Source of the DNA: Myxococcota bacterium
Lineage (GTDB): Bacteria > Myxococcota_A > Polyangia > Nannocystales > Nannocystaceae
Reading direction: 5' to 3'
DNA: 64,000 nt
Assembly (NCBI GenBank): GCA_039028615.1
Contig: JBCCHT010000018.1
Span: 32,001 to 96,000, forward strand
Shown here: positions 1 to 64,000 of the stretch, one piece after another
Layout: every line of letters begins with the position of its first letter
Numbering within the stretch: the first letter of the stretch is position 1
Translations under genes and position numbers: made by a program
Notes under the pieces: generated by a model
Told to the model about the DNA's origin: nothing
Databases searched by the model: none
The model's input: only the letters and a program-made list of their open reading frames with translations

Positions 1-768
1 GGGTGCACAGGCATAGGGCACGAGCACATCGCTGGTGCCGTGGATGAACAGGATGTCCACCGACTCGGCCGGCGCCTTGTCGGCGGTGAACAGACAGTCA
101 CCGAGCGGGTCGGCTCCACAGGCCGCCGCGGGGGCCACCGAGGCGAGGACGTCGGCGTGCTCGCACACCGCACGCCAGGTCATGTAGCCGCCCTGCGAAA
201 ACCCGGTGAAGTGCAGGCGGTCGCGATCGACATGGAAGGCGTCGGCCATGCGCAGCATGAAGTCGAAGACGGGGCCGTCGTCGATGCCCGGGTTCCAGCT
301 CGACGCGGGCGGGGCCGGGTTGGCGTTGGGCTGCACCACGATGTAGCCCCGCTCGGCGCCCCGCTCTCGCATGTGGGTATTGGCCTCCTGCATTGCCCCG
401 TTCATCGTGAAGCCGTGCACGTCGAAGATCAGGCCGCAGGCTTGCTCGAGGCACGCGGGGGGAATGGTGACGTCGTAGCTGAAGTCGCCGCACTCGTAGA
501 CGTGATCGCCGGCCGAGACGTCGTCGATGCACTCGTCGGCGATCGGATCGGGGAAGCCCCCGCCGCTCGATCCCTCCGACGACCCTTCGCTCGTGTCCGC
601 GGCGCCGCCGGTCGTACCGTCCGTGACCGAGCCCGAGGTGTCGCCTTGCGGCGTGGCGCTCGAACTCGAGCCCGAGCTGGATGCGTCCGAGTTCTCGTCC
701 TCGCCCCCGGGGTCCGCGGGGCAGGCGGTGAGCAGCAACAGGGCGGAGGCCGCGATGGAGGATCGCAT
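1..768 (-). CDS. Lipoprotein esterase, PHB-depolymerase/LpqC-like alpha/beta hydrolase (3' end runs off the window; not in ORF track)
   Basis: Manual translation from ATG 768 gives MRSSIAASALLLLTAC (lipobox), a Ser/Thr/Gly linker, then IFDVHGF, HFTGFSQGG (nucleophile elbow) and LFIHGTSD. Confidence 0.8.
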   Translation of the reverse strand, partial: MRSSIAASALLLLTACPADPGGEDENSDASSSGSSSSATPQGDTSGSVTDGTTGGAADTSEGSSEGSSGGGFPDPIADECIDDVSAGDHVYECGDFSYDVTIPPACLEQACGLIFDVHGFTMNGAMQEANTHMRERGAERGYIVVQPNANPAPPASSWNPGIDDGPVFDFMLRMADAFHVDRDRLHFTGFSQGGYMTWRAVCEHADVLASVAPAAACGADPLGDCLFTADKAPAESVDILFIHGTSDVLVPYACAP

Positions 769-787
769 GAAGCGATCCTAACGCCTC

Positions 788-1345
788 TCAGGCTGCGTCG
801 GGGATCGCGTCGTCGTGCGTGGTCGTCGCTTCGTCCGAGAGCGTGGGCTCTTCTTTGCGCGAGGGCTTCGGCATGGGCCGGATCCAGTGGACCCCGACGA
901 GCACCGCCATCAGCACGAGGACCGCGATCGAGCCCAGTCCCAGCCAGTACGCTTCTTCCGCGAGGCCTTCGGCGCGCACCATCCGGTCGTAGGGGGCCTG
1001 CGCGATGCGGTCGACCCGGGCCCACGCGTCGTAGACCGAGGGCAGCGCGACCATGCGCAGGACTCCCGTGCTGCCGACCGCCAATAGGGCCAAGGTCATC
1101 GCGAGGCGCGAGCGCAGCCACTGCGGGGTGAGCCCCACGAGCAAGACCGAGCTCACCAGCGCCAGCTCCACGCAGCGCAGGTGCACGGGGGCCACCGCTC
1201 GCGTCAGCAGGTTGGCGTCGATGAGCCCGTGTTGGCTCTCGAGCCCCGGCAGCACGACCAGCTGACCCACGACCATCGCTCCGAGAGCGGTGGCGAGGGC
1301 GACAATTCCCAAACTGGCGGCGAAGCGTCGCACGAGGGCAACCAA
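788..1345 (-). CDS. Four-TM membrane protein (DUF4149/TMEM205-like)
   Basis: 185-aa ORF with four hydrophobic segments and an acidic tail. Confidence 0.55.
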   Translation of the reverse strand: MVALVRRFAASLGIVALATALGAMVVGQLVVLPGLESQHGLIDANLLTRAVAPVHLRCVELALVSSVLLVGLTPQWLRSRLAMTLALLAVGSTGVLRMVALPSVYDAWARVDRIAQAPYDRMVRAEGLAEEAYWLGLGSIAVLVLMAVLVGVHWIRPMPKPSRKEEPTLSDEATTTHDDAIPDAA

Positions 1346-1491
1346 TCACGAGGCCGCGACCACCCGCCAATTTCCGACGAAGCGGTTGCCGATGTCGCCC
1401 GACGGGCGCTGCAAATTTTCGACGAAATGGCGGTCGTCGCTCGCGGTGGTGCGCCGGTCTTGCGGGGATCGGCGCGGTCGCTGCTACGCTG

Positions 1492-2496
1492 ATGCTCGTG
1501 ACCCTTCGTCGACGCGCATGGCTACGAGGTGCAGGTGCCGGTCTCGGCTTGGCGAGCTACGGGCTCGGCGTCCCCGGCTTGCCCCTTCGCCGCGCGCAGG
1601 CTTCGATGGCACCGCGAGAGACGGTGCTCGAAGAAGCCAAGTCGCCGTACAACCACATCGTGATCGCCGAGAACGGCGACATCGTCACCATGTACTTCGT
1701 GGTCGACGGCGTGTTCTACATCGAGTCGCGGCTCGACCGTAGTCACCCCAAGAGCCTCGACCTCGACTACACCCGCACCATGATGGCGGGCTTCCTGCTC
1801 CAGCCTCGGCCCAAGCGTCTGTTGATGATCGGCTTCGGCGGGGGGCAGATCAGCAACTACTTGTTCGAGCGGGTCCCCGACCTGGAGATCGACGGCGTGG
1901 ACATCGATCCCGAGGTGATCCGCCTGGCTCGCAAGTACTTCGACGTCCCCGAGAGCCCGCGCTACCGGACCCATGCCGCCGACGGTCGGCTCTTCGTGGA
2001 GAAGGCCGCGCGCGAGCCCGGCTGGGACATGATCTTGCTCGATGCGTTCCGCGGGGTGTTCGTGCCGCTGCACCTCAAGACGCGCGAGTACTACCAGGCC
2101 TTGTACGAGCACCTGTCGCCCAAGGGCGTGGTCGTGGCCAACCTTCATAACGGCACGCCCATGTACAAGCACGACCGCACCACCTTCGCCGACGTGTTCC
2201 CGCACGGCTATGCGTTCCATACCGAGCGGGGGCGCCAGACCGTGTATGTGGCCTCGGCCGACAAGGAGATCGCCAACACCTACGAGATGCGGGCGAATGC
2301 CGTGAAGGCGCAGCCCGCCTTCGACTTCGACATTCGCGGGATCTCGTCACGCTGGTATCTCGAGGAGGACTGGGACAAAGAGCGCGCCCAGGTCCTGCAC
2401 GACGACTTCTCGCCCGAGAAGCTCGAGCAAGGCATCGATCGCCACAACCAGATCTGCGACGGCGAAGACTGCGACTACGCCTACCCCACGCGCTAG
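1492..2496 (+). CDS. Spermidine-synthase-like class I SAM-dependent transferase with Tat-like signal
   Basis: SPYNHIVI, LMIGFGGG, VDIDPEV, DMILLDAF motifs; N-terminal RRRAWL...AQA. Confidence 0.8.
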   Translation: MLVTLRRRAWLRGAGAGLGLASYGLGVPGLPLRRAQASMAPRETVLEEAKSPYNHIVIAENGDIVTMYFVVDGVFYIESRLDRSHPKSLDLDYTRTMMAGFLLQPRPKRLLMIGFGGGQISNYLFERVPDLEIDGVDIDPEVIRLARKYFDVPESPRYRTHAADGRLFVEKAAREPGWDMILLDAFRGVFVPLHLKTREYYQALYEHLSPKGVVVANLHNGTPMYKHDRTTFADVFPHGYAFHTERGRQTVYVASADKEIANTYEMRANAVKAQPAFDFDIRGISSRWYLEEDWDKERAQVLHDDFSPEKLEQGIDRHNQICDGEDCDYAYPTR

Positions 2497-5400
2497 GGGA
2501 ACAGGTCGACCTTCACGCCGAAGCTGAAGGTCAGCGGTGCGCCGGGGCGGATCCCGAAGGGGCGGTACGACGCGACGTAGGCGTTGTTGGTCAGGTTGGC
2601 GCCCTGTCCATAGACCCGGAAGCGATCGAGCACGCGGACCTCGACCGAAGCATCGAGCACGAAGAAGCCGTCGATGCGCTCGCCGTCGGGGATGTCTCCC
2701 TGGCCGGCGATGTCGCGCATGGCTCCGGTGTAGCTCGGGCTGACCACGACGTCCCAGCGCGACCCGCCGACGCCGACGGTGCCGCCCGCGAGATGCTCGG
2801 GCAGGTAGGGGAGGGCATCGCCTTCCTCGATCTCCCCCCACTGGGGGAAGGCCGACGAGAAGTCGCTGCGGAAGCGCGACCCGGTGTACGTGTAGCGAGC
2901 GCCGAGCTCGAACCCGAAGCCGTTGTCGAAGCGGTGGCGATAGCGGGCGAGCGACTCGAGGCCGTACACGAGCACCGCGCCCGCGTTGAACTGGTCGCTG
3001 CCGTCACCGTCGACGCAGCCGGCGGAGAAGGTACATGCGCCGATGAGGTTGTTGTAGTCGCTGGCGAAGCCCACCGCCTCGACCCATAGCCCTTGCCAGA
3101 TCGAGCGCAGACCTGCCTCGTAGTTGAGGCTGAACTCCGGCTCCACCTCTTCGGGCTGACCGGGGGCGACGGGCGAGAACCCGCGGTGCACTCCGGCGAA
3201 GGCCTGCAGCCACGGGGTGGCCTGGAACAGCGTGCCGATGCCCGGCGTCAGAGCGGTGTCCATGCGGCGGTCTTGGCTGTCGGCCAGCTCGTTGATGAAG
3301 CGCGACGACACGATCTCCATGCGCAGGCCAGGGGCGACCGTGAAGCGATCCCAAAAGGTCAGCGCATCGTGCACGTGGAAGGCGGCCGCCACGGACGAGC
3401 CTTGGTTCGTCACCGTCGGCGTTCGCGGGCCACCATCGGAGACCATCACACCCGAGATCATGTTGAACGAGTCGGAGGTGTGGTTGCGGTTGATCCGGTC
3501 GTGGTGCACCCGGGCCCCGACCTCCAGCTCCTGCTTGATCTTCTCCCACTTGGGCTTCCAGCGGAACGCGGACTGCACACCTTGGCTGACGAAGCGGCGG
3601 TCGTTGTTGGCGACCAGCAGGGTGTGCTGGGGTAGCTGCGAGTCCTGGTCGCCGCGGAGGATGGCCGCGAACACGGCGGCCTGGCCCCCGTCGGGCTGAG
3701 CCAGGATGTCGGTGAGGGCGGGGCCTCCAGAGAAGCGATCGAGCCTCCGCCACACGCGAGCAAAGTCGTGACGATAGAGCCGGGCCTCGACCTCGAGGGT
3801 GTCGCGCTGACGCAGCAAGTAGGTCAGCTCGGCCTGCGAGCGCCACCAGCTCATGTTGTCCTCGTCGCTGGCGGCGTAGCGGCGATAGGGCGTGCTCTCG
3901 AAGTCGGCCCGGGTCAGCCCGAGATAGGTCTCGTTCGAGTTCTCGGAGCCGAGACCCACCTTGGCTTCGACCTCGTGGGTGATCCGTCGGCCTTCGCCCG
4001 GGGTCCGGTAGCCGAGCTTGAGCATCGAGTCGTTCTTGATGAACCCGGTGTTGCCCCCGGTGTCGAGCTCCTTGAACCCGTTGGTCTGGATCCGTGCCGC
4101 CTCGATCAAGATGCCGAAGCCCTTGTAGCGGGTGCCGTAGTAGGCGTGGCCCTTCGCGTAGCCGAAGCGACCGCCGGCCAGGTCGACGCCGCCTTGGTGC
4201 TCGTCGGGGATCTCGCGGGTGCGCAGGTTGATCGAGCCGCCGATCGTGTTGGGCCCGTACTGGATCGAGCCGGGCCCTTTGTAGACCTCCATGCCGACCA
4301 AGCGGGTGGTGAGCGGGAAGTAGTAGGCGGCGGGTGCCGAGTAGGGGGCGGGGCCGAGGAGGATGCCGTCCTCGAGCAGGTTGACCTTGGCGGAGCGATC
4401 CGGGTTGGCGCCGCGCAGGCCGATGTTGGGGCGCAGGCCGAAGCCGTCCTCGCCGCGCACGTAGACGCCGGGCACCGTGTTGAGCACGCGGTGCACGTCG
4501 TCGTACTCGTGCCGCTCGAGTTCCTTCTCACCGATGATGTGCGCCGAGCCGGCGACGCGGGGGATCTCGTCGGCGGGGAACATCGAGCCGACCTTCACCA
4601 TGCGGACTTCGCTGTCGTCGTCGTCGGCGACGGCATCGGCGGGGTCTTCGAGCGGGACCTCTTCGGTGGGGATGAACTCGGGCTCGGGCTCGGGCTCGGC
4701 GGCGGGTTCGGGCTCGGGCTCGGGCTCGGGTTCGGGTTCGGGCTCGGGTGCGGGCGTCTCGGGCTCGGACTCGGTCGGTTCGCCTTCCGCAGACGTGGGC
4801 TCGGTCGGCTCGGACTCGGTCGGCTCGCTCGAAGGCTCTGCCTCGGCGCCGGGCTCCGCCGACTCCGGCGAAGCATCGGGAGCCGCGGTGTCCTCGGGTG
4901 CGTCGCCGGACGGCTCGGTCCCTTCGGAGGATGTTGGCTGTGCAGCGGCAGGGCGAGCCACCAACAGTGCGAGCAAGAGCGCGGCCGTCGTCGTCGTAAC
5001 GCGATGGCTTCGAACACTATCGACCAGAGGACCCAAGAGCATGGACATGACGCGATCGAATCGGTGGTTGGCTTCCTCGAGACCGTAGTCCTGCGGCGCT
5101 TCGTCGGGGCTGGGCGCCCAGCTGCCGAAGATCCGGTCCCAGAGTGCGAGCCATGTACCAAAATTTGCGTGTTGTTGTTCGAGCAGCCGCCCGTGATGGA
5201 GCTGATGCTGCGCGGGTGAGATGAGCCACCGCTCGACTCGGCCGAAGCTCAGCCAGACGTGGGAGTGCCGGAGGTTCGCGCCGAAGAGGTTGAACGAAAA
5301 CCCGAAGACGCCGATGCCCAGCAGCTCGATCGGCCGCGCCGAGCCAGCGAAGAGGTAGGCGAACAAACCGGTGATCGACGCGGTGACGAGCAGTCCGCGT

Positions 5401-5933
5401 CCGTCGTAGAGCAGCGTCTCCACCGGATGCGTGCGGTACAGCGTCAGCGGGGTGAGCACCCGCGCGGAGTGGTGCACCTGATGGAACGCCCACAGCCGCC
5501 GCACGCGGTGCATCAGCATGTGCAGGGCGAAACGACTGAAGTCCCAGCCGACGAACAGCACGCCCGTGTAGAGGATGGCCACCGTCATACGGTTCCAACC
5601 CAGCTCGGGTGGAGGACCGAGCCATCGGTGCAACGACAGTCCGACCCACAGGGTCGCGGCGGTCGTCGCGGCGAGCCACGGGATGCGCCACAGCCCGAAC
5701 AACAACGCCTTGATGAACAGCAAGGTCACGTCGGCGCGGCTCGAGGTGCTCGTCCACGTGGAGGGCCGAAACAGCCCCTCACGCAGGGCACGAGTGCCCC
5801 GACGCAGCCCCAGCAGCAGCCAGGGCAGGACGATCGCCGTGGCGAGGAAGAGCCAGAAGATCCGCTCGCCCGGATCGTTCAGGGCGCGCAAGGGCTGCGA
5901 CAACGCGTCGAGGATGTCGCGCCCGAACTCCAT
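2493..5933 (-). CDS. Fusion of a sterol desaturase/fatty-acid hydroxylase domain and a FecA-like TonB-dependent receptor
   Basis: N-terminal His boxes HMLMH, HQVHH, HSH, HQLHH; internal signal-like segment; Pro/Glu linker; plug motif GEDGFGLRPNIGLRG...PAPYSAPAAYYFP; beta-barrel C-terminus. Confidence 0.85.
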   Translation of the reverse strand: MEFGRDILDALSQPLRALNDPGERIFWLFLATAIVLPWLLLGLRRGTRALREGLFRPSTWTSTSSRADVTLLFIKALLFGLWRIPWLAATTAATLWVGLSLHRWLGPPPELGWNRMTVAILYTGVLFVGWDFSRFALHMLMHRVRRLWAFHQVHHSARVLTPLTLYRTHPVETLLYDGRGLLVTASITGLFAYLFAGSARPIELLGIGVFGFSFNLFGANLRHSHVWLSFGRVERWLISPAQHQLHHGRLLEQQHANFGTWLALWDRIFGSWAPSPDEAPQDYGLEEANHRFDRVMSMLLGPLVDSVRSHRVTTTTAALLLALLVARPAAAQPTSSEGTEPSGDAPEDTAAPDASPESAEPGAEAEPSSEPTESEPTEPTSAEGEPTESEPETPAPEPEPEPEPEPEPEPAAEPEPEPEFIPTEEVPLEDPADAVADDDDSEVRMVKVGSMFPADEIPRVAGSAHIIGEKELERHEYDDVHRVLNTVPGVYVRGEDGFGLRPNIGLRGANPDRSAKVNLLEDGILLGPAPYSAPAAYYFPLTTRLVGMEVYKGPGSIQYGPNTIGGSINLRTREIPDEHQGGVDLAGGRFGYAKGHAYYGTRYKGFGILIEAARIQTNGFKELDTGGNTGFIKNDSMLKLGYRTPGEGRRITHEVEAKVGLGSENSNETYLGLTRADFESTPYRRYAASDEDNMSWWRSQAELTYLLRQRDTLEVEARLYRHDFARVWRRLDRFSGGPALTDILAQPDGGQAAVFAAILRGDQDSQLPQHTLLVANNDRRFVSQGVQSAFRWKPKWEKIKQELEVGARVHHDRINRNHTSDSFNMISGVMVSDGGPRTPTVTNQGSSVAAAFHVHDALTFWDRFTVAPGLRMEIVSSRFINELADSQDRRMDTALTPGIGTLFQATPWLQAFAGVHRGFSPVAPGQPEEVEPEFSLNYEAGLRSIWQGLWVEAVGFASDYNNLIGACTFSAGCVDGDGSDQFNAGAVLVYGLESLARYRHRFDNGFGFELGARYTYTGSRFRSDFSSAFPQWGEIEEGDALPYLPEHLAGGTVGVGGSRWDVVVSPSYTGAMRDIAGQGDIPDGERIDGFFVLDASVEVRVLDRFRVYGQGANLTNNAYVASYRPFGIRPGAPLTFSFGVKVDLFP
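4678..4770 (-). repeat. Pro-Glu dipeptide coding repeat (ccggag/cccgag-type hexamers) in the receptor linker
   Basis: (ggctcg/ggttcg)n on the + strand, encoding PEPEPEPE. Confidence 0.8.
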
Positions 5934-5945
5934 CGACCCCCGGCG

Positions 5946-7232
5946 TCAGTCGTGATCGCCGGCACCCTCGGCGGGGATCGTCAGCATCAGCGCCATCACG
6001 AAGGGTCCCTTGAGGGTGTCGGTGACGTTCTTGACCGCGGCGTGCACCGCTTCGCCCTGCGCCGTGTCGGAGGCGATGACCTGCGCGAGCGGGGCATCGA
6101 GCGCTTCGATGGTGGCGATGGCCGAGTCGATGTCCGCGAGCAAGGTCGAGGCGATCTGCCCTTCACCCATTTGCTCGAGCAGGTCGTCGAAGCCATCGGC
6201 GGTCTCGGGATCGGAGCCGCCCTGGATGAGATCTCGGAGCACGCTCAGGTTGGCGACGATGGCCGGTCCGGCGTCGGCGCTCCAGGGGTTCTCGAGAAGG
6301 TCGAGGCAGGGCACCGCATCGCAACCGGTGACGAGCCCGAGCGGCAGGCCGAGCTTGGCGTCTTTGGTCTGCTTGTCGACGTAGAACATCGACCGGAAGA
6401 TCTCGTCGAGGGCCTCGACATCGCTGGCGTAGGGCGAGTCGCCGGATCCGGGATTGGCGAGGAGCGCCGCGTAGTCGTCACCCGCCGGGTCCCAGCGCGT
6501 TGCGAGGGTGCTGGCCTGATCGGCGATGTGTCCCGCGAGCACGGCCGCGTAGGTGGCCCGTCGACTGGCCCGCTCGTCGTCACTCAGCGCGGCCCAAGGC
6601 CCGTCGAGCTGGACCTGCGTCGGGCACGTGTGCTCGTCACCCGCGGCGAAGAGCAAGTACTCGAGCGCATCGAGACCGTAGGCCCAAACGAGCTCCGTGA
6701 CGAAGAACGTGTCAGCCGCGTAGTCTTCGTCGGCCAGCGCTCGATCGACCGCACAGGTGTCGGCCGTGGGCCACGAGTAGATCTCGTCTCGAACGTCTTC
6801 GCCCGCGATGCCGGCGAGCGACGACGCGGCCGGACCGACCTGCATCAGCTCGAGCCGCTGCCACTGCGACATCGTCTCGCGCCACGAGTCCTGGGCGGCT
6901 TGCAGGGTGGCCTCATCGGTATGCGCGGCGGCGTAGGCATCGACGGCGCTCTGCAGCGACGCGGCCTGGGTGGCGAAGTCGGCCGTGCTCGGCACGATGA
7001 CCTGGGTCGCGATGCTGGCGAGCACATCCTGGCGGGTGACTTCGCTCGAGCCGTCCGAGGTCCCGTCGGCAGACTCTGTGCCATCCTCATTACCCGAGTC
7101 GTCGTCGCTGCTGTCGTTGCTGCCCCCGGAGTCCTGGCAGGCCCAGCCCAGAACACCGAGGCCGGCCAAGACGAGAGGGAGGAACCAGGCTCCGCGGGAT
7201 GCGGGCGAATTGGATTGAGAGTGCGCAGGCAT
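5946..7232 (-). CDS. Imelysin-family lipoprotein (iron-uptake associated)
   Basis: Lipobox LGWAC; AAQDSWRETMSQWQRLELMQVGP, IYSWP and GLDALEYLLF motifs; C-terminal GDHD. Confidence 0.85.
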   Translation of the reverse strand: MPAHSQSNSPASRGAWFLPLVLAGLGVLGWACQDSGGSNDSSDDDSGNEDGTESADGTSDGSSEVTRQDVLASIATQVIVPSTADFATQAASLQSAVDAYAAAHTDEATLQAAQDSWRETMSQWQRLELMQVGPAASSLAGIAGEDVRDEIYSWPTADTCAVDRALADEDYAADTFFVTELVWAYGLDALEYLLFAAGDEHTCPTQVQLDGPWAALSDDERASRRATYAAVLAGHIADQASTLATRWDPAGDDYAALLANPGSGDSPYASDVEALDEIFRSMFYVDKQTKDAKLGLPLGLVTGCDAVPCLDLLENPWSADAGPAIVANLSVLRDLIQGGSDPETADGFDDLLEQMGEGQIASTLLADIDSAIATIEALDAPLAQVIASDTAQGEAVHAAVKNVTDTLKGPFVMALMLTIPAEGAGDHD

Positions 7233-7271
7233 GGCGAAAACCGAGCCTCATCATAGATGAGCGCCGAAGGT

Positions 7272-7290
7272 GATACTGATATTCAGTATT
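7272..7290. promoter_or_regulatory. Fur box 1 (upstream of imelysin)
   Basis: GATACTGATATTCAGTATT matches 15/19 of GATAATGATAATCATTATC and has perfect 7-bp arms ATACTGA/TCAGTAT. Confidence 0.75.
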
Positions 7291-7348
7291 GCCCGCTACT
7301 GCTCGTAGCAAGGCGAAAAGTTGTGCGCAATCTCTATTCTTTTTAATT

Positions 7349-7363
7349 TGAAATTGATTATCA
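7349..7363. promoter_or_regulatory. Fur box 2 (7-1-7 form)
   Basis: TGAAATTGATTATCA matches 12/14 of TGATAATnATTATCA, within an AT-rich divergent promoter region. Confidence 0.7.
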
Positions 7364-7428
7364 TCTATCGTAAGCCTCGGCGCGCGAGCGTGGGCCTGCA
7401 CCCGCGACGCGATCAAAGGCAATTGGCC

Positions 7429-8724
7429 ATGAGACTGCTGACCGAGACTTCCAAGACTTTTTCGCTGCTCACCGGCGCTGCGTTGATCGCGGCTCTTTCC
7501 GGGGGCTGTGGCGACGATAGCTCCGCTGACACCGATACCGGCAACGACGGGACGACGACGACGGACACGCCCGCGACGACCGACACGCCGGACACCGACG
7601 ACGCCACGCCGCAGACGACCGGCGAGACCGAGGCTGACACCGAGGCTGAGGACGAGACGACCGCCGGCGAGACCGGCGAGCCCGCCTGCGAGGTCGAGCC
7701 CGGCGAGTGGGACGCACCCGACTGGGATGCCAACGCCGCCGACGCGCTGGCCGTCCGCGCTGCCCTCGACACCCTGACCGGCGGCACCACCATGCGTGGC
7801 GCAGAGACCGGCGACGTCGACATCGCTTCGATCGACGAGCTCACCGCCCTGTGGGACGGCGACCCCAGCCTCGCCGACGCCGCCAACCCCGGCTTCCTTC
7901 CCGTGGTGCAGGACTCCTTCGAGGAGTTCATGACCATCCTCGCCGCGGGCGAGCAGGACCTCACCGACGAGATGGGCGTGTGGACGCCGGGTCCCGACGG
8001 CGGCATCTGGGCCGAGGACTTCCGCGGCATCAACGAGGGTGGCATGGAAGTTCGCCAGATCGTCGACAAGGGCGGTTACTCGGCGGGCCTCATGTACCAC
8101 TACGCCGCGACCCAGACCGAGGGCGACATCACCCCGGCCACCATGGACGCCATCGCGGCGGCGTGGGGCAACAACGCCGACCTCGACCCGGAGGGTGACC
8201 TCACGGACGCGGCCGGCTACGCGCTCGGCATGGGCTTCCACGCCGACATGGCTTCGGCCCTGACGCGCGCCAAGGCCTTCGCGGGCGACGAGGCCTGTGG
8301 TGCCGAGCGTGACGCCGCCGTGGTGCAGTTCTTCAACCTGTGGGAGCAGTCGATGTACGCCCGCATGGTGTTCTACGGGAACCGTGCCGAGGGTCGCCTG
8401 CTGAAGGCCACCGAGGACGCGAACTTCGCCGCCGTCCTCCACGACCTCTCCGAGGGCGTGGGCCTCATCGCCGGCTTCACCGGTCTGCCCGACTACGAGG
8501 GTCCCCTTGCCGGCACCCGGATCTCCACCCAGGCCGACGTGGACGCGGTCATGGACGTCTTCGGCGTCGATCTCGGCGACCTCGGTGCCTCCACCAGCGG
8601 CCCCTTCGTCGAGAGCCTTCCCGACTTCGAGGCCGCGGTCACCGGCTCCGAGGAGATCGTCATCGACGTGTTCGGCGTGACTCCCGAGGAGATCGCCGAG
8701 TACGCGATGCCCACCCCGGGCTGA
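7429..8724 (+). CDS. Acidic lipoprotein, probably iron-regulated (DUF4856-like, uncertain)
   Basis: ATG 7429; lipobox-like SGGC; Thr/Asp linker; strongly C/G-ending codons; divergent from imelysin across the Fur boxes. Confidence 0.65.
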   Translation: MRLLTETSKTFSLLTGAALIAALSGGCGDDSSADTDTGNDGTTTTDTPATTDTPDTDDATPQTTGETEADTEAEDETTAGETGEPACEVEPGEWDAPDWDANAADALAVRAALDTLTGGTTMRGAETGDVDIASIDELTALWDGDPSLADAANPGFLPVVQDSFEEFMTILAAGEQDLTDEMGVWTPGPDGGIWAEDFRGINEGGMEVRQIVDKGGYSAGLMYHYAATQTEGDITPATMDAIAAAWGNNADLDPEGDLTDAAGYALGMGFHADMASALTRAKAFAGDEACGAERDAAVVQFFNLWEQSMYARMVFYGNRAEGRLLKATEDANFAAVLHDLSEGVGLIAGFTGLPDYEGPLAGTRISTQADVDAVMDVFGVDLGDLGASTSGPFVESLPDFEAAVTGSEEIVIDVFGVTPEEIAEYAMPTPG

Positions 8725-8747
8725 TCACTTTTCCGCTCAGTCACGCG

Positions 8748-8797
8748 GCGCGGGCCCGAGCCTCCTCCTCCGAGGCGCGGGTCCGCGTTTTTCTTTT
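8748..8797 (+). terminator. Rho-independent terminator
   Basis: GCGCGGGCCCGAGCCTC...GAGGCGCGGGTCCGCGT stem followed by TTTTCTTTT. Confidence 0.7.
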
Positions 8798-8815
8798 GGT
8801 TCGAGCCGGTCGCGT

Positions 8816-10087
8816 TCAGTCCTCGTCGACCGAGAACACCATGCCCGCGCCGCGCAGGCGCTCGAGCAACGCGTCACCCATCGCCGACGCGGGCGTGATG
8901 ACGCCGCCCTCGCTGTCGAGCGGGTCGATGGCCAGGCAGCGCGCCGCCTCGCCCAGCATGATCGCGGTGCCGCCGTAGCCCGGGTCCTTGAAGCCCTGCA
9001 CGCGCCCGCGGAGCTCGACGCTCTTGCCGTTCACCTCGCTGCGGGCGTGCAGTCGCATCTTGAAGAACCCGTTCTCGCGCTGCTCTTCGTTGGGGCCTTC
9101 GCCCGGCGAGGGCAGCACGAAGCGCTGTAGCAGGGCCCGCGTGGGGTCGAAGCCGACCGCGGCAAAGAACCCCCCGAGACCGCCCGTGATGGCGCAGGCC
9201 TTGGCGAAGCCCTTGGGCCCGGCGCGGAAGCTCATGAACTCCTGGTAGCTGAAGTCGGTGCCGTAGGCGTGACCCATCAGGCTGTTGGAGCGACGCACGA
9301 CCCGAGTGTTGACGGCCGCCATCACGAAGGGCGCGGTCCATCCGTTGATGTCCTCGTCGAAGCGCACGCCCATGTAGTCGCCATCATCGGGGCCGCGGGG
9401 GCCTCCCTCCGGCTCGAGCGCATAGGGGTCACCGAGCAGTCGGCGGATGCTCTTGTCTTTGCGCATCTGCTCGGCCAGCTCGAGCATGCTGGCCACGGTG
9501 CCGCCCGACGCCCCGCCCTTGGACGAGGTGACCGCGAGCTTCACCTGCCGCGCGGGCACGCCGTGCCGGGCCTGCATCCCTCGCTGCATCATCAGCGCGC
9601 CGAGGTCGGAGGGGATCGAGTCGAAGCCGCAGCAGCAGACGATGCGCGTGCCCTTTTCGGCCGCGGCCTCGTGGTGCTCGTCGATCATGCGGCGAATGAA
9701 GGTGACCTCCCCGGTGAGGTCGCAGTAGTCGGTGCCCTGGCGGACGCACGCCGCGACCAGCTCGGCCCCGTACTTGGCGTAGGGGCCCACGGTGGTGCAG
9801 ACCACGGTGGCCTTGCTCGCCAGTGCGTCGAGGGCCTCGGCGTCGAAGCTGTCGGCCAGCTCGAGCGGGATGTCGGCCGCGCTGGGGTCGACGATGGCCG
9901 CCAGCTCGCGACGGATCTGCTGGAGCTTGTCGAGGTTGCGTCCGGCGAGGGCGATGCGGAGGTCGCCGTCGCTGCGGGTCCGCACGAGGTGCTCGGCGAC
10001 GAGCCGACCGGTGAAGCCGGTGGCGCCCCAGATCACGATGTCGTAAGGGCGGCTGCGATCGTGTTGGCGCACGGCGGAGTCGGTCAT
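8816..10087 (-). CDS. Saccharopine-dehydrogenase-like oxidoreductase (trans-acting enoyl reductase family)
   Basis: GATGFTG, TTVGPY, YCDLTGE, GFDSIPSD and DPGYGGT motifs. Confidence 0.88.
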   Translation of the reverse strand: MTDSAVRQHDRSRPYDIVIWGATGFTGRLVAEHLVRTRSDGDLRIALAGRNLDKLQQIRRELAAIVDPSAADIPLELADSFDAEALDALASKATVVCTTVGPYAKYGAELVAACVRQGTDYCDLTGEVTFIRRMIDEHHEAAAEKGTRIVCCCGFDSIPSDLGALMMQRGMQARHGVPARQVKLAVTSSKGGASGGTVASMLELAEQMRKDKSIRRLLGDPYALEPEGGPRGPDDGDYMGVRFDEDINGWTAPFVMAAVNTRVVRRSNSLMGHAYGTDFSYQEFMSFRAGPKGFAKACAITGGLGGFFAAVGFDPTRALLQRFVLPSPGEGPNEEQRENGFFKMRLHARSEVNGKSVELRGRVQGFKDPGYGGTAIMLGEAARCLAIDPLDSEGGVITPASAMGDALLERLRGAGMVFSVDED

Positions 10088-10172
10088 GGTGCGCGCTTCA
10101 TGACACGTTCTGCGGGCGAGTGCACGTCGAGGGTCGGTCCGGCCCAGCGAGGGCCAGGACCGAGCCGCGTGC

Positions 10173-11498
10173 TCAGCGTTTGCGACGCCGTGCGGGGCTG
10201 CGGGCGAGGGCAGCCGAGACCGCGCGTTCGCGAGCAGTGGGTGTCGGGCCGAGCTGCAGCTGCCCCTTGGCGTCGACGTACACGCTGCGATGCACCACCA
10301 ACAGCGTGGTCGGTGAGACGAGCTCGAGCGTCACCGGTTTGTCCGCCGCCAGGGCGAGATCGACCTTGGGGTCCGTCCACTTCGGATGGCCCGCCGCCAT
10401 CGCCTTGGCCAACGAGGCGACGGGATCGTCGAGCTGAAAGCACGCGGGCGTGGGCGTGGGCGTGCCCTCCGGGTGGGGGCTGTGCACGGAGATCGCAGGC
10501 GCGTCCCCGTCGGGGGATAGTGACAGCCCGCTCTGGCCGCTGGGGTTGAGCGTGACTCGGCCGAAGGTGCCGCTCCACTCCGGGGTCGCTCGACAGGCAC
10601 TGCTCGCCGTCATGGCGCTGCGAACCGCGGGCTTCTTGGCATCGACGAACACCACGCCGTTCATCTCGGGATCGACGAGCAGGTAGCGGGCGCCGAGGTC
10701 GTGCGGGCGCGTGCGCCATTGCTCGAGCGCGGCCGTGACCCGGTCGATGCGGGCCTGCACGGGCTTTTGTGCGGCAGGCTCGGTGGCGGCGAGTTCCTTG
10801 CGAAGTGCGGCCAGAGCCGACTGCAACCCGGTGTACTCCGCGTGCGATGGTGCATGCCCTCCCATCGCTTCGTGGGCCTTGCCCTCGATGATCGAGGCCT
10901 CCAGCGCCTCGATGAGCGCGTCGTCGATCGCCAGCTTCTGCACGCGAGGCTTCAGCGTCTTCGCGTCGAGCCGGCCCTCGGCGAGGTGGCTGCTCACCAA
11001 CAGCCAACGATCGGTCAGCGCCAGGTCGAGCGCGGCCGGATCTTCTGGATCGGCTTCGGCGGCATCGAGCACATCGAGCCCATAGTGGCTCGGGTCGAGT
11101 CCGTGGCGGCGGAGCTGTCGGAGGGCGCGGAGGACCTGCACCGCATTGCCGTTGAGGTGCCCCTGCCAGGTCCACGCCGGTTGGTGGTCGCGCTGGGCGT
11201 AGAAGCGGCGGACCGCGTCGGGCACGAACAGCCTCGCCGTGTTCGCGGGCTCGGCCAGGTGAGCTTCGATCGCCGCCTTGGCTTTGGGGTCGTCGGTCAC
11301 CTGCGGTACCCCGCCGACGTCGAACTTGACCACCGTCCGCGCCGGTCGAACCCGCGGCTTCTTCTCCGGCTCGGGTTTCTGCAGCACGATCGGCTCGGGC
11401 TTGGGCGCCGGCATCGGGTCGGGCGTGCAGGCCCCGAGCATGGCCGCGACGCCGAGTCCGACCGTGATCGCGCGAGAGCTTCGGTGCGGGTCGCTCAC
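10173..11498 (-). CDS. Lipoprotein with L,D-transpeptidase (YcbB-like) scaffold and a divergent catalytic domain
   Basis: GTG 11498; lipobox LGAC; FYAQRDHQPAW, HGLDPSHY, LEQWR, YLLVD; ISVH...ACFQL. Confidence 0.65.
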   Translation of the reverse strand: MSDPHRSSRAITVGLGVAAMLGACTPDPMPAPKPEPIVLQKPEPEKKPRVRPARTVVKFDVGGVPQVTDDPKAKAAIEAHLAEPANTARLFVPDAVRRFYAQRDHQPAWTWQGHLNGNAVQVLRALRQLRRHGLDPSHYGLDVLDAAEADPEDPAALDLALTDRWLLVSSHLAEGRLDAKTLKPRVQKLAIDDALIEALEASIIEGKAHEAMGGHAPSHAEYTGLQSALAALRKELAATEPAAQKPVQARIDRVTAALEQWRTRPHDLGARYLLVDPEMNGVVFVDAKKPAVRSAMTASSACRATPEWSGTFGRVTLNPSGQSGLSLSPDGDAPAISVHSPHPEGTPTPTPACFQLDDPVASLAKAMAAGHPKWTDPKVDLALAADKPVTLELVSPTTLLVVHRSVYVDAKGQLQLGPTPTARERAVSAALARSPARRRKR

Positions 11499-11533
11499 GC
11501 CGGGGACCTTAGCGCACTCGCCCGCGCGGGAGC

Positions 11534-12946
11534 TCAGGTCCCCGTCGCGTGCGGCTGTTGACCGTCGATGAGCACCTGCGCCCGGCGGATCGTCGCCTCG
11601 GTGGGATCGGGCCCGAATAGCAGCTGCGCCACCAGGTTGGGGTCGGGCGTGGTGCCGTCGAGGTCGCGTAGGCGATCGCTCAGCTCGCTGACCACGAACG
11701 CATGGGCTCGCTCGCGGAGGTGCTCGGCGGAGGTGATCCCCGGCGCCAGCTTGGCGCTGTGGTTGCTCCAATTGAAGTCGGGCAGGCCATCGCGCGGGCC
11801 CGGGTCGGCGCAGATGAAGCACCCCGCCTTGAAGATCAGGAACAGCGCGTCGTTGGTCGTCTTGCCCGCGTGATCGAGCCGCTCTCCGTTGAGGTGGTCG
11901 ATGGCGGAGCTGCGCAGCTCGTGGTGGAGCACGATCGACGGCGTGCCCTCGGCGGTGGTGGACAGCTGGAACACGTGATCGGTGATGACCGTCCAAATGT
12001 CGAAGCCGTGGATGTGCAGCCGCAGCTTGCCCGGCGACAGCAGCAGGCGGCGATACAGGATCAGGGTGGGCGGCCGTGGCTCGCTGACGGTGAGGGGCAC
12101 GGCCGGCGCGGGCGTGGGCGCCGAGGCGATCGCTGCCGCCGTCTGATCGGGGGGCACCGCGACCTCCCAGTCGAGCGCCGCCTGATTGACGATGACCCCC
12201 AGCGCCTCGGCCCGGTCGCGGAGGAAGCTGCTGAGGGTGTCGCTGCCGAAGCGCGTGGGATCGAAGGGCTGACCCAACGCGCGGTCGAGCAGAGGCTTGA
12301 CCCGGGCGAAGTCCAGGCGACCCCGCTGGGCGAGGATGCCCCGCAGCACGCGGCCGACGTCGTCGAGGCTCCGCGCGGGTGCCGGGGGTCGCTCGTCGGC
12401 GGCCACCAGCGCTTCGAACTCGTGGAACTCGTCGCAGTAGGCGGTGAGCGTGCGCGCGATGCTGCCGTGGGCCCCGAGCCCGACGACGTAGGCGTTGCGC
12501 TGCCGCAGCTCGAGGACGAGCGGGATGAAGTCCTTGTCGCCCGTGACCAGGATGAAGAAGTCGACGTTCGACACCAGGCTGATGGCGTCCATCGCCAGCC
12601 GCATGTCGGCCGCGTTCTTCGACACGCCTCGGCCCCCGCCGGGGAAGCGGAACACCTGCACCGGCTCCATGCCCTGGTCCATCAGCAGGGTGGGCACGCT
12701 CCGCAGGAAGTAGTCGCGACGCGGGCGGCCGACCTCGATGTCGTCGTTGAGTCGCGATGCGCTGAAATCGGCGTAGGCTCGGCGCACGATCAGGCGACGT
12801 TTCTCGCCGACCAGCTCCCGTGCGAAGCCGGACAGGCGCTCCAGGTCGCGGTTGAACTCGTAGTGGTCGTCGGCGCCGGCCTCCGTGACCTCGCGGGCGA
12901 GGTAGAAGTTCTCGAGGTCGATGAGCAGCGCCGCGTTCCTCGACAT
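11534..12946 (-). CDS. NYN-domain (LabA/DUF88, PIN-like) protein with OST-HTH/LOTUS-like domain and C-terminal extension
   Basis: LLIDLEN, RRAYAD, KNAADMRLAMD, VTGDKDFIPLV, CDEF; FDPTRFG..LSSFL. Confidence 0.85.
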   Translation of the reverse strand: MSRNAALLIDLENFYLAREVTEAGADDHYEFNRDLERLSGFARELVGEKRRLIVRRAYADFSASRLNDDIEVGRPRRDYFLRSVPTLLMDQGMEPVQVFRFPGGGRGVSKNAADMRLAMDAISLVSNVDFFILVTGDKDFIPLVLELRQRNAYVVGLGAHGSIARTLTAYCDEFHEFEALVAADERPPAPARSLDDVGRVLRGILAQRGRLDFARVKPLLDRALGQPFDPTRFGSDTLSSFLRDRAEALGVIVNQAALDWEVAVPPDQTAAAIASAPTPAPAVPLTVSEPRPPTLILYRRLLLSPGKLRLHIHGFDIWTVITDHVFQLSTTAEGTPSIVLHHELRSSAIDHLNGERLDHAGKTTNDALFLIFKAGCFICADPGPRDGLPDFNWSNHSAKLAPGITSAEHLRERAHAFVVSELSDRLRDLDGTTPDPNLVAQLLFGPDPTEATIRRAQVLIDGQQPHATGT

Positions 12947-13044
12947 GGTCGACTCAGAGTACCGAAATTCCCGAGTCGATGAACGAGGGCTTCGCTCGAC
13001 AAGGCCGTTTTCCCGCCCGGAATCCGCCATGCTCAGTCGATCCT

Positions 13045-13986
13045 CTAGCCGGTGGGACCGATGGCGGTCGCCGGTGACAGCTCGCCCCAGGTCCGGTGCA
13101 GCATGGCGGGTGGCGCAATGGCTTCCGATGCGAACGCATCGAGAACCCGCAGGTGAACGTCGGTCTCGAACAGTTTTTCGTAGCGGGTATCCAGCACGTA
13201 CGCCTTGACGCGGAGGCGGACCGCCACGTGTTTGTCGAGAATTACCTGGTTGACGAGCACTACGACGGGTTTTTCGAGGAATACGTAGCGACTGGAAACC
13301 GCTGCTTCGGTGACCAGCTCGCGCGCGAGGCGAACGTTTTGGTCCGGTCCGATGTGGAAATCCATGACCACCTGCATGTCCAGGGCGCCGTAGTTGCCGT
13401 TGGAGGTGATCTCGCTGAGGAACTTGTTGTTGGGGATCGTGACCGTGTTGTCGTCGAGGGTCTGGAGCCGCACCGAGCGTAGGCCGATGGCGGTGATGTC
13501 CCCGTATTGCCCACCAAACGAGACTCTATCCCCCACCTGAAAGGGCCGATCGATCATGATCATGATGCCCGCGATGAACGACGCCACGACGTCTTTGATC
13601 GCGAAACCGACGGACACGGCCACCGTGCCGCCGATCAGCGTCAGCACGTTGTCGTTGAGCCGGAAGCTCAGGGCGATGACCGTGACACCCGTCCCGATGT
13701 AGACCAGGAACTGGGCGATGGTCGCGACCTTCTGCAGTAGCAGGCGGCGACTGGGAAAACGCTGGCTGAGTCGCGCCACGCTGTCATGCAAAAAGCGCAT
13801 GGCGAGCGCGACCCCGATGACCACGAAGATCGAGGTCACCACCCCGCTCCATCGCATCAGCCGGGCGATCTGCCCCAGGCTTTCGAAGCTGGTCTCCTCG
13901 CTGGCCCATGCGGGCGCCGACCGCAGCAACGCGGCGAGGGCCGAGCCGAGGGAGAGTACGAGGCGGGGTCGTCGCGACGAAGTCAT
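13045..13986 (-). CDS. mscS: MscS-family mechanosensitive channel
   Basis: VGFAIKD, RPFQVGDRV, IGLRSVRLQTLD, TIPN motifs; start overlaps the upstream stop (ATGA). Confidence 0.85.
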   Translation of the reverse strand: MTSSRRPRLVLSLGSALAALLRSAPAWASEETSFESLGQIARLMRWSGVVTSIFVVIGVALAMRFLHDSVARLSQRFPSRRLLLQKVATIAQFLVYIGTGVTVIALSFRLNDNVLTLIGGTVAVSVGFAIKDVVASFIAGIMIMIDRPFQVGDRVSFGGQYGDITAIGLRSVRLQTLDDNTVTIPNNKFLSEITSNGNYGALDMQVVMDFHIGPDQNVRLARELVTEAAVSSRYVFLEKPVVVLVNQVILDKHVAVRLRVKAYVLDTRYEKLFETDVHLRVLDAFASEAIAPPAMLHRTWGELSPATAIGPTG

Positions 13987-16900
13987 GGCGTGGAGAGCAG
14001 GTGCTGGCGCTGCAGCACGGTGGTGATGGTGCGGTACCAGTGCCACGAGAGGCGGAGCCCGGCGTCGAAGGGCTCGATGTAGCCGCGGGCCTGACAAAAA
14101 CGCAGAGCGTCGGAGACGTCGGTGGGCGGGAGCTGAGTGGCGGCGACGACCTCGTGCTCGCGCGCCAGATCGAGGCGGACGATGGCCCGCAGCACGAACA
14201 ACAGCGGCAGCGACAGCGACTCGATCTCGGTGGCGGGCGGCTCCTTGAACAGTCGCACGACGGTGCGCGCGTCGGGCTCGACGAACAGCGACTCGCGGAA
14301 CGCATGCAGAGCCACCGCCGGGTTGCCCCGCGAGTGGTCCCAAAGCAACCGGTAGTAGCTGCTCTCGGTGCGCCCTGCGTCCGGCGTGCCGAGCTGCTCG
14401 ACCTGGCTGGGGACCACGAGGCCTTCGAAGCTCGGATCGATCTTCGCCACCTCGCAGCGCTTGCGGATGAGCCCCCCGAGCTGTCGCTCCGTCCACCGCG
14501 GCAGGTCGATGACCTGCTCGAAGAACACTCGATCGCCGCGGGCTCGCTCCAGGTAGTGCCACGCGGGCGAGCCGATGGCGAAGACCCACGAGACCTTGCC
14601 GCCCACCTGGCGCGTCAGCGCGATGAGATCGTCGAGCTCACGCAGGCCGCGGATCGCAGGTTGGATCAGTCGATGGGCGTCGTCGATCGCCACGATCCGC
14701 AACGAGCTTCGTCGCAGCGCTTCGGCCAGCTGCGGGCCCCGTAAGGTGCTGTCGCCCGCGAGGGCGGCGATGCGGGGGATGAGGCCCTCGAGGCCGATCT
14801 CGGGGCAGGTCACCACCTTGATGTCGTCGGAGCCCACGCGCTGTCGAAGGCGTCGCAGGAAGGTGGTCTTGCCCATGCCGCGCTCGGCCACGATGGCGCT
14901 GAGGGTGGACCGCGGCGTCTCGGCCAGCGTAGCGACCAGCTCGAGCTCCGACTGTGTCGCCTCGACGACCTCGGGGGCGTCGACCTCGTCGGGATCGAAG
15001 CACTCGTAGCAATGGGCATCCACTGGCTCGACCGACTCCGCCTTCGAGGCCGCGGCGGCGCGCTTGGTGACCTCGCGGCGAAACAGGTAGGCCAGCACGC
15101 GGCGGGTGGTCTCGAGGTCCGACGCGTAGCGCAGGATCCACTTGCCCAGGCCGCGTACCATCAGGATTACCGCGCCCACCGTGGCGGCGAAGAAGCCGAT
15201 GCGAGCGTCGGTGCGCGGGCGAAGCCAGCGGGCGAACACGTTGTCCTCGGGCAGCATGCCCAGGCGCTCTTGGATCGTCGGTCGCCAGCGGATCACCAGA
15301 TAGATCGCCACCGGGCCGCTGAGCACCCAGCAGGTCGAGAGCATCCACGAGTAGATTGCCCCTTGGCCGACCATGGCCGAGGTCAGCCCGAGCAGCAGGC
15401 CGACCACGATCACGCTCATGCCCACCAGGCGCAGCGAGTGGATCCGCAGCGCCGACGTGTCCACCCCTTCGCGGGAGAACAGCGCTTGCCGGGCCGCCAG
15501 CGCGTCGAGCAGCAGGATCACCGCCAGACCCAGCAGCACCCAGCGCACCACGATCCACAGCAGCGTCAGCTCGGGCAGATCGTCGAGGTTGCCCGCGAGG
15601 CCCAGCAGCAGCCATAGCGCCAGCAAAAGCTCCAGCGGACGACGAACCCGATCGAAGTACCAAAGGCCCGACGACAGCGTATTGGTCCAGCGCGGTCGAC
15701 CCGGGCGACGGATGAGCCACCGACGGGCGCGCAGCACCAGGGTGTTCGCGTTCTTGCGCCACGCCCAGACCAGCAGCACCACCAGCAACACCTGCACCGC
15801 GCCCACGAACACGCGAATCGGCGAGCTTCGCAGGCGATCGACCAGCAGGTCCTTGTAGTGCGGCAGCTTGAGCAGGTGGAAGCCCAGCTCCACCGAGATC
15901 TGATCGAGCTCGCGTCGGACCTGATCGATGCCCTCGGGGCCGAACCCCGTGACCTCGCCGCGCAGATCCGTACTGGCCAGCTCCAGCAGCGCCAGGCGGG
16001 TGCGGTTGAGCAGCACCACATCGTCGCGCAGGGCTTGAGCGAGCTCCCACGCGACCTCTTGCTCGAGCTGGGTCAGGGCGTCTTCGTTGTCGCGCAGCTG
16101 CAGGCGCAGCGAGGACAGGTCGCCCCGGTCGACATCCGCGGGCAGGTCTCGGTCGAGCCCTTCACCCACGAGCGGCACGCCCGCTCCCGCGTCGCTCACC
16201 CGCCGCAGCTCGTCGCGGAGTCGGGTGCGAGCCAACGACAGGTCGTCGCGGATCGTCCGGTACAGCAGATCCGCTTCTTGCTCGAGGCGCGCGCCAAACA
16301 GCGTGCCCTGCTCGAGGTCGTCCACGCGACGGCTCCACTCCAGCGCGCGGTCGTGGTTTTCGATGCGCTCGGACTTGCGACGGTTGATGTCCGCCTCGTA
16401 CCGGGCCTGCGCTTCCTTGATCGAGAACAGCCGCGCTCGCTCTTCGGCCAGCGTTCGGTTCGCGTTCGTGCTGGCTCGACGCGCCGCTTCCAGCGCTTGC
16501 TCGCGGTCGACGGCGGCCTGGTCGGCCTCGGCCTCCGCTTCGGAGATCTGCTGGATCGCGTCCTCGCCCAGCGCTTCGGCCTCTTCTTCGGCTGCCTTGG
16601 CTGCTTCGACCTCCGCGGCTTCGGCTGCGGCCTGAGCCTCGGCTTCGGCCTTGAGCGCTTGCTCGCGTCGCGTCTCGTGCGTGGTGAACAGGACGGCGCG
16701 CTCGGAGTCCGAAAGCGCGAGGAACTCGCGGCGAAGACCATCGAGGCGTGCCTCGGCGCGGGCCAGGGATTCGGTGAGAGCGTCGGGCTCGTCGGCGGTC
16801 GGCGTCTCGGGCTTCGCGTCCGAGTCTGGTTGTTCTTCGGGCTCCGACCTCGCCGGGGCATCGGTCGGCGATGCTTCGGTGGGGCTCGGCCGTGCATCGG

Positions 16901-17621
16901 GCGACGCCGCGGACCCGGCTGGCCACGTGTCGCGCCGACTCTCCGACAGCGCGGCTTCGTGCCGATCGTTGAGGTCGAGCCGCAGCAACGACTCGGGATC
17001 GATCGAAAGCTCGAGCGTCCCGGCCATGAACGCTTCGAGGCGTTCGGCATGGACGGTGATGCGCTCCAGTCGTCGCTGACTCCGAGCCGAAGCCTCTCGC
17101 TCGTCCACCACCGCCGATTGCCGTCGCGCGTGGGTGGCCCACGCCGCTTCGCGTTCGCTCGGGCTCAACCGCAGGTAGGCCCGCAACGCCCGGTCGAGCT
17201 CGGCCGCGGGATCGAGCGCACCCGTCGGCTCCATCGCGGGCTCGGGCACGGGCTGGGCCCGCCGACTCCGTCGCGTGGGTGCGGGCACGGGGGCCGCGGG
17301 CTCGCCGATGGCTCGCAGCAACGCCAACAGCCGCGACCCCTGCGGCCCGACCACCGCGGCATCCCGCAGGTCGATCACGAACAGATCCGCCGGATCGACG
17401 GCCAACTCGAGCGTGCCCGCGATGAACGCCTCGATCCTGCGCGCCCGAACCCTCCGCGGATCCACCGTCGTCGCCGGAGCCTTCGAGGCCCCCTCGGGAC
17501 CCGCTCGAGCCGCCGGGTCCGCCTGCCCCTCACCTGGCGGCTGGGCGCCAGCAAACCCCGCAAACGAGGCCAGAAGCGCCACCAGGGCGAAGATCGGGGT
17601 CAGACGCGACATGAGACGCAC
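13983..17621 (-). CDS. Large membrane protein: signal peptide, coiled coil, multi-TM block, P-loop NTPase and winged-helix tail
   Basis: Walker A AERGMGKTT, Walker B IVAIDDAH, SRGNP; about 7 TM segments; the start may be ATG 17612. Confidence 0.8.
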   Translation of the reverse strand: MRLMSRLTPIFALVALLASFAGFAGAQPPGEGQADPAARAGPEGASKAPATTVDPRRVRARRIEAFIAGTLELAVDPADLFVIDLRDAAVVGPQGSRLLALLRAIGEPAAPVPAPTRRSRRAQPVPEPAMEPTGALDPAAELDRALRAYLRLSPSEREAAWATHARRQSAVVDEREASARSQRRLERITVHAERLEAFMAGTLELSIDPESLLRLDLNDRHEAALSESRRDTWPAGSAASPDARPSPTEASPTDAPARSEPEEQPDSDAKPETPTADEPDALTESLARAEARLDGLRREFLALSDSERAVLFTTHETRREQALKAEAEAQAAAEAAEVEAAKAAEEEAEALGEDAIQQISEAEAEADQAAVDREQALEAARRASTNANRTLAEERARLFSIKEAQARYEADINRRKSERIENHDRALEWSRRVDDLEQGTLFGARLEQEADLLYRTIRDDLSLARTRLRDELRRVSDAGAGVPLVGEGLDRDLPADVDRGDLSSLRLQLRDNEDALTQLEQEVAWELAQALRDDVVLLNRTRLALLELASTDLRGEVTGFGPEGIDQVRRELDQISVELGFHLLKLPHYKDLLVDRLRSSPIRVFVGAVQVLLVVLLVWAWRKNANTLVLRARRWLIRRPGRPRWTNTLSSGLWYFDRVRRPLELLLALWLLLGLAGNLDDLPELTLLWIVVRWVLLGLAVILLLDALAARQALFSREGVDTSALRIHSLRLVGMSVIVVGLLLGLTSAMVGQGAIYSWMLSTCWVLSGPVAIYLVIRWRPTIQERLGMLPEDNVFARWLRPRTDARIGFFAATVGAVILMVRGLGKWILRYASDLETTRRVLAYLFRREVTKRAAAASKAESVEPVDAHCYECFDPDEVDAPEVVEATQSELELVATLAETPRSTLSAIVAERGMGKTTFLRRLRQRVGSDDIKVVTCPEIGLEGLIPRIAALAGDSTLRGPQLAEALRRSSLRIVAIDDAHRLIQPAIRGLRELDDLIALTRQVGGKVSWVFAIGSPAWHYLERARGDRVFFEQVIDLPRWTERQLGGLIRKRCEVAKIDPSFEGLVVPSQVEQLGTPDAGRTESSYYRLLWDHSRGNPAVALHAFRESLFVEPDARTVVRLFKEPPATEIESLSLPLLFVLRAIVRLDLAREHEVVAATQLPPTDVSDALRFCQARGYIEPFDAGLRLSWHWYRTITTVLQRQHLLSTP

Positions 17622-17714
17622 GGCCCCACGGCACCGAAACGAGTACGGACCCGTGGGGGTAGGACTTTATCCCACCTCCCTCCGCAATCGAAAAAACCGC
17701 CCCGCGCCCGGGCG

Positions 17715-18017
17715 TCAGCCGAGGCTGGGCTCACCGGACCGGCTCGCATGCCACAGGGCCACGACATCGACGGCGCTGCCGTCGTCGGTCACCCGGAAGT
17801 ACAGGTAGTAGCGAACCCGGCGCAGATGGACGCGCCGGATGCCTGCCCGTTGCTCCACGCGCGCGCCGACCAGGAGCGGTCGTTCTTCGAGACGCGCGAC
17901 GAGTTCGCCGAGGTCATCGTCGAACGCGAGCGGGGCTTTGTCTCGATGTTTCAGCCACCATGAGCGCGCGCGCTCGATTTCCCTCGCCGCGGAGGGGGTG
18001 AAGCGGACGGTGGCGAT
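17715..18017 (-). CDS. ParE/RelE-family type II toxin (apparent ATC start; not in ORF track)
   Basis: 100 aa, IATVRFTPSAAREIERARSWW...IRRVHLRRVRYYLYFRV...VDVVALWHASR; GGAGG lies 7 nt before the ATC. Confidence 0.75.
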   Translation of the reverse strand: MATVRFTPSAAREIERARSWWLKHRDKAPLAFDDDLGELVARLEERPLLVGARVEQRAGIRRVHLRRVRYYLYFRVTDDGSAVDVVALWHASRSGEPSLG

Positions 18018-18020
18018 GGC

Positions 18021-18245
18021 TCAACCTCCGCTGCGGAGCTGCTGGAGGAACGCGCGGGCGTCGAGCAACTCGCCGCGATCGGCCTCGGCCACGCCGCGAT
18101 CGATGACCTCGAGTTCTTCGCGGCTGACCGTGACGGAGTCGCTCGGACTGTCGATCCACACCGTGACCGCGGCGCCTTCGGTCAAGTCCTCGGTGTCCTC
18201 GAGAACGATGGCGCCGTTGACGACCTTGCCTACTCGCGGCTCCAT
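18021..18245 (-). CDS. Putative antitoxin
   Basis: 74-aa acidic protein directly upstream of the toxin; GKVVNGAIVL..L.EGAAVTV beta domain; IDRGVAEADRGELLDA tail typical of ParE partners. Confidence 0.7.
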   Translation of the reverse strand: MEPRVGKVVNGAIVLEDTEDLTEGAAVTVWIDSPSDSVTVSREELEVIDRGVAEADRGELLDARAFLQQLRSGG

Positions 18246-18286
18246 GGATCGACTTTAGCCCGCATCGATGGCGTGGACCAGCCGCG

Positions 18287-19627
18287 TCAGACCTGGATGG
18301 AGGCCCAGCTGCCCTTGCGCCAGATGGCGGCGAAGATGATGGCGGAGAGGCTGCGGTAGCCGATCTGGGCGGTCCAGATGGCGAGCAGGCCAGCGCCGAG
18401 GACGGGGCCGAGGGCGTAGGCGATGGGCAGGAAGAGCAGCCACTGGGTGGCGATGGAGACGACCATGGAGGTCCGAGCGGCGCCGGCTCCCATGAGGGCG
18501 TTCATGAGCACCATGCCGACGGCATCGATACCGATGGTGGCACCGACCAGCCGCAAGGGGCCGCGGGCGACTTCGATGGTCTCGGGCTCGCGCAGGAAGA
18601 CGCCGAGGATGAGGTCGGGGAACAGCAGCATGGGCAGGCCGAGGACGGTCATGATCACGGCGGCGATCTTGACGACGTCCCAGCCCCAGGCCTTGGCGTC
18701 TTCGGGATCTTTGCGGCCGAGGGCCTGACCGACGAGGGAGGCGGCAGCGAGGCCGAGGCCGAGGCCGGGCAGGACGGCGACGAGGGTCACGTTGATGACC
18801 ACGTTGGCCGCGGCGACCTCGGCCGTGGCATGGGCCGCGTCGGCCATGTTGCTGTGCGCGATGATCCAGAACAGGACGTTGAAGCCGGCGGCGAAGAACA
18901 GCTGTTGCAGCGCATTGGGCCAGGCGAGCCGACCGATGGTGCGGAGGTCTTCGGCCTCGGGGAGGCCGCGAAGGAAGCCGTTGGCGCGGGCGTACCGAAG
19001 CCCGAGATAGATGTAGTAGGCGGTGCCGATATAGGTGGCGATGGCCGAGGCGACGCCGGCCCCGGCCGCACCGAGCTCGGGCATGCCCAGGTTGCCGAAG
19101 ATCAGCAGCCAGTTGAGCAGGATGTTGGCCGCGTGCATGACCAACAAGGTGCGCAGGTACAGCTGCGACATGTTGACCCCGTTCCAGTAGCCCCGGAACG
19201 AGAAGTTCATGCCCACGGCCACCATGGCGAAGATGCGTGCCTGCAGGTACGGCACCCCGGCCTCGACCACCGCGGGGTCGGGGTTGAGCACGGGGAAGAT
19301 GTGCGGCACCACGAAGTACAGGCCGATCGACGCAGGGAGGCCGAAGACCAGGGCGATGAGCATGGCGCCGTTGAGCGGGACGGCGGTCTCGGAGTCGCGC
19401 TCCTCGCCTTTGCGCCGCGAGGCGATGGCCTGCACCCCGGCGGACAGCCCGGTGATGAACGCCATGGCCAGGAAATTGGCGAAGCTCCCCGTGCCCACCG
19501 CGGCGAGGGCCTCGTCGCCGAGCGTCCCCACCATGCCGGTATCGACGAGGTTGAGGATGTTCTGCGAGGTCATCCCCCCGATGATGGGGAGGGCGATGGC
19601 CAAGACCTGCCGGATCCGATCACGCAT
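18287..19627 (-). CDS. MATE-family efflux transporter
   Basis: About 12 TM segments; LVDTGMVGTLG..ALAAVG, NILLNWLLIFG..GMPELGAAGAG; ATG 19627. Confidence 0.9.
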   Translation of the reverse strand: MRDRIRQVLAIALPIIGGMTSQNILNLVDTGMVGTLGDEALAAVGTGSFANFLAMAFITGLSAGVQAIASRRKGEERDSETAVPLNGAMLIALVFGLPASIGLYFVVPHIFPVLNPDPAVVEAGVPYLQARIFAMVAVGMNFSFRGYWNGVNMSQLYLRTLLVMHAANILLNWLLIFGNLGMPELGAAGAGVASAIATYIGTAYYIYLGLRYARANGFLRGLPEAEDLRTIGRLAWPNALQQLFFAAGFNVLFWIIAHSNMADAAHATAEVAAANVVINVTLVAVLPGLGLGLAAASLVGQALGRKDPEDAKAWGWDVVKIAAVIMTVLGLPMLLFPDLILGVFLREPETIEVARGPLRLVGATIGIDAVGMVLMNALMGAGAARTSMVVSIATQWLLFLPIAYALGPVLGAGLLAIWTAQIGYRSLSAIIFAAIWRKGSWASIQV

Positions 19628-19700
19628 GGGCTGACGCCCGGACCATAACGTCACCGGCTTCCCCAAAGTTGCGTCCAACCGACAGAACAAGCGGTGGAAC

Positions 19701-20567
19701 TCACGCGGCCTCCGGTTCACCCCGGTGGACCTCCGCGAGCTGTAGGGGAGTGTCGCATCGGGGACATCGCCCGACGGGCACCTCGGAGCGCTTGGAGGGT
19801 GTGTTCAGGGGTTCGGGGAGGCGACGGGTCGCGGGTTGGAGAGCCAGCACGCCGTGTGCGGTCACATCGGGTCGAAGCCGCCCCGCCAGGACCTGCAGAC
19901 GAACGGAAAGCTCGGGCGCCGACAGCTCGACATGGGTGGTGCCGTCGGCGAAGGGGTGCCGCAGGCGATAGCGGAGCCGGCCGTCCCGGCTGGGGTCGGG
20001 CCCGGGGGTGACCTCCACGGGGTGCACGATGGGCCCCGCCACCACCTGATGCACGGCGCGGGCCCGGGAGCGGTTGTCCCCGACCAGCCGATCGAGCGCC
20101 TCGCGGAGCTCGGCCACCATGCGCTTCGAATCGCGACGCCGTGGCCCGGGCAAGGGGTGAAACACGGGCGCGTCGCCGTCCTGCCGGGTATGGACCCCGT
20201 CGAGGGCGAGGACATGCAGATGAACGGGGGCATGAGGAGCGGGGCCGAAGCGACGCAGGGTGCTGACGGCCCCGCACGCGTGCGGCCCGGGTATGGAGGC
20301 CCGACCGGCGGCGCGCCGGAGCCAGGCGAACACGGCCCCGATGCAGGCCCGGGTCACGGGCGAGCGCAGCCGAGGATCGGCCGAGCGCCGGGTCCCCGCC
20401 GACTCGCCGAGCGAGAACACCCAGTGTCGAACGGGTACCCGAGGCAAGAGGCGAGGGCGGGCCGCTGGGCGGGCGCGGATGCAGACGGGGCAGCGCGGGC
20501 GGGCGCGAGAGGATGACGGAACCATGCTCGAGCAACACAGCCAGATCCATGCCGACGTTGCGCGCAC
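19701..20567 (-). mobile_element. Degenerate IS91-family (HUH) transposase remnant
   Basis: LPRVPVRHWVFSL, CGAV...RRFG..HLHVLALDGV, DGRLRYRLRHPFADGTTHVEL, HGVLA, CPRC; the catalytic-Tyr segment is missing; start uncertain. Confidence 0.65.
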
Positions 20568-20758
20568 GTAATTTCACCGAAGTGCAGGTGGCTCGATCGA
20601 ACCATGGCCCATGGGTGGGCCGTCCGGGTGGTCCACCCGCGGGCCATCCGGGGCGACGAAGCGAGCGAAGACGATCGCGTGCCTGCCCGTCCCGTGACAC
20701 CATCGATGCAGTCGGCGTGCACGTGCATGGGTCTGTCGTTCATCGGGTCGTCACGGTC

Positions 20759-22276
20759 ATGGGAGCGCGCGTGCTCGCGCTGGTGGGGCTGGCGGTGGTG
20801 CTGTCGGCCTGTGCTTGGAATCGGCCCTACCGCATGGAGGGCAGCCCCGAAGAAGGCTGGACCATTGCCGAGCCCACGCCGGTCGAGCTGACGGGCAACC
20901 CCTGTGCGATGGCGCCGCCCGAGCCCGACAAGCGGGGCGAGTCGTGCGGCGATGCCTTCGCGGCGAAGAACCGCCGCCGCGACCGGCGAGACGACGACCT
21001 CGGGCGCACGGTGGAGTGGGTGCAGCGCGGCGGCGAGGACCTGTACAAGCTCGGCTTCGTCGAGATCGACGACCACGGCAATGCCTTCGATCCCCGCCAG
21101 CTCCAGACCAGCCTGAAGGCGCTCGAGCCCACCGACGGCGCGGGGGTCATCATGGTCACCTACGTGCACGGCTGGCATCACGACTCGCACCCCAACGACA
21201 GCGACGTGGTGAAGATGCGCTGCATGCTGATCAACCTCGCCGCCGACGAAGCGCAGCGAGTGGCCCGTGAAGGCGGCACGCCCCGACAGGTGCGTGGCAT
21301 GTACGTCGGCTGGCGCGGCCGCTCGTATCGCGGGCGGAGCATCTTCACCTTCTGGGCGCGCAAGCGGGGGGCGCATCGGGTGGGGGAGCGCTCCGCCGTC
21401 TCCGTGCTCACGCGGATCCAGCGGTTCGCCGAGCGCGTCACGGTGGCGGCCCCCGAGTCGAGCTTCGTGACCATCGGCCACAGCTTCGGCGCGGCAGTGG
21501 TGCACTCCGCCCTCGAGGCGACCTTGGTGCCCGAGCTGGCGGTGGCGGCCGACGCTGCCTCGCGGGGCGAGCCCGTGCCGATGGTGCACGGCCTGGGGCA
21601 GATCACGGTTTTGCTCAACCCTGCGTTCGAGGCGGGTCGCTACCGTCATGCGCGAGAGCTGGCCCAGGAGATCGCCGCCAACGGTGGCTTTCATCCCAAG
21701 CAAAAACCGGTGCTGTTGATGCTCACCACCAACAAGGACTGGATGACGCAGACCCCCTTCACCATGGGCATGCGGGTCCGGGGGCACAGGGGCAAGTTCA
21801 TCAAGGACGCCCGAGGCGACGAGAAGAAGGAGTACCTCACCGCGGTGGGGCACTACACGGACTATCACGAGCCCGGTGTCGGCATTGAATGTGTCAGCGG
21901 TGATGCGCTCGAGACCTCGGCCCGGGCGGCCGCGCACGCGCATGCCTTCGAGACGCCGAGCAAGCGCTGCTGGATCGACGGCTGGGAGCGGGCCCCGACC
22001 CCGCTGATGTCCGTCTACGACAAAGGCCAGGTCATGTGTGGACACAACGACGTGTTCAACTCGACCTTGCTGACGCTGCTGACGGACTTCGTGATGGACA
22101 TCGACGCGCCGCCGATCGTCGACCGCCCCGTGCCGCCACGAACCACCGTCGTCGAGGCGCCGCCCGAGCCGTTGAGCGCCACCCCGCCGGTCGAGCCTTC
22201 CCTCGAGCCGACGACGCCGAGCGAACCGCCGCCGTCGGCGAGTCCCGCCGAGGCGATCAGCCCGCCGGAGGATTGA
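20759..22276 (+). CDS. Lipoprotein alpha/beta hydrolase
   Basis: Lipobox LSAC; LGFVEIDDHG, YVHGWHH, IGHSFG, LLNPAFE, GHNDVF. Confidence 0.8.
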   Translation: MGARVLALVGLAVVLSACAWNRPYRMEGSPEEGWTIAEPTPVELTGNPCAMAPPEPDKRGESCGDAFAAKNRRRDRRDDDLGRTVEWVQRGGEDLYKLGFVEIDDHGNAFDPRQLQTSLKALEPTDGAGVIMVTYVHGWHHDSHPNDSDVVKMRCMLINLAADEAQRVAREGGTPRQVRGMYVGWRGRSYRGRSIFTFWARKRGAHRVGERSAVSVLTRIQRFAERVTVAAPESSFVTIGHSFGAAVVHSALEATLVPELAVAADAASRGEPVPMVHGLGQITVLLNPAFEAGRYRHARELAQEIAANGGFHPKQKPVLLMLTTNKDWMTQTPFTMGMRVRGHRGKFIKDARGDEKKEYLTAVGHYTDYHEPGVGIECVSGDALETSARAAAHAHAFETPSKRCWIDGWERAPTPLMSVYDKGQVMCGHNDVFNSTLLTLLTDFVMDIDAPPIVDRPVPPRTTVVEAPPEPLSATPPVEPSLEPTTPSEPPPSASPAEAISPPED

Positions 22277-23669
22277 TGACCAGGTTGAGCCCCGCCCCGG
22301 TCATGTCCGAGTAGGTGTAGGGCGCCTGCAGTCCCGGCACGGTCAGCTGCACCTGGTACGTGTCGGGGTCGACCTTGAACGCCTGGTTGGAGCCCTGGTC
22401 GACGATCCACACGAAGCCCTCGACGTCGATGCTCACCCCCACCGGAGTGATGCAGCCGGGCAGCTGGATCGCGGGCGCGACCACGCTGCGGGTGTTGACG
22501 TCGATGAGCCCGATGCCACAGCCGCCGAGCAGACCGGTGGAGTCCACGGCAAACCACGCGCGGTCCTCGGTGTCGACCATCACCCCGCGCATGGACTGGT
22601 TGCCCGTGCTGACGAACTGCCACTGGCCCGCGGTGATGTCGTACAGCGCCGCCGCGCCGCCGCTGGCGATCCACGGGTTGCCGTACTGATCGAGCGACAT
22701 CCCGTAGGACCACTGCTGATCGGGCAGGGGCGGGGAGGGCATCTCGATGCGCTCGACGTCGAGGGTGTCGCCGTCGATCCGCACCAGCGGCCCGAGCTGC
22801 CAGCCGATGACCCACAGGTCGCCGTCCTTGTTCACCGCGCCGCCGTAGGGCCCGAAGTTCAGCCCGTTCCACGGGATCTCCACCGTGTCTTCGATGGCCC
22901 CCGTGCTGCCGTTCATGCGATGGAAGACGCCGAGGCCTCCGGCGAAGTTGTACCAGCCGACCCACAGTCGCGGGCTGGGGGAGGCGCAGCCCTGCTGGGT
23001 CACGGTGCCCTCCCACGCGGTGGGGCGCGGGCCGTGCTCGTACGAGTTCGAAGGCAGCGGGATGTTCCACAGCACGCACTCGTCCGAGCCCCACGGCAGC
23101 ACGTCGGTGGCCCCGCTCGAGGTCTCGATGGTCCCGTTGCCGTTGGTGTCGACGCAGTCGTCGATGCGGGCCGCGATCTTGGTGACTCCACCACCGCCGC
23201 CACCCTGCGCTCCGCGGTTGGTCACCGCCACGTCGCCGTACAGGTTCACCGAGGTGCGCGACGGCTCGGACTGCGTGGCGGGGCCCGTCGCATAACGGCC
23301 CACCTCCGTGCCGGTCATGGTGTCGATCTTGGAGACGGTGCCTTGCGGGGAGTTGGCGACCCAGATGTAGCTGAACTCGACGTCCTCACCCATCATGCCG
23401 TTGCCGCCGCCGGGGCAGTCACCGCCGTTGGGTCCGCCTGCGTCGGTGCCCCCGCCCACGTCGAGCTTGTCGCCGCCGTCGTCGTCACCGCTGTCGTCGG
23501 CGGACTCGCCCGTGTCCTCCATCGGCGTGGTCAGGATGCCGGTCAGTCCGGTGGTGCCCGTGGCACTGCTGCCGTCGGCCGGGGTGCCACAGGCCATGCC
23601 CAGACACAGGGCTCCGAGGGCCCCTAACGCCATTCCGTTCCGCACTCCCAGGGTCACACACGCCATCAC
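22257..23669 (-). CDS. Lipoprotein with Vgb-lyase-like beta-propeller
   Basis: Lipobox GMAC; IWVANS..GTVSKIDT, PSRTSVN, DTNGNGTIETS, PYTYSDMTG. Confidence 0.75.
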   Translation of the reverse strand: MMACVTLGVRNGMALGALGALCLGMACGTPADGSSATGTTGLTGILTTPMEDTGESADDSGDDDGGDKLDVGGGTDAGGPNGGDCPGGGNGMMGEDVEFSYIWVANSPQGTVSKIDTMTGTEVGRYATGPATQSEPSRTSVNLYGDVAVTNRGAQGGGGGGVTKIAARIDDCVDTNGNGTIETSSGATDVLPWGSDECVLWNIPLPSNSYEHGPRPTAWEGTVTQQGCASPSPRLWVGWYNFAGGLGVFHRMNGSTGAIEDTVEIPWNGLNFGPYGGAVNKDGDLWVIGWQLGPLVRIDGDTLDVERIEMPSPPLPDQQWSYGMSLDQYGNPWIASGGAAALYDITAGQWQFVSTGNQSMRGVMVDTEDRAWFAVDSTGLLGGCGIGLIDVNTRSVVAPAIQLPGCITPVGVSIDVEGFVWIVDQGSNQAFKVDPDTYQVQLTVPGLQAPYTYSDMTGAGLNLVINPPAG

Positions 23670-23888
23670 GATTTCACCATTGCACGTGCAAGAACTGCAT
23701 GTCGAGAACGATCCGAGCTGAAGGGACCGTGCCGCTGCCTCGGATCACGACCCGATCTTGAACTCGATCGAGATGGCGTGCGCTTCGTCAGGCATCACGC
23801 AATGGCGAGTGTCATTGATGTTCGTGCCCTGACTTCGGACACGTCGGGTGCACGCGACTCGTGTGGGAAGTCGCGCGGCGACACGAGC

Positions 23889-25595
23889 TCAACGACGCTG
23901 CGTCGCGTCGGGCTCGATGACCAGACTGCGGAGTCGATTGATCGCCGCGACCAGCTCGTAGCGTCGCACGCCCGCGAGCTCGGGGAGGGCATCCAAGTCG
24001 TAGAGCCCTCGCTCGGCCGCGGCCGTGAGGGCGGCGTCGGCCAGCGCCCGCACCGAGTCGCCGCGCCGCCCGTGGCGGCCGATGAAGGTCAGCAGCACGC
24101 CGATCGCTCGGGCCTGGCTGTCGTCGACCAGCTGCTCCAGCGCACCCAGGTCGATGGTCTGCTCCCCGAAGCTCAGCTCCCGCAGCCCTCGTGCGCGTAC
24201 CTTGGATCGTCGACCGCGATCGCGACGCGGGTCGAAGGAGCGGAGGCTCGGGTGTCGCGGCGCGGGCTCGACGGGGCCGACCGGCGGCACCACGGCGCGC
24301 CCGGTGGGGTGCTCGGCCGCGACCGCACGGGCGCGCTCGGTGACCTCGTGCGGTCGATAGTCCTCCATCGCGATCACCGTGTCCGCGACCTCGAGGTAGT
24401 CACCGCTGCCGCCGACGACGAGCACGGTGGAGACGCCTGCCTCGGTGTGGAGCTGGCCGACCCGATCGATGAGCGGGGTGATCGTCTCGCGGGCGACCAG
24501 CGCCTGCATGCGAGCGTCGCGGATCAGCAGGTTGGTGGCGCAGCTGTCCTCGTCGAGCAGCAAGGCGGTGGCGCCGATCTCCAGCGACTCGATGATGGCG
24601 GCGGCGAGGCTCGTCGAGCCCGAGGCGTCAGGGGTGCTGAAGCTCTTGGTGTCACGATCGCCGGGCAGGTCGGAGATGAAGGGCCGCAGGTCGACCCCGA
24701 CCACGCTCCGCCCGTCTTCGCTGCGCAGCTTGACCGCATCGGGGCTGGTGGCGACCCACTCGCGCCCGTCGCCGGGCACGTGCGGGTCGATGCCCCGACA
24801 GATCGCCTCGAGCAGCGTGGTCTTGCCGTGAAAGCCACCCCCCGTGATCAACGTGACGCCGACGGGAAGCCCCATGCCCGTGACCTCCCCGTGGTGCAGC
24901 GTGGGCAAGGTGACGCGAAGGGAAGGCGGGCTCTGAAAAGGCACCGCGTCGCGCAAGGGCGCCGACGACACCCCTGATGAGCGCGGGAGGATCGAGCCGT
25001 CGCGTACGAACGCCACCAGCTCGTGCTCGGCCAGCTGCGACACGAGGTGCGCGTGGTCTTCGGCGAGCCGGACGAACGCCTCCGCCTTCGCGCGATCGAG
25101 CCGAGGCCACACCACCGCTCGGGCGGCCGCGGGTAGATCTTCGGTGAGCAGCCGGGCCGCCGCTCGCCCCATGACCCGACGTCCGCGCGCGGGCAGGCCC
25201 ACGCGAAAGCGCAGCTCGAGGGTGTCGCCCACGAAGCCGCAGCCGGAGCGCGGCAGGATCTCGGCGTCGCCCGAATCGACGAGCACCAGCCCGGACTTGC
25301 CGCTGCCGCTCCGATCGGTGCCGCCCGCCACCGCGCCTGCGAACCGCCGCAGCAGGAAGTCGGCGATCGCCGTGCGCCGCGTTGCCGTATCTCGCAGCGC
25401 CACGGGCACCTGGTGGATCGACACGTCCATGCACACCCGCACCCGCGAAGGGCTCGCGAACGGGTCGCCCTGCACGTGGTCGAGGGCGATGCTCAGCGCG
25501 TCGTCGCCCCAGGTGCCGCCGAGCTGCTTGTAGGCGCCATAGTTGCGGCCGTCGATCTGGGCCAGAGCACGGGCGAAGTCATCGAGCGAGCGCAC
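23889..25595 (-). CDS. ABC-class ATPase domain protein (ABC_ATPase family)
   Basis: VQGDPFASPSR, ITGGGFHGKTTLL, ASGSTS, LLDEDSCATN, GGSGDY. Confidence 0.88.
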   Translation of the reverse strand: MRSLDDFARALAQIDGRNYGAYKQLGGTWGDDALSIALDHVQGDPFASPSRVRVCMDVSIHQVPVALRDTATRRTAIADFLLRRFAGAVAGGTDRSGSGKSGLVLVDSGDAEILPRSGCGFVGDTLELRFRVGLPARGRRVMGRAAARLLTEDLPAAARAVVWPRLDRAKAEAFVRLAEDHAHLVSQLAEHELVAFVRDGSILPRSSGVSSAPLRDAVPFQSPPSLRVTLPTLHHGEVTGMGLPVGVTLITGGGFHGKTTLLEAICRGIDPHVPGDGREWVATSPDAVKLRSEDGRSVVGVDLRPFISDLPGDRDTKSFSTPDASGSTSLAAAIIESLEIGATALLLDEDSCATNLLIRDARMQALVARETITPLIDRVGQLHTEAGVSTVLVVGGSGDYLEVADTVIAMEDYRPHEVTERARAVAAEHPTGRAVVPPVGPVEPAPRHPSLRSFDPRRDRGRRSKVRARGLRELSFGEQTIDLGALEQLVDDSQARAIGVLLTFIGRHGRRGDSVRALADAALTAAAERGLYDLDALPELAGVRRYELVAAINRLRSLVIEPDATQRR

Positions 25596-25649
25596 GGGGC
25601 CGGAGCATACGCCACCGCGCGACGCTGCCCGGGCACCGCCCCGACCGGC

Positions 25650-26516
25650 TCAGCCCTGCGGGTACAGGCGGCGGATCTCCTCGCCCTCGCGGAGATCGTG
25701 CACCGACCGATATTCCCGCGACAGGTCGAGCCGCAGGTAGGTCTTGTTGCGGTTGTCGCAGCCGAACGAGGTCGACACGCAGATCTGCTCGTTGCCCATC
25801 TTCTCGTAGCCGCGGCGGACCACGTCGTGCCCGTAGGCGACGAACCCGTGGGGGGTATCGCCGCCATGCATGGCACGGAGCAGAGCCTGGGCGTCTTCGG
25901 CCTCGGCGTGTCGCGACCAGAGCAACGCGCCCAGCGTGCCCTCTTCGAACATGTCGTTGATCGCGATGAAGTCGTAGCCGTCGTACTCGATGCGTTCGAA
26001 CGACTCGATGTCGGGCTCGGTCGCTCGCGGTGCCCCGTGGGTGAACACGGCCCCGCACGGCGCCACTGCGACCAGGGGAAAGCGACGGAACAGCTGGTGG
26101 ATGCGCGGCGCCTCGACCCCCAGCGCCGCGTCGAGCACCGCCGCTTCGTCTTGATGAAACTTGCTCACCACGGGCCCGCCGATGTGGGCGTGCTCGTGGT
26201 TACCGAGCAACGCCACCGTGTTGGCGTGCTCGAGCCAGCGCTCGTAGTCGAAGACCAGCTCCGCCGATCGATCGCGATAGAACGTGCCGAGGTAGTCCGG
26301 CCACATCTGGGGGTTGGCCAGCCGATGCCCCGGCCCATGCACCAAGTCGCCGCAGAGCAACAGGATAGGGTCGTGCCCCGCCTCGTACTCACGGACGTAG
26401 AGCTGCTTGAGGGCGGTGTAGTCCTCGAAGTTCCCCTGCAGGTCGGTTGCGACCAGCAATACCCCGCGCTCCGGCAGCCGGGCGACCTTGCGGCCCCACC
26501 ATGGGCTCCGATGCAT
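25650..26516 (-). CDS. Calcineurin-like metallophosphoesterase
   Basis: TDLQGN, GDLVHG, GNHE, THG, YGHD motifs. Confidence 0.85.
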   Translation of the reverse strand: MHRSPWWGRKVARLPERGVLLVATDLQGNFEDYTALKQLYVREYEAGHDPILLLCGDLVHGPGHRLANPQMWPDYLGTFYRDRSAELVFDYERWLEHANTVALLGNHEHAHIGGPVVSKFHQDEAAVLDAALGVEAPRIHQLFRRFPLVAVAPCGAVFTHGAPRATEPDIESFERIEYDGYDFIAINDMFEEGTLGALLWSRHAEAEDAQALLRAMHGGDTPHGFVAYGHDVVRRGYEKMGNEQICVSTSFGCDNRNKTYLRLDLSREYRSVHDLREGEEIRRLYPQG

Positions 26517-26635
26517 CGACTACGCAGGCTACCACCGCCCCGGGTTGCGGTCACGTCCCACGAAGGCCCGGGTCGGGAAAACGCGGGCCGAAAGGGATGC
26601 GTGATTTCGCGACCCGGAACACCCCGAGGCCGGGG

Positions 26636-27454
26636 CTAAAAGGGGCAGGGGATCGGCAGCCGCGGGTTCATGAACGGCAAGACCCCCTCGACGTACGTGA
26701 AGTCTTCGTCGGGGATCACCACCCAGTGGTCGGCGAGCGGAGGTAGTAGCTCACCCTCGTTGTCGGTAACGGGGGCAGCTCCCGCTGCGAGGTAGTGGAT
26801 GTACAGCTCCGCGTTGAAGCCCGGCGGGAACTGGTTGCTGCCGCCTTCGATCGAGTCGCACAGGTTCGAGGTGAGACCGTTGTCGAAGGTCAACCACATC
26901 GTCTCCGGGCGCTCGGGGATTTGCGTGATGGCGACGACCCGAACCGGCGGCCCCGGCGGGTTGTAGCAGTAGTCGTTGCATTCCTCGTAGCAGTAGTCGT
27001 AGTCGCAGTACTCGTAGCAGTACTCTTCGCAGTTCCCGTCGCCGTTCATCTGGCCGACCTCCTGGTACACCGTCCCGTCGAAGCCGTAGTCTTCGTCGGC
27101 GGTGACGGCCGTGCTGAGTCGGAACTGGCGGGGATCGACCGCGTCCGCGGGCGCCAGCGCTTCGGTGAAGGTCAGCTGCAGCGTGAGGTTGTCGGTGAAC
27201 TGCGCGTCGATGAGCGCGGGCGGACCGGGGATGCCGGGCGGGATCGGAGGATCGACCGGGTCGACCGGGTCGTTCGGATCATTGGGGTCGTTCGGATCAT
27301 TGGGGTCGCTCGGATCGCTGGGGTCGCTCGGGTCGTTCGGATCGAACGACCCCGAGTCACCAAAGTCGTACGCGCGATCGACACAAGCGCCGAGGGTCAA
27401 AGACCCGCCCGCGATCGATACGTGGACCCAGCGACCGAATTTCAAACCAAGCAT
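26636..27454 (-). CDS. Hypothetical lipoprotein with DP(N/S/V) repeats and a Cys/Tyr-rich segment
   Basis: Lipobox LGAC; DPNDPSDPS... linker; CEEYCYEYCDYDYCYEECNDYC. Confidence 0.7.
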   Translation of the reverse strand: MLGLKFGRWVHVSIAGGSLTLGACVDRAYDFGDSGSFDPNDPSDPSDPSDPNDPNDPNDPNDPVDPVDPPIPPGIPGPPALIDAQFTDNLTLQLTFTEALAPADAVDPRQFRLSTAVTADEDYGFDGTVYQEVGQMNGDGNCEEYCYEYCDYDYCYEECNDYCYNPPGPPVRVVAITQIPERPETMWLTFDNGLTSNLCDSIEGGSNQFPPGFNAELYIHYLAAGAAPVTDNEGELLPPLADHWVVIPDEDFTYVEGVLPFMNPRLPIPCPF

Positions 27455-27589
27455 GGGATCAGCGTTTCAGATGGTCACCGCCAGGTCAACCGATCGCCCG
27501 TTTAGGTGGGATGCACAGCCATGGAATGCGTGGTCTCTGCGGCCGGTATTGGGCCCGTGCGAGACTCGCGACCTGATATCCTACCTTCG

Positions 27590-28405
27590 ATGACGGGGCG
27601 ATCGCGGATCTATCACTGCCCCTCGTGCGGGGGTCCTTGTGCCAATCCGCGGGCGACCGTGTGCGAGTTCTGCGAAGGCCCGCTGTTGCCCATGGGCACG
27701 CCGGACCCGCGGAACTCCATTCGCTGCTCCGCCTGCACCGCGCTCGTCAGTGCCGGCGCCAGCTTCTGCCCCTCATGCGGCGATCCGCTCGCTCAGGCCG
27801 CCAGCACCCAGCAATCCCGCGCCTGCCCGGCCTGCCCCGGTAGCGAAATGGAAGGCTTCCGGTTGCAGCCCACTGCCGCGCACCCGCAGGGCTGGGCCGT
27901 GTTCGGCTGTCGCGGATGTGGAGGCGTGTGGGTCGATCTCGAGACCCTCGACGCCATGCTCGCCTCCGCCGCCAAGCAAGGCAGCGGTGATGGTCGGGCC
28001 ATGTCCGTCAAGCGCCGCGCGCTCTCGCTGAACGGCAAGGTCGTCTACCGCCCCTGCGCGGTCTGCAAGGAGACCATGATCCGCCGCAATTTTGCCCAGA
28101 TCTCCGGGGTCATCGTCGACCAGTGCCGCCTGCACGGCACCTTCTTCGACGCCGGCGAGCTCGAGGACGTCCTCGCCTTCGTGCGCAGCGGCGGAATGGT
28201 CTTGGCCCGTCGTCGCCAGCACGAATCCCTCGATCGCGAGCGACGGCGCGCCGAAGCCCAGCAGGCCGCCAGCCACCGCAGCGTGCTCATGACCGAGGTC
28301 GAGCCCATGAGTGGTCTCCCCGTCGATGCCTTCTCCCACGAGCCCGACCTCGGCCTCGCCTTCGTGCGCTGGGCGGGCCGATGGGTCCGCACGATGTTCA
28401 AATAG
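27590..28405 (+). CDS. Multi zinc-ribbon (DZR/zf-TFIIB-like) protein
   Basis: Eight CxxC/CxxH pairs; GVWVD..L and GTFFDAGELE motifs. Confidence 0.75.
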   Translation: MTGRSRIYHCPSCGGPCANPRATVCEFCEGPLLPMGTPDPRNSIRCSACTALVSAGASFCPSCGDPLAQAASTQQSRACPACPGSEMEGFRLQPTAAHPQGWAVFGCRGCGGVWVDLETLDAMLASAAKQGSGDGRAMSVKRRALSLNGKVVYRPCAVCKETMIRRNFAQISGVIVDQCRLHGTFFDAGELEDVLAFVRSGGMVLARRRQHESLDRERRRAEAQQAASHRSVLMTEVEPMSGLPVDAFSHEPDLGLAFVRWAGRWVRTMFK

Positions 28406-28467
28406 CCCGCCCTTCGTTTTTCTCCCGCCGCGTGATCGTTCACCACGGTCTGGGCACTATCGAGGCG

Positions 28468-28971
28468 ATGCCTGCTCGCCGCTCGTTCCGTCGCCGTGTG
28501 TCTTCGCCCTGGGTTCGGCGGCTAGGGGCCGGATTCCTGCTCGGCATGGTCATCGCCAGCTGCGAGATCAACGACCGCGAGTCCTTCAACGAACGCGCCG
28601 CCGAGCTCGTCTGCGAGATTCACTCCACCTGCGGCGAGGATGTGACCGCCGCCATCCAGATCGACGGCGACGCCCTGACCGAGTCCTGCTACACGACCGT
28701 CTGGGACAACTTCGAGTCCTGTCGCAACAACTGCGGCTTCAACAAGCGCCAGGCCCGTCGCTGCATCCGTCGCCTCGAGAAGATGTCCGACAACTGTGAC
28801 ATCAGCCGCCTCGCCCCCTGCCGTCAGGTCTACGAAGACTGCGAGCCCGGCTTCGATCCCGTGCAGGAATGCGGCCTGTGGAACTGCTCCGTCAGCCCCG
28901 AGGGCAGCGGCTGGGGTGGTGTCATGGCGCTGGGCTTGCTCGTGCTGGGTTGGCGACGACGCCGAGCCTGA
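28468..28971 (+). CDS. Cys-rich exported protein with MYXO-CTERM sorting signal
   Basis: N-terminal VIASC lipobox-like segment; C-terminal CSVSPEGSGWGGVMALGLLVLGWRRRR. Confidence 0.7.
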   Translation: MPARRSFRRRVSSPWVRRLGAGFLLGMVIASCEINDRESFNERAAELVCEIHSTCGEDVTAAIQIDGDALTESCYTTVWDNFESCRNNCGFNKRQARRCIRRLEKMSDNCDISRLAPCRQVYEDCEPGFDPVQECGLWNCSVSPEGSGWGGVMALGLLVLGWRRRRA

Positions 28972-28977
28972 GCGAGC

Positions 28978-30150
28978 ATGGTCCTCGTGACCGCGCAGCC
29001 GAGCGTCATCATCGTCGGAGGAGGGGCGATCGGTCTCGCTTGTGCGTGGTCGCTGGCGCGACGCGGGGCTCGGGTCACCGTGCTCGAGCGCTTCGGCCAC
29101 GTACACGATCGCGGCAGCCATAGCGGCTACACCCGGGTCATTCGCCAGGCCTATCACGAGGGGTCTTCGTACGTGCCGCTGATTCAGCAGGCCGACGCGC
29201 ACTGGTCCGCCATGCAGCAGCGCAGCGGCCGTTCGCTCTTGCACCGCACGGGCCTGCTGCTCTTTGGCCCCGACGGTGGGCGGGACATGCTCGCGGCGAT
29301 CGAGACCTGCCGCGAGTGCGACCTGCCGCATACCCTGCACGACGGGATCGATGCGCGGGAGCGCTGGCCGTTTCGGATGCCCGACGACTGGATCGCCTGC
29401 TTCGATCCGTCCGGCGGCTATCTCTCCGTCACCGCGTGCATGGACGTCATGGCCGAGGAGGCCGTGCAGGCGGGGGCGCGACTGCGGTACGGCGTGCAGG
29501 TCGTCGGGATCGATCGCGGGCCGCGGCGTGGGGTTCGGTTGTCGAGTGGAGAGACGCTCACTGCGGATGCGATCGTGCTGGCGGCGGGGGCTTGGCTGTC
29601 GACGCTCGTGCCCTCGTTGAAGTCGGTGCTCACCGAGCGGCGGCGGATCCTCGCGTGGAGTACTCCGGCGGCCGAGCATCGAGCTGCGCTCGAGGCGATT
29701 CCCGTGTGGGGGGCGTTGCTCGACGACGGGTTCTATTATGGCTTTCCGTACAACGAAGAGGGGATCGTTGGGCTGAAGGTTGCCGTGCATACCTCCGATA
29801 CGCAGCCTTGGCTCGATCGGTCGGTGGAGGCGGATACCGTGGATCGGGGGGCGCATGCGCGGGATTTGGATCCGTTGCGGCGGGTGTTGGATGAGCATCT
29901 GCCGCTAGGGCGGGGGGAGTTTGGGGCTACGCATGCTTGTCTCTATTCTTGTACGCCGACTTGGGATTTCTTGATCGATCGGGATCCGGAGGATGCTCGG
30001 GTGATCTTGGCGGGGGGGTTTTCGGGGCATGGGTTTAAGTTTGCGCCGGCGGTTGGGGATTATGTTGGGGGGTTGTTGTTGGATGAGGGGGAGGTGCGGG
30101 GGGATTTGAGTCTGGCGGCGGCGGTGGGGGCTGGAGGTTCGCCGCGATAG
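28978..30150 (+). CDS. solA: N-methyltryptophan/sarcosine oxidase family FAD oxidoreductase
   Basis: IVGGGAIG, GSHSGYTRVIRQAY, ACLYSCTP, GFSGHGFKFAP. Confidence 0.85.
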   Translation: MVLVTAQPSVIIVGGGAIGLACAWSLARRGARVTVLERFGHVHDRGSHSGYTRVIRQAYHEGSSYVPLIQQADAHWSAMQQRSGRSLLHRTGLLLFGPDGGRDMLAAIETCRECDLPHTLHDGIDARERWPFRMPDDWIACFDPSGGYLSVTACMDVMAEEAVQAGARLRYGVQVVGIDRGPRRGVRLSSGETLTADAIVLAAGAWLSTLVPSLKSVLTERRRILAWSTPAAEHRAALEAIPVWGALLDDGFYYGFPYNEEGIVGLKVAVHTSDTQPWLDRSVEADTVDRGAHARDLDPLRRVLDEHLPLGRGEFGATHACLYSCTPTWDFLIDRDPEDARVILAGGFSGHGFKFAPAVGDYVGGLLLDEGEVRGDLSLAAAVGAGGSPR

Positions 30151-30225
30151 AGCGCGAGGCGGAAGGCCTCGGCGTGGGCATCCGGGCTTTGATGGTGTGC
30201 TTGGATGCGTGAGTCGGAGAAGGCG

Positions 30226-30349
30226 GGCCTAGGGAGTGGACACTTTGGCTTCTGCTCGTGGGCGCAGATTGATGGACCTGGGGAGCGGGCACTTGGGCTC
30301 TTCTCGCGGGTGCAGAATGGGAGACCTGGGGAACGGGCAACTAGGCTTC
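30226..30349 (+). repeat. Degenerate ~48-bp tandem repeats (units at 30226, 30275 and partial 30323; weaker copy near 30166)
   Basis: GGCCTAGGGAGTGGACACTTTGGCTTC / GACCTGGGGAGCGGGCACTTGGGCTC / GACCTGGGGAACGGGCAACTAGGCTTC. Confidence 0.7.
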
Positions 30350-30540
30350 GATGGGGGGAGGGGGGCCCTGTTGACGCCAGACGCCTACCCCGGACGTGCT
30401 CGTCGGGGAATTGGAGAGCGGGGTGCTTGTAGAGGCAGGTAGTCCCCGCCTGCGCGCGACCGGGGGCCCCTTCCGGCTACGCGGGTGCCCCCCGCGGCTT
30501 GAAGCCCGACTTTGATCGGGCTTCTGGTACGCATTGCTGC
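30319..30540 (+). repeat. Left copy of ~220-bp structured inverted repeat
   Basis: Reverse complement of 31819-32039; identical blocks 30344-30406 (63 bp) and 30453-30496 (44 bp); internal hairpin GAAGCCCGA-CTTTGA-TCGGGCTTC. Confidence 0.92.
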
Positions 30541-30652
30541 GTAGGCCTTTTGCTTGCCTTGTGGTGAGGGAATGCTTGCGTCGTTTCGGGGCGCAACCTG
30601 CCGGCTCGCCGGGCGCTCGGCGATCTGATATACCAGCCCCGGAGAAAACGGC

Positions 30653-31645
30653 ATGAGCGGTCTGGTAAAACTGCAACTGAGTGACCTGTTCGATGGAAGT
30701 GCTGATTTGATCGTACTCCCATGTTCGACAAGTGGCACGATCACGCCAATGGTTGCTGTCAGGCTGGTGGAATATAGGATACCGGGCCCACCTCCCATGA
30801 ATCTCGGAGATGTCAGTATGTTGCCATTCGATGGCGCAGAGAATATTGCCCAATATGTTGCGTTTGCGACGTCTGTCCGTGGGATGGGTTCAGATCGACG
30901 GGAGATCCGTCGCATAGGAGAACAACTAGGTCAGTTCACCGTTTCGAACGAATCCATCCGGACGATATCTGCACCCTTGCTTGGAGCCGGGGCGGGGGGG
31001 CTATCCAGTAAGGTCGTCGTTGATGCACTGGCGGAGGGGTTTCGTAGCTGTGCCGAGCGTGATGCAGTCTTGACGATCCACGTGTTGCACCGCAGCGTTT
31101 ACGAGAAGCTCAGTGCGGAGGCCGTGCAACCCGATGCGAACGATCGGTTACGTTCGGCGGTGCCGATTCGTATCTTTCTCAGCTACTCGGGCACGAGCGA
31201 GCGCCACAAGGGCTGGGTGGCTGAGCTCGGGATTTTCTTGAGACAGCAAGGGATCAACGCTCGTCTCGACCAGTGGCACCTGCGTAGAGGTATGGATATG
31301 CCGCAGTGGATGAGCAATGAACTTTCGATGGCCGATCGCGTCGTCATTGTCTCGGATGCGAGGTATACGGAAAGAGCAGATGGCCGCATGGGTGGAGTGG
31401 GTTGGGAAACCATGCTGATTCAAGGCGAGATGTCCGGCCTCTCGCCCGATTCGACCAAGTATTTGGTGATCGTTCGTGAAACAGAAATGGACGCTGGGAC
31501 GCCTAGGTACCTGAAGACCAAGTTCGCGATTCACTGGCCAGAGGGAGCCGACGACAATTCGCTCCGGGATGTGCTCATAACGGAACTCTACGAAGTCGAG
31601 TTGGAGCCGCCACTAGCCTCACGACCTGCGCGCTATCTCGTGTGA
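30653..31645 (+). CDS. Macro-domain + TIR/SEFIR fusion protein, candidate anti-phage/immune protein
   Basis: N-terminal SDLFDGSADLIVLPC and TISAPLLGAGAGGL (macro-like); C-terminal IFLSYS, LDQWHLRRG, ADRVVIV, GGVGWE (TIR/SEFIR); visibly lower GC and atypical codons. Confidence 0.8.
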   Translation: MSGLVKLQLSDLFDGSADLIVLPCSTSGTITPMVAVRLVEYRIPGPPPMNLGDVSMLPFDGAENIAQYVAFATSVRGMGSDRREIRRIGEQLGQFTVSNESIRTISAPLLGAGAGGLSSKVVVDALAEGFRSCAERDAVLTIHVLHRSVYEKLSAEAVQPDANDRLRSAVPIRIFLSYSGTSERHKGWVAELGIFLRQQGINARLDQWHLRRGMDMPQWMSNELSMADRVVIVSDARYTERADGRMGGVGWETMLIQGEMSGLSPDSTKYLVIVRETEMDAGTPRYLKTKFAIHWPEGADDNSLRDVLITELYEVELEPPLASRPARYLV

Positions 31646-31818
31646 CCCGGAGAGTGCTGATCGCGACCGACCCAGCTTTGGCCCCCGTACCAGGTTCTCA
31701 ATAGCGCCATTGGGTCTGGCCACGTCCGTATAGGCTCTCTCCTAGCCGGGAGTAGTCGACGTATCGTTCCTGTCAACGAGTGTTCGTGAGCGTAGCTGAG
31801 CCGCAGGCACCACTCAGT

Positions 31819-32039
31819 GCGGCAGTACGTGCCAGGAGCCCGATCAAAGTCAGGCTTCAAGTCGCGGGGGGCACCCGCGTAGCCGGAAGGGGCCCCCGGT
31901 CGCGCGGAGGAGGTGACTAGATGTTTCTACAAGCAGCGCGCTCTCCAATTCGCCGACGAGCACGTCCGGGGTAGGCGTCTGGCGTCAACAGGGCCCCCCT
32001 CCCCCCATCGAAGCCCAAGTGCCCGCTCCCAGGTCTCCC
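31819..32039 (-). repeat. Right copy of ~220-bp structured inverted repeat (degenerate 48-bp units continue to about 32130)
   Basis: Reverse complement aligns with 30319-30540. Confidence 0.92.
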
Positions 32040-32183
32040 CTTCTTCGCCCACAAGAAGAACTCAGGTTGCGGTCCCTAAGTCGAGCTTCGACGGTGCGTG
32101 CCCCACAGGTCCTCAACGGTTCGCTCGCAAGAAGGAAACCGGGCCTCCGCCGAACGCCTCCCGTTCCGCGATCAGAGCACCCA

Positions 32184-33077
32184 TCACTCATTCACCCGAG
32201 TCGCTCCACCTCGAGCCGCCGCCACCAACATCTTCTCCCGCCGCCTCCGCCTCCAAGCCCGCGCCCCCAAGATCCACCCCGGCATCACCAAAACCGCAAC
32301 CGGCGACACCGCCCCCACAAACCGAATCACCCCCACCAACCCCCCAACCAACCACCCCCCCGCATCCTCGACCGCCCGCCCAATCCGACTCCCAGCCCCC
32401 TCGGCCTCCGTCACGCTCACCCGACTCGGCGCCTCGACGACGAGCCCGATCGTAGCCATCGCCGCCCGCTGCTCCATGCCTCGCACTCGCGCATCGAGTC
32501 GCTCGATCTCCGTCCGCACCAACACCAAGCGCCCCTCGACCTCCAGTACGTCCTCGACGGACTCGGCCGTCTCGAGGATCGCGAGCAAGCGCTCCTCGAG
32601 CCCTCGCTGACTCCGTAGCCGCGCACCGAGATCGGCATGCTGCTCGGTGACGTCTTCTCCCGTGATGGTCTCCTGCAACAGCTCACCATGCTCACGCAGC
32701 TGCGCGAGCACGTGCTGGAAGCGATCGGCGGGCACCCGCACGGAGGTATCGATGCGGTACACGTGCTCGCCCGCACCCTGGGTGTCGCTCGAGGCCACGA
32801 AGCCACCGACCTGCTGGGCGAGCGCGGCGGCGGCTGTGGCTACGGCGCCCGGAGACTCGGCGCGAAGATGGAGGCTGGCGTTGCGAATGACGAGGCGCTC
32901 GTTATCGGGCATGTCCTTGCCTTCGAGCTTTGCCTGTCGATCGTCGGACGCGAAGGTCGCCGCGTCGGCCTTGGTGGCTTCGGCCGTGGGGGTGGCGGCG
33001 ACGGCCTCGTCTTTGGCTTGCTGACCGCATGCCGTGAGCAAGGAGGCGACCAGGGCGATTTTCAGGGGAGCATGCAT
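32184..33077 (-). CDS. DUF4349-family lipoprotein
   Basis: Lipobox LTAC; RLVIRNASL, VRVPADRF, EDVTEQHADL, LEVE..L..VR.EIE; C-terminal TM. Confidence 0.85.
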   Translation of the reverse strand: MHAPLKIALVASLLTACGQQAKDEAVAATPTAEATKADAATFASDDRQAKLEGKDMPDNERLVIRNASLHLRAESPGAVATAAAALAQQVGGFVASSDTQGAGEHVYRIDTSVRVPADRFQHVLAQLREHGELLQETITGEDVTEQHADLGARLRSQRGLEERLLAILETAESVEDVLEVEGRLVLVRTEIERLDARVRGMEQRAAMATIGLVVEAPSRVSVTEAEGAGSRIGRAVEDAGGWLVGGLVGVIRFVGAVSPVAVLVMPGWILGARAWRRRRREKMLVAAARGGATRVNE

Positions 33078-33177
33078 GCTCCCAGCATGGCCAGCACCGC
33101 GCATGGGGAGGTCATGCCCGCATCATCCGACGGTCATGGTTTGGTCATCGAGCCAGGGTCGCTACACTGCGCCTCGA

Positions 33178-33783
33178 ATGTCGCCCAAGGTCCTCATCGT
33201 TCAGGGAACCACCGCCCACAAGAGCCGCCTGACTTCGGTGGCCACCATCGCTCGCGAGGCGGCGGAGGCGACGGGTGGCGACGTGCGGATCTGGGATCTG
33301 GTGGACTCTCCGCTGCCCGTGATGTCGCTGACGGATCCTCGCCAGCGCCGACAAGCGGAGGTGGTGGCGGTGCGCGAGGCGGCGGCAGAGGCCGATGGCT
33401 TCATCCTGATCACGCCCGAGTATCACGGGAACATGAGCGGGGCGCTGAAGAACTGGTTCGACTTCCTGTACCTGGAGCTGGCGGGCAAGTTCGCGGGAGT
33501 GCTGGCGGTGACGGGCGGCGGCAGCGGAGACATGTCGATCATGTCGGTGAAGAACAGCTTCAACTGGTGCCACGGGTTCACGCTGCCCTTTCACGCGGCG
33601 GCTCGACCCGACGACTTCGATGGCAACCAGCTGGTGAACCACCGGGTGATCGAGCGGGTGCGTCGAGTGAGCTCGGACGTGGTTCGCTACGCTCCGCTGA
33701 TTCGCGAGACCTTCGAGGGTGCGCGCACCGATGGCGACGACTGGCGCACGGGCGTGGCGGGGATGCACCCGAAGACGACGTAG
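33178..33783 (+). CDS. NADPH-dependent FMN reductase
   Basis: ADGFILITPEYHGNMSGALKNWFD motif. Confidence 0.88.
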   Translation: MSPKVLIVQGTTAHKSRLTSVATIAREAAEATGGDVRIWDLVDSPLPVMSLTDPRQRRQAEVVAVREAAAEADGFILITPEYHGNMSGALKNWFDFLYLELAGKFAGVLAVTGGGSGDMSIMSVKNSFNWCHGFTLPFHAAARPDDFDGNQLVNHRVIERVRRVSSDVVRYAPLIRETFEGARTDGDDWRTGVAGMHPKTT

Positions 33784-33792
33784 CCCTTGGCG

Positions 33793-34689
33793 CTAGGCCG
33801 GGCGGGCTTCGTCGGCGATGAGCGACGACTGCAAAGCGTCGACCAGCGCTTGCACCCGGGCGCTGCGGTGCTTGGAGTGGGGGTAGACGGCGAAGAGCGG
33901 GAAGGCCCCCTGTACGTAGTCGGGCAGGACGCGCTCGAGGTCGGCGCCGAGCCGCAAGAATCGAGGGGCGACGCGGCCGATGCCCAAGCCCTGCGTGAGG
34001 GCATCGGCCATGGTGCGCGAGGAGTCGACCTCCAGGCGGGCATCGACGGGCACGACGTGCTCTCGACCATCGGCTCCGGTGAGGACCCACGAGGAGACGG
34101 GAGGCTCGCGAACGAAGGAGACGAGGTGGTGATCTCCCAGGTCCTGCGGGGTCTTCGGTTTGCCGTGTCGCTCGAGGTAGTCCTTGCTCGCGACGAGCAC
34201 GGAGCGCACTTCGAGGAGCTTGCGGGCGACCAAGGCACTATCGGGGATGGCACCGCCGACGAAGGCGACGTCGAGTCCGGCGGTAACCGGGTTGATGGAG
34301 CGCTCGTGGGTCCGTAGCAAGATCCGGAGCCCAGGATGCTCGGCCATGAGCGGGCGGGCGGCTCGAAGCACGTCTTGGGCCATGGCACTGATGACGCTGA
34401 CCCGGATGGTGCCGCTGAGCTGCTCTTGCTCGCGAGCCATGAGCTGCTCGGTGTCTTCGACTTCTTCCAAGATCCGTCGCGCACGAACGAGGAACACCCG
34501 CCCGGCTTCGGTGAGGCTCTGGCTTCGCGTGGAGCGATTGAGCAACTTGGTGGCGAGCCGTTCTTCGAGCGCGACGAGGCGGCGGCTGACGGTGTTGGCG
34601 GGCAGGCCCTGCGCTCGCGCGGCCCCGACGATGCTCCGCGACTCCACGATCTGGACGAAGACGCGAAGCTCCTCGAGGCTCTCGAGCAT
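33793..34689 (-). CDS. LysR-family regulator (CrgA-like)
   Basis: HTH ...TVSRRLVALEERL..LLNRSTRSQSLTEAG; VASKDYL...G.P..P.DL. Confidence 0.92.
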   Translation of the reverse strand: MLESLEELRVFVQIVESRSIVGAARAQGLPANTVSRRLVALEERLATKLLNRSTRSQSLTEAGRVFLVRARRILEEVEDTEQLMAREQEQLSGTIRVSVISAMAQDVLRAARPLMAEHPGLRILLRTHERSINPVTAGLDVAFVGGAIPDSALVARKLLEVRSVLVASKDYLERHGKPKTPQDLGDHHLVSFVREPPVSSWVLTGADGREHVVPVDARLEVDSSRTMADALTQGLGIGRVAPRFLRLGADLERVLPDYVQGAFPLFAVYPHSKHRSARVQALVDALQSSLIADEARPA

Positions 34690-34935
34690 GGCGTCGATTA
34701 TCTCGAATTTTGGAGTTCTGATTCTCTAATTGCTCCTCTTTTTGGTTGAGTCGATCGGCGCTAGGTTGATGATGCGGCGCCGCTGGATAGGCGAACGACT
34801 CGCACTCAAATCGCTGAAATCACGAAGGTATGTCTCCTGTCGTCGTCGTCGGGTGGCAGTTCTTCGAGGGCTTTGGCCGGGGTAGCCGAGTTTCGCGTGA
34901 TGACCGCACGGCGCGGAGAATCAGGAGACGATCGA

Positions 34936-35913
34936 ATGTCGAGCAACGAAGGAAAGCGAATCTTCATCACCGGAGCCAATGGCGGGATCGGGGCGGCGAC
35001 GTGTCGGGCGTTGCTGCGGGAAGGGGCAGCGGAGGTGGTGATGGCCTGCCGGTCGGAGGCCAAGGGCGAGGCGGCACGCGAGCAGATCCTGGCGGAGACG
35101 GGCGCGGACCCGGAGCGCCTGACCGTGTACGGCGGCTTCGACATGCTGGATCCGGAGGCCATCCGGGCCGCGGTGGCGAAGCTTCCCAACGCACCCTTCG
35201 ACCGCGTGTTCTTGAGCGCGGGCGGGTGGGTGTACAGCGACGACTATCAGACGATGGTGTCACGCGGCGTGACGGTGGAAAAGACGGTCTTCATGAATGC
35301 GCTGGGCGGTCACGTGACGCTGGCGCAGTTGCTGAACCGAGGGTTGCTGACACCGTCCGCGCGCATCGTGGTGATGGGTGGTGAGGGCGGCCGCGGGGTC
35401 CCGGGCACGCCGCTGGTCAAGCCGGACTTCTCGGACGCGGCGGCATTCATCGCCTATGCGCACGGCGAGGGCAGCAATCGTCCCGCGTACGAGCCCCCGG
35501 TCGCGTTGGGAACGTCGAAGCTCTACGCATCGGTGTGGTCGCAGCGGCTCGCTCGCGAACTCGAGGGGCGCTTCGAGGTGGTGTGCATGAGCCCCGGCCT
35601 CACGGGAGCGACGGCGGGTACGGGCGGATTGCCGAAGTGGAAGGAGTTCGTGTTCCAGAAGATCGCGTTCCCGATCATGGTGTGGACCGGCAAGGCGCAG
35701 TGGCCCGACGCAGCGGGCCAAAAGTGTGCGGATGTGCTGTCGGGCAAGCTCGGCACCCATGGCGACATCTTGGGTGCACCCGAAGGCAAGGCGCTGGGAC
35801 CTCTGGTCGATCAAAAGCCGATGCAGGAGGCGTACACCAACGTCGCGTTCCAGGATGCGCTATGGGACCTGGCCACGCAGGCCGTGGGCCCTCTGGAAGC
35901 CCGCGCAGCGTGA
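34936..35913 (+). CDS. Short-chain dehydrogenase/reductase
   Basis: ITGANGGIG, VMACRS; AGGAG RBS; canonical YxxxK appears as LGTSK. Confidence 0.82.
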   Translation: MSSNEGKRIFITGANGGIGAATCRALLREGAAEVVMACRSEAKGEAAREQILAETGADPERLTVYGGFDMLDPEAIRAAVAKLPNAPFDRVFLSAGGWVYSDDYQTMVSRGVTVEKTVFMNALGGHVTLAQLLNRGLLTPSARIVVMGGEGGRGVPGTPLVKPDFSDAAAFIAYAHGEGSNRPAYEPPVALGTSKLYASVWSQRLARELEGRFEVVCMSPGLTGATAGTGGLPKWKEFVFQKIAFPIMVWTGKAQWPDAAGQKCADVLSGKLGTHGDILGAPEGKALGPLVDQKPMQEAYTNVAFQDALWDLATQAVGPLEARAA

Positions 35914-35935
35914 GGGTCTCGGCGCGGGGCGGCCT

Positions 35936-37255
35936 TCAGTCGACGGGTCGACCGCTGGGCACGGAGGCCGGCGCGATGGTGGTGATGTCCCAGACGACGT
36001 CGGGATCGGAGGTCGACTCGAGGAACTGCACGATGTCGGCGATCTCTTCGCGACTGAGGTTGATCGGCGACTGAGCGATCGGATCGGCGGTCTGCTCGAT
36101 CTCGGCGAAGAGCTCCTCTTGGGAGACGAGCAGCTGCTGGAAGCGCGGCTCGAGGTCTTCACCCGTGTACGTCCGCATCTGGGTGCAGGGGTCGATGTGA
36201 TACTCGACCAGCTCTTCGAGCGAGCGGTGCGTGCCCGCGTGGAAGTAGGGCGCGGTGAAGCTGACGCCACGCAGCGGCGGCGTTCGGAAGGCATAGCGCT
36301 CGCTGGCGAGGCCGGTGTAGCCCCCGCGGCCCCAGTCGAGGCCGGTGCCGACCTGAGGGGTGCACACGTTGTGGAAGTCCTGGTCGGTCATCAGCGTGCC
36401 GGAGTGGCACTCGCCGCAGCGTGCGTCGCCGTAGAACAAGATGCCGCCGCGCTTGGCCGCGTCGACGAGCGCCCCGTCCTCACCTTCGATGAAGCGGTCC
36501 CACTGGCTGTTGGGCAGCGAGAAGGCGCCGACCTGATAGGCGGAGATGGCCAGGGCGGCGTGCTCGAAGCCCAGCTCCGCCCGCGGGACGTCGGGGAAGG
36601 CATCGGCGAACAGCGCGACGTACTCGTCGATCGCGAGCAGCCGGGCCATCACCGCCTCCCAGATCACGGGCAGCGCGTTGTCGTCGTTGTTGGCGTGGCT
36701 GTTGGTGGTGCCGTCGACGTCGACGTCGCCCGGGTAGCCGCGCATGGTGTCGCGGTGGGCGATCTGGGTCATGACCTGAGCGGCGAGCAGGTCGTCGCCG
36801 ATCGCGGTGGGCATGGTGACGCCGTCGGGCAGAGGCCAGGGCTCGCCGAGCTCGATGCGGCCGTCCCAGAACAAGGTCTCCCATCCGTCGGCACCGCGGT
36901 CGAACAGGTCGGGCGCGTTGCGAAGCAGGTAGTTGCCCGAGCCGAGCTGACGGTCGGTGCCGACTCCGACACCACCCGTGCCGATGGACAGCGACAGGCC
37001 GTCACCCGTGCGCGAGGCGGGGTGATGACAGGTGCCGCACGAGACGTCGCGGTTGCCCGACAGCTCTTTGTCGTAAAAGAGCGCCTCGCCGAGTGCCACG
37101 AGGTCTTCGTCGGGTCGGCGACCGTGGTCGAGCGGCTCGATCCTCTGCTCTGCGATCGCGTCGCGCAGCTGATCGGTGAGACTGCCTTGGCAGGCTCCCG
37201 TCAGTCCGATTGTCCCGATGAGCGCGATTTCGCGCAGTCGATGATTCCGCCTCAT
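35936..37255 (-). CDS. Di-heme cytochrome c peroxidase/MauG-family lipoprotein
   Basis: LFYDKELSGNRDVSCGTCH, LFWDGR, CGECH, FRTPPLR, APYFHAG. Confidence 0.9.
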   Translation of the reverse strand: MRRNHRLREIALIGTIGLTGACQGSLTDQLRDAIAEQRIEPLDHGRRPDEDLVALGEALFYDKELSGNRDVSCGTCHHPASRTGDGLSLSIGTGGVGVGTDRQLGSGNYLLRNAPDLFDRGADGWETLFWDGRIELGEPWPLPDGVTMPTAIGDDLLAAQVMTQIAHRDTMRGYPGDVDVDGTTNSHANNDDNALPVIWEAVMARLLAIDEYVALFADAFPDVPRAELGFEHAALAISAYQVGAFSLPNSQWDRFIEGEDGALVDAAKRGGILFYGDARCGECHSGTLMTDQDFHNVCTPQVGTGLDWGRGGYTGLASERYAFRTPPLRGVSFTAPYFHAGTHRSLEELVEYHIDPCTQMRTYTGEDLEPRFQQLLVSQEELFAEIEQTADPIAQSPINLSREEIADIVQFLESTSDPDVVWDITTIAPASVPSGRPVD

Positions 37256-37425
37256 CGCCGTTGTGGGTCCCCTTCGGTCCAGCGGCCGATGATAGCGGGT
37301 TTAATGCAGGGGGCCACGCTTTGTTGCGAGCACGATGGATGAGTTTGCTGCGCGCCCCGGTCGCGCGAGGTCGATATTTCGGCGCTTTCGCACGACGGAT
37401 TCGTGCGCTCACGCGGCGGCCCGTG

Positions 37426-37944
37426 TCAGTAGTCGGTGGAGCGAAGTGTGGCGTCGTAGCGCGAGACGAAGTTTCCTTCGCTGGTCTCGGCCGTGGCGGT
37501 GATCACCACCGGCATGCCGTCGAGGCCGGCGAGGGTCACCGAGCTGTCGAAGCCCACCGGTAGGTTGTCGACCACCAAGACCTCCTCCTCGGTACATTGA
37601 AGCGGCAGGCCTTCGCCGAAAAAACGCACGGTGGCGAGTGTGTCGCCGCTGCCGTCGGACTCGATGGTGACCCATAGTGCATCGAGCTCGGAGGCGGCCA
37701 TGTCTTCGATGGTGACGTCGAACTCGGTGAAGACACCGCCCTGGGGCGGCGGGAACACCTCGACGTCGTCGCCGTCGACGAGCGGGGCCTCACCGTCACG
37801 GTTGGCGAGCGCGAGCACGGGGTCGCCATCGCCCGCGCAGGGCTCGGGCTCGGGTTCGGGGTCGGGGCATGCGCCCACCAGGAGCAACGCGGCGACGAGC
37901 GACAGGCGGGTACGGAGGGCGGCGCTGGAGTTCGACCGTTGCAT
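37426..37944 (-). CDS. Hypothetical lipoprotein
   Basis: ATG 37944 coupled to the upstream stop; lipobox VGAC; PPPQGG motif. Confidence 0.7.
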   Translation of the reverse strand: MQRSNSSAALRTRLSLVAALLLVGACPDPEPEPEPCAGDGDPVLALANRDGEAPLVDGDDVEVFPPPQGGVFTEFDVTIEDMAASELDALWVTIESDGSGDTLATVRFFGEGLPLQCTEEEVLVVDNLPVGFDSSVTLAGLDGMPVVITATAETSEGNFVSRYDATLRSTDY

Positions 37945-39473
37945 CAGCGTGGAGGCCCCGTGACGACGAGGCGCCCCGAGACGAGTGACTGTCGCACGAA
38001 GTCGAGCACGGCGGCATGGACTTGGGCCGGTTCGGTTTTGCACGCGGCGGCGTAGCGCTCGACGACATGGGCGATCGGGCTCGGGGTGCGCAACAGGTCC
38101 ACGAGCACGGCGGCGGCTTCGCTCAAGATCTCGTCGCCGCCGCGCCCGGGCGGCAGCCGCAGCTTGATGCGGGCCTGCTCGCCTTGACCCGCGTGCTCGT
38201 GCACGAGCCACGTGTCCGGGGGCAATCCGACGGTGCGACCGAGCAGGTGCTCGTCGGGCTCGGAGGCGATCACCATCGACAGCCAGGTAGAGTCGATGGC
38301 ATCGGCGTCGACGCGCTCGAGCTTGTCCTGCTCGATGGTCACGGAGAGGCCGGGCGCGCCCGAGACCTTGCCGAGCACGACGAGCGCGTACTCGGTGCGT
38401 TCGATGCCCTGGGCCTGCAGGTGATCGCGGTAGGCCTGGGCATCGCGGGCGTAGGCGTCGTCGAGGGCGGGGTGGTGACTGGCGGCCGAGCCGAGGGCGA
38501 GGATGTTGGGTGAGCTGCCGCGCGCGACGAAGAGCAGCTGGGCGATCTCGCTGCTGCCGTGCGCACCCTGGACGCGCTGCCACAGAGGAGACTCGGGTCG
38601 CGTGGCGCTTTCGAAGATCAGCCGGGCCTCGCCCGCGGGGGCCAGGATGCCGGGGAGCTCGCCGATGAGCCGCATCGCGACCTCGTCCCCCATCGCTCCG
38701 CCGTGCAGGTAGGTCGCGGTCTTCACTTCGGGCGGCGCGACGACGAAGGGGGGCTGCGAGACGACCAGGTCGAACTGGCGATCCTTCACGGGCACGGTGA
38801 GGTCACCCGTGTGCAGCTCGATGGGCAGCTCGTTGAGCGCGGCGTTGAAGCGGCTCCACGCGGCGGCGCGCGGGAGGACGTCGACGCCGACGGCTTCCTT
38901 GGCCCCGCGCGAGGCGGCGATGAGCGCCAGCGTGCCCGCGCCGCAGCCGACGTCGAGTACCCGCCCGGGGTTTTCGGGAATCGCTCGCGCCAACGCGATG
39001 GTGGTGGGACCGGGGCCCATCACCGGATCTTCGTCGCGACGGTGCAGCTCGTCCGAGCCGATCCACAGTCCGGCGATCGGACACAGGCGCATGTTGCCTC
39101 GCCACCCGCCGTCGACCTGCCGCAGCATGCCGTACTCGCGAAGGCGACCGATCAACGCCTCGGGGAAGACCATCGCCAGCATCGAGCCGTCGACGTCGTC
39201 GCCGTACAGAAACAAGCGGGCGAGCAAGGCGGCGGGTCGTTCGAGTCGACGCAGCGACCACTGCACCATCGGGTTGCGTACCGCGGGCAGCATGTGCGGG
39301 GCGACGCGCTCGCAGTCGCGGTAGAAGTCGTCGTCGAAGGACGAACCCTTGAGCACGGTTCGAAGGCCCATGAGCAGGGCCTTGTCGTCTGCGGCGAGAT
39401 CGGGTCGGGCGGTGGCCACCGACATGCGCGCAAGGGTAGCGCGACGGACGGATCGCTCCTCGTCGTCGAGCAC
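37944..39473 (-). CDS. HemK/MTS-like class I SAM methyltransferase with C-terminal winged-helix-like domain
   Basis: VLDVGCGAG, GVDV, GDL, FDLVVSQPPF. Confidence 0.85.
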   Translation of the reverse strand: MLDDEERSVRRATLARMSVATARPDLAADDKALLMGLRTVLKGSSFDDDFYRDCERVAPHMLPAVRNPMVQWSLRRLERPAALLARLFLYGDDVDGSMLAMVFPEALIGRLREYGMLRQVDGGWRGNMRLCPIAGLWIGSDELHRRDEDPVMGPGPTTIALARAIPENPGRVLDVGCGAGTLALIAASRGAKEAVGVDVLPRAAAWSRFNAALNELPIELHTGDLTVPVKDRQFDLVVSQPPFVVAPPEVKTATYLHGGAMGDEVAMRLIGELPGILAPAGEARLIFESATRPESPLWQRVQGAHGSSEIAQLLFVARGSSPNILALGSAASHHPALDDAYARDAQAYRDHLQAQGIERTEYALVVLGKVSGAPGLSVTIEQDKLERVDADAIDSTWLSMVIASEPDEHLLGRTVGLPPDTWLVHEHAGQGEQARIKLRLPPGRGGDEILSEAAAVLVDLLRTPSPIAHVVERYAAACKTEPAQVHAAVLDFVRQSLVSGRLVVTGPPR

Positions 39474-39483
39474 CCGACCTTCG

Positions 39484-39582
39484 AAAACATCGAAGCCGAG
39501 TCCCAGGGGAGGGGGACTCGGCTTCGGCTTTCAGATCGGAGGGGACGGGGTCAGGGATGACGGAAGAAGGGACGTCTTCCGC
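39484..39582 (-). ncRNA. Candidate ~95-nt sRNA with C/U-rich loops
   Basis: 5' hairpin CGGAAGA/TCTTCCG (39561-39581); 14-bp terminator-like stem 39491-39526 followed by ATGTTTT; ECF-like promoter immediately upstream. Confidence 0.5.
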
Positions 39583-39587
39583 TCGGA

Positions 39588-39615
39588 TAGACGAACCGGG
39601 CCCGGCGAGGCTTCA
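39588..39615 (-). promoter_or_regulatory. ECF-sigma-like promoter
   Basis: Minus strand TGAAGC-N16-CGTCTA with an upstream AAAGAAATTT tract. Confidence 0.45.
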
Positions 39616-39721
39616 TTCCGGGGGCGACGAAATTTCTTTGCGGAGCCGTCGCGAACGGCGCAGGCCGGCCTTGGGGCGGGCCACTGCCTCTGAAGCGCCC
39701 TCGGGCGCGGTCTCGAGGCGA

Positions 39722-40969
39722 TCAGCCGAGCAGGGCGTAGCCCAGGCCCGCAGCCACGATCAGCGCAACTCCCGCCCAAACCCAGGTCGAGGGCGGGACG
39801 CCGCCGCGCTGCGCGATCACCGAGCTCCCGGCCGTCACCGGGCTGGTCCCCGTGGTCGAGGACAACGAGGCGCCGGTCTGGCTGCCGTCGGCCGCGATCT
39901 CGGTGGGCCCGGTCTCGCCCAGCGCCCGTCGCTTGGCCTCGCGCAGGGTCTCGCCGAACTCGGCCATGGTGCCGTAGCGATCGTCGGCGTCCTTGCGCAG
40001 CGCCTTCAAGATCACGTCGTCGAGCCACTTGGGCAGCTCGGCCGCGACCGGAGCGACTTCGCTCGGCGGCGTGGGGTCGTCGTTGAGCTGCTTGTAGATG
40101 ACGTCGTACTCGTTGGCGCCTTCGAAGGGCGGCCGACCCGTGAGCAACGCGTACGCACTCGCGCCGAGCGAGTACACGTCGGCGCGGTGATCGACGTGCT
40201 TGCCCATGGCCTGCTCGGGCGCCATGAAGTCGGGCGTGCCCATCACCACCCCGGTCTGGGTGACGATGCTGTCCTGCGGGTTGGCGAGGCGGGCGATGCC
40301 GAAGTCGAGGATCTTGATGAAGTCCGGATCCTTGTGATTGTCGACCCGGAAGAAGTTCGCCGGCTTGACGTCGCGATGGATGATTCCCGCGTCGTGGGCG
40401 GCCTGGAGCGCTTCGCAGAGCTGTTCCACGATGTGGACGACGCGGCGCCAGGGCAGGAACTTCTCGCGCTTGAGCCACGAGGAAAGATCCTCGCCCTCGA
40501 GGTTCTCCATGACCAGGAACACCGAGCCGGTGTCGGTGGTGCCGAAGTCGGTGACGTCGACGATGTGCTTGGAGCCGATGGAGGTGGCGGAGCGAGCCTC
40601 GCGACGGAAGCGGCGGACGGCCTCGGGGAGGCGGCACAGCGACGGACGCAGCACCTTGATCGCGACGCGCTTGCCGATCTCGATGTGCTCGGCGATGAAC
40701 ACCCAACCCATCGCGCCTTCGCCGATGCGGTTGAGCAGCTTGTAGCGATCGGCGAGCACGGAGCCGATCAGCATGTCGGCCATCGACAGGCTCGCGCTCT
40801 TGGACGACCCCGAGCTGCTCGGGATGTTTCCCGGTTGCTTGGGGGCCTTCGCGGAGGCCTTGGACGCCACGGGACTGCCACCGATGACTCGACCCTCTCG
40901 CCGTCCGGCGGGAGGGGAGCGCTGGGGCAGGTCGTCGTCGGGGGCGTTCGGCGGCGTGGTGTCCGTCAT
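39722..40969 (-). CDS. Hanks-type Ser/Thr protein kinase with C-terminal TM
   Basis: [33 protein letters not shown]. Confidence 0.92.
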
Positions 40970-41112
40970 CGGAACCCGTGTTCTCGTATCACGCTTCGGA
41001 GCCAATCTCCATGGCTGGGACGCCGTCCCGCCCACCCTGGGGACCAGGGCGTGGTAGCGTCCGGCCGGTTTCGAACCGCACATGGCGCGCCCACGCGCAT
41101 GGAGAGCGAACG

Positions 41113-41598
41113 ATGACGATCAAGGTTGGAGACAAGATTCCCGACGCGACCCTCAAGCAGCTGAGCGCCACCGGCCTGGGCGAGGTCAACACGACCTCGT
41201 TCTTTGCCGGACGGACGATCGTGCTGTTTTCGGTGCCGGGTGCATTCACCCCCACGTGCTCCAAGGAGCACCTGCCCGGCTTCGTCTCGCAGGCCGATGA
41301 CATCAAGTCCAAAGGCGTCGACGAGATCGCCTGCCTGGCCGTCAACGATCCCTTCGTGATGGCCTCGTGGGCCGCAGAGCAGGGCGCCGACGGCAAGGTC
41401 ACGATGCTTCCCGATTGGGACGGTGCCTTCACCAAGGCGATGGGCCTCGATCAGGACATCTCCGTCGCGGGCCTCGGCGTTCGTGGCAAGCGCTTCTCGA
41501 TGCGAGTCAAGGACGGCGTCGTCGAGACGCTCGACATCGAAGAGGGCAAGGGCGTGACCGTCAGCGGCGCCGCGCACTGCCTGACGAACCTCGCCTGA
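41113..41598 (+). CDS. Peroxiredoxin (Prx5 type)
   Basis: VPGAFTPTCSKEHLPG and VNDPFVM motifs; GGAG RBS. Confidence 0.92.
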   Translation: MTIKVGDKIPDATLKQLSATGLGEVNTTSFFAGRTIVLFSVPGAFTPTCSKEHLPGFVSQADDIKSKGVDEIACLAVNDPFVMASWAAEQGADGKVTMLPDWDGAFTKAMGLDQDISVAGLGVRGKRFSMRVKDGVVETLDIEEGKGVTVSGAAHCLTNLA

Positions 41599-41644
41599 AA
41601 CGGCCACATCTCGGTCGTGGTGGTGAACACCACGACCTCGGACG

Positions 41645-41678
41645 ACCCGCGGAGCGCCCCCGGTGCCCGCGGGTTTTT
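41645..41678 (+). terminator. Rho-independent terminator (preceded by a 10-bp hairpin at 41613-41637)
   Basis: ACCCGCGG...CCGCGGGT followed by TTTT. Confidence 0.65.
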
Positions 41679-41787
41679 CGTGCCCGGATCACGCAACGGG
41701 GCGAAAAACGGGCCCCTGGCGGGGGGCCCCTGCCCGGGCCCTTGGCGCGGGAGCCGAAGGCGTCGGGCGTGCTACCGTCCTCGCCCC

Positions 41788-44274
<2,487 letters not shown>

Positions 44275-44323
44275 CGATGTCGCGCGTGCGCGCGCCTCGG
44301 CCCCAATCTTCTATAGTCCAGCC

Positions 44324-45886
44324 ATGACGTGGCTTCGTGGACTGGGTGCGGGGGCGGCCGTGCTCCTGGGTACGCTCGCAATGGGGTGTGCGGACGATGC
44401 TCCGCAGTGTCCCGATGGAACGTGCGGCGCGGGCTCGACGGGCGACTCGACCGGTGCGATCGAGACGGACACCGATGCGGGGGCGACGTCGGTGGCCACC
44501 GGAGCCACGACCGAGGGCGTCGACTCGACCGGGGTCGCGAGCTCGGGGGAGACGGGCCCGACCTGTGAGTGTGGCGATGGCGAGGTGTGCGTCGAGGCGA
44601 TCTGCACGCCCATCGTCAACGATCGATGCGAGGTGCTGTGGGCTCCGGCCGACGTGCCGCTGCAAGACACGGTGCGACTGGGCCTGCTGATGCCGAGGGA
44701 CCGTTTCCTGACGGCCGACTTCGAGGCGGGGGTGTTGCTGGCGGCCCAAGACCTCGCGGCGCTCGAAGGGGAGGACGCGCCCGCGTGGATCCTCTGCGAC
44801 ACCCAGTTCATGCCCGAGCTGGAGACGGCGGGCGCGGAGCACCTGCTCGAGGTCGGCGTGGTGGGGCTCGCCCACTGGGCGCTCGGGTCCTCGGTGGACG
44901 CCCTCGCCAACGAGGCCGGAGTGCTGACGATGTCGCTCGAAGTCGAATTCTCCGAGCCGCTCGATCCGCTGCGCTGGAGCATGGCGCACGCGCCCGTCTT
45001 CGAGGCGGCGGCGGTGGCCGAGCGAGTCACCCTCGCCGGCCCCACCGCGGGCCCGGGAGAGACGGTCGTGTTCGCCATCGACGACGAAGGCGGCCAGGCC
45101 TGGGCCGATGCGCTGACCAGCCTCGCGGAGGGGCCGGCCCCGGTGGTGGCGAGGGTGACGGACCCGGCCGACCTTCCATCGGCCGAAGAGGTGTTCGTCG
45201 AGATCGCGATGGCGGTGCAGACGGCCTGGGCCGAGAACGGAGGCCCGGCCGCCACCATCATCATCATCACGGGCGGGCTGCGGTACGAGATCGTCAGCAG
45301 CTACCTGGCGGTGTGGCTCGGCGACGGCAGCCCTGGTCCCTTCCCTCGCTTCGTGGTGACCAACACCTCACAAGACGCCCTCGAAGACGTGGTCCAGGGC
45401 GTGCTCGAGACACCCCCGATCACCGACTCGTTCGAACCGCTGCGCGACTCCATCGAGGGCACCCGAGCGGGCGTGCCCGATCCGACCGTGGTGGCCGAGC
45501 TGCAGGCCCGCTACAACGCTCGCTTCGGCGGTGTGCCCCCGGCCTCGACCGCGTTGGCCTACGATCTCGCACAGGCGCTGAACCTCGCGGTCTGTGCGAG
45601 CGAGGAGCCGAGCGGCGCGGCGCTGGCCGAGGTGCTGTCCCGGCTCGACGGAGCGGGCGACGCGGTGCGCGGCGGATTCCTCGGTCAGTGCGAGGCCCTG
45701 GCATCGGGCGCATCGCTCACCGCCGGAGGCGCGTCGGGAAGCCTCACATGGGATCCGGACCGGCAGCTGCGGCGCGACGACATCTTCGGCTACGGCTTCG
45801 TGCCGCCGGGGACCACACCCGCGCCCGTTCGCCGCTTCGTGCTGGATCCGCCCCCGGCCGACAGCGGGACGTGGATCGAGCGCTGA
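44324..45886 (+). CDS. Lipoprotein with probable type-I periplasmic-binding-protein-like domain
   Basis: Lipobox AMGC; Thr/Cys-rich linker; VRLGLLMP, ILCDT, ALAYD, GASGSLTWD. Confidence 0.65.
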   Translation: MTWLRGLGAGAAVLLGTLAMGCADDAPQCPDGTCGAGSTGDSTGAIETDTDAGATSVATGATTEGVDSTGVASSGETGPTCECGDGEVCVEAICTPIVNDRCEVLWAPADVPLQDTVRLGLLMPRDRFLTADFEAGVLLAAQDLAALEGEDAPAWILCDTQFMPELETAGAEHLLEVGVVGLAHWALGSSVDALANEAGVLTMSLEVEFSEPLDPLRWSMAHAPVFEAAAVAERVTLAGPTAGPGETVVFAIDDEGGQAWADALTSLAEGPAPVVARVTDPADLPSAEEVFVEIAMAVQTAWAENGGPAATIIIITGGLRYEIVSSYLAVWLGDGSPGPFPRFVVTNTSQDALEDVVQGVLETPPITDSFEPLRDSIEGTRAGVPDPTVVAELQARYNARFGGVPPASTALAYDLAQALNLAVCASEEPSGAALAEVLSRLDGAGDAVRGGFLGQCEALASGASLTAGGASGSLTWDPDRQLRRDDIFGYGFVPPGTTPAPVRRFVLDPPPADSGTWIER

Positions 45887-45934
45887 GCTCGGTCGCGGCG
45901 GCGCGCGGCCGGACGCTGCGCTATCCTCCGCCGC

Positions 45935-46267
45935 ATGAGCGAGTTCGACATCGCCTCGATGATGGGTCAGGTCCAGCAGCTGCAGGAGCAGATGACCCAG
46001 ATGCAGCAAGACCTCGACAACGTCACCGTGGAAGGCGCGGCCGGTGGCGGCATGGTCAAGGTCACCGCGACGGCGGGCCTCAAGATCAAGGGCATCGAGA
46101 TCGACCCCGCCGTGATGAATGAGGAGCGCGACATGCTGCAAGACCTCATCACCGCGGCCGTCAACAACGCGCTCGACAAGGCGCGGGAGAAAGCGGGCGA
46201 GGCGACGCAGCAGCGGCTCGGCTCGATGCTGCCGCCCGGCATGGCGGGGCAGTTCCCCGGCCTGTGA
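45935..46267 (+). CDS. ybaB: YbaB/EbfC nucleoid-associated protein
   Basis: GAAGGGMVKV, IEIDP, LQDLITAAVN; lies directly before recR. Confidence 0.92.
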   Translation: MSEFDIASMMGQVQQLQEQMTQMQQDLDNVTVEGAAGGGMVKVTATAGLKIKGIEIDPAVMNEERDMLQDLITAAVNNALDKAREKAGEATQQRLGSMLPPGMAGQFPGL

Positions 46268-46899
46268 GCGAGCGAGGCAAGACGCCGGCCGCCCCGGGCG
46301 GAGATCCGCTACGGCGCCTGGCCGGCCTGCTGGCAAAGCTACCCGGCATCGGTGACAAGTCGGCGATGCGCCTGGCCTTGGCCATGGTCAAGGCGCAGCC
46401 CGACTACCTGCACGCGCTCGCCCAGGCGATCGACGGCGTGCACACCCAGCTCACCTTGTGCCGGATTTGCTGCGACTTCACCTCCGAGGAGATCTGTAGT
46501 CGCTGCTCCGACGCGCGTCGCGATCACACCGTGATCTGCGTGGTGGCTCAGCCCCAAGACCGCATGGCCATCGAGCGCACCGGGGTCTTTCGCGGCGTCT
46601 ATCACGTGCTGCACGGGGTGCTCGATCCGCTCGGCGGGGTGGGACCCGGCGATCTCCGCATCGAGGCCCTGCTCGCTCGGCTGCAATCGCAAGACGATCG
46701 CCCCGACGTCGAGGAGCTCATCGTCGCCACCAGCCCCAACGTCGAAGGCGACGCCACGGCCCTATACCTGTCGAAACTGATCGGCCCGCTCGGGGTCAAG
46801 GTCAGCCGCATCGCCTCGGGCGTGGCGGTGGGTGGCGAGCTCGAGTACGCCGACGTCACCACCCTGCACCGGGCCCTCGAAGACCGGCGGCAACTGTAG
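46264..46899 (+). CDS. recR: Recombination mediator RecR
   Basis: LPGIGDKSAMRLA, C4 finger, YHVLHG, NVEGDATA, GGELEYAD. Confidence 0.95.
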   Translation: MSERGKTPAAPGGDPLRRLAGLLAKLPGIGDKSAMRLALAMVKAQPDYLHALAQAIDGVHTQLTLCRICCDFTSEEICSRCSDARRDHTVICVVAQPQDRMAIERTGVFRGVYHVLHGVLDPLGGVGPGDLRIEALLARLQSQDDRPDVEELIVATSPNVEGDATALYLSKLIGPLGVKVSRIASGVAVGGELEYADVTTLHRALEDRRQL

Positions 46900-47224
46900 G
46901 TCGAACCGCTCCCTCGCCCGGGCTGCCCCGGGCTCGGTCGGTTCGTGACGCGGGTCATTTAAGAAGGTGTCGTCAAGGCCCGGCCGAGGCGGGACCCGTG
47001 ATGGGCCACTGCTGCGCCGCAAATCGGGCCCAGGGGCGTTTTACCGGGGTTCGGCGGGCCCGGACCGATGGGCTCCGGTGGCCGTGGACTTGCCTCAGGG
47101 AGTCTGATAGCGTGTGCCCGCATTCGGCCCTTGCCGTCCCCGTGGGCGTGTTGGGGCCAGGCTATGCACCCTGGCACGAGGGATCTCGCCCAGGGGTCGA
47201 GCCTTGTTTCCGAGGAGTTTCCCC

Positions 47225-47713
47225 TTGAGCAATCTCAGCCCTTCGCTCGTGATGTACGAGGAGGAAGTGCGGCGGATCCAGACCGTGGCCGACCGCCTTC
47301 AGCAAGATTCGCGCGCACGGGCGATTTTGGTCGTCGACAAGAACGGCCAGTTGATCGCTGCTTCGGGCTCTGCTTCCGACCTGGACACGACTTCGTTGAG
47401 TTCGCTGGTCGCAGGCAACGTCGCTGCGACCGGTGGCATCGCCAAACTCATCGAAGAGGAAGAGTTCACCGGTCAGTTCCACGAGGGTCAGGGCGTCAGC
47501 GTCCACATGACCATCGTGGGCCGTCGGGTCATCTTGGTAGTGCTCTTCGATAAGAACACCACCCATGGCCTGGTCCGGTTGCGGGTCAAGAAGGCCAGTG
47601 CCGATCTCGAAGCCATCCTCGACGATGTCTCGAAGAAGGCCGAGAGCCCTCAGCAGGCCAACGTGTTCGCCGAGATCACCGACGCGGACATCGACAACCT
47701 CTTCAACGACTAG
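47225..47713 (+). CDS. mglB: Gliding-motility roadblock-domain GAP MglB
   Basis: TTG start after GAGGAG; LVMYEEE, VDKNGQLI, DTTSLSSLVAGNVAA, GLVRLRVKKAS, DIDNLF. Confidence 0.92.
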   Translation: MSNLSPSLVMYEEEVRRIQTVADRLQQDSRARAILVVDKNGQLIAASGSASDLDTTSLSSLVAGNVAATGGIAKLIEEEEFTGQFHEGQGVSVHMTIVGRRVILVVLFDKNTTHGLVRLRVKKASADLEAILDDVSKKAESPQQANVFAEITDADIDNLFND

Positions 47714-47752
47714 TCGCGGCTTCGCTACGGTCGAGACAGCCAGGCGTGCGCC

Positions 47753-48340
47753 GTGTCCTTCATCAACTACAGCTCCCGCGAGATCAACTGTAAGCTGGTC
47801 TATTACGGACCCGGGTTGTGTGGAAAGACCACCAACCTTCAGTACATCTACAACAAGACCAAGCCCGACGCGAAGGGCAAGATGATCTCGCTCGCCACCG
47901 AGACCGAGCGGACCTTGTTCTTCGACTTCTTGCCGCTTTCGCTCGGCGAGATTCGTGGCTTCCGCACTCGGTTCCACCTGTACACGGTGCCGGGCCAGGT
48001 CTTCTACGACGCGAGCCGTAAGTTGATCCTCAAGGGGGTCGACGGGGTCTGCTTCGTGGCCGACTCCCAGATGGAGCGCATGGAGGCCAACATCGAGAGC
48101 CTCGAGAACCTGCGCGACAACCTGACCGAGCAGGGCTACGACCTCGACAAGCTCCCGTACTGCGTGCAGTACAACAAGCGAGATCTGCCGAGCGCGGTGC
48201 CGGTCGAAGAGCTCTCCGAAGTGCTCAACACGACCAAGGTCCCCGAGTTCGAAGCGGTGGCGACCACCGGGGTCGGCGTGTTCGACACGCTCAAGGCTCT
48301 GGCCAAGCAAGTGCTCACCGAGCTGCGTAAAGGCAGCTGA
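47753..48340 (+). CDS. mglA: Gliding-motility small GTPase MglA
   Basis: [37 protein letters not shown]. Confidence 0.97.
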
Positions 48341-48531
48341 TGCCGGCACGGGCCCCGCGGCTCGTGTAGGCGATTCCCCGTCGTGTGTGTCTAGTTCGAT
48401 CCGCGCGGATCCCTCGGTCCGCGCCGGTACGATCGTGACCGGAGCGAGGCTCCGTACCGATCATTGCGGAAGTTCGCACGAGTCGCACCGCTTCGGTTCG
48501 GCTCGGCTATGATTCTGGCGCCTGCCTGCAC

Positions 48532-48837
48532 ATGGCTTCCACTCCGACGACGTCAACGTTCGCCAGCGAGCAATCGTCCTCGCGTCAGTCACAGACGCTG
48601 CGGGTGAAGCCGTTTCAGCAGATCGATCTGCAGCCGCCGCCTTCGAACAAGAACTCGGGCTTGTTCCCCGCGGTCGCGGTCGCTCCCACGCCGCCCAACG
48701 ATCGCGCGCTCCGGCTGCGCCGCGCCGTGTTGTTGACGGTGGTGGTCGGTGGGCTCGGGTTGTTGGCGTACGCGTCGTGGCAGCGGGTCGCTCATGCGCG
48801 AGCGGGCGATGCCGATGTCACGGTCCGCTCGAGCTAA
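48532..48837 (+). CDS. Hypothetical single-TM protein
   Basis: 101-aa ORF with one hydrophobic helix; plausible codon use. Confidence 0.5.
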   Translation: MASTPTTSTFASEQSSSRQSQTLRVKPFQQIDLQPPPSNKNSGLFPAVAVAPTPPNDRALRLRRAVLLTVVVGGLGLLAYASWQRVAHARAGDADVTVRSS

Positions 48838-49363
48838 CGTAGTTGGTCCGCGGTCGATCGGGGTTCGTCGATCGACGTTGTCGGTGGACCTTCGAGACGA
48901 TCGCGTTCGCGTCGATGCATCGGCCGGTCGGTGCTCGGGCGTCGACGCGTGAGTGCCGAGGTGTTCGAACGCGCTCGCGATCGACCCGCGATGCATCGTC
49001 GACGGCCGGCCCAAAAGAGGCCCTGCGTGATCTTCATTGGTTCGCGCTCGCGCGGCGATGGGGCTCACTCGATCTGCGCGGGTCCGCAGTGCACACGCGT
49101 GGTCTCGACGAACCAACGCACGAGCGCGACGTCGAAATGTAAACGTTGCGTCAAGCCAGCACGGAATCTCGCGGTGCAAGACGACACGTTGGGGCACCGT
49201 GCCCCCGTGCACGAACGGTCGTAGAAAATTCTCGCGGAGCAAAACGATCACCGTGCTTGCTCGCCCTGCCAGCGCGGCATAGCTTCGGGCGAGGGCGAGT
49301 CTTTGGTCGTTGCGTAGTGCCATCGCTCGTCATCGGACCCCACCACGAACAGAGGAATCGACC

Positions 49364-50329
49364 ATGATTCGAAGCACCCTAGCTCTCGCCATGGGCATCG
49401 CTCTGGCCCTGCCCGCGATGTCCACCGCGTGGGCCGAGCCCGCGACGGACCTGACCGCGAACCCGGCCGAAGGCGAAGAAGAAGACGTCAGCGACGAGGA
49501 AGCGCTGGAAGACGACATCTTGTTGGTGATCGACCTGCCGGTCGCAATCGCCGACGCCCGCGATGCCGGAGTGGAAGAAGAAGAGCTCGAAGAAGCTCTC
49601 ACCACCGCCGAGGACAGCGGCATCAGTGCCGGTACGGCCACCGAGATGGTGCTGGCCGAGACCGAGACGACCAAGACCAAGGGCAAGCGCAAAGGCCTGC
49701 ATCGCTTCATTCGCAAGCAGATCGCGGCCGGAGCCACGCCCAAGGAAATCGCCGAGAAGATCCGCGAGCGCAAAGAAGAGCTCGAGGACATGACGCCCGA
49801 GGAGCGCAAGGCCTTCGAAGAGAAGGTGCAGACGCTCAAGAAGAAGAACAAGAAGCGTCGCAAGGCGCTGCACGCCAAGCGCAAGAAGCTCAAGGGCGAG
49901 GGCAAGGTCGTGCAGCTGCTCGCCAAGGCGGCGCACAAGAAGCGCAAAGAAGAGCTCAAGGAGCGCAAGGACGAGCTGAAGGAAGCTCGCAAGGCGCACC
50001 GCAAGTCCAAGCGTGACCATCGGGAAGCCAAGGGCGACGCCAAGGAAGCCCGCGAAGATCGCAAGGAAGCGCGAGAAGATCTGAAGGCGGCCGAGACTCC
50101 CGAGGAGCGCAAAGAGGCACGCGAGGATCTGAAGGAAGCTCGCGAGGAGCACAAGGAAGCTCGCGAGGATCGCAAGGAGGCCAAGGGCGATCGCAAGGAA
50201 GCCAAGGGCGATCGCAAGGAGGCCAAGAAGGCCCACGCCGAGGCCAAGAAGGCCGCGGGCAAAGGCAAGGGCGGCCCCAAGGGCAAGGGACCCAAAGGCG
50301 GACCCAAGGGCAAGAAAGGCAAGGGCTGA
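49364..50329 (+). CDS. Secreted protein with Lys/Glu-rich heptad repeats and a basic tail
   Basis: GAGG RBS; signal peptide ending AWA; KEAREDR/KEAKGDR repeats. Confidence 0.75.
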   Translation: MIRSTLALAMGIALALPAMSTAWAEPATDLTANPAEGEEEDVSDEEALEDDILLVIDLPVAIADARDAGVEEEELEEALTTAEDSGISAGTATEMVLAETETTKTKGKRKGLHRFIRKQIAAGATPKEIAEKIRERKEELEDMTPEERKAFEEKVQTLKKKNKKRRKALHAKRKKLKGEGKVVQLLAKAAHKKRKEELKERKDELKEARKAHRKSKRDHREAKGDAKEAREDRKEAREDLKAAETPEERKEAREDLKEAREEHKEAREDRKEAKGDRKEAKGDRKEAKKAHAEAKKAAGKGKGGPKGKGPKGGPKGKKGKG

Positions 50330-50332
50330 TCC

Positions 50333-50728
50333 ATGACCATGCATCGACTGTTGATCACGGGAGTGATGGGCCTGGCCCTGTCCCTCGGTGCCTGCGACTC
50401 CGGCGAGAAGAAGGACGACGGCAAGACCGCGAAGGCCGACGGCAAGAAGGCCGACGGCAAGAACGCCGATGGCAAGAAGGCCGACGACGGCAAGAAGGCC
50501 GACGGCAACGCGGACGGTGGTGACGCCGCGGACGAAGCCGACGATGCGTTCGACGAGCGCGTCGTGAAGGCGGCGGGCCTGGCCAAGAAGATCGAGGCCG
50601 AGCCCGAGAAGACCGACGAGATCCTCGCGGAGGCGGGGACCACTCGCGAAGAGTTCGAGGCGCTCATCTACGAGGTGAGCCGCCCCGAGCTGGCCGAGCA
50701 GTACCGCTTGGCCATGGCCGAGGGCTGA
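50333..50728 (+). CDS. Small lipoprotein with KADGK repeats
   Basis: Lipobox LGAC; begins 3 nt after the previous stop. Confidence 0.75.
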   Translation: MTMHRLLITGVMGLALSLGACDSGEKKDDGKTAKADGKKADGKNADGKKADDGKKADGNADGGDAADEADDAFDERVVKAAGLAKKIEAEPEKTDEILAEAGTTREEFEALIYEVSRPELAEQYRLAMAEG

Positions 50729-50967
50729 CTTCCACCCGCGGGCCGTTGCTCGCGCAGCGGCCCGCAACGGCCCACATGCAATGAGCCGAGATGCACACAA
50801 TGTGTGCGTCTCGGCTTTGTCCGTTTCCGAGCACGAGCCCTGGGATTTCCACCCGGCCAGTTGGCCGCAGCGCGCGAAACGGCCCAGAACGCGCCTCTTG
50901 GACTCATTCAACCTGCACTGCGGCGTCAGGAGATCACGGAACGGCCCTTCGCTCGGTCTGGGTGGGG

Positions 50968-51417
50968 GTGCTATTGTCCCCTACGATTTTGGAGAAGCTA
51001 TCGGTCCCGGTGGCCTCCGATACCGACCCCCTCGTGGTCAGTAGCTTGGCCAAAGATTTTGCAACTCGCCTGGGTTTTCCCTCGGTCGAGGTCGCTCAGG
51101 TTGCTCTCGCGGCCGGTGAGCTCGCGAGCAATTGCTGGAGACACGCCGGCGGTGGGCGCGTCGAGATTTGGGCCGTCGAGTGCGGGATTGAACTACGCGC
51201 GATCGATCAGGGTCCGGGAATCGCCGACCTCTCGCGTGCCAGCGAAGACGGCGTCAGTCGCGGTCGCAAGCACACCGCGTACACGCCGATCCGCGACAGC
51301 CTCGGCGCAGGCCTCGGGTCCGTCCGCCGCTTGATGGACGAGGTCGAGGTGCAGACCGAAGTCTCGCGGGGCACCACCGTCATCGCGCGTAAGCGCCTCC
51401 ACGAGTGCACCGGATGA
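50968..51417 (+). CDS. rsbT: RsbT-like HATPase Ser/Thr kinase (copy 1; start uncertain)
   Basis: ELASNCWRHAGGG, DQGPGI, LGAGLGSVRRLMDEV, GTTV. Confidence 0.8.
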   Translation: MLLSPTILEKLSVPVASDTDPLVVSSLAKDFATRLGFPSVEVAQVALAAGELASNCWRHAGGGRVEIWAVECGIELRAIDQGPGIADLSRASEDGVSRGRKHTAYTPIRDSLGAGLGSVRRLMDEVEVQTEVSRGTTVIARKRLHECTG

Positions 51418-52031
51418 AGGACAAGGTCCTCGAGGTTCTCGCGCGCTACATGTCTCGGCTTCACGCCGAGATGACGCTGCGTCGCGCGATGAACAAGGTC
51501 GGGATGGATTCCCGGCTCGAGGACACTCGTGCATACCCCAAGCTCGCGGCGGCGCTGGAGACCAGCCTGCGCCTGTTCACCAGCGAGTCGCAGATCGACA
51601 CCGCGGTCGGTGAGCTCCGAGAGGTGCTCACCCCGGACCAGCCGTCGTCCGTGCTCGTCGACCTCCACTCCGAGGCCGACATGAGCCTCGCTCGCCAGGC
51701 CGCGCGCACCCTGGCCGAGAAGATGGGCGCCCGCAGCTTCGCCGCGCAGAAGTTCACCACCGCCGTCAGCGAGCTGGCCCGGAACATCGTGCAGTATGCC
51801 GGGCGCGGCAAGGTCGAGCTGGTGCCGCTATCCGAGGGCCTTCGCGGCCTCAAGGTGCTGGCGACCGACGACGGCCCCGGCATCCCCAACCTCGACGAGA
51901 TCCTGGACGGGCGCTACAAGAGCCGCACCGGTCTCGGCAAGGGGATCTTGGGCGTGCGTCGCCTGATGGACCGCTTCGAGATCAGCAGCGGTGAGCAAGG
52001 AACCCGAGTCGAGGCGGAGCTGCACCTGTGA
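51414..52031 (+). CDS. rsbT: RsbT-like kinase with N-terminal helical extension (copy 2)
   Basis: TAVSELARNIVQYAGRG, DDGPGI, GLGKGILGVRRLMD. Confidence 0.85.
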   Translation: MKDKVLEVLARYMSRLHAEMTLRRAMNKVGMDSRLEDTRAYPKLAAALETSLRLFTSESQIDTAVGELREVLTPDQPSSVLVDLHSEADMSLARQAARTLAEKMGARSFAAQKFTTAVSELARNIVQYAGRGKVELVPLSEGLRGLKVLATDDGPGIPNLDEILDGRYKSRTGLGKGILGVRRLMDRFEISSGEQGTRVEAELHL

Positions 52032-52603
52032 GACTCGAGCTCGCCCACCGCACGCGTCCTCACCCGGATGAGACGGAGAACGGCGACGCAGTGTGGCTCG
52101 GCGAGTGGATCCATCGCCCGGCCTTCGCCGTGTTCGACGGCTCGGGTCACGGACGCGAGGCGGCCGAGGCCTCGGCCCGGGCCTGCGCCGTGCTCGATGA
52201 GTGGGACGGCACACTCGATCTCCCTGGGTTGGTCGACCGGCTGCATCGCGACCTCCGGGGCTCACGGGGCTGCGCGGCCCTCGTGGCCGTGCTCGACGAG
52301 CGAATGCTGCGGGGCTTCGGGGTGGGCAACGTCGAGCTCCGTGCGCTCAATCGCACAGTCACCGCGCTGCTGACCCCCGGCATCCTGGGGGCTCGGCTCC
52401 GACGCAAGGTCAACCTGTTCGAGATTCCCCTGCGGGCCGGCGATCGCCTCCTGGTGTCCTCCGATGGCGTCAAGGCCCGCGTCGAGCGCGAGTACCACGA
52501 AGGCTTGAGCCCCGCGGACTTGTGTGATTCGCTTCTACGGGACTTTGCCCGGTCCACAGACGACGCGACCGTTCTCGCGGCCGACGTTCACGAAGATCCA
52601 TGA
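52028..52603 (+). CDS. rsbX: RsbX-like PP2C/SpoIIE phosphatase
   Basis: ENGDA, FDGSGHG, VGNV, SDGV, DDAT. Confidence 0.8.
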   Translation: MRLELAHRTRPHPDETENGDAVWLGEWIHRPAFAVFDGSGHGREAAEASARACAVLDEWDGTLDLPGLVDRLHRDLRGSRGCAALVAVLDERMLRGFGVGNVELRALNRTVTALLTPGILGARLRRKVNLFEIPLRAGDRLLVSSDGVKARVEREYHEGLSPADLCDSLLRDFARSTDDATVLAADVHEDP

Positions 52604-53019
52604 CTGAGACCCGCCCCACGATCCCGGTCCTCAAGATGTGGGACCAGCTCCTCGTCGCTCTCCAGGGCGATGTCTCCGATCGTCAGGCGGACGATCTGTC
52701 GCGCTCCGTGCTCCGGCGCATTCGCGACGTCGACGTCAGCGGGCTGATTCTCGATGTGACCGGGGTCCATACCCTCGACTCACACCTGTGTGCCGTGCTC
52801 GCTCGCCTGGCCGCGTCCGCGCGGCTGATGGGCGTGCGCTCGGTGATGTGCGGGCTGACGCCCGAAGTGGTCATGACCCTCCAGGCGATGGACATCGAGC
52901 TCGACGAGATCGAGACGATGGGCACGATCGAGGAGGCCATGGAAGCCGCGGGCATCCAACACACCCTGCTGGGCGATCGCGACTACGATCTCAACGAGTT
53001 CTTCGGAGTGAAGTCATGA
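52600..53019 (+). CDS. rsbS: RsbS-like STAS protein
   Basis: IPVLK, LILDVTGVHTLDS, RLMG, GLTPEVVMTL. Confidence 0.85.
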   Translation: MTETRPTIPVLKMWDQLLVALQGDVSDRQADDLSRSVLRRIRDVDVSGLILDVTGVHTLDSHLCAVLARLAASARLMGVRSVMCGLTPEVVMTLQAMDIELDEIETMGTIEEAMEAAGIQHTLLGDRDYDLNEFFGVKS

Positions 53020-53723
53020 GCGGCGATGATCTGATTACCCTATCGCGGGCCCGACTCGAGTCGTTGATGTCGGCTGTCTCCGCCGCATCGGTGGCCGCCT
53101 ACTCCGAGGCGCTCAACGAGGTCAAAGTCCGAGAGGAAGACGACTTCGGCGAGCTCGAGCACGTCGTCGCGCTGTTCATCGACGAGCTTCGCACCGCGGC
53201 CCAGCGCCGCGACGACGCGATGAAGGCGATGACCGAGGCCCGGGCCTCGCTCGAGGAGAAGCTCGACACCATTCGCCGCCAGCAGATCGCCATCCGCGAT
53301 CTCTCTGCGCCGATCATCGACCTGTGGGAAGGCATCCTCACCCTGCCCATCGTGGGCACGGTGGACTCGCAGCGCGCGGTGGACATCACCGAGAAGCTGC
53401 TCCAGCGCATCGCCGACACCAACGCGGCCTGCGTCATCATCGATCTGACCGGCGTCGACGTGGTCGACACGATGACCGCCGATCACCTCATCAAGCTGGT
53501 GAAGTCCGCTCGCCTGCTGGGCACCTTCTGCGTGGTGACGGGCATCGGCCCCGAGATCGCCCGCACCCTGGTCGACCTGGGGGTCGAGCTGCACGAGCTC
53601 ATCACCCTCAAGCGCCTGCGCGAGGGCTTGCAGGCCTGCCTGGTGCATCTGCAGAGCCGCAAGCGCAAAGCGGGCAACTGGAAAGAAATGCACAAGAACG
53701 GCACCTCGTCGAAGGTCGGCTGA
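53016..53723 (+). CDS. rsbR: RsbR-like STAS protein
   Basis: ATG 53016; IRDLSAPII, LPIVGTVDSQRA, DLTGVDVVDT, GIGPEIARTLV. Confidence 0.88.
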   Translation: MSGDDLITLSRARLESLMSAVSAASVAAYSEALNEVKVREEDDFGELEHVVALFIDELRTAAQRRDDAMKAMTEARASLEEKLDTIRRQQIAIRDLSAPIIDLWEGILTLPIVGTVDSQRAVDITEKLLQRIADTNAACVIIDLTGVDVVDTMTADHLIKLVKSARLLGTFCVVTGIGPEIARTLVDLGVELHELITLKRLREGLQACLVHLQSRKRKAGNWKEMHKNGTSSKVG

Positions 53724-53874
53724 GCCGCCCGTCGTCGTGGTGCGTTGGTGCCGTCTGCGCCGAACGCCGGGGACCGGCTCGCTCCGGCGTCGAAAAGCGG
53801 GCTCCGGGATGGATAGACCCGGGCGTGGCGCCTTCCCGTGTGGAACCGGGCAGCAAGGCGGCGTACAGTAGTCC

Positions 53875-54510
53875 TTGGTGCAGAGTGGAAGCCAGTGGGT
53901 TGCCGCGGCCGCGATGGTGCTCATCGCGACGACGACCGGCTGTGTCGAGCGTTTGATCTACGACACCGGTGCCTTTGGCGATGGCAACGGGGACGGCGGA
54001 CAGATCGATACCGAGACCGACGGGTTCGGCGTCACCGACCAGATCACCACCGCCGATAGCACGGTCGCCACCACGACGACCCCCGGCACCGGGTGCGAGA
54101 TCGAGGCCGACTGCGACAATGGCCAGACCTGCTTCGAGGGGGTGTGTGTGGGCGAAGGCTCGCTTCGCATCTCCCTGTCGTGGGAAGAAGTGACCGACTT
54201 CGACCTGCATGTGTTTGTGCCCAACGGCGACTGGATGAGCTACGAGAACCCGTTGACCGACTACGGGGAGCTGGATGTCGACGACTGCGTGGGCGGCACC
54301 TGTATCAATCAGAACGGGACCCACGTCGAAAATGTGTTGCTCTACTCCAACGCACCACGCGGCACATATGGCATCCGGGTGGTGAACTTCGATGGTCGTG
54401 CGGGCGCCGACTACCGGATCGAGGTCGCGGGAGCAGTGTCCGGGTCGTTCAGCGGCTTCGTTCCCGGAATCGACTACGCCGAGAGTCCGGTCCATCAGAT
54501 CACCTGGTGA
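53875..54510 (+). CDS. Lipoprotein with YfaP/DUF2135-like domain
   Basis: Lipobox TTGC; LRISLSW, DFDLHV..P, LDVDD, VEN. Confidence 0.7.
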   Translation: MVQSGSQWVAAAAMVLIATTTGCVERLIYDTGAFGDGNGDGGQIDTETDGFGVTDQITTADSTVATTTTPGTGCEIEADCDNGQTCFEGVCVGEGSLRISLSWEEVTDFDLHVFVPNGDWMSYENPLTDYGELDVDDCVGGTCINQNGTHVENVLLYSNAPRGTYGIRVVNFDGRAGADYRIEVAGAVSGSFSGFVPGIDYAESPVHQITW

Positions 54511-54561
54511 CATCGTTGGGGGGCAGGCCCCGCGGCTGGGCCCGGGGGTTTCCCCACGACC

Positions 54562-57500
54562 GTGGTTGGGCCGCAAAGGGCCCGAGTATTGAACCCGACG
54601 GGCAAAAAGGGCACGCTGGCTACACGCGTGGGTGTGGAGCGCAGCAAGCAGCCTCCGGCAGGCGCGGGAGACGATGAGACCCGCGAGGTGTTGCGGGCGC
54701 CGAGCCTCGGCACCACCGAAGACGTCGTCGGCCAAGGGCCGCTGCCGCCCGAGGCTTCCGATCCCATCACGCTCGGTCGCTTCGAGATCGTCAAGCGTCT
54801 CGGCAAGGGAGCCATGGGCGTCGTCTACGAGGCGATGGACCCGCGGGGCAAAACCGCGCTCGCCATCAAGTCGGTCAGTCGCCTGAGCCCCGAGGCGCTC
54901 TATCGCTTCAAGCAAGAGTTCCGCTCGCTCGTGCGATTGCAGCATCGCAACGTCGTGCAGCTGCACGAGCTGCACTTCGAAGGCGATCGCCTGTTCTTCA
55001 CCATGGAGCTGATCCACGGGGAAGACTTCGTGTCCGCATTGTGTGGTCCGAAGATCGCCGCCGACTCGTCGCAGCGCCGGCCCTGCCGCGACTACCCGCG
55101 CTTGCACGATGCCCTGCGGCAGCTCGCCGAGGGGGTGCATGCCATCCACGCCGGCAAGATCCTCCATCGTGACATCAAGCCTTCGAATGTCTTGATCTCC
55201 AACGAGGGTCGAGTGGTGTTGCTGGACTTCGGCCTGGTGCGCCAGCACGACATCAACGTCGACCTCGGGGTGACCGACGACGGGGCCGTGCTGGGCACGC
55301 CGCTGTACATGTCTCCCGAGCAGGCGCTGGGCGAGCGGCTTGGTCCGCCCAGTGACTGGTACGGCGTCGGCGAGATGCTCTACCAGGCGCTGACCGGGCG
55401 CACGCCCTTCCAGGGCAAGGGCATGCTCGCCCTGCTCGCGGCCAAGCAAGACGACACCCCGCCCGCGCCTTCGACCGTGGTCTCCGGCATCCCGCCCGCG
55501 CTCGAGGCCTTGTGTGTCGACCTGCTGCAGCGCGAGCCCGAAGCCCGCCCCAACGGCGAAGAGGTCCTGCGGCGCATCGCCGCGCTCGACATCGACGGCG
55601 GCTCGTCCGACGACGTCCCGCGCCCCGTCGATCCCTCCTCCTCGGCCGAGACGCTGTACCTGGGCCGCGAGGTCGAGCACCAGGCGCTGTGTCAGGCGGC
55701 CGAGGCCACCCGTCGCGGTCGTCCGGTGGTGGTGCTGGTCGACGGCACTTCGGGCATGGGCAAGACGGCCATGGTCGAGCGCTTCCTGTCCGAGATCGGC
55801 CGGGACGAGAACACGGTGCTGCTCCAGGGCAAGTGCTCGGAGCGCGAGTCCATCCCCTACAAGGCGCTCGACTCGGTGATGGACACGCTGTGCGTGCACC
55901 TGCGAGGGCTCGCGAGCCCGGGCGACATCGAGGCGCTGCTGCCCCGCGACCCGCGGGCGGTGGCGCGGCTGTTCCCCGTGCTGCTGTCGATCCCCGCCGT
56001 GGCCAGTGCGCCCGAGCGCGACGAGCTCGGGCTCGATCCGACTCAGGCCCGGCGCCGCGCCTTCGGTGCCCTGCGCGAGCTGCTGGGGCGCATCGCCGAC
56101 CGCCGCCGCCTGGTCGTGCACATCGACGACCTGCAGTGGACCGACCTCGACTCGGCGATCCTGCTCGACGCGATCCTGCGCGACGCCGATGGCCCGCCGA
56201 TGCTCCTGCTGGCCACCTACCGCACCGATGCGGACGAGGGGGACGGCCCCTTGGCGCGCCTGGTGGGGGAGCTCGAAGAGGACGAGCGGGTCGACGTCCG
56301 CCGCATTCGCGTGGGCCCCATGACCCGCACCGAGGCCTCCGACCTCGCGCTGCGCATGCTGGGCGATCGCAGCAAGCGTCACCGGGCGCTGGCCGACGAG
56401 GTCGCGCGCGAGGCCGAGGGCAGCCCCTTCTTCGTGGGTGAGCTGGTTCGCTATGCGCAGCGGCTGGCCGAAGAGGCGGAGATCCCGGTGTCCGATTCGG
56501 ACTCGTCGGTGAGCCTCGACAGCGTCATCCGGCATCGCCTGCGCTCGCTCCCCGAGGCGGCGCGCCACCTGCTGGGCGTCATTGCGGTGGCGGGTGGTCA
56601 GGTGAGCCAGGGCATCGCGGTGCACGTGGCCATGGGCGAAGAGCCCGCTCGCGGGGCGCTGTCCCAGCTCCGGGCCGAGTCGCTGGTGCGCATCCACGGC
56701 CCCCGCGACCACGATCTCGTCGAGATCTATCACGACCGCATTCGCGAGACGGCGCTGCGGACCATCGAGCGCGACCAGATCGCCGAGATCCACCTCGCCT
56801 TGGGTCGCGCCCTCGAGTCTTCGGGTGATGCCGATGCCGTCGCGCTGTCGCATCACTTTCGCCAAGCGGGCGAGGACCAGCGGGCGACCCGGCACACCCT
56901 CGACGCGGCCGAGCAAGCCGAGGCCGCGCTCGCCTTCGATCGCGCGGCGCAGCTGTATCGGGCGGCGCTCGACCTGTCGGCGCTGCCCCCCGAAGAGGTC
57001 CCCGAGACCGAGGCCCGGCTGGCCGAAGCGCTGGCCAACGCGGGGCGCCTGTACGACTCGGCCCAGGCCTACTTGCGGGCCAGTGATGGCGGTCGCGATC
57101 GCGAGAACCTCGAGTGGACCCGCCGCGCGGCCGACCACATGCTCGCCAGCGGGCACAGCGAAGAGGGCCGCGTGGCGCTGCGAACGGTGCTCGAGTCGGT
57201 CGGCCTGGGCCTGCCCAAGTCCACGGGGCGCGCCATCGCATCGCTGCTGCGGCACCGCGCCGCCCTGGGGATGCGCGGGCTGAAGTATCGCCTGCGCGAC
57301 GCCTCGGAGATCTCGGCCAGCGACCTCGAACGGCTCGACGCGGCATGGACCGCCTCGCGCGGGCTCGTCTACACCGAGGGCATCCTCGGCGCCGACTTCC
57401 ACGCCCGGCACCTCCGCATGGCGCTGCGCTGCGGCGAGCCCATGCGGCTGTCTCGGGCCTTGGCCATCGAGGCGCACATGCAGGCGATCTTGGGGGCGGA

Positions 57501-58473
57501 CAAGAAGCTGCCCAAGGCCCAGGAACTGCTCGCCGACGCCGAGCAGCTCGCCGAGCAGACCGACAGCGCCTCCGCCCGCGGCTTCGTGATCGAGGCGCGG
57601 GGCCACGTGTGGATGGCGGTCGGCCACTGGCCCAACGCGGTCGAAGACCTCGAGCGCGCCACCAAGATCTTCCGCGAGCAGTGCACGGGCATGACCCAAG
57701 AGCTGTCCTACTGCGACGGCCACGGCAGCCTGTGTCTGTGGTTCATGGGTCGAGTGCGCGAGGTCGCCACCCGGGCCCCCATGCTGCTGCGGGAATCCAC
57801 CGATCGGGCCAACCCCTACGTCCAGGGCTATGCCCGCGGCCTGCTCGCCAACGTGATGATGGCCGAGGACCGGGCCGAAGAAGCGGAAGAGCAGCTGGCG
57901 ATCTGTCGGCGAGAGGCACCGCGTCACTTCGAGGCGCACAAGCTCAACTACGTCTCCGGTACCGGGGCGCTGCGGCGCTATCGGGGAGACACCGAAGGGG
58001 CGTGGTCGGTCTGCGAGCGGGACTATCCCGAGGTTCGCAAGCTCACCGTGCTCTCGGCGGCCCTGGCGAAGGCGGAGTTCCTGCTGTGGCGCGGCTCCTG
58101 TGCCCTCGCGGGAGCGACCACTGCCGCCGATCCGGCACCCTTGCTCGGCGAGGCCAAGAGCTGCGCGAGCAAGCTGATGAAGATCCCCGCCGTGTTCACC
58201 AAGGCCTACGCCCACCTGATGCGGGCCGGGGTCGCATCGCTGCAGGGCAACGAAGAGGCCGCGATCGCCGACCTCCGCGAAGCCATCGAGCGCGCGTCGT
58301 CCCGCGGCATGGCGATCCACGTGGCGGCGGCGCAGCGGCGACTGGCGGCCATCGTGGGCGGAAGCGAGGGAGAGACGCTGCTCGCCGACAGCGATGCGTT
58401 CATGGAAAGAGAAGGCGTCGTCCGACCCGACCGCTTCACCGATATGGCGGCGCCCGGCTTCGTCCGTCGCTGA
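54562..58473 (+). CDS. Ser/Thr kinase + AAA/STAND-type ATPase + TPR-like repeats (start may be near 54628)
   Basis: LGKGAMG, HRDIKPSN, DFG, GTSGMGKT, IDDLQWTD, GSPFF; helical repeat C-terminus. Confidence 0.9.
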   Translation: MVGPQRARVLNPTGKKGTLATRVGVERSKQPPAGAGDDETREVLRAPSLGTTEDVVGQGPLPPEASDPITLGRFEIVKRLGKGAMGVVYEAMDPRGKTALAIKSVSRLSPEALYRFKQEFRSLVRLQHRNVVQLHELHFEGDRLFFTMELIHGEDFVSALCGPKIAADSSQRRPCRDYPRLHDALRQLAEGVHAIHAGKILHRDIKPSNVLISNEGRVVLLDFGLVRQHDINVDLGVTDDGAVLGTPLYMSPEQALGERLGPPSDWYGVGEMLYQALTGRTPFQGKGMLALLAAKQDDTPPAPSTVVSGIPPALEALCVDLLQREPEARPNGEEVLRRIAALDIDGGSSDDVPRPVDPSSSAETLYLGREVEHQALCQAAEATRRGRPVVVLVDGTSGMGKTAMVERFLSEIGRDENTVLLQGKCSERESIPYKALDSVMDTLCVHLRGLASPGDIEALLPRDPRAVARLFPVLLSIPAVASAPERDELGLDPTQARRRAFGALRELLGRIADRRRLVVHIDDLQWTDLDSAILLDAILRDADGPPMLLLATYRTDADEGDGPLARLVGELEEDERVDVRRIRVGPMTRTEASDLALRMLGDRSKRHRALADEVAREAEGSPFFVGELVRYAQRLAEEAEIPVSDSDSSVSLDSVIRHRLRSLPEAARHLLGVIAVAGGQVSQGIAVHVAMGEEPARGALSQLRAESLVRIHGPRDHDLVEIYHDRIRETALRTIERDQIAEIHLALGRALESSGDADAVALSHHFRQAGEDQRATRHTLDAAEQAEAALAFDRAAQLYRAALDLSALPPEEVPETEARLAEALANAGRLYDSAQAYLRASDGGRDRENLEWTRRAADHMLASGHSEEGRVALRTVLESVGLGLPKSTGRAIASLLRHRAALGMRGLKYRLRDASEISASDLERLDAAWTASRGLVYTEGILGADFHARHLRMALRCGEPMRLSRALAIEAHMQAILGADKKLPKAQELLADAEQLAEQTDSASARGFVIEARGHVWMAVGHWPNAVEDLERATKIFREQCTGMTQELSYCDGHGSLCLWFMGRVREVATRAPMLLRESTDRANPYVQGYARGLLANVMMAEDRAEEAEEQLAICRREAPRHFEAHKLNYVSGTGALRRYRGDTEGAWSVCERDYPEVRKLTVLSAALAKAEFLLWRGSCALAGATTAADPAPLLGEAKSCASKLMKIPAVFTKAYAHLMRAGVASLQGNEEAAIADLREAIERASSRGMAIHVAAAQRRLAAIVGGSEGETLLADSDAFMEREGVVRPDRFTDMAAPGFVRR

Positions 58474-58578
58474 CAGCCCCGCCGAGCCCTCGCCTCACTG
58501 AACAGGCGCCCTCCCCTGAGGGATGACTACGCCATTTTCGACGCCGACGCGCGGTTCGGGACTTACAATGGCGGGAGC

Positions 58579-61500
58579 TTGGCCGACTTCAGCAACGAGG
58601 AACGTCGCCGCTTCGAGGAGCGTGCGTGGACGCTGGCCGTCTCCGGGGGCGCCGAGCCGCTCGAAGCACTGACCGACCTGGCGGGGTCCGACGACTCGAC
58701 GCGCGAGGCGGTAGGCGCTCGCGAGGGCACCTCGGGCTCGCTCGAGGGCTACGTGGTCATTCAGCTGCTGCCCCGCGAGCAGGCGCAGCGCTTGTTGCCT
58801 CGCGGCCTCGAGCTCGCGCCGCAGCCGATCTGTGCCCCCGATCGTCACCCCGTGTTCCTGCTCTTCGCTCGCGAGCAGCTGCAGTCCCGCGCGTGGGGCC
58901 GTGACTACGCGGGCGTGACCCTGGGGGTGCCGTTCGTCCAGCACGCCGATCCCCACGTGCCGCATCGCGGCCCCTTCATCTATCGACCGCAGCAATACGT
59001 CGACGATCTCATCCCGTGCATGATGGGGCGCCGCGTCTACGGCTTCGAGCGCGACCGGGCCAAGATCGAGGTCGACGACAACGCCTACCGCATCTACGAC
59101 CGCGACGACGGCGAGATGGTGATCGAGGCCTGGTTCGAAAAGAAGGGCGACCCCGTCGCGCCGACCACCGTGCCCGGCTTCGATGCGGTGCGGCAGATCT
59201 TCGACCAGCCCACGATCTCCCAGGCGTTCCGCATCATCGACGAGCACGCCCTCCACGAGCGGGGCGGGCCCTTCTTGGGGTGCATCCATCGCCTGCTCTT
59301 CGACGACTCGGGCGCTCAGCTGACCCACGTCAACGCGGTCGTGCAGATCAAGGGCGAGGTGTCACCGCCCGCCTTCCCGCGCGAGCGCATCGTGTCGCCT
59401 TCGCTCGCCGCCCAGGAACTCGGTGCGTTTCACATCCGGGTCCCGCAGGAAATCTCGCTGCCCACCCAGAGCGTGAAGCTGCGCTTTCCCAAGGCGCCGC
59501 TTTTGTACAAGAAGCGGGTCGCGGTGCTCGGCGGCGGTCCGGCTGCGTGTGCGGCCGCGTTCTATCTCGCCAAGACCCAGCGCTACGACGTCACCCTGTA
59601 CACGCTCGGGTATCGCCTCGGCGGCAAGTGTGCGGCGGGCCGCAACCCCGAGCTGGGTCATCGCATCGAAGAGCACGGCCTGCACGCGTTCCTCGGCTTC
59701 TACAACAACGCCTTTCGCACCCTTCGCGAGGTCTACGAGGCGGCCGACATCCCCATCAACCTGGGGCAGGGGCCCTGGTCCGCGCAGCGCCTGGCGGACG
59801 GCGAAGGCCCCTACGCCCGCGCCTTCGAGGGCACCAACACGGTGGGGCTCATGGGGCGCTGGACCGACGCCGAAGGCGAGAAGCACTGGCGCTATTACGC
59901 CACCTCGAGCGAGGTCAACGACGGCGTGCCCGGGGAGGTGCCCTTCGAGCCCCGCGGTCCGCGAGGGCTGGCGCGCGCGGTCAAGGTGACCGTCGACGAG
60001 GCGCGCCGCCAGGCCCGGGAGCTGCGTCGTCGCAATCGCGGGGCCGCCGACGAGTCGTCCGACGAGCTCAAGGTCGAGCGACAGAGCTGGCTCGAGCGCA
60101 ACTTCGGCCGGATGGCGGTGCCCTTCGCTCCCTCCGACGATCCCGAAGACGACGATCAGATCTTCGACGTCATCGACACCCTCGACCGGATCAAGAACTG
60201 GGTCGAGCAAGTGGTCTTCGAGGAGATCACCGACGACATGGCGGCCGGCACCCGCTTCATGAACTTCGTGGCCGACCAGCTCGCGGGCGTCCGTCGCCGG
60301 GCGGGGAAAGACTACGAAGAGCGCATCTTCCAGGACCCCGACGCGTGGTTCGAGTGGAGCGGCCTCGACATCACCGTCACCATCGCCATCGGCCTCATCC
60401 GCGAGCGGGTCTCTCACCTCGAGGAACTCGACGGCTACGACCTGGTCGAGTGGCTACAAAAGCACGGGGTGACCGAGGGCAACGAGCGCAGCCCCATGGT
60501 GCTGTTCTTGTACGACTCGAGCTTCGCGACCAGCAAGACCAAGCCGGTGGTGGCCGATCACCTCGCGGCCGGCGTGGGCATTCGGTGGCTGCTGCTGCTG
60601 CTCGACTACCAGGGCTTCCAGGCCTACGAGTTCCGCTACAGCTGCCCCCAGACGCTGATGAGCCCCTACTACCACGCGCTCAAGAACCTGGGCGTGAAGG
60701 TCAACTTCTTCCACAAGGTCGAGGCGCTCCACGTCGAGCGCGACGGGGACGAGCGTCGGCTCAAGTCCGTTCGCATCCAGCGTCAGGCCACGGTCAAGGG
60801 CGGGCCCAGCAACTACGACCCGCACTGGCTGCCCGAGCTGCCCAACAACCCCCGGGGCTTCGAGCCGTGGGGCAACCGCCCCGACTACCGCCAGCTCGAA
60901 GAGGGCGAGGCGCTCGCGCAGTACGACCTCGAGGACGCCTGGACGCCGTGGCAAGGCGCGGAGACCATCGAGCTGCAGGTCGGCCGCGACATCGACCTGT
61001 GCGTCTGCGGCATGTCGCTGGGGGCCTTGCCCGCCGTGACCCAGGACCTCATCGAGCCGAGCAGCCCCGCCTACTGCGCGGCCTGGGCCGACATGATCGA
61101 CGGCATGGCGCTATGCCAGACGGTGTCGTTCCAGCTGTGGATGGAGTGCCCGCAGGAGCAGGTCTACGGCCCCGACGGGGTGCGAGGCATTCCCGATCGG
61201 CTCGGCCTGTTCACGCAGTTCGCCGAGCCCGAGGGCAGCTTCGGCAATTTCACCCACCTCATCCAGCGCGAGGACTGGGCCAACGCCGACGGCGTCTCCA
61301 CCCCGCCCGCGTTCCTGGCCTACCACACCGGGGCATGGGAGTCGGGCCACCCGCTCGAGGGGCATCCCTTCACCGACCACGAGTACACCGCACGCACGCA
61401 GGCGCAGTGGAAGGCCGAGGCGATGGAGTGGCTCGAGGCCAACTACCAAGACCTCTACAACCGCGCGCCCAAGCCCTTCTTCGCGTTCTGTGAGCAGCTC

Positions 61501-61776
61501 GTCGGGCCCGACGGGAGCAGCGGCGAGCAGCGGCTGAAGCTGCAGTACTTCAACGTCGGCATGCAGCCCTGGGACCTGTACGTGCTGAGCCACCCGGGCA
61601 CGGGCAAGCTGCGGCTCGGTCAGAGCGAGTCGTGGTGCAAGGGCCTGTTCCTGTGCGGTGACTGGACCACCACCGACATCAACGCGGGCTGCGTCGAAGC
61701 GGCGACGCAGTCGGGCATGCTGGCTTCGCGGGCGATCAGCCAGCACCCCCGCTACGTCTGGTACACGGGCTACTGA
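58579..61776 (+). CDS. Fusion of an acetoacetate-decarboxylase-fold domain and an FAD/NAD(P)-binding oxidoreductase
   Basis: N-terminal LLPRGLEL...HPV...GRRVYGF; VAVLGGGPA, RLGGKCA, RIEEHGLH, LCGDWT, GCVEAA; start uncertain. Confidence 0.75.
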   Translation: MADFSNEERRRFEERAWTLAVSGGAEPLEALTDLAGSDDSTREAVGAREGTSGSLEGYVVIQLLPREQAQRLLPRGLELAPQPICAPDRHPVFLLFAREQLQSRAWGRDYAGVTLGVPFVQHADPHVPHRGPFIYRPQQYVDDLIPCMMGRRVYGFERDRAKIEVDDNAYRIYDRDDGEMVIEAWFEKKGDPVAPTTVPGFDAVRQIFDQPTISQAFRIIDEHALHERGGPFLGCIHRLLFDDSGAQLTHVNAVVQIKGEVSPPAFPRERIVSPSLAAQELGAFHIRVPQEISLPTQSVKLRFPKAPLLYKKRVAVLGGGPAACAAAFYLAKTQRYDVTLYTLGYRLGGKCAAGRNPELGHRIEEHGLHAFLGFYNNAFRTLREVYEAADIPINLGQGPWSAQRLADGEGPYARAFEGTNTVGLMGRWTDAEGEKHWRYYATSSEVNDGVPGEVPFEPRGPRGLARAVKVTVDEARRQARELRRRNRGAADESSDELKVERQSWLERNFGRMAVPFAPSDDPEDDDQIFDVIDTLDRIKNWVEQVVFEEITDDMAAGTRFMNFVADQLAGVRRRAGKDYEERIFQDPDAWFEWSGLDITVTIAIGLIRERVSHLEELDGYDLVEWLQKHGVTEGNERSPMVLFLYDSSFATSKTKPVVADHLAAGVGIRWLLLLLDYQGFQAYEFRYSCPQTLMSPYYHALKNLGVKVNFFHKVEALHVERDGDERRLKSVRIQRQATVKGGPSNYDPHWLPELPNNPRGFEPWGNRPDYRQLEEGEALAQYDLEDAWTPWQGAETIELQVGRDIDLCVCGMSLGALPAVTQDLIEPSSPAYCAAWADMIDGMALCQTVSFQLWMECPQEQVYGPDGVRGIPDRLGLFTQFAEPEGSFGNFTHLIQREDWANADGVSTPPAFLAYHTGAWESGHPLEGHPFTDHEYTARTQAQWKAEAMEWLEANYQDLYNRAPKPFFAFCEQLVGPDGSSGEQRLKLQYFNVGMQPWDLYVLSHPGTGKLRLGQSESWCKGLFLCGDWTTTDINAGCVEAATQSGMLASRAISQHPRYVWYTGY

Positions 61777-61875
61777 GGCGGTTTTGCGTGAGGCACGCGG
61801 CGGCGGGCCGGGGCGATCGAAAAAAAATCGCCGCCTACGGTCACAGTCGATGCGGGCGCGTGTCTCCGCCGTGCA

Positions 61876-62361
61876 ATGGGAAACCGAGCTCAGAACACAC
61901 AGCAGATCAACGCTGCCATCGCCCCCACCTGGGCCGCAATCTCCGACATGGGGGCGGTGGAGCACTGGCACCCGAACGTCGCGCGAGTCGACGTGTTGAC
62001 CGACCACCATCGCGGGCTCGGTGCCTCACGCCGCGTGGAGTTCCACGATGGCAATAGCGTCATCGAGACGGTGGTCGAGCAGTCGGAGCCGAACGCCATC
62101 GCGATGACGTTGCCGGATTTTGGACCGCTGAAGAACCTCGTCGTCACCATCCGCATCGTCGAACGAGCGAACGAACGGCTCGAGGTCACCTTCTCGATCG
62201 ACTACGACCTGCGCTTCGGCCCCCTGGGATGGTTGCTTCACGCGTTGGTGATGAAGCGTGCGTTCCGAAAGATCTTCGGCATCTCGCTCGATGGGCTTCG
62301 CTACCATCTCGAGACCGGCAACCTCGTGGCCGACTCCGTCCCCGCCCTGGCGGCGAGCTGA
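61876..62361 (+). CDS. SRPBCC/polyketide-cyclase-like protein
   Basis: TWAAISD...WHP, GLGASRR, GPLGWLL; C-terminal helix. Confidence 0.8.
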   Translation: MGNRAQNTQQINAAIAPTWAAISDMGAVEHWHPNVARVDVLTDHHRGLGASRRVEFHDGNSVIETVVEQSEPNAIAMTLPDFGPLKNLVVTIRIVERANERLEVTFSIDYDLRFGPLGWLLHALVMKRAFRKIFGISLDGLRYHLETGNLVADSVPALAAS

Positions 62362-62388
62362 TCGACGTGAGCACCAGATCGTGGGCAC

Positions 62389-63297
62389 TCAACCTCGCTC
62401 GTCGCGCTCGTCCGTCTCCCGCAGGGCGGTCTCGAGCGCCGCGACCGTGGCATTGAGCCGACGGCTTCGTGGACCCGAGTGGGGGTAGATGGCGTGCAGC
62501 GGATAGGTGCCCAGCGAATAGCCCGGGAGCACCCGGCACAGGTCGGGTCGACGCTTCAGCACCCGCGTGGAGGTGGGGGCGATGCCCAGGCCCGCGCTGA
62601 GGGCATCGATGAGCGTACGCGAGCCATCCACGCTCACCCGTGAGGTCAGCTCCACGGAGGTCGCGCTGCCGTCGGCCGCCTGCAGGGTCCACTCGGTCGT
62701 GGGCGACTCGGAGATGAGCGGCACGGTGTAGTGGTGCTTCAGGTCCTCCGGGTGCTCGGGGGTCCCCATCTGCTCGAGGTACTCGCGGCTCGCCGCGAGC
62801 ACGACGTGAGCGTCGAAGAGCTTGCGGACGATCAGGTTCGAGTCCGTCAGCCGCCCCGCGGTGATCACCACATCGGCTCCGGCCGCGTTGGGATCGACGA
62901 GGCGATCGATGACCCGGACCTGCAGCTGCAGCCGCTCGTGGCGGCGAACCAGCGCGCGCAGAGCATCGAAGAACTGATGTGCCAGCGCGCTCATCACCGA
63001 GATGCGGACCAGGCCCGCGATCTCGGTTCGATCTTCTTCGAGGAGGTGATCGACGACGTCCACCGAGGCCAAGATTCGTCGCGCCTGCTCGAGCAGCACC
63101 GTGCCCGCTTCGGAGAGACTCTGGCTTCGGGTGGTGCGAGAGATGAGCGTGCGATCGAGCCGAGCTTCGAGGGCGGCCAGACGCCGACCCACCGTGTTCG
63201 CGGGAAGACCAAGCGCTCGGCTGGCGCCGACGATGCTCCCGGAGTCGACCACTTGGACGAAGACTCGGAGCTCTTCGATGTTCTCGATGCCGGCCAT
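62389..63297 (-). CDS. LysR-family regulator (paralog of 33793-34689)
   Basis: EELRVFVQVV..GSIVGA...GLPANTV.RRL.ALE; SQSLSEAG. Confidence 0.92.
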   Translation of the reverse strand: MAGIENIEELRVFVQVVDSGSIVGASRALGLPANTVGRRLAALEARLDRTLISRTTRSQSLSEAGTVLLEQARRILASVDVVDHLLEEDRTEIAGLVRISVMSALAHQFFDALRALVRRHERLQLQVRVIDRLVDPNAAGADVVITAGRLTDSNLIVRKLFDAHVVLAASREYLEQMGTPEHPEDLKHHYTVPLISESPTTEWTLQAADGSATSVELTSRVSVDGSRTLIDALSAGLGIAPTSTRVLKRRPDLCRVLPGYSLGTYPLHAIYPHSGPRSRRLNATVAALETALRETDERDERG

Positions 63298-63500
63298 CTC
63301 GCGGTGTCTGCCCGTCGAAACTCACACAGAACTTGGTGGATTGCCACGGTTCGAGGCCACGCTAGGCTGAAACGGCGTGTGTTTCGCTCGTTCTAGGCTT
63401 CGATTCCATCAAATAGTGGTGGAAAGACCCTCCGATCTTGTCCAGGACTCCATCCGGTCTCGGGGCTATCCCAAAGGTGAGCCAACGAGGAGCCCATCCC

Positions 63501-63977
63501 ATGAAACTCACCGTCACCGAGACTGTTGCACGACCCGCCAGCGAAGTCTGGCACGCCCTGGCGCACGAGTTCGACCAGATCAGCCAGTGGTACACGCCCG
63601 TCGTCAAGTCCTACTCGCTTCCCGACGCCGCGCCCGTCATGGGGGCCGCGCAAAACGGCCGCATCTGCGAGTTCGACGAGCAGGGATCGAAGCGCGCCAT
63701 CGAGACCATCACCCGCTGGGACGAGGACGCCCGCGAGCTGGATGTGAACGTGGAGTTCGAAGGCGCCTCGGCGGCGCTGCCCGTCGCCCGCAACGTGGTG
63801 CGCTTCTCCGTCGAGGAAGTCGACGAGGGGCACTCGGTCGTCCGCTTGGACTCCGACCTCGAGCTTCGCTTCCACGGTTATCTGCTCTTTCCCCTGGTCA
63901 AGCGCGGCCTGTCGAGCAGCTTCAGCTCGCTGCTGCAGGACCTCAAGGGGCACGTCGAAGCCAAGGCCGCAGCATGA
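63501..63977 (+). CDS. SRPBCC-family protein
   Basis: GAGGAG RBS; PASEVWHAL..EF..ISQW, GRICEF, ETITRWD. Confidence 0.82.
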   Translation: MKLTVTETVARPASEVWHALAHEFDQISQWYTPVVKSYSLPDAAPVMGAAQNGRICEFDEQGSKRAIETITRWDEDARELDVNVEFEGASAALPVARNVVRFSVEEVDEGHSVVRLDSDLELRFHGYLLFPLVKRGLSSSFSSLLQDLKGHVEAKAAA

Positions 63978-64000
63978 CCACCCTGGATGCCGTGGTGGCG
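63974..64000 (+). CDS. Start of next coupled gene (truncated by window end)
   Basis: ATGA overlap with the previous stop; MTTLDAVVA. Confidence 0.4.

What the first reader, a model, noticed from the sequence alone, without database searches (positions are those of the whole stretch)
29500..32500. Mirror-image synonymous C-depletion converging on the inverted-repeat cassette (possible localized mutagenesis footprint)
Seen: in solA (+) 10 of 20 codons at 28981-29040 end in C, but only 5 of the last 109 sense codons do (29821-30147) and none of the last 47; C is replaced by T or G while motifs such as GFSGHGFKFAP are kept. In the convergent DUF4349 gene (-) only 1 of the last 61 sense codons ends in C. 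So the top strand loses C on the left and the bottom strand loses C on the right, most strongly next to the repeats. Several differences between the two repeat copies are also C/G or C/T. Inference: this is the polarity expected if the site is repeatedly cut and 5'->3' resection leaves ssDNA whose cytosines are damaged. It would then be a site-directed breakage and cargo-exchange hotspot that mutagenises its neighbours. I do not know a described system that matches this.
Basis: partly seen in the sequence, partly recalled or inferred. Interest (0 to 1): 0.85.

Follow-up and report, generated by a model that had tools for sequence, protein, structure and literature searches.

The report
One-strand mutation halo around transposon hairpins
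In this large-genomed marine bacterium, dozens of leftover hairpin-shaped ends of a jumping gene each sit in a 1-2 kb zone where one particular DNA strand has steadily lost C and A and gained G and T, rewriting the silent letters of neighbouring genes; the mirror image first noticed is simply two such hairpins facing each other.

Summary
The counts are exact and far beyond chance. None of 2665 convergent gene ends away from repeats is as depleted, and orthologues without the element are normal. The bias is genome-wide: 54 of 60 outer copies of this ~135-nt hairpin (family A, 99 hits) have G+T-rich 5' flanks. It is a shift from C and A to G and T at nearly constant GC. The double-strand-break model is not supported: unpaired copies are biased on the same strand on both sides (5' 17 of 17, 3' 16 of 17). 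The mirror comes from two inverted copies. The hairpin is 81-89% identical to the subterminal module of an IS1182-family element; a related intact element exists in another genus. This genome's copies have no recognisable terminal repeats and no intact cognate transposase. Copies close to the intact element show no halo. Best reading: the hairpin strand is repeatedly left single-stranded and deaminated. The trigger (replication or repair gap versus R-loop) is unresolved. I found no description in eight paper searches; GRINS skews are closest.

The parts
28978..30150 (+). solA-like FAD oxidoreductase gene; its 3' ~600 bp is recoded on the top strand (third-position G+T 0.93 in the last 109 codons)
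   Evidence: NF008425 302 bits against cut-off 257; codon counts; 8 orthologues keep 13-22 C-ending codons in the last 40 against 0 here
30245..30340 (+). Two tandem 48-nt units (77% alike) just 5' of the left hairpin; local duplications are enriched at these loci
   Evidence: D7; tandem arrays at 24 of 70 repeat loci against a mean of 6.1 at random intergenic sites (TRF did not call this particular pair)
30356..30490 (+). Hairpin family A, left copy (core of the 30329-30540 arm): imperfect ~135-nt palindrome, orphan subterminal module of an IS1182-family element
   Evidence: nhmmer; covariation; 83-89% identity to IS copies in L228 and L229; no terminal inverted repeat found upstream
30653..31645 (+). 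Passenger gene with a C-terminal SEFIR/TIR domain; low GC (56%, GC3 0.62), no halo gradient; probably a recent horizontal arrival and a candidate anti-phage gene
   Evidence: Pfam SEFIR and TIR_2; PADLOC bSEFIR E 7e-43 over the C-terminal half only; full-length relatives at 52-66% identity, named ones from other phyla; no full-length match in 250 other genomes of the class
31870..32005 (-). Hairpin family A, right copy (core of the 31819-32030 arm), inverted relative to the left copy
   Evidence: 81-87% identity to IS copies
32184..33104 (-). DUF4349 gene; its 3' ~500 bp is recoded on the bottom strand (third-position G+T 0.95 in the last 61 codons)
   Evidence: PF14257; counts; orthologues in G001 and G017 keep 17 and 12 C-ending codons in the last 40 against 1 here

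Best explanation
The repeats are orphaned subterminal hairpins of an IS1182-family insertion sequence, which carries one such hairpin inside each end, pointing inward (shown for L228 and L239). Copies in this genome have lost recognisable terminal repeats and transposase but keep the fold (shown by covariation). The strand that carries the hairpin has accumulated C->T and A->G changes and a net C->G shift for about 0.7 kb on its 5' side and 1.5-2 kb on its 3' side (shown). Inferred: the hairpin folds whenever that strand is transiently unpaired, and alone or with a bound protein it delays re-annealing or gap filling. That strand therefore stays single-stranded on both sides and is deaminated (C->U, A->hypoxanthine). 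GC-biased fixation turns most of the loss at four-fold sites into G, perhaps helped by translesion synthesis by DnaE2. Two inverted hairpins give the mirror image. The effect accumulates with residence time.
For: Same-strand bias on both sides of unpaired copies and in G004 (5' 8 of 8, 3' 7 of 8). It decays with distance. On the 3' side it does not depend on gene direction: third-position C on the hairpin strand at 200-400 bp is 0.16 in antisense genes and 0.17 in sense genes. Spectrum: four-fold sites C 0.50->0.29, G 0.39->0.59, T 0.06->0.09, A 0.05->0.03; NNY C 0.83->0.59; NNR A 0.165->0.084. Reciprocal test: 10 of 10 repeat-flanking genes of G004 and G001 are more G+T-rich than their G000 orthologues. 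A T.G pair is invariant in 24 of 24 copies and is a standard pair only on the biased strand. IS anatomy; a 200-bp miniature element with both terminal repeats lies in G001. In genus g17, 17 copies at least 90% identical to the IS copy show no halo (means -0.05 and -0.02), whereas 26 diverged copies lean positive on the 3' side (21 of 26). A toy equilibrium model with only C->T and A->G raised gives a 1.7-2.2-fold G/C shift against 2.6 observed. dnaE2 and four uracil-glycosylase-family genes are present.
Against: No single-stranded DNA, lesion or mutation rate was measured. Predicted stability hardly differs between strands (A: -31.5 against -30.3 kcal/mol, biased strand more stable in 56 of 86; B 9 of 19; C 7 of 13), so plain thermodynamics does not explain the polarity. 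The 5' bias is about twice as strong when the upstream gene is transcribed towards the hairpin (+0.26, 57 of 64, against +0.13, 6 of 7), which points to a role for transcription. G002 and G001 copies show little 3' bias (4 of 10 and 1 of 3), and the g17 effect is weak. Private changes inside hairpin copies show no C->T excess (25 against 24 G->A). Six of 60 A copies and 3 of 9 C copies have no positive 5' skew. 27 of 63 extreme codon segments are not near families A-C. Seven IS1182 copies in G063 lack this hairpin, so transposition does not need it and its job is unknown.
Confidence: 0.45

Rival explanations
1. Transcription-coupled version: transcripts entering the hairpin in the sense direction pause or read through untranslated and form R-loops. 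These displace the non-template strand, which is the hairpin strand, and expose it to deamination.
For: 68 of 79 hairpins with a gene within 400 bp on their 5' side are co-oriented with it. The 5' bias is stronger behind co-oriented genes. The 3' reach is longer than the 5' reach. The invariant T.G pair suits RNA as well as DNA. C->T on the non-transcribed strand is established (recalled).
Against: The bias persists behind divergent genes (6 of 7). It is as strong in co-directional, translated 3' genes as in convergent ones. Nearly all tRNA genes, though highly transcribed, have no halo. No sigma-70-like promoter in 30000-32300.
Confidence: 0.25
2. A trans-acting nuclease or transposase (IS1182, HUH/RAYT-like or Ssn-like) nicks or cuts at the hairpin in an orientation-specific way. 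Two-way gap expansion, or one-ended break repair with a migrating D-loop, then exposes the same strand on both sides.
For: Conserved bulges and wobble pairs look like a protein recognition site. Tandem duplications are enriched at the loci. Both Y1-transposase loci of this genome also have converging skews beside their own end motifs.
Against: No cognate enzyme gene is linked to families A-C. IS1182 is present only as sub-cut-off fragments; the 3 GIY-YIG genes are not flanked by hairpins; DUF559 and IS91 zinc-finger searches were blank (the IS91 control genomes were also blank). G001 and G004 have the hairpin but no match to the Y1 protein or family. Copies with intact terminal repeats, the natural substrate, have no halo. 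Most Y1 loci in other genomes show no skew.
Confidence: 0.14
3. One reading: repeated double-strand breaks at the element with 5'->3' resection to both sides (also what SbcCD cleavage of a palindrome followed by RecBCD repair would give; recalled).
For: The outer flanks of inverted pairs have exactly this polarity. Cut-and-paste elements leave donor breaks (recalled).
Against: Unpaired copies are not mirror-symmetric (3' flank has the same sign in 16 of 17). The interiors of long pairs show + then -, the reverse of resection from each copy.
Confidence: 0.07
4. Selection on the RNA (for example C-poor, G-rich transcripts that avoid Rho termination), or insertion preference for sites that were already skewed.
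For: Co-orientation with upstream genes. Rho prefers C-rich RNA (recalled).
Against: The bias lies on the template strand of convergent downstream genes. It includes A->G and CTG->TTG and goes with lower protein conservation (solA 3' part 0.57 against 0.69 among congeners). Orthologous empty sites and IS-like copies are unskewed.
Confidence: 0.09

Closest known systems
IS1182-family insertion sequences and their miniature derivatives (NCBIfam NF033551)
   Same: The hairpin is 81-89% identical to modules lying just inside both ends of IS1182 elements with terminal inverted repeats and a CTAG duplication (L228; one end in L229; a related module in L239). TAG stop codons are enriched upstream of this genome's copies (32 of 68 against 30%).
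   Different: The window's copies have no recognisable terminal repeats, no CTAG duplication and no transposase, and many form tandem arrays. I found no paper on such end hairpins or on mutation beside them. CTAG targeting by the family is recalled.
[quoted passage not shown] 2021, PMC8256042; abstract and sections 5 and 11 read)
   Same: Correlated G-over-C and T-over-A skews, strongest at third codon positions, that recode working proteins in GC-rich bacteria; mechanism unknown there.
   Different: GRINS are duplicated coding regions over 500 bp spread by gene conversion. Here the skewed DNA is unique host sequence, and the skew is a gradient anchored on a non-coding hairpin whose orientation sets the sign.
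Ssn nucleases and NTS/SRM repeats (Chenal et al. 2025, PMC11893778; abstract and sections 7 and 12 read); REP/BIME with RAYT (recalled)
   Same: Directional hairpin repeats, intergenic, clustered, read on one DNA strand; the paper cites lower identity of genes next to dRS3 repeats.
   Different: The hairpins here are much longer (about 135 nt against 20-50 nt). No GIY-YIG or RAYT gene is flanked by them. The sections I read describe no strand-polar composition halo.
Leading/lagging-strand GC skew and strand-asymmetric mutation beside meiotic breaks
   Same: The same chemistry (C->T, A->G on exposed single strands) and direction (G>C, T>A).
   Different: Local (1-2 kb), several times stronger, set by element orientation and not detectably by regional strand bias (rho 0.10, p 0.40, 79 sites; weak test), and one-strand rather than mirror-symmetric.

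Membership tests
IS1182 family (element in the window) | IS1182 DDE transposase gene | tested here: not met
   The interior encodes a SEFIR/TIR protein. The genome holds only sub-cut-off fragments at C20:209.7-210.5 kb and no match to the L228 transposase. The assembly is fragmented and many hairpins lie at contig ends, so a collapsed copy is not excluded.
IS1182 family (element in the window) | Terminal inverted repeats with a CTAG target duplication | tested here: not met
   No convincing match in the 150 bp upstream of any A, B or C copy tested (three weak 5-mismatch hits at other loci); one terminal-repeat-like site genome-wide at C80, without this hairpin.
IS1182 family (origin of the hairpin) | Homologous hairpin lies inside the terminal repeats of intact IS1182 elements | tested here: met
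   L228 both ends, L229 one end; L239 in another genus with a related hairpin; miniature element L333; remnant L238.
IS1182 family (origin of the hairpin) | Element moves by the IS1182 transposase | not testable with these tools
   No experiment possible. G063 has 7 equal-scoring IS1182 copies without this hairpin.
GRINS | Absolute GC and TA skews above 0.15, correlated | tested here: met
   29501-30500: GC skew +0.24 and +0.35, AT skew -0.28 and -0.25; 32001-32500: -0.43 and +0.19.
GRINS | Skewed region over 500 bp duplicated at over 80% identity | tested here: not met
   A DNA search with 28400-33800 finds other G000 matches only for the hairpin arms and the FMN-reductase gene; the skewed solA and DUF4349 ends are single-copy.
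Ssn/SRM | Small single-domain GIY-YIG gene flanked by the motif | tested here: not met
   3 GIY-YIG hits, none with an A, B or C hairpin in its locus.
REP/RAYT (REPIN) | Y1 transposase gene flanked by the same repeats | tested here: not met
   Two Y1 genes, below the NF047646 cut-off (34 against 80 bits for the one tested), with their own end motifs; no A, B or C hit lies at those positions.
Integron attC array | RYYYAAC / GTTRRRY core sites and an integron integrase | tested here: inconclusive
   By eye on the alignments only some copies have an AAC at the left foot and none has the matching GTT; the integrase was not searched. Consensus recalled.
Known structured RNA families | Rfam match at gathering score | tested here: not met
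   Two chance-level hits only in 29500-32600.

The most novel reading that the evidence does not exclude
The hairpin is a portable cis-acting mutator. A factor that recognises its conserved bulged core keeps one chosen strand single-stranded over 2-3 kb, so the orphan transposon ends keep spreading and locally speed up the evolution of neighbouring genes. The same process may be the unexplained source of GRINS-type skews in GC-rich bacteria.
Probability: 0.25. Interest if true: 0.9.

Novelty: new variant of a known kind. Interest (0 to 1): 0.72.

Why it matters
It shows a local, orientation-dependent mutational field in a bacterial chromosome, strong enough to strip nearly all C from silent sites of ordinary genes and to go with lower protein conservation. 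It ties that field to a defined ~135-nt element of known ancestry. This makes an open question testable: the GRINS paper leaves the origin of intense local G+T skews unexplained, and here a short sequence can be inserted in either orientation and the predicted strand scored. It also warns that local skew flips need not mark origins, termini or break sites, and it points to an undescribed structured module inside some IS1182 ends.

Tried and rejected
General 3' or convergent-gene codon bias: rejected. Ancestral property of the genes: rejected. Assembly artefact: rejected. Mirror symmetry around each copy: rejected. RAYT/Y1, IS91/ISCR, GIY-YIG/Ssn and DUF559 partners: no link found; searches had blank controls, so they do not show absence. 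Viral contigs were blank for the motif and for the transposase. Of 7 metagenome hits, 6 were real copies and L233 was chance. Families B and C were not found next to an IS1182 gene, so their origin is open. The mutation spectrum from paralogous hairpin copies was inconclusive. No RNA holder was listed. Read laying gave contigs only and no population variants; the 30464-31855 joint has 39 letters on its short side and probably comes from another repeat copy. The replication-direction test was blank but weak. PMC7198004 (passages) gave no support for spontaneous C:G->G:C by ImuC; PMC3901139 (passages) reports ImuB/ImuC-dependent G:C->C:G after UV in Caulobacter. The one Y-family hit in G000 is not next to dnaE2, so an imuABC cassette was not shown. 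PMC3971601 (passages) had nothing on IS1182 hairpins. The genes used for codon statistics come from my own simple gene caller, not a standard annotation.
Full report
1. The observation. Genome codon use predicts 59.7, 25.0 and 28.1. The window is C18:32001-96000 of a 12.27-Mb, 94-contig genome; I take it to be a marine myxobacterium (inference from genome size, gene content, the run label and one named transposase relative). With my own gene calls, 0 of 2665 convergent gene ends and 0 of 7228 gene ends away from repeats have 3 or fewer C-ending codons among the last 61, against 5 of 164 near repeats. Eight solA orthologues keep 13-22 C-ending codons in the last 40 and two DUF4349 orthologues keep 17 and 12; none of those loci has the hairpin, and in G001 the two genes lie about 140 bp apart. 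Contigs of run X1, which may be the source of this DNA, agree with the window.

2. A genome-wide effect of a hairpin family. The core of the inverted repeat (30356-30490 on +, 31870-32005 on -) has 99 profile hits in 48 loci. It folds into a long imperfect hairpin: 93.5% of cells pair against 81.0% in shuffles, and 18 of 32 pairs change on both sides (related sequences inflate such scores). One T.G pair is invariant in 24 of 24 copies and is a standard pair only on the strand I call the hairpin strand. Two further hairpin families, B (20 hits) and C (15 hits), share part of the architecture. The 5' flank is G+T-rich on the hairpin strand in 54 of 60 outer A copies (32 above +0.14, about two background standard deviations), 20 of 20 B copies and 6 of 9 C copies. 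In an unbiased scan, 36 of 63 extreme codon segments lie within 2.5 kb of these families and 3 more at the two Y1-transposase loci (counted by hand). Third-position C in sense genes is 0.21 within 200 bp and back to 0.53 at 800-1000 bp.

3. What changes. Within 500 bp, four-fold sites go from C 0.50, G 0.39, T 0.06, A 0.05 to 0.29, 0.59, 0.09, 0.03. NNY codons drop from 0.83 to 0.59 C, NNR codons from 0.165 to 0.084 A, and TTG becomes about three times as common relative to CTG as elsewhere. So C and A give way to G and T at almost constant GC, with no strong sequence context. The reverse comparison agrees: 10 of 10 hairpin-flanking genes of G004 and G001 are more G+T-rich than their G000 orthologues, with four-fold C->G 241 against G->C 28, two-fold C->T 53 against T->C 17, and A->G 23 against G->A 6 (these are net differences at saturation). 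A toy equilibrium model with assumed rates gives a 1.7-2.2-fold G/C shift from raised C->T and A->G alone, and 2.4-2.8-fold if C->G is also doubled; 2.6 is observed. Direct C->G is therefore possible but not required. Protein identity also falls: the solA 3' part is 0.57 to congeners against 0.69 among them, the 5' part 0.65 against 0.71.

4. The polarity is one-strand, not mirror. Seventeen clusters have no opposite-strand copy within 6 kb and at least 1.5 kb of contig on both sides (two of them face each other at 6.6 kb). All 17 are biased on the 5' side and 16 on the 3' side, on the same strand. The 3' bias reaches 1.5-2 kb, does not reverse further out, and is as strong in genes transcribed towards the hairpin as in co-directional ones. 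Long pairs such as C54:73.7-79.0 kb are + in their left half and - in their right half. G004 shows the same (5' 8 of 8, 3' 7 of 8); G002 (8 of 11, 4 of 10) and G001 (3 of 3, 1 of 3) are weak, and metagenome copies are 5 of 6 on the 5' side. The mirror in the window is the sum of two inverted one-strand halos.

5. Where the hairpin comes from. A strict pattern scan of metagenomes gave 7 stretches, 6 of them real copies. In L228 two inward-facing copies lie just inside terminal inverted repeats bounded by CTAG, around an IS1182 transposase; L229 shows one such end (382 and 378 bits against a cut-off of 270). The window's cores are 81-89% identical to these. A transposase about 63% identical in another genus (L239) has the same layout with a related hairpin. 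G001 has a 200-bp miniature element with both terminal repeats and a collapsed hairpin and a transposase remnant beside a decayed hairpin. G000 copies have no convincing terminal repeat and the genome has no intact IS1182 by two searches. They sit mostly just behind co-oriented genes (68 sense, 11 antisense, 10 with no gene within 400 bp), with TAG stops in 32 of 68 against 30% genome-wide, as expected of a CTAG-targeting ancestor (recalled). By BLAST, family A was found in 4 of 5 congeners and 0 of 67 other genomes of the family. Seven IS1182 copies in G063 lack the hairpin.

6. Time. In genus g17, 17 copies at least 90% identical to the IS copy (7 with a terminal repeat) have mean flank skews of -0.05 and -0.02; 26 copies under 85% identical (none with a terminal repeat) have +0.01 and +0.06, with 21 of 26 positive on the 3' side. 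One copy with short flanks was left out. Identity is only a proxy for age, kin are not independent and the effect is small, but it fits accumulation after insertion rather than a choice of skewed targets. The passenger gene in the window has GC3 0.62 and no gradient, and its listed relatives are 52-66% identical, the named ones from other phyla. It arrived recently, by an unknown route.

7. Mechanism. Shown: strand, reach, spectrum, ancestry. Inferred: prolonged single-strandedness of the hairpin strand, with deamination of C and A. I favour a DNA-level gap held open by the folded or protein-bound hairpin (0.45) over an R-loop (0.25), an orientation-specific nick (0.14), selection or site choice (0.09) and symmetric breaks (0.07). 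Against the favoured reading: folding energy barely differs between strands, co-oriented upstream genes double the 5' effect, and changes inside the hairpins show no C->T excess. For DNA-level processing: tandem arrays lie at 24 of 70 loci against a mean of 6.1 and a maximum of 13 in 200 random draws. dnaE2 and four uracil-glycosylase-family genes are present; ImuB/ImuC-dependent G:C->C:G changes are reported after UV in Caulobacter (PMC3901139, passages).

8. What is known. The element is IS1182-derived but fails membership as it stands. The skew resembles GRINS (PMC8256042, sections 5 and 11) but is not duplicated coding DNA. Ssn/SRM (PMC11893778, sections 7 and 12) and REP/RAYT tests were not met. 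Eight full-text searches found no description of a strand-polar halo beside bacterial IS hairpins; the library lacks most subscription papers. Earlier notes of this scan describe similar halos in other taxa; they are unchecked, and several describe a mirror around each repeat, which is not what this genome shows.

9. Verdict. Real, systematic and apparently undescribed as a phenomenon. Interest 0.72.

Noticed in passing
G000 C18:17400-20100 (about 12 kb left of the window) and L230: A cluster of four parS-like sites (motif recalled) beside rsmG shows converging skew (+0.34 left, -0.32 right) with no hairpin. A relative (L230) has an inverted A pair at this same place with a strong mirror skew, so the G000 skew may be the scar of a lost pair.
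   Followed up: partly
G000 C13:40464-41396 and C8:231440-232330: Two Y1 (RAYT-like) transposase genes with short inverted end motifs, each with converging skew in the neighbouring genes (trpS 3' end at C13). Most Y1 loci in other genomes lack it.
   Followed up: partly
window 19704-20567 (-): Single degraded IS91/ISCR-like transposase (NF052416 E 8e-15, far below cut-off; no other copy in the genome), without a skew halo.
   Followed up: partly
window 33000-39000: Mild top-strand G+T excess over several genes regardless of their direction (GC skew +0.07 to +0.17), opposite in sign to the right hairpin's halo and unexplained.
   Followed up: no
G000 C11:155630-155942: tRNA-Ser followed by a short hairpin element; skew +0.32 upstream and +0.34 downstream on the same strand, unlike nearly all other tRNA genes.
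   Followed up: no
G000 hairpin families B (e.g. C1:32411) and C (e.g. C18:219356): Two more hairpin families with the same halo; B shares the conserved core with A. In G004 a probable IS256-type transposase (recognised from recall) has landed inside a B copy (L338, L342).
   Followed up: partly
L225 and L226 (G002): Two IS200/IS605 tnpA loci in low-GC islands show converging skew; gene direction was not controlled.
   Followed up: no
L217, L068, L076, L085 (G002): A copies in G002 often lie next to YhgA/Rpn-like or DUF4351 genes and fragments, and show little halo.
   Followed up: no
G000 C54:79159-79674: A uracil-DNA-glycosylase-family gene directly flanks an A array and is itself strongly C-depleted at third positions.
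   Followed up: no
window 27240-27356 and 26963-27045: In-frame 9-nt and 12-15-nt tandem repeats in an unannotated gene (26636-27454, -) encode Pro/Asp/Asn-rich and Cys/Tyr-rich tracts.
   Followed up: no

Follow-up and report, generated by a model that had tools for sequence, protein, structure and literature searches.

The inverted arms that enclose a SEFIR gene in a Myxococcota genome are copies of a hairpin family that recurs throughout that genome, and the host genes beside its copies carry a marked, strand-polar shift of their silent sites. We lean towards the view that the arms are surviving subterminal parts of an IS1182-type element and that the hairpins cause local strand-specific mutagenesis. 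Read in this way, the element is a relic of a known kind, and the compositional halo around it is the unexpected feature. The analysis started from a 64-kb window (G000:C18:32001-96000; positions below count from its first letter) of a source genome, G000, of 12.27 Mb in 94 contigs that is 96.7% complete. The literature, covered mostly through open-access articles, yielded neither an account of this repeat family nor a description of halos of such kind in bacteria.

The two arms lie at 30329-30540 (+ strand) and 31819-32030 (- strand), are 212 nt long and 90% complementary, and are lengthened outward to 30291 and 32067 by a 40-nt pair at 80%. Repeat comparison and nhmmer, joined for the left arm by the consensus rod structure, place the hairpin cores at about 30359-30484 (subtype B of family AE) and about 31875-32001. 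The initial annotation of this locus had described inverted structured repeats with identical blocks of 63 and 44 nt around one foreign-looking gene, and both descriptions hold: the blocks lie at 30344-30406 and 30453-30496 of the left arm, and the single ORF between the arms (30653-31645, + strand) has 55-58% GC vs about 68% in its surroundings. It had also stated that the arms fill the whole gap between two convergent genes. The convergence is real, with an FAD-dependent oxidoreductase gene (solA-like; 28978-30150, + strand; Pfam DAO, 1e-49) and a DUF4349 gene (32184-33104, - strand; Pfam, 4e-52) facing each other around the arm pair, but the filling is incomplete, given that about 140 bp of G/T-rich sequence on the left and 115 bp on the right separate the arms from the host stop codons. 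The G6-A-G6 tract and two small stem-loops, described as features of the element, are present in one subtype but vary between copies; the conserved part of the repeat is a central rod of about 130 nt. Outside the left core lie two tandem 48-nt copies of subterminal sequence (30245-30340, + strand; family D2), 77% alike by self-comparison, and a CTAG followed by a GAG-like start (30229-30236, + strand), read off the sequence, that may be a decayed terminal repeat and is not in register with intact IS1182 ends when aligned. No target-site duplication is seen, as had been remarked before, because CTAG, which the related IS1182 duplicates at its target, occurs twice to the left of the hairpin (30229 and 30341) and is absent from the outer right flank. 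Contigs of one DNA sequencing run match both flanks and the cargo; none spans a whole arm, so the orientation of the cargo depends on the assembly. The 2-kb interval is a derived insertion, since in the congener G001, the one of five congeners with a close DUF4349 orthologue, the solA-like and DUF4349 orthologues are only 3 bp apart from stop to stop.

Besides comparing this interval across strains, the initial annotation had suggested counting and orienting the repeat in the genome, modelling its structure and looking for linked HUH/RAYT genes. Iterated nhmmer found 93 copies of a 128-nt core in the source genome, and two further subfamilies, F (20 copies) and G (15 and one doubtful), came to light because their flanks share the skew of the first, giving 128 copies in three subfamilies (129 candidates with the doubtful one). 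Common motifs and architecture suggest that F and G are kin to the first subfamily, with a model score that is not significant. The candidates form 68 clusters, comprising 31 paired, 18 at contig edges and 19 others. Neighbours within 8 kb are arranged inward in 31 cases, outward in one and in tandem in 30, so that 31 of the 32 opposite-strand neighbour pairs face inward. Some pairs combine different subfamilies, and tandem arrays also occur.

The consensus of 32 aligned copies, hand-picked to span the subtypes (27 from the source genome) and with the structure taken from the same alignment, folds into an unbranched rod with 25 pairs, and 11 of these are altered on both sides. Base-paired cells make up 96.5% in this alignment, and its covariation is 0.310 vs 0.117 when shuffled and at most 0.079 when slid. 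Because the hairpin stays conserved, its fold would appear to be still selected, or recognised by some factor. A likeness to attC sites and K-turns was dropped because the partner motifs are absent.

The closest relatives of the arms lie inside IS1182 ends. A pattern scan returned 49 metagenome loci, 68 genome loci and one viral locus, of which 114 of 118 were scored with the hairpin model (all except L300, L321, L326 and L332); strong scores were obtained for six metagenome contigs and three loci titled Myxococcales, and the single viral locus gave no score with this model. One metagenome contig (L228) carries an intact IS1182 element, which reads CTAG, a terminal repeat of ~16 bp, hairpin, transposase (NF033551, 382 bits vs a cut-off of 270), inverted hairpin, terminal repeat and CTAG, and a second element with a different flank (L229; 89% protein identity to L228) is broken off by the end of its contig. 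Both window arms resemble the left end of the L228 element, the left arm at 85.4% over 144 nt (E 7e-37) and the right arm at 84.0% over 144 nt (E 3e-34), and the homology runs about 25 nt past the hairpin base in the outward direction. In the congener G001, a derivative of ~200 bp (L116) retains both terminal repeats, a CTAG on each side and half-hairpins. A divergent hairpin recurs in genus g17, with 11, 11, 45, 4 and 0 matches in five genomes; among 14 aligned loci, six have an IS1182-type repeat start about 60 nt upstream of the hairpin, and four others have tandem-duplicated end segments at that position. Tandem duplications like the one at 30245-30340 replace the terminal repeat in relatives. 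Two further loci, L345 and L351, have inward hairpin pairs around the transposase (E 0.003-0.009).

The source genome itself has no IS1182 transposase by tblastn with the L228 transposase, its only DUF772 match being an N-terminally incomplete IS5 transposase, and none of the 129 candidates has a terminal-repeat relic (GAG start) with up to four mismatches within 200 bp upstream. For these reasons the pair is best read as relic IS1182-type ends, and the present-day mobilisation in trans that the initial annotation had proposed is doubtful. Its further suggestion of a non-autonomous, REP/REPIN- or MITE-like element stands in its second half, as the repeat is a multi-copy, structured, derived insertion with no transposase of its own, and is MITE-like rather than REP/REPIN-like because its close homologues lie subterminally in an element of the IS1182 family. 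An origin as the end of a known IS family, which the annotation had held against its own reading, is in part what was found. The window pair shares with the CTAG-flanked subgroup of IS1182 and its MITE derivatives the subterminal hairpin homology and the inward arrangement around an interior, and G001 supplies a two-ended derivative; unlike them, it has no transposase, recognisable terminal repeat or target duplication. Judged from these comparisons, the element descends from IS1182 ends or shares its hairpin with them, and today it is without those three features of the group. The family also differs from IS1182 in its copy number, subfamilies and tandem arrays, and some IS1182 with the same ends are without the hairpin, such as the seven copies in G087. 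The hairpin is not an obligatory part of IS1182, given these copies and the homologues that lie within the ends of IS1380-type MITEs or upstream of four-helix-bundle genes, and it may have reached the window site by a route other than IS1182.

Across 61 genomes the hairpin model found 36 copies in G002, ten in G004, five in G001 and four in G023 that score weakly, whereas 56 genomes had none; it overlooks divergent subtypes, as seen from G021, which is negative by model and positive with another query. G023 holds 40 near-identical hairpins (96-100%), which face each other in pairs in 16 of 19 regions (five of these regions were picked for their paired look) and sit inside a different terminal repeat (101 ends). 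Its seven distinct elements all have CTAG on both sides, four with a perfect 6-bp duplication, and they enclose an IS1380 transposase fragment (E 7e-8, below the cut-off). IS1380 was rejected as the source of the window element, since full-length IS1380 relatives are without the hairpin and the source genome has neither a PF13701 match nor the terminal-repeat pattern. At 12 loci of three Planctomycetota MAGs and on six metagenome contigs, a four-helix-bundle gene follows the same inner stem, with model E values that are weak (about 1e-3 to 1e-2) and a search pattern that preselected the core; PF05635 matched in six of six genes tested, and several of these cassettes lie between inverted 7-mer arrays. 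One conserved fold on three unrelated carriers implies a binding partner that has gone unrecognised. Several candidates were discarded. Four-helix-bundle genes are absent from G000, G002, G004 and G023 and have two sub-threshold matches in G001, Rpn nucleases lie beside some G002 copies with no match in G000 and G023, and the one IS110 gene (contig C94) has no hairpin nearby. A four-helix-like ORF suspected in L198 was likewise dropped, as neither Pfam nor NCBIfam gave a match. A search for IS91-type Y2 transposases gave no match, and neither did its control.

The host genes on both sides of the window element are strongly skewed towards G and T on the strand of the adjacent hairpin, a feature that the initial annotation had passed over. 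On the left (29600-30330, + strand) GC skew rises to +0.50 and AT skew falls to -0.39, and the G+T fraction of 0.695 over the 400 bp upstream is at the 99.97th percentile of the genome. On the right (32000-32600, - strand; C/A-rich on the + strand) GC skew falls to -0.51 and AT skew rises to +0.27, with a G+T fraction of 0.69 on the hairpin's strand. The shift occupies the last ~150 codons of the solA-like gene, and in the last 80 of these C stands at one of 47 four-fold sites (20 of 52 in the orthologue of G001) and T at 18 of 19 NNY sites (4 of 17). Among 9092 called genes this gene has the top score for a C-depleted state. The DUF4349 gene is shifted in its 3' part, with C at 2 of 53 four-fold sites in the last 80 codons vs 23 of 60 in its orthologue. 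At the empty site of G001 the orthologues are free of the shift.

The same halo surrounds copies elsewhere in the genome. Upstream of the outermost copies (60-64 copies, hairpin's strand), G+T in successive 100-bp bins is 0.70, 0.63, 0.61, 0.58, 0.55 and 0.51, reaching 0.48 by 900-1000 bp; at 42 of 60 copies it is above the 99th percentile of the genome, and of the 43 regions with the strongest skew, 23 adjoin a copy of the first subfamily. In genes that point at a copy within 300 bp, four-fold sites have C at 0.20 and G at 0.66 (1472 sites), T at NNY sites is 0.54-0.61 and A at NNR sites is 0.05, against genome-wide values of 0.51, 0.39, 0.16 and 0.16, respectively. Values for 1700 convergent gene pairs are 0.50, 0.39, 0.14 and 0.16, and a gene-end control is also flat. 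First and second codon positions are scarcely shifted. Dozens of ordinary genes show a near-saturated change of silent sites whose polarity is set by the neighbouring hairpin. The shift depends on the preceding base, with an enrichment of G over C of 5.2-6.3-fold after a 5' G, 2.0-3.5-fold after C and 1.1-1.8-fold after T, and of T over G of 2.7-3.0-fold after a 5' T, that is, the third base tends toward a copy of its 5' neighbour. The halo is weaker at subfamily F, and G has scarcely any at silent sites. It is present at copies in G004 and G008 and at a pair on an unrelated metagenome contig (L238). In G001 and G002 it is weak, and the young elements of G023, G087 and L228 have no evident halo. 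Lone copies (n = 21) have a strong halo on the 3' side too, with G+T of 0.60-0.65 for 600 bp, and are skewed in the same sense on both sides. Of 103 high-scoring genes among the 9092, 36 lie within 1 kb of a first-subfamily copy; among those listed, the remainder adjoin F or G copies or two RAYT-like genes, or fall where no repeat was found. The halo is not specific to the hairpin, given its strength 3' of lone copies, at the two RAYT-like loci and at some repeat-free sites.

The history that we propose would begin with the insertion of an IS1182-type element between two convergent genes, which probably lost its transposase and terminal repeats and probably gained the SEFIR gene. From base composition we infer that the hairpin's own strand was repeatedly left single-stranded nearby, through stalling, nicking, or breakage and resection, that C and A in the exposed strand were deaminated, and that it was copied by an error-prone, non-proofreading polymerase with a tendency to repeat the 5' neighbouring base, for example the one DinB-like enzyme of the source genome (a single PF00817 gene). 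Over time, the terminal repeats would have been overwritten, short tandem duplications made and silent sites shifted for about 500 bp. A strand depleted of C and A bears the textbook signature of deamination in single-stranded DNA. Deamination alone cannot raise G at four-fold sites. The copying of the 5' neighbour by the third base is what is expected when a polymerase pairs a nucleotide with the next template base, which would make the hairpin's strand the template. DinB misalignment is cited in the accessible part of PMC7198004. For Pol IV of Pseudomonas aeruginosa and Escherichia coli, the portion of PMC5027486 that was available reports a preference for 5'-GX-3', promotion of CG>GC and a GXC 3' context; the first two resemble the halo, whereas the 3'-C preference is not seen at halo sites. 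Work in yeast (PMC3681665) has linked inverted repeats to increased mutation on either side, by way of resection and a translesion polymerase, and the likeness extends to structure-forming repeats, change on both sides and the proposed part of single-stranded DNA and a translesion polymerase. Unlike the yeast and Pol IV cases, the halo described here is a fixed, near-saturated, strand-polar shift over ~0.5 kb of a bacterial chromosome, deduced from sequence. A single central break does not explain the equal skew on both sides of lone copies. Selection would be a rival cause of the halo, and the equilibrium composition is not to be read as a mutation spectrum. A bolder version of this account, which we put forward tentatively, would make the hairpin a self-standing cis module, shared between phyla and carried at the ends of unrelated mobile elements (IS1182, IS1380-type MITEs and four-helix-bundle cassettes), whose role is that of a polar, site-directed mutator. 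By exposing its own strand and attracting error-prone synthesis, it would rewrite about 0.5 kb of adjacent host genes, erase the ends of its carriers and leave >100 fixed hot spots of mutation in the chromosome.

Several other explanations were weighed. The hairpin could be an independent REP-like module that is copied as single-stranded DNA by a trans-acting nuclease and spreads to intergenic regions as well as to the ends of unrelated elements, IS1182 being a case of hitch-hiking and nicking the cause of the halo. We consider this unlikely, if deserving of attention. The core that IS1182 ends, IS1380-type MITE ends and four-helix-bundle upstream regions have in common agrees with it, as do the close IS relatives that are without the hairpin, the tandem arrays and mixed-subfamily pairs, two invariant T.G pairs in the consensus rod that mark one strand, and the position of both RAYT-like genes of the source genome in the same mirrored halo. 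However, neither of these genes (C13:40455 and C8:232339) is flanked by a hairpin copy, so that the RAYT link looked for at the outset is missing, and their flanking motifs are single-copy in the genome. Nor are hairpins and RAYT genes co-distributed, given that the copy-rich G002 and G004 have no match to the source genome's RAYT whereas the copy-poor G003 and G005 do, and RAYT was rejected as partner; 28 RAYT-homologue loci of other genomes are mostly flat as judged by eye, and the Planctomycete matches, found with a pattern derived from the core, are weak by model. The family resembles REP, REPIN and BIME sequences, as described in the accessible part of bioRxiv 10.1101/2021.07.10.451892, in having many extragenic palindromes, which occur as inverted pairs or tandem arrays and commonly follow gene ends, and in the presence of two RAYT-like HUH genes, both below the NF047646 cut-off. 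The criteria given there do not make it a REPIN: the preprint defines REPINs as <130 bp, whereas the units found here are 128-172 nt long and the pair spacings, among those listed, 0.3-6.6 kb.

It is improbable that the hairpin acts instead as RNA, folding when transcripts enter it from either side and so insulating the enclosed gene or hiding its ribosome-binding site, with the G/T halo being selected (for example for Rho avoidance on entering and loading on leaving). The nearest upstream gene aims into the hairpin at 49 of 60 copies, the AAGGAG before the start codon of Planctomycete cassettes falls in the basal stem, and folding relative to shuffles is better on the hairpin's strand (z -2.6) than on the other (z -2.0). 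However, the shift tracks the hairpin's strand even in genes transcribed away from it, in which it appears as a mirror image (206 four-fold sites within 450 bp); it depends on the 5' base and decays smoothly, and young copies whose hairpins are intact do not have it. Rfam covariance models gave no family (best 14.5 and 18.8 bits vs gathering scores of 50 and 45), and scans showed no promoter-like site and no more terminator-like sites than expected by chance. The dedicated platform for capturing and swapping defence genes that the initial annotation had envisaged now seems very unlikely. The SEFIR/TIR cargo of foreign composition, the range in length of the enclosed stretches and the G002 copies that adjoin Rpn-family, AbiEii-like, group II intron-like and IS66 genes would agree with it, but 24 of the 31 paired clusters contain no called gene (the codon-model caller failed on the SEFIR cargo too), and by Pfam the 29 ORFs in or near clusters are housekeeping genes, kinases, transposases or of no family, with nothing else recognisably defensive, and no exchange of cargo between strains was seen; PADLOC was applied to the SEFIR gene of the window as the single cargo. 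Least credible of all is an origin of the repeats from retron msDNA, like the msr/msd repeats of Nannocystis exedens, with reverse transcription making the halo. The source genome does have one retron-like reverse transcriptase, preceded by a long hairpin, and the consulted part of PMC6868368 mentions duplicated msr/msd sequences with no nearby reverse transcriptase for Retron-Nex1. However, the best match of the repeat profile to the genome's own retron region has an E value of 0.02 and falls outside its hairpin, and the copies sit in the ends of DNA transposons.

If local mutagenesis by the hairpins is indeed the cause, the halo would represent a natural position-specific mutator in bacteria, and it would confound analyses of codon bias and skew. 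The empty-site control and the young, halo-free copies in relatives constitute a natural time series.

The cargo ORF encodes 330 aa with an unassigned N-terminal half followed by a SEFIR/TIR domain (Pfam SEFIR 5e-11, TIR_2 6e-11), and it is predicted from these and the following matches to be an anti-phage protein. It shares with bSEFIR anti-phage proteins the SEFIR domain and, in its C-terminal half, matches to the PADLOC bSEFIR model (7e-43, residues 164-326) and to PDB entry 5y8e (2e-21). It is shorter than the bSEFIR model, in which only positions 37-196 of 412 are matched, and its N-terminal half gives only macro-domain-like hints (E 0.06-0.6). Relatives number 585 at E ≤0.001, of which the best 120 are full-length and 52-66% identical, the named ones among them belonging to several phyla; on the strength of this identity and spread and of its low GC, the cargo was likely imported by horizontal acquisition.

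Strong strand-specific G/T or silent-site shifts also occur in the source genome at four sites near which we found no hairpin family: contigs C83 (6000-6600), C30 (65900-66700), C28 (51100-51500) and C35 (115100-115400). Mirrored G/T halos likewise surround two RAYT-like HUH genes, on C13 (40455-41393, L021) and C8 (231440-232339, L034), which share 66% identity, score under the cut-off of the RAYT model NF047646 and are each flanked by short single-copy repeats, with 144-nt tandem copies downstream of the C13 gene. A retron-like reverse transcriptase on C16 (159650-161500, L011) has a long hairpin upstream and a short terminal inverted repeat, and the genes on both sides appear WGR-like by eye. 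Within the window, an ORF at 26636-27454 combines a DPND/DPSD tripeptide-like repeat tract with a Cys/Tyr-rich stretch.

Among the other genomes compared, the hairpin copies of G002 (L123-L134) are clustered with kinase-TPR genes, Rpn-family nucleases, IS66, a reverse transcriptase and a protein of ~200 aa that recurs there and has no match in Pfam or NCBIfam. A subfamily-F pair in G004 (C56:171188-173092; L392, L387) has one hairpin split by an IS256 transposase, and 31-nt tandem duplications and G/T-rich flanks on its outer side. Genome G023 (L155-L194) carries a young burst of ~1.25-kb IS1380-derived MITEs, each made of two left ends and targeting a 6-bp, CTAG-centred site, with about 100 terminal repeats in all; a search for an intact transposase found none. 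In G009, an IS1380 (L198:560-1070) has, between its left end and its transposase, a hairpin together with a tandem tract rich in G and T and an ORF of 121 aa that matches no family.

In the 12 Planctomycetota cassettes (L279, L280, L282, L284, L313, L335, L295, L318, L320, L323, L307 and L316), the four-helix-bundle gene has its ribosome-binding site within the basal stem of the hairpin. Inverted 7-mer tandem arrays flank three of them (L279, L280 and L284), whose upstream regions are C/A-rich, a polarity opposite to that of the halo in the source genome.
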